Position numbers and translations under genes: made by a program. From assembly GCA_964398215.1 (NCBI GenBank), contig CAYNNP010000139.1:1-13949 (forward strand): a stretch of 13,949 bases of DNA, read 5' to 3'. Origin of the DNA: an uncultured Pirellulaceae bacterium (lineage in GTDB: Bacteria; Planctomycetota; Planctomycetia; Pirellulales; Pirellulaceae). Below the pieces are notes generated by a model that saw only the letters and a list, made by a program, of their open reading frames with translations, did not search any database and had not been told where the DNA came from. This document shows, piece by piece, positions 1 through 13,949 of this stretch; position 1 is the stretch's first letter; the number at the start of each line of letters is the position of its first letter.

Positions 1-123
1 CAGGGCAAAGCAGTTTTCCAAACTGCTTGAAGTAGCTCGGCTCTCCGAGCCGAGAAATCGCCAGGTCTCGGCTGGGACAGCCGAGCTACTATGTTGCCTA
101 CCTTGAAAAGCTGATTTGCCCTG
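1..123. repeat. Cluster of three short stem-loops nested inside a 9-bp terminal inverted repeat (cagggcaaa at 1-9, tttgccctg at 115-123)
   Basis: Hairpin 1 is gcagttt-tcc-aaactgc (10-26). Hairpin 2 is ctcggctc-tcc-gagccgag (36-54). Hairpin 3 is ctcggctg-gga-cagccgag (67-85). Hairpins 2 and 3 are near-identical copies about 31 bp apart. An outer pair tagctcgg (33-40) / ccgagcta (81-88) encloses both. Everything was read directly from the sequence. Confidence 0.55.
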
Positions 124-893
124 TGACTGGCGGTTGCCCGATATTCTTCGTGTACTCGGCGCATGACGATAAAGTCGCTAGTGTTCATGTGCTTATATTC
201 CATTTTTGCCAAGCGGTGCGGAGCTTCGTCGTGGCCGAGCCCAAAATTGACTCGCTAGTTGATCCAACCTTTTTGTTTCGATTCCAGATTCCGTTGGCCA
301 AAGTAGCCTTGGGCTGGTCGCAAAAGGGCTTGCAGTTACCCGACAAATGCCAACTGCCATCGTTTGGCGAAATGGCGAATCGGCCGGTCTTTGCCGATGT
401 GCGAATGGGCTGGAACAAAACCGGTATCGGTATTCAAGTTTTAGTCAAAGGCAAGCGTCAGATGCCGTGGTGCCGTGACACGCGGCTGGACGAAAGTGAC
501 GGCATTCACGTATGGATTGATACACGCTGCAGTCCTGGTATTCATCGTGCCACGCAATTTTGCCATCGATTTTTGTGGATGCCCGTTGGCGGCGGGCCGC
601 GACGTGATCGGCCGATCGCGACACTCGTCCCCATCAACCGAGCTCGCCAAAACCCAAAGTCGATTCCCAGTGATGGGTTGAAGATTGCGGCAGCTCCCAA
701 ACACGATGGATATGCACTGTCAGGCTTCATTTCGGCGAGCGCATTGACTGGCTTTTCACCCGAAGACCAGCCCCGAATTGGGTTGTATTACGCTGTCGTG
801 GACCGGGAACTTGGTTGGCAAACGTTCTCGCTGGGTCCTGACTATCCAGTTGTAGAAGACCCCAGTTTGTGGGGTGAGGCTGTGCTCAGTTAA
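123..893 (+). CDS. Hypothetical protein (256 codons from a GTG start; the first in-frame ATG is at 372)
   Basis: It is the longest ORF in the region. Only short antisense ORFs compete on the other strand. The amino-acid composition looks protein-like (for example GLYYAVVDRELGWQTFSLGPDYPVVEDPSLW). There is no recognisable family motif and no SD. The GTG start overlaps the outer stem of the hairpin cluster, so the true start may lie downstream. An in-frame stop at 33-35 excludes extension beyond the window. Confidence 0.45.
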   Translation: MTGGCPIFFVYSAHDDKVASVHVLIFHFCQAVRSFVVAEPKIDSLVDPTFLFRFQIPLAKVALGWSQKGLQLPDKCQLPSFGEMANRPVFADVRMGWNKTGIGIQVLVKGKRQMPWCRDTRLDESDGIHVWIDTRCSPGIHRATQFCHRFLWMPVGGGPRRDRPIATLVPINRARQNPKSIPSDGLKIAAAPKHDGYALSGFISASALTGFSPEDQPRIGLYYAVVDRELGWQTFSLGPDYPVVEDPSLWGEAVLS

Positions 894-1091
894 GCCTCTT
901 TGAACGCCAGCCGAGAGCCAAGTCACGATTTCATCTGAAAAATGCGGGTTCTGAGCACATCTGCCAGTTACCTTTCGCGTCTTGATTTATAGAATTTGGG
1001 TAGTCTTGAAAGCCCAAATGATCGATACCATCGGTACAGTCTGTTCCCTAAGTAGCTGCGGCCAAGAAAAAATTAGCTTGCCAGAACCTAT

Positions 1092-2972
1092 ATGACCACC
1101 ACAACAAAGACGTCAAAGGACGTCCAATCTGTTTCCGGAATCACCGTTCGACTCGCTGGCGACTCCGGCGACGGGATGCAACTACTGGGAACACAGCTGA
1201 CAAACACCAGTGCACTTGCTGGCAATGATGTCGCAACATTCCCTGACTTCCCGGCCGAAATCCGTGCTCCCAAAGGAACTCGTGCTGGCGTCTCTGGCTT
1301 TCAAGTTCAATTTGCTAGCCAAGAAATCTTTACGCCCGGCGATACGCTGGACGCGCTCGTGGTGATGAACCCAGCTGCGATGGTCACCAATATCAGTGAC
1401 CTGCGGAAGGGCGGGATTTTGATCGCGAACGAAGACGGCTTCAATGACAAGGAATTCAAGTTGGCGAAGGTCGACGCGAATCCTTTAGAGGCCGACGTGA
1501 TCAACCAAGAGTACCGGGTCATCAAAGTCCAGATGACCAAGTTGACTCGTGAAGCTGTCAAAGAACACGGGCTTAGCACGAAAGTCGCTGACCGCTGCAA
1601 GAACTTTTTTGCAATGGGACTTGTCTACTGGTTGTTTGGCCGATCCCTGGACCCAACGCTCCGGTTCATCGAGAACAAATTTGGCAAGAAGCCAGAGCTT
1701 GCTGCGGCCAACATATCGGCGCTTCGCGCAGGCTGGGCGTATGGTGAAACCACCGAGGCTTTCGGTGAAAGTTATCAAGTTGACGCTGCTACGCTTGAGC
1801 CAGGCAACTACCGCAACATCATGGGCAACCAAGCATTGGCGTGGGGTTTGATCACTGCTTCAAAGCTTAGCGGCAAGGATCTGTTTTACGGCACTTACCC
1901 GATCACGCCTGCCAGCGACATTCTGCACGAACTGACGAAGTACAAGAATTTTTCTGTACGAACATTTCAAGCGGAAGACGAGATCGCTGCCGTGTGTTCT
2001 GCCATCGGCGCAGCGTTTGGCGGTGCAATGGGCGTGACCGCAAGTAGCGGTCCTGGCATCGCACTCAAAGGCGAAGCGATGGGACTGGGGATGATTTTAG
2101 AATTGCCCATGATCATCGTGAACGTACAGCGCGGGGGTCCTAGCACTGGGCTGCCAACCAAGACCGAGCAGAGTGATTTGCTGCAAAGTATGTTTGGCCG
2201 GAACGGTGAATCGCCACTTCCGATCTTGGCGCCGCGATCACCCGGCGATTGCTTTGACATGGCGATCGAAGCTTGGCGATTGGCGACCGAATGCATGGTT
2301 CCTGTGATCTTGCTGTCCGATGGATACATTGCAAACGGTAGCGAACCGTGGAAGATCCCAGAGATGAGTTCGTTGCCAGCGATTCCGGTTTCGCACCCAG
2401 AGGGAGCGGACCCGTCGGAGCCGTTCATGCCTTACGCGCGTGACGAAAACCTGGCCAGACCGTGGGCAATTCCCGGCACCGAAGGCTTAATGCACCGCGT
2501 TGGTGGGCTAGAGAAAGAAGACTTGACTGGTAATGTCAGCTACGACCCTGACAACCACCAAAAGATGACGGATCTGCGGCAAGCGAAAATTGCAAAGATC
2601 GCAGAACGTATTCCCGAGCAGGATGTGTTTGGCGAAACATCGGGAGACGTCTTGGTCGTTTCATGGGGCGGAACTTATGGTGCATGTCATACCGCTGTCC
2701 AGCGTTGCCAAGAAAACGGCAAGAGTGTCAGCCATGCTCATATCCGCTATATGAATCCGCTGCCGTCCAATATTGGCGAACTGCTGAAATCGTTCCGCAC
2801 AGTTTTGGTTCCCGAACTGAACATGGGACAACTTCGCTTGCTACTACGATCAGAGTTCTTGGTCGACTGCGTTGGCATCAACAAAGTCAAAGGCAAGCCG
2901 TTCACAGTTGGCGAACTGGTCGACGGCATCGAAGAACATCTTAGTGTTATCACTACCAAGGCGGCGGGATAA
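1092..2972 (+). CDS. korA: 2-oxoacid (2-oxoglutarate/pyruvate-type):ferredoxin oxidoreductase, alpha subunit with fused N-terminal gamma domain (626 aa)
   Basis: The N-terminal gamma-domain signature ITVRLAGDSGDGMQLLG is present, followed by an alpha domain (GTYPITPASDILHEL, GPGIALKGE). Its length is typical of the two-subunit KorA type. It sits immediately upstream of a TPP-binding beta subunit. The substrate (2-oxoglutarate versus another 2-oxoacid) cannot be fixed from sequence alone. Confidence 0.9.
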   Translation: MTTTTKTSKDVQSVSGITVRLAGDSGDGMQLLGTQLTNTSALAGNDVATFPDFPAEIRAPKGTRAGVSGFQVQFASQEIFTPGDTLDALVVMNPAAMVTNISDLRKGGILIANEDGFNDKEFKLAKVDANPLEADVINQEYRVIKVQMTKLTREAVKEHGLSTKVADRCKNFFAMGLVYWLFGRSLDPTLRFIENKFGKKPELAAANISALRAGWAYGETTEAFGESYQVDAATLEPGNYRNIMGNQALAWGLITASKLSGKDLFYGTYPITPASDILHELTKYKNFSVRTFQAEDEIAAVCSAIGAAFGGAMGVTASSGPGIALKGEAMGLGMILELPMIIVNVQRGGPSTGLPTKTEQSDLLQSMFGRNGESPLPILAPRSPGDCFDMAIEAWRLATECMVPVILLSDGYIANGSEPWKIPEMSSLPAIPVSHPEGADPSEPFMPYARDENLARPWAIPGTEGLMHRVGGLEKEDLTGNVSYDPDNHQKMTDLRQAKIAKIAERIPEQDVFGETSGDVLVVSWGGTYGACHTAVQRCQENGKSVSHAHIRYMNPLPSNIGELLKSFRTVLVPELNMGQLRLLLRSEFLVDCVGINKVKGKPFTVGELVDGIEEHLSVITTKAAG

Positions 2973-3036
2973 ACCGCACGCATCATTTAGTATCCCTTTT
3001 CAAACGAACAACTGACTCTCAATTCATTCCGACGCC

Positions 3037-4044
3037 ATGTCTCTTCCTGTATTAAAAGCATCTGATTTTGCATCCGACCAAGACATCCGATGGTGTCCTG
3101 GATGCGGCGACTATTCGATTTTGGCACAGATGAAAAAGGTCTTGCCTGACCTGGGTGTGCCTCGCGAAAAGATCGTATTTATCAGCGGCATTGGATGCAG
3201 CAGTCGTTTTCCGTACTACATGAATACGTACGGCATGCACAGCATTCACGGACGCGCGCCGACTTTTGCAACTGGATTGAAATCAACGCGCCCCGATTTG
3301 ATGGTCTGGGTAATCACAGGTGACGGCGACGCTCTTTCGATCGGCGGGAATCACTTCATTCATGCTTTGCGTCGTAACGTCGACGTGAATATCGTCTTGT
3401 TCAATAACCGCATCTATGGATTGACCAAGGGACAATACAGCCCGACCAGCGAGCATGGAAAAGTAACCAAGAGTACGCCGATGGGATCGATTGACCATCC
3501 GCTCAGTCCGCTCTCGGTTGCTTTGGCCGCAGAAGCAACATTTGTTGCCCGTAGTATGGATGCACACGTCAAGCACTTAGGCGAAACGCTCAAGCGAGCG
3601 AGCGCACACAAAGGCACTTCGCTGGTCGAGGTTTACCAAAACTGCAATGTGTTCAATGACGGTGCGATGGCTTACGCCCAAGAAAAGAAGCAGCGTCCAG
3701 AAAACGTTGTAGAACTCCAGCATGGCAAACCGCTCGTGTTTGCTGGCGGCGAGAAGGGTGTTCGGTTGGTCGGCACACGACTGGAAGTGGTCAATACTGC
3801 TGATGTACCTGCGGACGATCTGCTGATTCATGACGAAAAGGATCCGAACCCTTCGATCCAAATGATGCTAGCCCGAATGCGCTATCCAGAAATGCCAGAA
3901 CCGATCGGGGTTCTGCGAGCCGTTGAAGGCGTGCCAACTTACGACGAACAAATCAATTCGCAGGTCACATCTGCGGTCGCCAATCAAGGCGAAGGTGATT
4001 TGAGCAAGTTGTTCAACGCCGGCGAGACCTGGACCGTTTCCTAA
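3037..4044 (+). CDS. korB: 2-oxoacid:ferredoxin oxidoreductase, beta subunit (TPP-binding, 335 aa)
   Basis: The N-terminal cysteine motif RWCPGCGDYSI and GIGCSSRFPYY are present. The TPP-binding signature is GDGDALSIGGNHFIHALRRNVDVNIVLFNNRIYGLTKGQ. It lies 64 bp downstream of korA on the same strand. Confidence 0.9.
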   Translation: MSLPVLKASDFASDQDIRWCPGCGDYSILAQMKKVLPDLGVPREKIVFISGIGCSSRFPYYMNTYGMHSIHGRAPTFATGLKSTRPDLMVWVITGDGDALSIGGNHFIHALRRNVDVNIVLFNNRIYGLTKGQYSPTSEHGKVTKSTPMGSIDHPLSPLSVALAAEATFVARSMDAHVKHLGETLKRASAHKGTSLVEVYQNCNVFNDGAMAYAQEKKQRPENVVELQHGKPLVFAGGEKGVRLVGTRLEVVNTADVPADDLLIHDEKDPNPSIQMMLARMRYPEMPEPIGVLRAVEGVPTYDEQINSQVTSAVANQGEGDLSKLFNAGETWTVS

Positions 4045-4111
4045 TCAGGCCGTAGCCGGAGTCGCCAGACTTCGGGCTTCAACCAACCAGCCTGAATTCT
4101 GGCGAATCCAG

Positions 4112-7100
4112 CTACTGCTTGTTGGGGCCGCCTGAGTTGTCGAAGGTTGTTTCGATCTCGCGGTAGTTTGCCAGCATGTCGTCTAGCTGTCCTCGCAGTT
4201 TGTCGAGGTCGCGGCCGTTGTCCAGCGATTCGGCCAGGATCGGACGGAGCCATTCTTGCATCAAGTGAAATTGGCCTTTGATCAAGTCTGCCAAGACTCG
4301 AGGCACCTTGTGCTGCACGAACACCTTTTGGTCTGGCGGTGTCAGAGCCTGTTGCTCGCTGATTTTTTGCAGTTGTTGGCCGGTCTTTCCTAGCGTCTGT
4401 GACAACTGTTCGCCTGAGCTAACCAGACTTTGCCGGAGCGAGTCTAGCCGAGCATCCATTCGTTCTTCGGCGCCGTCGTCGCGGGTTGCGATCGCTTTGC
4501 TGATCACGCTGCGAATCGATTCCAATCCGTCTCGCATCGCTCCCAGTTGACGCATCAGCTGAGCGGCTTGGTCTTCGTTGTCCATGCCAGCCATGCGAAC
4601 GCTTTCGACATACGCATACTTGATCGAATCCCAACGCTCTTGTTCTTCTGGCGTCAGGATGCCCATCAGTTCCTTGAACTTCAAAACGTTGGCTTCATTA
4701 TCGGTTGTCAACGTTTGAGCGTCTTGTTCGTAGCTGCCGATGATCAGCGTTTGAAGCTCGGAATCGTTCATGACACCAGCGACTTTCTCTGCCATCCGAT
4801 TCATATTCCGGTACGAACCCTGCAGCTTGAACGGCGGTTCGGTTCGGTACGCGTCGGCCTGCGCGGCACTGCGAATGTAAGCCCTGTTGACCCGAAGAAC
4901 GACATCGCGAACGCGAAGCAGTTTTCGCATCACTTCGTACATCTCGCGAACTTCGTCCATCGAAATATTGCTTTCCAGCTCAAGGCCTTCCATTGAATCT
5001 CGCTGAGCAGCCATGACGATCGCGCGAGCGTCTTCTGGCGGAGCGTTGGACAATGGTGCGAGCGTACGGTTGCTGGTCAAGCAATTTTCCAGGTAACTCA
5101 TCTCAAATGCGTCTGCCGAATCGCCAATGATCTCGCCTAAGTTGTAGACATCGGCACGGTTCGACAGCATATCGGGAATCTGAAAACGGTCGCCGCTTTC
5201 AGTGTACGGGTTGCCCGCCATGACGACGGCGACGCGGCGGCCACGCAAATCATAGGTCCGCGTTTTGCCGTTGCGGACGCCTTCGATTTTTCGCGTGGCA
5301 TCACACAGAGAGATAAACTTTTGCAGCAATTCTGGATTCGTGTGCTGAATATCATCCAAGTACAGCATCACATTGTCGCCCATTTCCAAGGCCAGATTCA
5401 ATCGCTCGATTTCTTCGCGAGCCGCCGCATTGGGCGCTTCGGACGGATCCAGCGAAGTCACCGCGTGTCCGATCGCAGGACCATTGATCTTCATGAATAC
5501 CACGCCCAAACGATTGGCGATGTACTCCATCAGAGTCGTTTTACCGTACCCTGGCGGCGAGATTAGCAGCAGCAAACCCATTCGGTCAGTACGCTTGTCT
5601 TCGCCCGCTGACCCCATTTGTTTGGCAAGGTTGTCACCAATCATTGGCAAGTAAACTTCGTCCAGCAAACGGTTCCGCACAAAGCTAGTCAGCACCCGCG
5701 GTTTGAATTCGTCCAACCGCATGTCTTCGCGTGACGTTTCGACGACATGCGCCTTTGTCTCTTGAAGCAAGCGATATCGGGGCACGACGTCTTCGCTGAA
5801 ATGCTGAACTCGGCGGATCAAATCGTGATAGTGCAATGCATACTTGCCGCTTTGGATCACGCCGTGGCTCCCAGCCATGCCTGTTAATTCGGCAGCGACA
5901 GCGGCATCGGCAACGCGGAACGAAGTGGTCGCTCCGGCTTGGATGATCATCGCTAATTCGTCGCGGTAGGCTGCAATCGGGTCGACATCACTGCCGGCTT
6001 CGTGCGTTTGGATGAAAGCATCGGCCCAGTTCCGAGCCAAAATGAAGCCACGTACAGGATCTGTGTCAGCGCTCTTGATCGCTCCGGTCAACAACTTTGA
6101 TCGTTCGGCATCGGGGATCGAATCAATAAATTTGCCAAACAACTTTTTCGCGCGACCACTGATAACTGTCTTTTTGGGTGTCGCAATCAGCTGATCGAAC
6201 AGGTACTCCGACAGCCGTGCTGTATTCACGTCGCGCCCAAAGACGTTTTGCAGATCGTCGATATGTTGTTCCACCAATTCCGTCAGTCGGCTGCGGAATT
6301 CGACAGCGGGCTTGGCATGCGGATAGGCTTTGGCAAGTTTCGCAAACCCACCGATCCAATCCGTCATCGCTTTGCGTTCTTTGGCTGGCAAAAGACGATT
6401 GAACCACAACAATGCGGCCGCTCGCAATGTTGGTGTGTATTTCAAGAGCCCAATGGATTCGTCGATTTCGACCAGGCCCTGCAAAATCAGAGCCGCGTCA
6501 TGATCGTGGACGCCTTTCGCGTACCCTTCCTCGAACCGGCCACCGATTTTTGTTTGTACATAGCTCGCGTCGATCGCGGTTGGGTCCAGCTTTTCGCCAT
6601 CGGAGCGGGCGGCGTTGAAAAGATCGACGGCCAAGTACTCCGCGCGATAAACTTCGGCGTTCTCGCTAACGAGTTCCTGATTCCAGAGCTCTTTGGCATC
6701 CACCAAGGCGGCTTCATGGATCGCTTCAAAGAACTGGGTGCCTGTAAGGTGCAAGCACATTTCACCGCCACGAACGACGGTCGTCAAATCCAACGGTTGT
6801 GTATTGACGGCGAATCGTTGTGTACCAAGACGGATGATATCGCCGCCATCCTCGTACAAGTCCTGGCGGTCTTTTAGTTGCCGTGTCGCGTCCTCACGAA
6901 TCGTCTTCATCCGACTCTGAAGATCTTCAACGCGCACTGCGTCGTCCAGGTCTTGCAACTGATCGATGATGTCGCGAACCTTTTCGACCATCAAGTCGCC
7001 AGCGAAATACGCGGCAATCTCGTCGGCCGACTCCATGTTCCCGACGCGTGTATTGATGCCCTTTAGGATTCGATTGGCCGCTGAAGCCAATGACTCGGCG

Positions 7101-9361
7101 CGGCGATTACGTTTCTCCACCAAGGCGACTTTACGAGACTCAAAGGCCGCGTAGACCTCTTCGCGCCGGGTGGCTAGCTGGATCACGAACTCGTCGAACT
7201 CAGCGAATCGGCCCTCCAGTTCTTCTAGTTGAACCATGACCTTGGTCAGGTATTCATCGCATCGTTCCGGAGAATCGCAAACGTCCAGGTACCCCGACGT
7301 GGTTTGTTCCAGCAGTTTTAGCTGGGAGGCAAACTCTGCTTGGCCCTCGACACTGACCAATTCGGTCACGCGTGCTTTCAATCCACTTCGGACACGATTC
7401 AATGAAGCGAAGACGTCACCGATCGCGTCGATGATTTCGGTTCGCTTGGTTGCGTCGTCAATCCGCAAGTTACTGACGGTCTCAGTCAGTAACTCCAGTT
7501 GCGATCCAGCGGTGTCAATTTCTTCTTCCAAGACCTTTGCCTCGGCAACGGTCGCGACCGTATCGATTTTGCCGCTCGCTTCAGCCACGCGTTCGGAATA
7601 CGGATCCAGGGCTCCTGGAGTCAGCAAGAAATCAACGCATCGCCGACTCAATCGTTCACTGCGCTCGGCGGTTTCTTTCTCCAAAGATTCCACGATCGCA
7701 AGATCGACGTAACGCAGTTCCTTTAAACCCAGCGCATGGCCACGCTGCTCTCGCAGTTGGGCCAACGAGCCAACGAAATCATCGATCGACTCGAATCGGC
7801 TGCGTTCAATGCTCTTGATCAGTTCGGCGATCGCGGTTTTGACTTCACCAGTTCGTTTTTTGGTGTCACGACGAACGCGGGTCACTTTTTCGAATTCTTC
7901 GACAGCAGCGTTGGCTGCTTCGCGAATTTTCGTCAGCGGAATCGCAAGGTTCTCGGTTTCGTCTTTGTTGATCCAGAAAAAGCTGTCCAACAGATCCGAC
8001 GCCTTTTTGGACAAGTCCACGTACAGCCCGTCGTAACTATCGTCCTTGTCGATCAACTGCAGCAGTTCGCTACACTCGGCCATTCCCGCAACGATTTCTT
8101 TATTGCCGATTTTGAACAGCAGTGAATCGGTTTGATTGTCGGGATTGAAGTCCGCGCCGGTGAACGGCGTTTGCCAAATCTGAATCGCGTGATGTTTCTG
8201 CGCATCCTCTTGCGACTTGAAACACACCATTTCGCCCGCTTCAAAAAACGTTTGCCCGTGGCAGACCAGCGGTGTTTCGACCGTCTGCTTGATCACGTTG
8301 TAACGAAGCTGTGCGTACGTACCGGACTCGGGCGTATAGAAAAGGTACAAGTAGTCTTCGCCGTTGGGTGACGCGACGGTACGCTGGAAACGCATGTCGG
8401 TCAAACCGTGATCGAACCGCTTGAACTCGCCCGTCTGCAAGTAATATCCGCCTGGGAAAATCAAGCCTTGGTCGCCGGGCAACATCACGCACGATTGTTC
8501 GATCTCGTCCAGTCTCATCGCCTGCTGGATCTTGCCGTTGTAAACCAAGTATCGTGTTTTTTCTTCTTGATACGGTTTCATCTTCAGCAAAACCAGATTG
8601 CCGATGATCGCATAATGGATCTCGGCATCGTCCAGCGTTTGATCAGGATGGTCGACCGGTTCGGCGTAAATACCTTCGCCGGAATCCGTGTTGTTTTCGA
8701 CCTTCACGGTCAAATCGCCGCCAACCGTTTCGACAAACACGATGTCATCGATCGAAATGTGAGGGTGCGAACCGTAGCGATGTTGATCGCGAGTCGTTCG
8801 TGTCCAGCGAAACTCGTGCTGAGCCGGTTCTTTGACTTCGTGATCGCTGCGATTGTCGATGTATTCGATTTCAGTCGGTGTCACGCGCCATTTAAACGTC
8901 TTGATGTCGTTGGCGGTCTTTCCGACTTGGAAAACCATGTGCAGCATTGGTCCGCTGCGATAGAACCGACTGAACGTCGTGCCTTTATAAAAGCGATACA
9001 GTTCGTCAAAGTCGCTGCTGAATTTGTCGTCACCGATCAATTCAAGCGTGTCGGTGTGGAATTGGTTGTCGGCGAATCGATAAGCCGAAAACACATCAGC
9101 GACGTTGATGTCGGTTTTCAAGCCGAATTGAACGTTGTACCCGAACAGAAATCGGTCGCCAATGGAAACCAAGTCGCGCGGGATGCAATTGTGCTCAGTC
9201 GAAACGCGTTCGGTGGAAAGCAGTTTGGTTTCGATATTGCCGAAAACATCGGCGCGAGCCAAGTTTAACTTGGCAAGCCGTTCACGCAAATCATTCGACG
9301 CATCGCGAAGACGATTGCGCAGTACTTCGTAGGTGCCGGCAGCAAGTTGTGATTCGGACAT
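4112..9361 (-). CDS. Giant (1749 aa) soluble protein with a single AAA+ ATPase core (MoxR/RuvB-like motifs) between large N- and C-terminal non-ATPase regions
   Basis: This is a continuous 5.25-kb ORF. Walker A is LLLLISPPGYGKTTL (K at about residue 1274, nt about 5534-5560). Walker B is NVMLYLDDIQHTNPELLQKFISLCDA (D1336/D1337, nt 5351-5356). Sensor-1 is RRVAVVMAGNP. The arginine-finger region is SGDRFQIPDMLSNRADVY. Residues about 60-440 look beta-rich. Residues about 450-1250 are long and helical. The C-terminal 250 residues look Q/L-rich and coiled-coil-like. No hydrophobic transmembrane segment is seen. No protease-like or nuclease-like motif is recognised. Confidence 0.85.
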   Translation of the reverse strand: MSESQLAAGTYEVLRNRLRDASNDLRERLAKLNLARADVFGNIETKLLSTERVSTEHNCIPRDLVSIGDRFLFGYNVQFGLKTDINVADVFSAYRFADNQFHTDTLELIGDDKFSSDFDELYRFYKGTTFSRFYRSGPMLHMVFQVGKTANDIKTFKWRVTPTEIEYIDNRSDHEVKEPAQHEFRWTRTTRDQHRYGSHPHISIDDIVFVETVGGDLTVKVENNTDSGEGIYAEPVDHPDQTLDDAEIHYAIIGNLVLLKMKPYQEEKTRYLVYNGKIQQAMRLDEIEQSCVMLPGDQGLIFPGGYYLQTGEFKRFDHGLTDMRFQRTVASPNGEDYLYLFYTPESGTYAQLRYNVIKQTVETPLVCHGQTFFEAGEMVCFKSQEDAQKHHAIQIWQTPFTGADFNPDNQTDSLLFKIGNKEIVAGMAECSELLQLIDKDDSYDGLYVDLSKKASDLLDSFFWINKDETENLAIPLTKIREAANAAVEEFEKVTRVRRDTKKRTGEVKTAIAELIKSIERSRFESIDDFVGSLAQLREQRGHALGLKELRYVDLAIVESLEKETAERSERLSRRCVDFLLTPGALDPYSERVAEASGKIDTVATVAEAKVLEEEIDTAGSQLELLTETVSNLRIDDATKRTEIIDAIGDVFASLNRVRSGLKARVTELVSVEGQAEFASQLKLLEQTTSGYLDVCDSPERCDEYLTKVMVQLEELEGRFAEFDEFVIQLATRREEVYAAFESRKVALVEKRNRRAESLASAANRILKGINTRVGNMESADEIAAYFAGDLMVEKVRDIIDQLQDLDDAVRVEDLQSRMKTIREDATRQLKDRQDLYEDGGDIIRLGTQRFAVNTQPLDLTTVVRGGEMCLHLTGTQFFEAIHEAALVDAKELWNQELVSENAEVYRAEYLAVDLFNAARSDGEKLDPTAIDASYVQTKIGGRFEEGYAKGVHDHDAALILQGLVEIDESIGLLKYTPTLRAAALLWFNRLLPAKERKAMTDWIGGFAKLAKAYPHAKPAVEFRSRLTELVEQHIDDLQNVFGRDVNTARLSEYLFDQLIATPKKTVISGRAKKLFGKFIDSIPDAERSKLLTGAIKSADTDPVRGFILARNWADAFIQTHEAGSDVDPIAAYRDELAMIIQAGATTSFRVADAAVAAELTGMAGSHGVIQSGKYALHYHDLIRRVQHFSEDVVPRYRLLQETKAHVVETSREDMRLDEFKPRVLTSFVRNRLLDEVYLPMIGDNLAKQMGSAGEDKRTDRMGLLLLISPPGYGKTTLMEYIANRLGVVFMKINGPAIGHAVTSLDPSEAPNAAAREEIERLNLALEMGDNVMLYLDDIQHTNPELLQKFISLCDATRKIEGVRNGKTRTYDLRGRRVAVVMAGNPYTESGDRFQIPDMLSNRADVYNLGEIIGDSADAFEMSYLENCLTSNRTLAPLSNAPPEDARAIVMAAQRDSMEGLELESNISMDEVREMYEVMRKLLRVRDVVLRVNRAYIRSAAQADAYRTEPPFKLQGSYRNMNRMAEKVAGVMNDSELQTLIIGSYEQDAQTLTTDNEANVLKFKELMGILTPEEQERWDSIKYAYVESVRMAGMDNEDQAAQLMRQLGAMRDGLESIRSVISKAIATRDDGAEERMDARLDSLRQSLVSSGEQLSQTLGKTGQQLQKISEQQALTPPDQKVFVQHKVPRVLADLIKGQFHLMQEWLRPILAESLDNGRDLDKLRGQLDDMLANYREIETTFDNSGGPNKQ

Positions 9362-9586
9362 GATGTTTTATTGTCGTCGCTTGTCTGGCGTGCGAACGCT
9401 AGGTGTTTGGTTACATGAATGGGCAAGGCATCGGTCGCGTCTTGTGCAAATCGACCGGTCGTGTGCCGGTCAACGATGACAGGCGCGGTGCACTTGCCAT
9501 GCGTTTGCCAATCAAAACAGCATCCCAGGTCTCTCTCCCGAGGCAAGCCCGAGTAGAGAGGATTTTGGATGCGTGCGTGCGAGCCG

Positions 9587-11692
9587 TTAGGCCTTGCCGG
9601 CTTTTGGCGATCCATTGCTGGCGACCTTGTTGCTGGTCAGCAGACGGCCAGCCTTTTGATCCGCAACCTTGGCACTGCCAGCTGCACCTAGCAAGCTAGT
9701 TAGCTGGGTGCGAACGTCGTCGGTCGTGGCCAGACCCATCATTTTGGCAATCAAAGCGGCGATCGAAAGATCTTTCACGCCGTCAGTGTCCAAATTGAAG
9801 TGGTCGAGCATGCCGCTAAGCTGATCGCTAAAGTACTCCGCATTCCCATCGAAGAACGTGTCCTTGATGTCGGTTGCCACACGGCTGTTGTAGACGAATC
9901 GGTCGATCGCCTTGCCGCCTTTGACAGCCGAAGTAATCTGGTCGAAGAATTCGCCATCGCCACCGACAATGTCGATACGCGCTGCTTTGAGTGCTTCGCC
10001 AACCACGCCAGCTTGACTCTCCGCGATTCCACGCTGAGCATCGATTGCAGCGATCTCGACATCCTTTTCTTTGGTAAGCGTCAACTTGAACTCTTCGTGC
10101 TCTTTGCCCACGCTGTCCAGCAGCTTCATCGCTTCGGCCTTTTGCGTGATGCCATCGGCTTCGGCGCGGTACTTCTCCAAGTCCACGTTGGCTTCGGCCA
10201 AACCTTGCTTTTCGACCGCAGTCGCTTTCGCCTCGATACCCTTTGCTTCGGCAACAGCCTTTTTCTCAAAGACCACAGCTTCCGCACTGCCCTCTTTCTC
10301 TAGACTGACAGCTTTCGCTTCCTGGACCGTCGCTTCGGCTAGGCCAGCAGCAGCTTTGGTAGCGGCTTCGCCTTCGGCCAACATCTTCTTTGCAGAAGCG
10401 TCTTTTTCGGCCGCGTCGCGTTTCGCCTCGGCTTCGATACGAACCTTTTCCGCCAACATCTCGCTAGCATCACGTTCGGCCTGAGCCAATTTGGTTTGGC
10501 GAATCAGCTCTTCTTCGGCCTTCATTTCTGCAGCCGTAACCTGAACCTTCTTCAGACGCTCGGCCTGCGCGACTTCTTCGGTATCCTTGATCCGCTCCTT
10601 TTCTTCGACCACGGCACGTTCAACAGCGACCCGTTCGCGAATCACTTCTTGGATATTCCGCTTTTCGGTTTCGATTGCCTTTTCTTTTTCGACTTCTGCA
10701 ACGCCAACCAGTCGCATTCGTTCGGTCGCTTCCAATTCGCGATCACGATTCACACGCTCCAGTTCAACCGCGTCTGTCTTTTCTTTGCTACGCTGAGCAA
10801 CCAAGACCTGTCGCATTTTGTTTTCTTCCGCGACGCCCAGTTCTTCTTCGGTAGCGATTCGAGCTCGCTCCGATTCCAGACGTTGCTCTTCTTCGACCTT
10901 TTTAGCGGAAGCCTGCTCGCGAGCCGAAACCTCAGCAATTTCACGCTTCTGCTTCTCGACCGCTTCAACCCGCTGACGTTCCAGAGAAAGAATCGTTTCT
11001 TCCGCCTCGACATCCTGCTTCTTCAGCGTCTTTTCTTTGTCACGTGTGAATTGGTTTTCCTTGACCTTTTCGTTCGACGTCAATTCCGTGATCTTCTTGA
11101 TGCCTTCTGCGTCCAAGATATTGGTTGGGCTAAGCAATTCGATCGGAGTTTGTTCCAAGTAATCGATCGCCGCGTCATCAAGACAGTAACCGTTTAGATC
11201 GGTACCGATGACTTTCAGAATTTCGTCTTTGAACTTATCGCGTTGGTCATACAGTTCTACAAAGTCAAATTGCTTGCCCACCGTCTTGAGTGCCTCAGAG
11301 AACTTGGCGTCGAACAATTCACGCAACGTCTCCAGTTCGCTACAACGCCGTGCACCGATCGACTGGGCGACCTCTTTCATTTCTTCTTCCTTGTTATTCA
11401 CACGGATGAAGAATGCCACTTTGATGTCAGCTCGAATATTGTCTTTACAAATCAAACCCTCACTACCCTGTCGGCTGATTTCAAAGCTCTTGAGTGTCAG
11501 GTCCATGTGTTCGACGCGGTTGATCACTGGATAGACCAGCATGCCGCCAGCGGTTTGGACAGCCATTCCGCCCATTCCGGTTTTGACGATTGCCTTGTCA
11601 GGCCCAACCACGATGTAACACCGCCGCACGACGGTAACGATCACGACCACCAATACGATGAAGGCGACGATAACACCAATTGCTAATTCCAT
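9587..11692 (-). CDS. SPFH/Band-7 flotillin-family protein (YqiK/FloT-like, 701 aa) with N-terminal membrane anchor and extended Ala/Glu/Lys coiled coil
   Basis: The N-terminal hydrophobic anchor is MELAIGVIVAFIVLVVVIVTVV. The SPFH core is IVVGPDKAIVKTG...EISRQGSEGLICKDNIRADIKVAFFIRV. A roughly 300-aa EA/K-rich coiled coil follows (RLESERARIATEEELGVAEENK...AEAKRDAAEKDASAKK). A flotillin-type C-terminal region is present. The ATG at 11692 lies 2 nt after the TGA of the upstream gene. A GGAGA SD sits 7 nt upstream. Confidence 0.9.
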   Translation of the reverse strand: MELAIGVIVAFIVLVVVIVTVVRRCYIVVGPDKAIVKTGMGGMAVQTAGGMLVYPVINRVEHMDLTLKSFEISRQGSEGLICKDNIRADIKVAFFIRVNNKEEEMKEVAQSIGARRCSELETLRELFDAKFSEALKTVGKQFDFVELYDQRDKFKDEILKVIGTDLNGYCLDDAAIDYLEQTPIELLSPTNILDAEGIKKITELTSNEKVKENQFTRDKEKTLKKQDVEAEETILSLERQRVEAVEKQKREIAEVSAREQASAKKVEEEQRLESERARIATEEELGVAEENKMRQVLVAQRSKEKTDAVELERVNRDRELEATERMRLVGVAEVEKEKAIETEKRNIQEVIRERVAVERAVVEEKERIKDTEEVAQAERLKKVQVTAAEMKAEEELIRQTKLAQAERDASEMLAEKVRIEAEAKRDAAEKDASAKKMLAEGEAATKAAAGLAEATVQEAKAVSLEKEGSAEAVVFEKKAVAEAKGIEAKATAVEKQGLAEANVDLEKYRAEADGITQKAEAMKLLDSVGKEHEEFKLTLTKEKDVEIAAIDAQRGIAESQAGVVGEALKAARIDIVGGDGEFFDQITSAVKGGKAIDRFVYNSRVATDIKDTFFDGNAEYFSDQLSGMLDHFNLDTDGVKDLSIAALIAKMMGLATTDDVRTQLTSLLGAAGSAKVADQKAGRLLTSNKVASNGSPKAGKA

Positions 11693-11694
11693 GT

Positions 11695-12453
11695 TCAGTT
11701 CTCCGATTTTATTTCTGTGACGGTGTAGATTTTTTTGTCAGCGTCGTAGTCAACGATTCTTGCTTCGGTTCCACGGGACAGGGAGGAACTCTTGGTGCGT
11801 ACATTCAGAAGCAACGGTGATGCTTCTGTGCGAAATTTAGCTTGCCCGGAAGTGGGGGTCGCTTCGAGGGACGAAATTTCGCAAGTACAACCAACAATTC
11901 TTCGATTGTCGTATCCTGGTTTTGGTGTAAACGCACTGACCATGGGGTTGGTAACCAGTTTTGTGATTACAACCGCCATAACCGCGTTACGTATCGAAAG
12001 CAGGATAGTTGGAAGTAGCTCGGCCGAGTACCTTTGCTTGTCAAATGAATGCCAAAGTACGTATGCCAATGCCCAAAAGGAGGCTGTGAATACGCCGCCC
12101 CAAATTGCGATCGGCACGCGGCCAAAGTTGGTCCATTTGACGGTCAAGGCGCCCAAGCTGGCCAGCAAACCCTGCCCGCTAAGTTCTAGTCCAACATCCC
12201 CATCGGATACAGCAAACTCGCCAGCATCCAAATTCGGTGTGTGAACAGAAGGATCGATATCCAAATCTAGGTCGACGTCAACATCCAGATCCAAGTCCAG
12301 ATCGACGTCTGCATCCATTCCCAAGTCAACGAATCCAAACAAAGCCACCACGGCATAGACGCACATCAAACTGAACAGCACTGACGCTGGCCAGAGGGGA
12401 CCGACGAATAGTTCAGTTTCGACTTGATTTAGAAATTCTTCCACGACTCTCAA
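11695..12453 (-). CDS. NfeD/YqiJ-like (DUF1449-type) inner-membrane protein with C-terminal OB-fold; start uncertain (TTG at 12453 per ORF track, GTG at 12444 more plausible)
   Basis: The protein has two or three hydrophobic helices (LWPASVLFSLMCVYAVVALFGFV; GLLASLGALTV...IAIWGGVFTASFWALAYVLW; LLPTILLSIRNAVMAVVITKLV). The C-terminal beta-rich tail (RIVGCTCEISSLEA...ARIVDYDADKKIYTVTEIK) is typical of the NfeD short-form OB domain. It sits directly upstream of a flotillin, which is the classic yqiJ-yqiK/nfeD-floT arrangement. AAGGAG lies immediately 5' of the TTG with only a 1-nt spacer, and 10 nt before the GTG at 12444. Confidence 0.75.
   Translation of the reverse strand: MRVVEEFLNQVETELFVGPLWPASVLFSLMCVYAVVALFGFVDLGMDADVDLDLDLDVDVDLDLDIDPSVHTPNLDAGEFAVSDGDVGLELSGQGLLASLGALTVKWTNFGRVPIAIWGGVFTASFWALAYVLWHSFDKQRYSAELLPTILLSIRNAVMAVVITKLVTNPMVSAFTPKPGYDNRRIVGCTCEISSLEATPTSGQAKFRTEASPLLLNVRTKSSSLSRGTEARIVDYDADKKIYTVTEIKSEN
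11700..11704 (-). promoter_or_regulatory. Shine-Dalgarno (GGAGA) for the flotillin gene, embedded in the 3' end of the upstream NfeD-like gene
   Basis: The minus strand reads AAAATCGGAGAACTGAACATG, with a 7-nt spacer to the ATG. Together with the 2-nt stop-start gap this indicates translational coupling. Confidence 0.5.
12253..12327 (-). repeat. Imperfect hexanucleotide repeat encoding an acidic (D-L/V) dipeptide run: DLGMDADVDLDLDLDVDVDLDLDID
   Basis: The plus strand reads atcgatatccaaatctaggtcgacgtcaacatccagatccaagtccagatcgacgtctgcatccat. This is inside the NfeD/YqiJ-like CDS, in the loop after the first membrane helix. Confidence 0.7.
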
Positions 12454-12460
12454 GCTCCTT
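12454..12460 (-). promoter_or_regulatory. Canonical AAGGAG Shine-Dalgarno preceding the NfeD/YqiJ-like gene
   Basis: The minus strand reads CTCAAGGAGCTTGAGAGTCGTG. This is one of the few strong SDs in the window. Confidence 0.5.
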
Positions 12461-12822
12461 GAGACAATTGGCCCGTACAGTAGACCTTTAGCTTACGTAT
12501 ATGGCATCAACGCCAAGCCGCTGGGGCGCTCAAGTCGATTGATTTTGGCCAAATTCCGGGTTCGTCGCCTTAGACTTGCAACCTAGCGAATGCCATTCTG
12601 AGCCACCCGACCATCGCCGCCGTCGTCCTGGGTCTCTGCGATCCAAAATCTCACCAGCCGAATCTGGCGACCAAGGCTCCGATCTCACACCTCGCGATTC
12701 GAAAGACCAGGTCATGCCTTGTGAAGCAGGAGTGCGTCTGCGCGAACTACGCTTCGCATCTAATTTGGCGGGCTTGGTGTTGCTTGGATGAACATTCGGC
12801 CACTCGGTTGTGGTCCACAGTG

Positions 12823-12846
12823 GAAATAAAAAGAAGTTTTATTTTT
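12823..12846. other. 30-bp pure A/T island forming an all-A:T hairpin (aaataaaa-agaag-ttttattt) in an otherwise GC-rich intergenic leader
   Basis: The sequence ggaaataaaaagaagttttatttttctta was read directly. It lies immediately downstream (minus sense) of the mini-ORF stop and about 370 bp upstream of the NfeD-like start. It is too AU-rich to be a classical intrinsic terminator. It could be an UP-element, a nucleoid-protein site or a weak terminator. Confidence 0.35.
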
Positions 12847-12874
12847 CTTAGTTCAGCGACTCAGCCAGCGAGCC

Positions 12875-12982
12875 TTAGCCACCAGCGCTGGCTACCAGCG
12901 CGCCAGAGATGAAGCCAACCCATACGACCACGTATACCAGAACCGGACTATCAATCGGTTTGTCTTTTTGTGCAGTTGCCAT
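12875..12982 (-). CDS. Candidate 35-aa single-helix membrane mini-protein (MATAQKDKPIDSPVLVYVVVWVGFISGALVASAGG), below the ORF-track size cutoff
   Basis: The ATG at 12982 is preceded by GGAGA (12988-12992) with a 5-nt spacer: cattGGAGAacagcATG. The stop TAA is at 12875-12877. The peptide has a polar N-terminus followed by a 20-residue hydrophobic stretch. The A/T hairpin island follows it. It lies upstream of, and on the same strand as, the NfeD-flotillin-ATPase module. Confidence 0.35.
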   Translation of the reverse strand: MATAQKDKPIDSPVLVYVVVWVGFISGALVASAGG

Positions 12983-13042
12983 GCTGTTCTCCAATGGATC
13001 AATGCGTGTTGCGCTAGTCCGTTAGCGAAGAAACAAAAGCCT

Positions 13043-13123
13043 GGGTAAGTGACGCGAATCCATCAGCCTAATCTGGCACTGACAGAGCAAGTAAATCTCT
13101 GCGTCGACTTGGCCCACTTACCC
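13043..13123. repeat. 9-bp inverted repeat gggtaagtg (13043-13051) / cacttaccc (13115-13123) separated by 63 bp, in the leader of the downstream secreted-protein gene
   Basis: Read directly from the sequence. It lies about 160 bp upstream of the ATG at 13281. Confidence 0.4.
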
Positions 13124-13280
13124 CATAAACGGATTCAATTTCAAAACCGGACAACTAATTTCCCGGGATGATTACTGCCCATTTTTCGCCGTAGAAATTC
13201 GCGCATCAACTTGTAGCTTGTGTCATCTACCAGGAAATACTGATTCCAAGTTCTGACCCCATTCAAGTCGAGAGATAACC

Positions 13281-13949
13281 ATGCGAATTCCAAAAGTAGT
13301 TGTTTTAGCCATCGCCTTGCCGCTTCTGATTCAAGCAACAAATGCACGCGGCGACGGATCCGCTCTCAAGTTGCACGTCCACCAAAAAGGCCGTTTCGAA
13401 GCGATGATGCCTTCTTCGGCGGTCGATTCAGTGGTCAACGGCAAAGAACTCGTTGACATGAAATTCATATCAGAAGCCTTGGCCGATAATGTTTCTTATC
13501 GCGTTCGCGTGCAAGTCATTTCACCTATCGACCTAGGTGACAAACTCACAAAACAAATGTCGCAGAACTACTTGGCTCAAGCTCGCAAGGCTCACACTCG
13601 GGCTTCTGGCAACCGATTGGAGAAGGACATCGAATTCAAACAGCATGGATTTGATTGCGCCGAGTTTTCCTATGCTCTCAAAAACGGAATATCGATACGT
13701 CATCGAATCATGTTCGATGGCCTGCGGCTTTACTTGGCATCTGTGGCTGGCTCTCCGCAATCGATCAAGGCAGCAGCGGCAGAGTCGTTTCTGGATTCAG
13801 TTGGCCCCAAGGGTGCTAACGCAAAGAAAGCGGCATCGCCCAGAAAAGTGTCCGTCGCACCCCAGCCCGTTCCTTCAGACATGAAGCGATCGTCCAGAAA
13901 ACCGGTCGCCGGAACCATGAAGCGATCGCCTAGAAAAGCGGCCGCCACA
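13281..13949 (+). CDS. Secreted/exported protein of unknown function, 3'-truncated by the window edge (at least 223 codons, no stop reached)
   Basis: The ATG at 13281 has a weak GAGAGA SD 6 nt upstream. A classical signal peptide is present: MRIPKVVVLAIALPLLIQATNA|RG. The frame stays open to the last base of the window. It is absent from the ORF track because no stop is reached. The C-terminal part becomes Lys/Arg/Pro/Ala-rich (KKAASPRKVSVAPQPVPSDMKRSSRKPVAGTMKRSPRKAAA). Confidence 0.6.
   Translation, partial: MRIPKVVVLAIALPLLIQATNARGDGSALKLHVHQKGRFEAMMPSSAVDSVVNGKELVDMKFISEALADNVSYRVRVQVISPIDLGDKLTKQMSQNYLAQARKAHTRASGNRLEKDIEFKQHGFDCAEFSYALKNGISIRHRIMFDGLRLYLASVAGSPQSIKAAAAESFLDSVGPKGANAKKAASPRKVSVAPQPVPSDMKRSSRKPVAGTMKRSPRKAAAT
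13881..13949 (+). repeat. Tandem 33-36-nt repeat (atgaagcgatcg[t/c]c[c/t]agaaaa...), two copies visible before the window ends, encoding MKRSSRKPVAGT / MKRSPRKAAAT
   Basis: Read directly from the sequence. The mirror-image ORF 13730..13948 on the minus strand is a by-product of the same repeat. Confidence 0.6.

Follow-up and report, generated by a model that had tools for sequence, protein, structure and literature searches.

A YqiJ-like membrane protein, a YqiK-type flotillin and a giant AAA+ ATPase are encoded in a gene order conserved in at least nine bacterial phyla

The window (the whole stretch of DNA analysed here) consists of 13,949 nt of contig CAYNNP010000139.1 (GCA_964398215.1) from an uncultured Pirellulaceae bacterium, and the module lies at positions 4112-12453. 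The ORFs and their coordinates confirm the original prediction of three co-directional genes, all on the minus strand: a gene for a YqiJ-like membrane protein, a flotillin gene and a gene for a very large AAA+ protein (Table 1). The neighbours of the module in the window are housekeeping genes (2-oxoacid:ferredoxin oxidoreductase). There is no pspA gene in the window or on the contig, and neither CesT/Tir nor a LexA-like regulator is encoded near the module in the window.

Table 1. Positions of the three genes and of their features in the window
Feature	Coordinates	Strand	Basis or remark
YqiJ/YuaF-type (DUF1449, NfeD-like) membrane protein, 252 aa	11695..12453	-	ORF, profile match to YqiJ
Acidic (D-x)n repeat loop between TM1 and TM2, GMDADVDLDLDLDVDVDLDLDI	12256..12321	-	Read from sequence
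C-terminal soluble, putatively β-rich domain of YqiJ-like protein, residues 183-248	11710..11907	-	hhalign to YqiJ residues ~130-202
YqiK-type flotillin, 701 aa	9587..11692	-	Band_7, BLASTP to E. coli YqiK
Flotillin C-terminal block, residues 506-653 (...GKEHEEFKL...IDIVGG..FFD...)	9734..10177	-	Private to ATPase-linked flotillins
Spacer between flotillin and ATPase genes, 225 bp	9362..9586	-	Sequence
Giant soluble AAA+ ATPase, 1749 aa, DUF3686 family	4112..9361	-	Pfam DUF3686, DUF7902, AAA
Predicted β-propeller-like domain, residues 46-397, ~28 strands, after N-terminal helix 10-40	8171..9226	-	AF2
Long helical region, residues 414-835, DUF7902 at 584-666, spectrin-repeat-like bundles/coiled coil	6857..8122	-	
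Conserved middle region, residues 836-1240	5642..6856	-	Models, invariant columns
AAA+ module, residues 1255-1450, and conserved helical lid/C-domain, 1451-1600	4562..5599	-	
Variable C-terminal tail, long helices, residues 1601-1749	4115..4561	-	Low-confidence model

The ORF for the YqiJ-like protein has a TTG start, and a separate gene prediction for this contig begins three codons later. Its TGA lies 2 nt ahead of the ATG of the flotillin ORF and there is a GGAG 9 nt upstream of that ATG. Translational coupling of this pair had been claimed outright; the short gap and the GGAG make tight coupling plausible. Between the flotillin and ATPase genes the sole ORF in the spacer, of 116 aa (9265-9615), runs into both neighbours and could not be credibly matched to any family, so that no real gene intervenes, as had been stated earlier. 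No convincing promoter or terminator was found in the spacer, which has one weak 6 bp hairpin (9542-9524) and counts equal to those of shuffled controls.

Pairwise BLASTP gave no match between the YqiJ-like protein of the window and YqiJ. Alignment of a profile of 58 orthologues to E. coli YqiJ using hhalign gave a probability of 96.7% (E 3.4e-10) over 185 aligned columns, spanning residues 4-202 of the 209 in YqiJ. The Pfam family YqiJ_N was matched by nine of the 58 orthologues, and by the window protein at E 0.053 only. There are three hydrophobic segments (approximately residues 17-48, 112-135 and 145-168). Profile homology over the transmembrane region and the C-terminal domain, three transmembrane segments and a gene directly before that of a flotillin are the features of the YqiJ/YuaF group, and the window protein and its orthologues show them. 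YuaF has a β-barrel, NfeD-like structure and YqiJ has matching NMR shifts (Hinderhofer et al. 2009, PMC2636767), and it is on these published arguments that the relation of the window protein to NfeD rests, in a loose sense. The earlier label of NfeD is appropriate only in the loose YqiJ/YuaF sense and inappropriate as a Pfam assignment, as none of the 58 orthologues matched the C-terminal OB-fold domain of NfeD (PF01957) at E 0.001 or better. The acidic loop retains GxxDxDxxDxDxDxDxDxD in the family consensus; that it may bind cations is only a guess.

The flotillin has one hydrophobic segment, at the N-terminus (residues 1-32), followed by an SPFH/Band_7 domain (28-169), a coiled coil rich in E, A and K (approximately 200-505) and a C-terminal block (506-653). 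BLASTP against E. coli YqiK gave 31% identity over 440 residues (E 2e-45), with the E/A-rich coiled coil included in the homology. The full-length protein matched no Pfam family because the coiled coil trips the HMMER filters, and when residues 1-220 were used as the query, Band_7 (PF01145) was matched at residues 28-169 (E 1.1e-11, 45.6 bits against a cut-off of 23.6). Pfam Flot (PF15975) was not matched at E values up to 10 by either the full protein or residues 580-701, a result that is weakened by the HMMER composition filter. Among PDB sequences the best matches to the SPFH domain were weak, to flotillin-1 (E 0.03) and QmcA; these solved relatives form large rings (flotillin-1, 9l3g, 22 chains; QmcA, 8z5g, 26 chains). 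By analogy with YqiK and FloT, the bulk of the flotillin is assumed to be cytoplasmic.

The third gene product matches DUF3686 (PF12458) over the full 448-position model (E 1.1e-190) and DUF7902 (E 2.4e-27). The AAA match is weak (28.1 bits against a cut-off of 21.2), as are those to AAA_5 and RuvB_N. DUF3686, DUF7902 and one AAA+ module together make up the architecture of the family, and the precomputed architecture is the same in each of the 240 homologues listed. Homologues number more than 6,300 at 90% clustering, and there are 748 clusters at 50%. The protein had been described as non-proteolytic, with no membrane segment of its own, a β-rich N-terminus, C-terminal coiled-coil regions and a single AAA+ core, and this description stands. 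No protease domain was found, no hydrophobic segment is present (the best 19-residue Kyte-Doolittle mean is 1.1), predicted structures confirm the β-rich N-terminus and long helices at the C-terminus, and there is one Walker A motif (SPPGYGKTT, 1268-1276) and one Walker B motif (LYLDD, 1333-1337).

Structure prediction suggests that the ATPase runs from a β-propeller through a long, spectrin-like stalk of helices and a conserved middle domain to its one AAA+ module. The AF2 pLDDT of the propeller-like domain is mostly 85-92. Every significant Foldseek match to it in the PDB is a β-propeller, with low TM-scores: the top match is the clathrin heavy chain, and the others include Elp1, CyRPA, acylaminoacyl peptidase and paraoxonase. 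The propeller-plus-helical-leg layout is loosely similar to that of clathrin-type coat proteins. In the middle region, for which no family or fold match was obtained, a small β domain (842-880) is predicted together with a helical domain carrying the invariant motif R942..EGY..GVHDxDA956. Residues D831, G846, E900, G950, H952 and D955 are invariant in 56 diverse ATPase sequences. The C-terminal tail is poorly conserved, has a pLDDT of 40-69 and is missing from many homologues of approximately 1620 aa.

Within the AAA+ module, K1274 (GYGKT), D1336/D1337 (LDD), the sensor-1 residue N1384 and a candidate Arg finger, R1402, are invariant in the same 56 sequences and fall on the expected elements of the predicted structure. 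Throughout the family, Walker B has Asp at the second acidic position, where a catalytic Glu is usual, so ATP turnover could be slow or switch-like. A pre-sensor-1 β-hairpin is predicted, with strands 1358-1363 and 1366-1371 lying between helix 1343-1352 and strand 1377-1383; such a hairpin characterises the AAA+ group that contains the MoxR/midasin/dynein and HCLR clades. Judged by the predicted structure, the module appears closest to MoxR-type ATPases (CbbQ and NorQ) and midasin and not to the classical FtsH-type clade. The sequence similarity to MoxR and midasin is marginal. In contrast with MoxR proteins (CbbQ, NorQ and RavA) and midasin/Rea1, neither a VWA/MIDAS domain nor such a partner was found, the predicted structure shows no evident helix-2 insert, Walker B reads DD and not DE, and one AAA+ module is present where midasin/Rea1 has six. 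An AAA_5/MoxR signature above threshold is likewise lacking, which leaves the protein outside the MoxR family proper. The stretch between β2 and α2, NGPAIGHAVTSLDPSEAPN, contains no aromatic pore-loop motif. This absence, together with the resemblance to MoxR, suggests that the ATPase would remodel its substrates and not thread or unfold them.

These features bear on a possible role in membrane-protein quality control, in which the scaffold would confine damaged or unfolded membrane proteins and the ATPase would extract, refold or hand on these clients, which would be its substrate. In function, such a module would resemble HflK/C-FtsH without its protease. However, no protease gene is conserved in the neighbourhood and the ATPase has no protease domain, and both the missing aromatic motif and the structural matches to remodellers point away from a threading unfoldase. 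We regard quality control as unlikely.

In order to count gene neighbours we used 67 related loci with enough upstream DNA. A flotillin gene lies upstream of the ATPase gene on the same strand in 64 of these, with a YqiJ-like gene also present ahead of it in 60; in three loci flotillin is missing nearby. The loci cover Planctomycetota, Bacteroidota, Verrucomicrobiota, Desulfobacterota, Kiritimatiellota, Clostridia, Actinomycetota, Deinococcota and Gammaproteobacteria. The order is kept in all eight plasmid or chromosome records examined, and in 56-60 of 63 loci in a survey that took a single genome from each GTDB species. ATGA-type overlaps are found at YqiJ-flotillin junctions. Between flotillin and ATPase genes the spacer can be as short as -11 bp or as long as 2.4 kb; it lies between -11 and 35 bp in 14 loci, and in approximately 25 related loci unrelated small genes have been inserted into it. 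Together with the 225 bp spacer here, these insertions suggest that the ATPase gene may be transcribed separately.

The occurrence of this type of flotillin also tracks that of the ATPase. Orthologous ATPase-linked flotillins share 48% mean column identity across phyla, and in E. coli YqiK the C-terminal block is mostly missing or cannot be aligned. Of 72,556 plasmid records, 13 encode the giant ATPase, and a tblastn search with the C-terminal block found the identical 13 and no others. Generic flotillin SPFH domains are encoded in 315 plasmid records, with a sharp break in identity: the SPFH domains of the 13 ATPase-bearing records are at 42-61% and all others at 35% or below. The ATPase-linked flotillins are a distinct, well-conserved subfamily whose private C-terminal block co-occurs strictly with the ATPase, and the block is a candidate docking site for it. 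At least nine phyla retain the order YqiJ-like, flotillin, giant ATPase. The neighbour tabulation and the co-occurrence in all 13 plasmid records bear out the idea that the triad is a conserved unit.

Pfam and NCBI records name the ATPase 'DNA repair ATPase' or 'ATPase involved in DNA repair'. If these names are right, the adjacency to flotillin would have no functional meaning. The weak RuvB_N match agrees with the names, as does a LexA-family regulator encoded divergently upstream in 17 Bacteroidota loci. The similarity to RuvB, however, covers only approximately 45 residues around the P-loop (24.5 bits against a family cut-off of 282), no DNA-binding or nuclease domain was found in the ATPase by Pfam or by structure matches, and linkage to membrane proteins is conserved at 96%. 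We found no mention of DUF3686 (PF12458) in the papers searched, so the name has no traceable experimental basis. A function in DNA repair is very improbable; we see nothing that backs this label, which thousands of proteins carry and which probably misleads.

In Bacteroidota, pspA and CesT/Tir genes lie together directly upstream of the module (19 and 17 loci). In two Phycisphaerae loci pspA is directly downstream of the ATPase gene, and on the Pseudomonas plasmid pQBR103 a co-oriented pspA in the same gene cluster ends approximately 3.8 kb upstream of the triad. The claim that the system is undescribed does not hold. A flotillin/YqiJ/AAA+ operon has been described computationally, with CesT/Tir and PspA and also as 'abbreviated operons' without them, with Dokdonia donghaensis (ANH61663.1) as an example and a role in membrane dynamics proposed (Ravi et al. 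2024, mSystems 9:e00847-23, PMC11237479). The Flavobacteriia loci match the full arrangement in the table of that study, including the divergent HTH+protease regulator. The module in the window differs from the full operon in having no CesT/Tir, PspA or LexA-like regulator nearby and is the 'abbreviated' form. Quantification, the AAA+ clade, a flotillin subfamily analysis and experiment do not form part of the published description.

Anti-phage defence or abortive infection had also been put forward. The ATPase would sense infection and the flotillin/YqiJ pair would act as the membrane effector. The distribution of the module is patchy and includes megaplasmids, in several genomes small genes of nuclease, toxin and transposase type (PDDEXK_3, DUF559, AbiEii, ParE, IS200) lie between the flotillin and ATPase genes, and PspA was originally defined through phage secretin stress. 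These inserted genes are, however, heterogeneous and resemble passengers rather than parts of a system, and the window neighbours are of the housekeeping type. Identity across phyla (48% for flotillin and 36-47% mean column identity for the ATPase) is also unusually high for defence genes. A search of PADLOC-DB 2.0 with the three proteins gave only IetA (E 7e-5), over 29 P-loop residues. There are no homologues in IMG/VR or GenBank phages, which is neutral. With nothing found to support it, defence seems a poor explanation, and decidedly improbable.

Known systems share parts of this arrangement. The first two genes and their order are in common with E. coli yqiJ-yqiK and B. subtilis yuaF-floT (yuaG), the SPFH2 group of Hinderhofer et al. 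2009 (PMC2636767). In contrast with the triad, these pairs have no third gene (E. coli yqiK is followed by sRNA/toxin loci) and E. coli YqiK is without most of the C-terminal block. As in HflK/C-FtsH and prohibitin-m-AAA, an SPFH scaffold is partnered with an AAA+ protein at the membrane, genetically or physically. FtsH is a membrane-anchored classical-clade AAA+ protein fused to a protease, and it lies inside a periplasm-facing SPFH cage. The ATPase here is instead a soluble protein of approximately 1750 residues that has no protease and is nearest to MoxR types, and so the likeness is an analogy only. The repeated linkage of pspA, a gene for a membrane-remodelling polymer, to an AAA+ gene recalls ESCRT-III/Vps4, with PspA/Vipp1 as the bacterial ESCRT-III, a parallel likewise drawn by Ravi et al. 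2024 (PMC11237479).

On balance, we favour a conserved membrane module in which the ATPase would dock on a flotillin/YqiJ scaffold and use ATP to remodel the scaffold or its clients during envelope stress or membrane repair. Solved SPFH complexes form rings or cages, and by analogy the flotillin, held by its N-terminal helix and aided by the YqiJ-like protein with its three transmembrane segments, would assemble into a large SPFH ring or cage at the cytoplasmic side of the membrane. Recruitment of the ATPase, probably as a ring oligomer, to this scaffold is a reasonable inference. Our best guess is that contact would be made between the propeller or stalk of the ATPase and the private C-terminal block of the flotillin. 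With ATP, the enzyme would then build up, open or take apart the scaffold, or work on clients within it. The setting would be an envelope-stress or membrane-repair response, to which many lineages may add PspA, of the ESCRT-III superfamily.

A more specific and tentative version of this reading, which is possible but doubtful, is that the ATPase is a dedicated motor of the flotillin cage. A MoxR-like ring would sit on spectrin-like stalks, the propellers would grip the private block, the cage would be opened, closed or dismantled with ATP, and together with PspA the motor would repair or bud the membrane. To our knowledge, no enzyme acting on a flotillin scaffold is known. If the cage motor is real, it would be the first enzymatic partner to control a flotillin assembly in any organism.

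The role of bacterial flotillins is still debated. The module offers a concrete handle on flotillin function, as the ATPase is almost never found apart from one flotillin subfamily, and the C-terminal block, which tracks the ATPase perfectly, provides a link that is directly testable. Cultivable hosts are available for this: Proteus mirabilis, Vibrio campbellii, Pseudomonas fluorescens SBW25/pQBR103, Streptomyces and Flavobacteriia.

The window, a metagenome contig from a member of the Pirellulaceae (Planctomycetota), contains, as originally predicted, three co-oriented genes, and all three ORFs are found on the minus strand (see table). The upstream pair is tightly spaced: the TGA of the YqiJ-like gene lies 2 nt from the flotillin ATG, and there is a GGAG 9 nt upstream of that ATG. 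The spacer between the flotillin gene and the ATPase gene is 225 bp and, as had been claimed, no gene intervenes; the sole ORF in this spacer overlaps both genes and lacks a credible family match. Promoter and terminator scans of the spacer and its surroundings gave counts no better than shuffled controls and are uninformative on co-transcription.

On the far side of the ATPase gene, the plus strand encodes both subunits, α and β, of a 2-oxoacid:ferredoxin oxidoreductase (POR/POR_N, TPP_enzyme_C; window 1092-4044). These genes are convergent with that of the ATPase, the two stop codons being 67 bp apart, and are ordinary housekeeping neighbours. The approximately 1.5 kb upstream of the triad (window 12454-13949) has no convincing ORF (the longest is 115 aa and of odd composition), and Rfam and tRNA scans gave no match there or elsewhere in the window. 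It may harbour small genes that are unannotated, or it may serve as a long leader or have a regulatory function.

Features of the triad (gene and loop positions refer to the window; domain positions are ATPase residues)
Feature	Position	Strand	Basis
YqiJ-like gene, 252 aa	12453-11695	minus	ORF
Acidic (D-x)n loop DADVDLDLDLDVDVDLDLDI between TM1 and TM2, YqiJ-like residues 45-66	12256-12321	minus	read from sequence
Flotillin gene, 701 aa	11692-9587	minus	ORF
Giant ATPase gene, 1749 aa	9361-4112	minus	ORF
N-terminal helix, then β domain of ~28 strands	residues 46-397 (β domain)		AlphaFold2 model
Long helices	residues 414-835		AlphaFold2 model
Small β domain and conserved helical region with invariant motif EGY..GVHDxDA	residues 836-1240		AlphaFold2 model
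Single AAA+ module; lid to ~1600	residues 1255-1450		AlphaFold2 model
Helical tail, poorly conserved	C-terminal end		AlphaFold2 model

Scanning one genome for each GTDB species revealed an ATPase homologue in at least 588 species. We compared 80 loci from these matches, and those listed come from Planctomycetota, Bacteroidota, Verrucomicrobiota, Desulfobacterota, Kiritimatiellota and Clostridia. Neighbours were tabulated using HMMs made from the window proteins, counting 67 related loci with at least 3.5 kb of upstream sequence. Among these listed loci a flotillin gene is upstream on the same strand in 64 of 67 (96%) and a YqiJ-like gene is also upstream in 60 of 67 (90%); the three loci without an upstream flotillin have unrelated neighbours. 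Conservation of the triad is strong. All-against-all clustering of the neighbouring ORFs revealed no other universally conserved partner. A tblastn search of 72,556 plasmid records with the ATPase gave 13 matching records (Hymenobacter, Streptomyces, Nonomuraea, Deinococcus, Proteus, Pseudomonas plasmid pQBR103, Halomonas, Vibrio and Photobacterium), and in all eight records examined the genes for the small protein, the flotillin and the ATPase follow one another in that order on a single strand. The original finding holds, its conservation is robust, and the three genes very probably form a functional unit.

The small protein had been called 'NfeD/YqiJ-like'. Pairwise BLAST of the 252 aa protein against YqiJ gave no match, and a profile built from 58 orthologues aligns with almost the whole of YqiJ (hhalign probability 96.7%, E 3e-10). 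The Pfam family YqiJ_N is matched by nine of these 58 and the classical NfeD domain by none. This shows that 'YqiJ-like' is right and that 'NfeD' applies only if the name is taken more loosely, in the YqiJ/YuaF sense for which Hinderhofer et al. (2009; PMC2636767) argued. There are three hydrophobic segments in the YqiJ-like protein, and the DxDxD pattern of its acidic loop is kept across the family. The flotillin has one hydrophobic segment, at the N-terminus. At full length neither it nor its family profile matched anything in Pfam, NCBIfam or PDB sequences, an artefact of composition filtering of the long E/A/K-rich coiled coil. Residues 1-220 alone match Band_7/SPFH (E 1e-11), and the protein is 31% identical to E. 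coli YqiK over 440 residues (E 2e-45).

The ATPase-linked flotillins show unusually high conservation, with a mean column identity of 48% across phyla, and share a block at residues 506-653 (GKEHEEFKL...IDIVGG..FFD), which is mostly absent from E. coli YqiK. As a tblastn query against the same plasmid records, the block retrieved exactly the 13 ATPase records and no others, whereas an SPFH domain query retrieved 315. There is also a break in SPFH identity: the 13 ATPase records are at 42-61% and all other flotillins at 35% or below. Taken together, these data show that the ATPase travels with a dedicated flotillin subfamily. The block is a tentative candidate for the site at which the ATPase docks. 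One protein, P0232, appeared to be a 'Rosetta stone' fusion of a flotillin C-terminus to an ATPase N-terminus. Its junction of approximately 90 residues is unalignable in either frame, indicating read-through after a frameshift on a metagenomic contig of poor quality, and we do not regard it as evidence.

ENA scaffold ERZ23487587 encodes a protein 100% identical to the ATPase, whose closest named relatives are in Stieleria, Rubripirellula and Rhodopirellula. Clustering the family at 90% leaves more than 6,300 members, and at 50% it leaves 748 clusters. Pfam matches are to DUF3686 (residues 24-462, E 1e-190) and DUF7902 (residues 584-666), with weak AAA, AAA_5 and RuvB_N matches around the P-loop. 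Against PDB sequences the family profile matched only at the P-loop, so the ATPase has no solved relative. The public records name it 'DNA repair ATPase', and it is scarcely credible that this annotation is correct, since what speaks for it is the name itself and a 45-residue P-loop match. No hydrophobic segment was found, in line with the prediction of a protein lacking a membrane segment. AlphaFold2 models on a 42-sequence alignment (pLDDT 84.9 and 79.1) have the expected layout of one AAA+ core, a β-rich N-terminus and a helical C-terminus. The N-terminal β domain is predicted to be a β-propeller, with low TM-scores. The AAA+ module is closest to MoxR types and its Walker B is an invariant Asp-Asp.

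There is a further motif, R..EGY..GVHDxDA, at ATPase residues 942-956 (window 6494-6538), within a region that has no family or fold assignment. H952 and D955 are invariant in all alignments, G950 is invariant in A1 (one of the ATPase-family alignments), and G946 and Y947 are invariant or nearly so. Possible roles for the motif are metal binding, catalysis or contact at an interface. In one Rubripirellula locus (L007:9932-15247) the ATPase gene is split into two ORFs of 776 and 887 aa, which is either a frameshift or pseudogene or an assembly error.

The flotillin-ATPase spacer is 350-2400 bp long in approximately 25 of 61 loci, where it contains small, unrelated genes on the same strand (for example, in the related loci L026:8612-9698, L041:6992-8158, L042:8773-9943 and L078:7838-9738). 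Pfam domains in these genes include PDDEXK_3 and DUF559 nucleases, an IS200 transposase, the MTES_1575 restriction-endonuclease-like domain, DMP19, AbiEii, ParE toxin, SHOCT and DUF3592. We considered these ORFs as a fourth component and ruled this out, as they are heterogeneous passengers; the operon is conserved, and its spacer resembles a hot spot at which selfish or toxin-type genes insert. Given the 225 bp gap in the window and the insertions elsewhere, transcription of the ATPase gene may start from a separate promoter. The small nuclease, toxin and transposase genes, found in approximately 25 genomes, together with the patchy distribution of the triad, could indicate a role in defence. 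We consider this improbable, however, because PADLOC was negative, conservation is high and the inserts are so heterogeneous. The ATPase was not found in viral contigs, phage genomes or E. coli genomes, and the absence of viral homologues counts neither way.

Among the loci listed, a PspA/IM30 gene is directly upstream of the YqiJ-like gene in 19, nearly all Bacteroidota; a CesT/Tir-like gene accompanies PspA in 17. A LexA-family regulator (HTH plus S24 peptidase) is divergent from the CesT/Tir-PspA-YqiJ-flotillin-ATPase run in 17 Bacteroidota loci (L002:1583-2368, minus strand, and 16 others). This arrangement hints at induction of the operon by a cleavage-controlled regulator, and the regulator matches the 'cHTH+Protease' entry in the table of Ravi et al. 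(2024; PMC11237479). In contrast with the Bacteroidota loci, two Phycisphaerae (Anaerohalosphaeraceae) genomes have a PspA homologue directly downstream of the ATPase gene (L025:6790-7479 and L079:4766-5449). In pQBR103, pspA and yjf-like genes are in the same co-oriented gene cluster as the triad, and pspA ends approximately 3.8 kb upstream of the triad. In this upstream stretch (L004:1-4107) PspA/IM30 is followed by rhomboid protease, DUF2491, DUF350, DUF1190 and glutathionylspermidine-synthase-like genes, a set reminiscent of both the yjf cluster of E. coli and the PspA operons with a polyamine link in Ravi et al. (PMC11237479). PspA was not found in the window or its contig.

The original prediction was of an undescribed system. 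This is not correct: systems of this kind were sketched computationally by Ravi et al. (PMC11237479), whose Dokdonia example is exactly the arrangement seen here in Flavobacteriia, and the window holds a further member. The functional intuition was reasonable; the system itself was already in the literature. In the library searched we found no paper that mentions DUF3686 or PF12458, and we found no experimental work in the literature on the flotillin/YqiJ/AAA+ triad. What is new here is the conservation counts, the strict co-occurrence of the ATPase with the C-terminal block, the MoxR-like nature of the AAA+ module and the invariance of its Asp-Asp Walker B, the hot spot for insertions in the flotillin-ATPase spacer, and the realization that the 'DNA repair' name is without basis.

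In summary, the three genes are a near-obligately linked unit whose soluble ATPase has a predicted β-propeller, a stalk of helices and an AAA+ module most like MoxR types. Going beyond gene linkage and ATPase architecture, we infer that the balance of probability lies slightly with a membrane-remodelling role. The flotillin, together with the YqiJ-like protein, would form an SPFH ring or cage, lying on the cytoplasmic side of the membrane if the assumed topology holds; solved relatives form large rings (flotillin-1, entry 9l3g, 22 chains; QmcA, entry 8z5g, 26 chains). The ATPase would dock there and draw on ATP either to assemble, open or dismantle the scaffold or to act on the scaffold's clients. 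The same evidence applies to client-directed quality control, but this is unlikely, as it is a poorer fit to the MoxR-like module and the missing pore loops. In a membrane-remodelling role, the scaffold and the ATPase would together act in an envelope-stress response in which PspA often takes part.

Follow-up and report, generated by a model that had tools for sequence, protein, structure and literature searches.

A giant DUF3686 AAA+ ATPase encoded next to a flotillin and a YqiJ-like protein in a Pirellulaceae bacterium, a candidate partner of a membrane scaffold

The window, a stretch of 13,949 nucleotides from an uncultured Pirellulaceae bacterium (assembly GCA_964398215.1, contig CAYNNP010000139.1), harbors on its reverse strand the genes of a YqiJ-like membrane protein, a flotillin and a giant ATPase, hereafter termed the triad (Table 1). 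The flotillin gene starts 2 nt past the stop of the YqiJ-like gene, and the start codon of the giant gene is kept in its orthologues. Homologues of the giant protein number more than 6000, with 724 representatives at 50% identity, and the gene is thus real. By contrast, a 116-aa open reading frame at 9265..9615, overlapping the flotillin and giant genes, was dismissed as spurious, as it found no match in 81 loci. Genes of a 2-oxoacid:ferredoxin oxidoreductase located downstream are convergent and not conserved beside the giant gene and were placed outside the system. Promoter and terminator scans of the window returned no more sites than shuffled sequence, and no tRNA or Rfam elements were detected in it.

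Table 1. Triad genes with the domains and motifs of the giant protein (positions in nucleotides of the window)
Feature	Position	Strand	Description
YqiJ/YuaF (NfeD-type)-like inner-membrane protein, first triad gene	11695..12453	(-)	252 aa, C-terminal soluble domain
Flotillin, second triad gene	9587..11692	(-)	701 aa; SPFH/Band-7 and long Glu/Ala-rich coiled coil
Giant ATPase, third triad gene	4112..9361	(-)	1749 aa, soluble, DUF3686 family; NCBI name 'DNA repair ATPase'
Beta-propeller, aa 46-397, about six blades	8171..9226	(-)	core of Pfam DUF3686; AF2 and Foldseek
Long helical/coiled-coil arm, aa 414-835	6857..8122	(-)	AF2, DUF7902, heptad scan
DUF7902, aa 584-666	7364-7612	(-)	Pfam, E 2e-27, 95 bits
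Middle module: beta unit aa 842-880 and helical domain aa 906-1142	5936..6838	(-)	AF2
AAA+ alpha/beta subdomain, aa 1258-1427	5081..5590	(-)	Pfam AAA and AAA_5, AF2
Walker A SPPGYGKTT	5534-5560	(-)	GYGKTT at aa 1271-1276, K1274
Walker B LYLDDIQH	5342-5365	(-)	LYLDD at aa 1333-1337, D1336 and D1337
Sensor-1 GNPYT	5201-5215	(-)	N1384; MAGNPY at aa 1381-1386
PDMLSNRAD with R1402	5150-5176	(-)	putative arginine finger
Helical lid region, aa 1428-1545	4727..5080	(-)	contains invariant LQGSYRNM
LQGSYRNM with R1518	4802-4822	(-)	likely sensor 2
Variable Leu/Gln-rich helical tail, aa 1601-1749	4115..4561	(-)	

The giant protein is a member of the DUF3686 family, since Pfam PF12458 matches aa 24-462 along its whole profile (positions 1-448) at 634.3 bits (cut-off 25; E 1e-190); full-length members of this family comprise 1550-2036 aa. 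In a computational study (mSystems, PMC11237479; section 19 and Table S3), Ravi et al. 2024 described a 'beta-propeller + coiled-coil + AAA-ATPase' protein of CesT/Tir-PspA, YqiJ-YuaF and Band-7-flotillin operons and proposed a role in membrane dynamics. Domain order, Pfam families and the two upstream partner genes are all shared with that operon protein, and there is no essential difference between the loci: lacking PspA as well as CesT/Tir, PLD and TelA genes, the window triad corresponds to what that study terms an 'abbreviated operon' without PspA (PMC11237479). The window protein is an ordinary planctomycete orthologue of a widespread family whose operon had already been described computationally. 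The first-pass annotation, which overlooked the neighboring genes, had reckoned with a known family and a known set of partners as the finding that would overturn its view, and this is partly what emerged, namely DUF3686 with fixed flotillin and YqiJ-like partners (PMC11237479). The Leu/Gln-rich tail of the planctomycete proteins, however, is lineage-specific. Literature searches with DUF3686, PF12458 and combinations of flotillin, YqiK, YqiJ and TelA yielded nothing on the giant ATPase beyond Ravi et al. 2024, no paper naming DUF3686 or PF12458 and no experimental work on the family; the ATPase is likewise not mentioned by Hinderhofer 2009 or in a 2026 study of SPFH proteins in Pseudomonas.

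According to AF2 models and Foldseek searches, the giant protein proceeds from a beta-propeller via a long helical arm and a middle domain to one AAA+ module and a variable tail. The propeller is preceded by an N-terminal helix (aa 10-40) and is modelled with 24 strands at a pLDDT mostly of 80-90, interrupted by a disordered loop at 198-243. Its Foldseek matches (E 1e-5 to 1e-2) are CyRPA, Elp1 WD40, thiocyanate dehydrogenase, neuraminidase and prolyl-oligopeptidase, the best propeller matches reaching E 1e-5 at a probability of 1.0, and the N-terminal beta-rich, propeller-like domain suspected by the first-pass annotation is thereby borne out. The arm consists of helices of 25-58 residues (pLDDT 75-95), and a crude heptad scan was positive at aa 430-499, 606-638 and 699-811. 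In the middle module, the family-invariant motif EGYxKG(V/I)HDxDA (aa 945-956, nt 6494-6529) is accompanied by the invariant residues G846, F850, T875, E900, R906, G950, H952, D953, D955, R980 and E1135, while neither Pfam nor a PDB profile search with aa 836-1250 gave a match. An HD phosphohydrolase domain was considered for the invariant HDxD but found no support in Pfam or PDB, and further HD signature residues are missing; a different activity could be carried by this domain. A small beta unit follows at aa 1148-1177 in the AF2 model. The region 450-1250, previously described as helical, is so at 414-835 and 906-1142, but it includes beta hairpins at 842-880 and the unit at 1148-1177. The earlier mention of a Q/L-rich tail agrees with 10.8% L and 9.2% Q in aa 1500-1749, and the model of aa 1100-1749 displays spectrin-repeat-like helical parts. 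Likewise, no transmembrane segment was found in the giant protein (maximum Kyte-Doolittle 19-residue score 1.12) and no protease, nuclease or VWA domain by Pfam, as the first reading had held.

The architecture proposed earlier, a lone AAA+ module within a very large and otherwise non-ATPase protein, is upheld by AAA-type Pfam matches that are confined to aa 1264-1387 and by AF2 models devoid of a second alpha/beta P-loop domain. When the domain was scanned in isolation, Pfam AAA and AAA_5 reached 30.8 and 26.7 bits, respectively, both above cut-off. The positions given for K1274 and D1336-D1337 were correct, the sensor-1 Asn is N1384 and the DRF belongs to GDRF (1390-1393), and residues 1255-1440, placed at about nt 5040-5600, indeed correspond to nt 5042-5599. 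The module nevertheless extends beyond this range to about residue 1545, because R1518 in the invariant QGSYR looks like sensor 2, which is the likely role of this residue as judged from the motif; the sensor-2 motif of RuvB is 'GTPR', which QGSYR resembles. K1274, D1336, D1337, N1384, R1402 and R1518 are invariant in 69/69 members sharing 30-64% identity, and the same holds for R1506, for Q1514-R1518 and for the five motifs SPPGYGKT, DDIQH, GNPYT, PDMLxNR and QGSYR, all of which are present in the window protein. In the AF2 model, N1384 directly follows a predicted strand (aa 1377-1381), QGSYR opens a helix and a pre-sensor-1 beta-hairpin is predicted at aa 1358-1371.

The assertion that all motifs are intact proved valid for Walker A and sensor 1, which are invariant in the 69 members, but not for Walker B with its Asp-Asp pair nor for the arginine R1392 of GDRF. 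The latter position is occupied by R in 19, K in 17, A in 14 and V in 8 of 69 members, whereas the invariant arginine is R1402 in PDMLxNRAD, a likely arginine finger by its position, which is that of the finger in RuvB and FtsH. Moreover, the stretch DDIQHTNPELLQKFISLCDA, formerly compared with helix-2 inserts, represents Walker B and the following helix. The second acidic residue of Walker B is Asp instead of the catalytic Glu in 69/69 members, which departs from the canonical hhhhDE yet is compatible with hydrolysis, and no aromatic pore-loop occurs between beta2 and alpha2. Owing to these two features, a threading or unfolding motor appears doubtful; the AAA+ module could be a slow switch. 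The AF2 model of this region is of moderate quality (pLDDT 71), its confidence being low at beta1/P-loop and in 1390-1408; as its central strands are weak, we refrain from assigning the module to a clade. AAA+ folds matched by Foldseek comprise RuvB, NorQ/CbbQ and Clp, and sequence searches of the PDB, whether started from the single protein or from family profiles, hit the P-loop only.

With regard to the partner proteins, the 252-aa product of the first gene contains hydrophobic segments at aa 17-48, 115-133 and 145-168. Its match to Pfam YqiJ_N is weak and below cut-off (E 0.053), and direct BLASTP against E. coli YqiJ was not significant. A Hymenobacter protein carrying a DUF1449 family annotation is 29% identical to it (E 4e-14), and its size and place in the operon are those expected of a YqiJ/YuaF-type gene. 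The flotillin is 31% identical to E. coli YqiK over 440 aa (E 2e-45) and 41% identical to an SPFH protein of pQBR103 (E 2e-124), which in turn matches Pfam Band_7 at 9e-11. It possesses a single N-terminal membrane anchor, a transmembrane segment at aa 1-32 followed by RR. A MAFFT alignment suggested that a C-terminal segment of the flotillin is missing from YqiK, but the alignment is unreliable in this repetitive Glu/Ala region and supports no conclusion.

Conservation of the triad was assessed in the best 80 loci of a genome-contig search, all from Planctomycetota, and in eight distant loci taken from a plasmid collection and from searches for encoding contigs. Among the best 80 loci, flotillin lies directly upstream of the giant gene in 73/73 planctomycete loci with upstream DNA, and the YqiJ-like gene is conserved upstream of flotillin in 54. 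The same adjacency of flotillin occurs in 8/8 distant loci, from Hymenobacter, Pseudomonas pQBR103, Streptomyces, Deinococcus, Vibrio, Proteus, Xanthomonas and Longimicrobium, whose flotillins are 33-51% identical (E <= 1e-87). Outside planctomycetes, the triad is found in Bacteroidota, Actinomycetota, Deinococcota, Gemmatimonadota and Gammaproteobacteria, and all loci examined, from at least six phyla, have the giant gene and the flotillin gene linked. Further neighbors include CesT/Tir and PspA in Hymenobacter, a YjfI/PspA cluster in pQBR103, and TelA beside the triad in Vibrio and Xanthomonas; the window itself contains neither PspA nor TelA.

Because the gene resides beside a membrane flotillin in every locus examined, its product works most likely on a membrane scaffold and not on DNA. 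On balance, we favor, with reserve, the interpretation that the three genes encode a membrane module in which the giant protein, as its soluble and nucleotide-driven subunit, remodels the flotillin scaffold at the expense of ATP. In this mechanism, the N-terminal transmembrane helix would anchor flotillin, whose remainder would be cytoplasmic according to the positive-inside rule, and flotillin together with the YqiJ-like protein would form an oligomeric scaffold lining the membrane on its inner side. Oligomerization of the ATPase through the AAA+ module would probably yield a ring, from which propeller-tipped helical arms would project to bind either the flotillin coiled-coil lattice or clients held in it (in other species, for instance, PspA or TelA). 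Binding and hydrolysis of ATP would then remodel or disassemble the lattice during membrane stress, in analogy to the action of Vps4 on ESCRT-III, to that of NSF on SNARE bundles or to FtsH within its HflK/C cage.

A more specific proposal, which we put forward tentatively as possible rather than probable, views DUF3686 as a separate AAA+ lineage not resolved before, marked by the DD Walker B, the missing aromatic pore loop and the extra domain with the invariant HDxD. Its rings would each bear six helical arms of ~1250 residues, tipped with propellers, and the protein would serve as a dedicated ATP-driven assembly/disassembly factor of bacterial flotillin cages. If true, a prokaryotic counterpart of Vps4/NSF would exist for SPFH scaffolds, and bacterial flotillins would undergo an energy-dependent cycle. 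Bacterial flotillin oligomers are very stable, and the occurrence of a large ATPase gene beside one flotillin subfamily, at all loci examined in at least six phyla, suggests that some step requires energy. An experimental handle is offered by tractable hosts, among them Pseudomonas fluorescens SBW25/pQBR103, Proteus mirabilis, Vibrio campbellii, Xanthomonas and Stenotrophomonas.

The closest alternative retains the membrane location and the flotillin partnership but dispenses with mechanical remodelling: the AAA+ module would be a nucleotide-dependent assembly switch or scaffold, in which ATP binding lets the arms oligomerize into a sub-membrane lattice with flotillin and slow hydrolysis resets the system, as in DnaA/ORC-type switches. 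The invariant Asp-Asp Walker B ('DDIQH') without catalytic Glu in all 69 members speaks for such a switch, the Walker B of DnaA likewise being DDIQ, as do the absent aromatic pore-loop motif and the very long helical arms with their spectrin-repeat-like continuation. We nonetheless regard this reading as rather unlikely, given that Asp is able to act as catalytic base and that the invariance of sensor-1 Asn, of sensor 2 and of the putative arginine finger is typical of ATP-hydrolysing enzymes.

A function apart from flotillin remodelling is also conceivable for the triad as a mobile conflict or anti-phage module, the propeller sensing an invader cue and the ATPase triggering a membrane-directed response with flotillin, joined by a PLD-type effector in some species. 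Plasmids and megaplasmids carry some of the members (13 plasmid records), horizontal transfer is indicated by an identity of 56-60% between the Deinococcus protein and its counterparts in Xanthomonadaceae and Longimicrobium, and in Vibrio a gene of a PLD-like HKD protein follows the giant gene. However, the matches in PADLOC-DB 2.0 were limited to IetA and mad8 and did not exceed the length of a P-loop (~30 residues, E 7e-5 to 0.03), the two partner proteins had none, a homologue is absent from 50,697 phage records, and the recurrent neighbors are membrane-stress genes (PspA, TelA, Yjf cluster) and not known defence genes. Among the best 80 loci, the triad is present in every Pirellulaceae locus and identity declines gradually from 79% to 52%, which resembles the vertical inheritance of a housekeeping gene; overall, a defence role is improbable. 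Lowest of all ranks the reading implied by the database name, a DNA-repair ATPase of SMC/SbcC or RuvB kind, which is very improbable. It draws on the words 'ATPase involved in DNA repair' in the Pfam entry PF12458, on the NCBI name of homologues and on a weak P-loop similarity to RuvB; this similarity is yet restricted to ~40 residues around the P-loop, Pfam revealed no DNA-binding, nuclease or SMC hinge domain, the literature searches found no supporting paper, and across ~90 neighborhoods no repair gene was encountered, the constant neighbors being membrane proteins. The name 'DNA repair ATPase', carried by thousands of database entries, hence appears to be without basis, and the neighboring genes favor a function at the membrane.

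Among known AAA+ systems, RuvB ranks first in Foldseek (E 3e-4) as well as in the profile-to-PDB sequence comparison, sharing a similar Walker A context and a sensor-2 motif that is 'G-[ST]-x-R'-like in the window protein. The sequence match, though, spans only 38 residues, and the RuvB equivalog models stay far below their cut-offs (NF000868 24.5 vs 282 bits; TIGR00635 21.5 vs 299) with ~45 residues aligned. Unlike RuvB, the window protein is devoid of RuvA/RuvC neighbors and of a winged-helix DNA-binding domain. Compared with MoxR proteins, the Pfam AAA_5 match is marginal (22.5 bits full-length, 26.7 as isolated domain, cut-off 22), identity amounts to 17-19% and the window protein is ~1500 residues larger. 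Besides the hairpin at 1358-1371, the AF2 model (pLDDT 71) contains an uninterrupted helix 1312-1327, with no helix-2 insert visible, and in contrast to NorQ and CbbQ no VWA-domain partner is encoded in the window or in any annotated neighborhood. Regarding the classical AAA clade (Cdc48/FtsH/Vps4), PF00004 scores 28-31 bits over profile positions 1-38 or 1-68 of 131 only, and PDB matches to p97/Cdc48 end before or just after Walker B.

Unlike HflK/C, which faces the periplasm, the window flotillin is predicted to face the cytoplasm. The functional pairing of the SPFH scaffold HflK/C with the AAA+ ATPase FtsH at the inner membrane (PMC13220708) nevertheless resembles the pairing of an SPFH-family scaffold with an AAA+ ATPase that we infer for the triad. 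The window protein differs from FtsH in being without protease domain or transmembrane segment, in an AAA+ core that is not of the classical FtsH type and in being ~1100 residues larger. Vps4 and NSF, in turn, are set apart from it by the absence of an MIT domain, of a second region of homology and of an aromatic pore loop and by DD in place of DE in Walker B. By analogy only, the proposed AAA+ ring, its substrate-binding N-terminal domains and the coiled-coil membrane scaffold are nonetheless reminiscent of Vps4/ESCRT-III/PspA and of NSF/SNAREs, and PspA, a member of the ESCRT-III superfamily, is a recurrent neighbor of the triad in other phyla.

The giant gene is real: a public metagenome assembly encodes an identical protein, over 6000 homologues received scores, and residues 1-470, used as the query of an exhaustive HMMER search, retrieved 724 representatives at 50% identity. 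Its product is an unexceptional orthologue within a widespread, computationally described family. Exactly this operon, comprising the genes of a YqiJ-like membrane protein, a YqiK-type flotillin and the giant ATPase (hereafter the triad), was described by Ravi et al. 2024 (PMC11237479), who also report abbreviated operons lacking PspA to be widespread.

At every locus examined, the giant gene is linked to a flotillin gene. The latter lies directly upstream in all 73 planctomycete loci with upstream DNA (of 81 loci among the matches listed, whose giant proteins are 52-79% identical to that of the window), and 54 of these also detectably encode the small membrane protein. Outside the Planctomycetota, the triad occurs in Bacteroidota (Hymenobacter), Gammaproteobacteria (Pseudomonas fluorescens pQBR103, Vibrio, Proteus, Xanthomonas), Actinomycetota (Streptomyces), Deinococcota (Deinococcus) and Gemmatimonadota (Longimicrobium). 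On the Hymenobacter plasmid (L082, 4577-5693), a CesT/Tir-like chaperone and PspA/IM30 are encoded directly upstream of it, while on pQBR103 (L083, 983-6107) this place is held by YjfI, PspA, rhomboid, DUF2491, DUF350, DUF1190 and glutathionylspermidine synthase genes; these adjoining clusters connect it with the Psp response to envelope stress. In Vibrio campbellii (L086, 13831-15609) and Xanthomonas sacchari (L088, 13346-15199), two genes come after the giant gene, one of about 235 codons and then TelA (toxic anion resistance), which suggests an extended five-gene module in these Gammaproteobacteria. The protein from the shorter gene is PLD-like (HKD) in Vibrio, whereas the Xanthomonas one is unmatched in Pfam. 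The window contains the triad alone, without the extra neighbours recurring in some other loci. The plasmid-borne giant orthologue of Deinococcus shares 56-60% identity with its Xanthomonadaceae and Longimicrobium counterparts; this exceeds the expectation from phylum distance and suggests that the module has moved horizontally, in part on plasmids.

Features of the window and of the giant protein (aa, residues of the giant protein)
Feature	Position	Strand	Remarks
256-aa ORF	123-893	+	GTG start; coding status uncertain
2-oxoacid:acceptor (ferredoxin) oxidoreductase, alpha and beta	1092-2972, 3037-4044	+	TIGR03710 E 1e-202; PorB/KorB-type beta
Giant gene	4112..9361	-	single very long ORF, 1749 aa
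Flotillin-like gene	9587..11692	-	701 aa, N-terminal membrane anchor; upstream of giant gene
YqiJ-like gene	11695..12453	-	252 aa, three hydrophobic segments; upstream of flotillin gene
Open frame leaving window end	13281-13949	+	start MRIPKVVVLAIALPLLIQATNA, signal-peptide-like
Helix	aa 10-40		AlphaFold2
24-strand beta domain	aa 46-397		AlphaFold2; disordered loop 198-243
Very long helices	aa 414-835		AlphaFold2
Beta hairpins	aa 842-880		AlphaFold2
Helical (middle) domain	aa 906-1142		AlphaFold2
EGYxKG(V/I)HDxDA motif	aa 945-956, nt 6494-6529	-	in helical middle domain
Small beta unit	aa 1148-1177		AlphaFold2

The flotillin gene starts 2 nt after the stop of the 252-aa gene and is separated from the giant gene by a true intergenic gap of 225 nt. 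Its product has no Pfam match, Band_7 being absent even at E <= 10, and the Streptomyces and Proteus orthologues are likewise unmatched; it is nevertheless 31% identical to the E. coli flotillin YqiK (E 2e-45) and 41% identical to a pQBR103 protein matching Band_7, and the subfamily is therefore under-called by automatic annotation. The 252-aa protein weakly matches YqiJ_N (E 0.053), shares 29% identity with a Hymenobacter DUF1449 protein (E 4e-14) and gives no match to E. coli YqiJ directly. Membership of the oxidoreductase genes in the triad system was rejected, since their orientation is convergent to that of the giant gene, and in other genomes they do not lie beside it. The 256-aa ORF has no Pfam or NCBIfam match and is not conserved across related loci, and a 116-aa ORF (9265-9615, minus strand) overlapping the flotillin end and the giant gene start is most likely spurious, as tblastn recovers it from none of 81 related loci and it matches no family. 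Given its signal-peptide-like start, the last frame, which is unmatched in Pfam and set apart from the triad by a non-coding stretch of about 830 nt (12454-13280), probably encodes a secreted protein, with transcription divergent from the triad.

The giant protein is soluble and carries a propeller, long helical arms, a conserved middle domain and a single conserved nucleotide-binding module (residues 1255-1440, nt 5042-5599). Pfam assigns residues 24-462 to DUF3686 (PF12458, E 1e-190) and 584-666 to DUF7902 (E 2e-27), while AAA, RuvB_N, AAA_22 and AAA_5 match the full-length protein weakly and only within 1255-1387. Scanned alone, the AAA+ domain exceeds the cut-offs of AAA (30.8 bits) and of AAA_5 (26.7 bits, 124/139 profile positions), a profile already named in the first-pass annotation. 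That annotation had also read the protein as having one AAA+ module and no protease, nuclease, VWA or transmembrane motif; indeed, Pfam scans revealed no protease, nuclease or VWA domain, no second P-loop domain was found, and hydrophobic segments are absent over the full length. Two AlphaFold2 models were built from a 63-sequence alignment of planctomycete, Deinococcus, Xanthomonadaceae and Longimicrobium homologues. In the model of residues 1-1200 (mean pLDDT 82), the N-terminal beta-rich domain, earlier proposed as possibly a propeller, resembles six- and seven-bladed propellers in Foldseek (top CyRPA, E 1e-5; further Elp1, thiocyanate dehydrogenase, neuraminidase and prolyl oligopeptidase). 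The second model, of residues 1100-1749 (mean pLDDT 71), is unreliable precisely at beta1/P-loop (1244-1272) and at 1390-1408. It has the strand and helix order of AAA+; the Walker B helix is separated from the sensor-1 strand by a beta-hairpin (1358-1371), and helices extend from the module to the C-terminus.

The motif positions of the first-pass annotation are exact (GYGKTT 1271-1276, LYLDD 1333-1337, MAGNPY 1381-1386, GDRF 1390-1393), and its interpretation is partly right. Among 69 aligned full-length members, 30-64% identical to the giant protein, Walker A (SPPGYGKT, K1274), Walker B (D1336-D1337-I-Q-H), sensor 1 (G-N1384-P-Y-T), P-D-M-L-x-N-R1402, R1506 and Q-G-S-Y-R1518 are invariant. 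The statement that all motifs are intact thus holds for Walker A and sensor 1 and needs correction elsewhere: the canonical catalytic Glu is absent, Walker B being Asp-Asp in every member, and the 'DRF arginine' was misassigned, as R1392 is variable (R 19, K 17, A 14, V 8 of 69) and R1402, at the place in the sequence where RuvB and FtsH have their arginine finger, is the likelier candidate. A 'DDIQ' Walker B is also present in DnaA, and QGSYR, at a helix start, resembles the 'G-T-P-R' sensor 2 of RuvB. The beta2-alpha2 loop is conserved as GPAxGHxVxSLDP, in which the aromatic pore-loop motif was not found. Conservation peaks at 1201-1450 and 1501-1550, is moderate in the propeller and collapses past residue 1600, with gaps in 39-57% of members. 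Unexpectedly, the confidently modelled middle domain, for which neither a Pfam nor a PDB relative was found, contains EGYxKG(V/I)HDxDA, in which G950, H952 and D955 are invariant and D953 occurs in 66/69 diverse members; this looks like a functional site, possibly metal- or phosphate-binding.

The flotillin partner, missed in the first-pass annotation, suggests a membrane context for the ATPase. Since a short N-terminus and a TM helix are followed by RR, the bulk of the flotillin would be cytoplasmic by the positive-inside rule, and together with the YqiJ-like protein it may form a sub-membrane scaffold. The giant ATPase would oligomerise via its AAA+ module, its propeller and arms would bind the scaffold or its clients, and nucleotide turnover could drive remodelling or disassembly of the flotillin lattice under envelope stress, an account towards which, as a whole, we cautiously lean. 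Walker B as DD and the missing pore loop would suit a variant of this membrane reading in which the AAA+ module serves as switch or scaffold, which we regard as possible though rather unlikely. Plasmid carriage of family members and horizontal transfer would befit a defence system, but neither PADLOC nor phage evidence supports this function of the triad, making it improbable. Least credible by far is an action in DNA repair: Pfam describes PF12458 as 'ATPase involved in DNA repair', but a literature search found no paper mentioning DUF3686 or PF12458 and no experimental data, and the family name 'DNA repair ATPase' therefore seems based on annotation history only and is probably wrong.

Against PDB sequences, matches of the giant protein (Cdc48/p97, Rix7, RuvB; E ~1e-4) extend over no more than some 40-90 residues surrounding its P-loop, and the family profile matches RuvB over 38 residues only (E 2e-3). 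Matches so confined therefore indicate a divergent AAA+ with a pre-sensor-1 hairpin, which has RuvB/Clp and MoxR as its closest groups but is assignable to none of them. The giant protein has no VWA partner, and it falls far short of the RuvB equivalog models.
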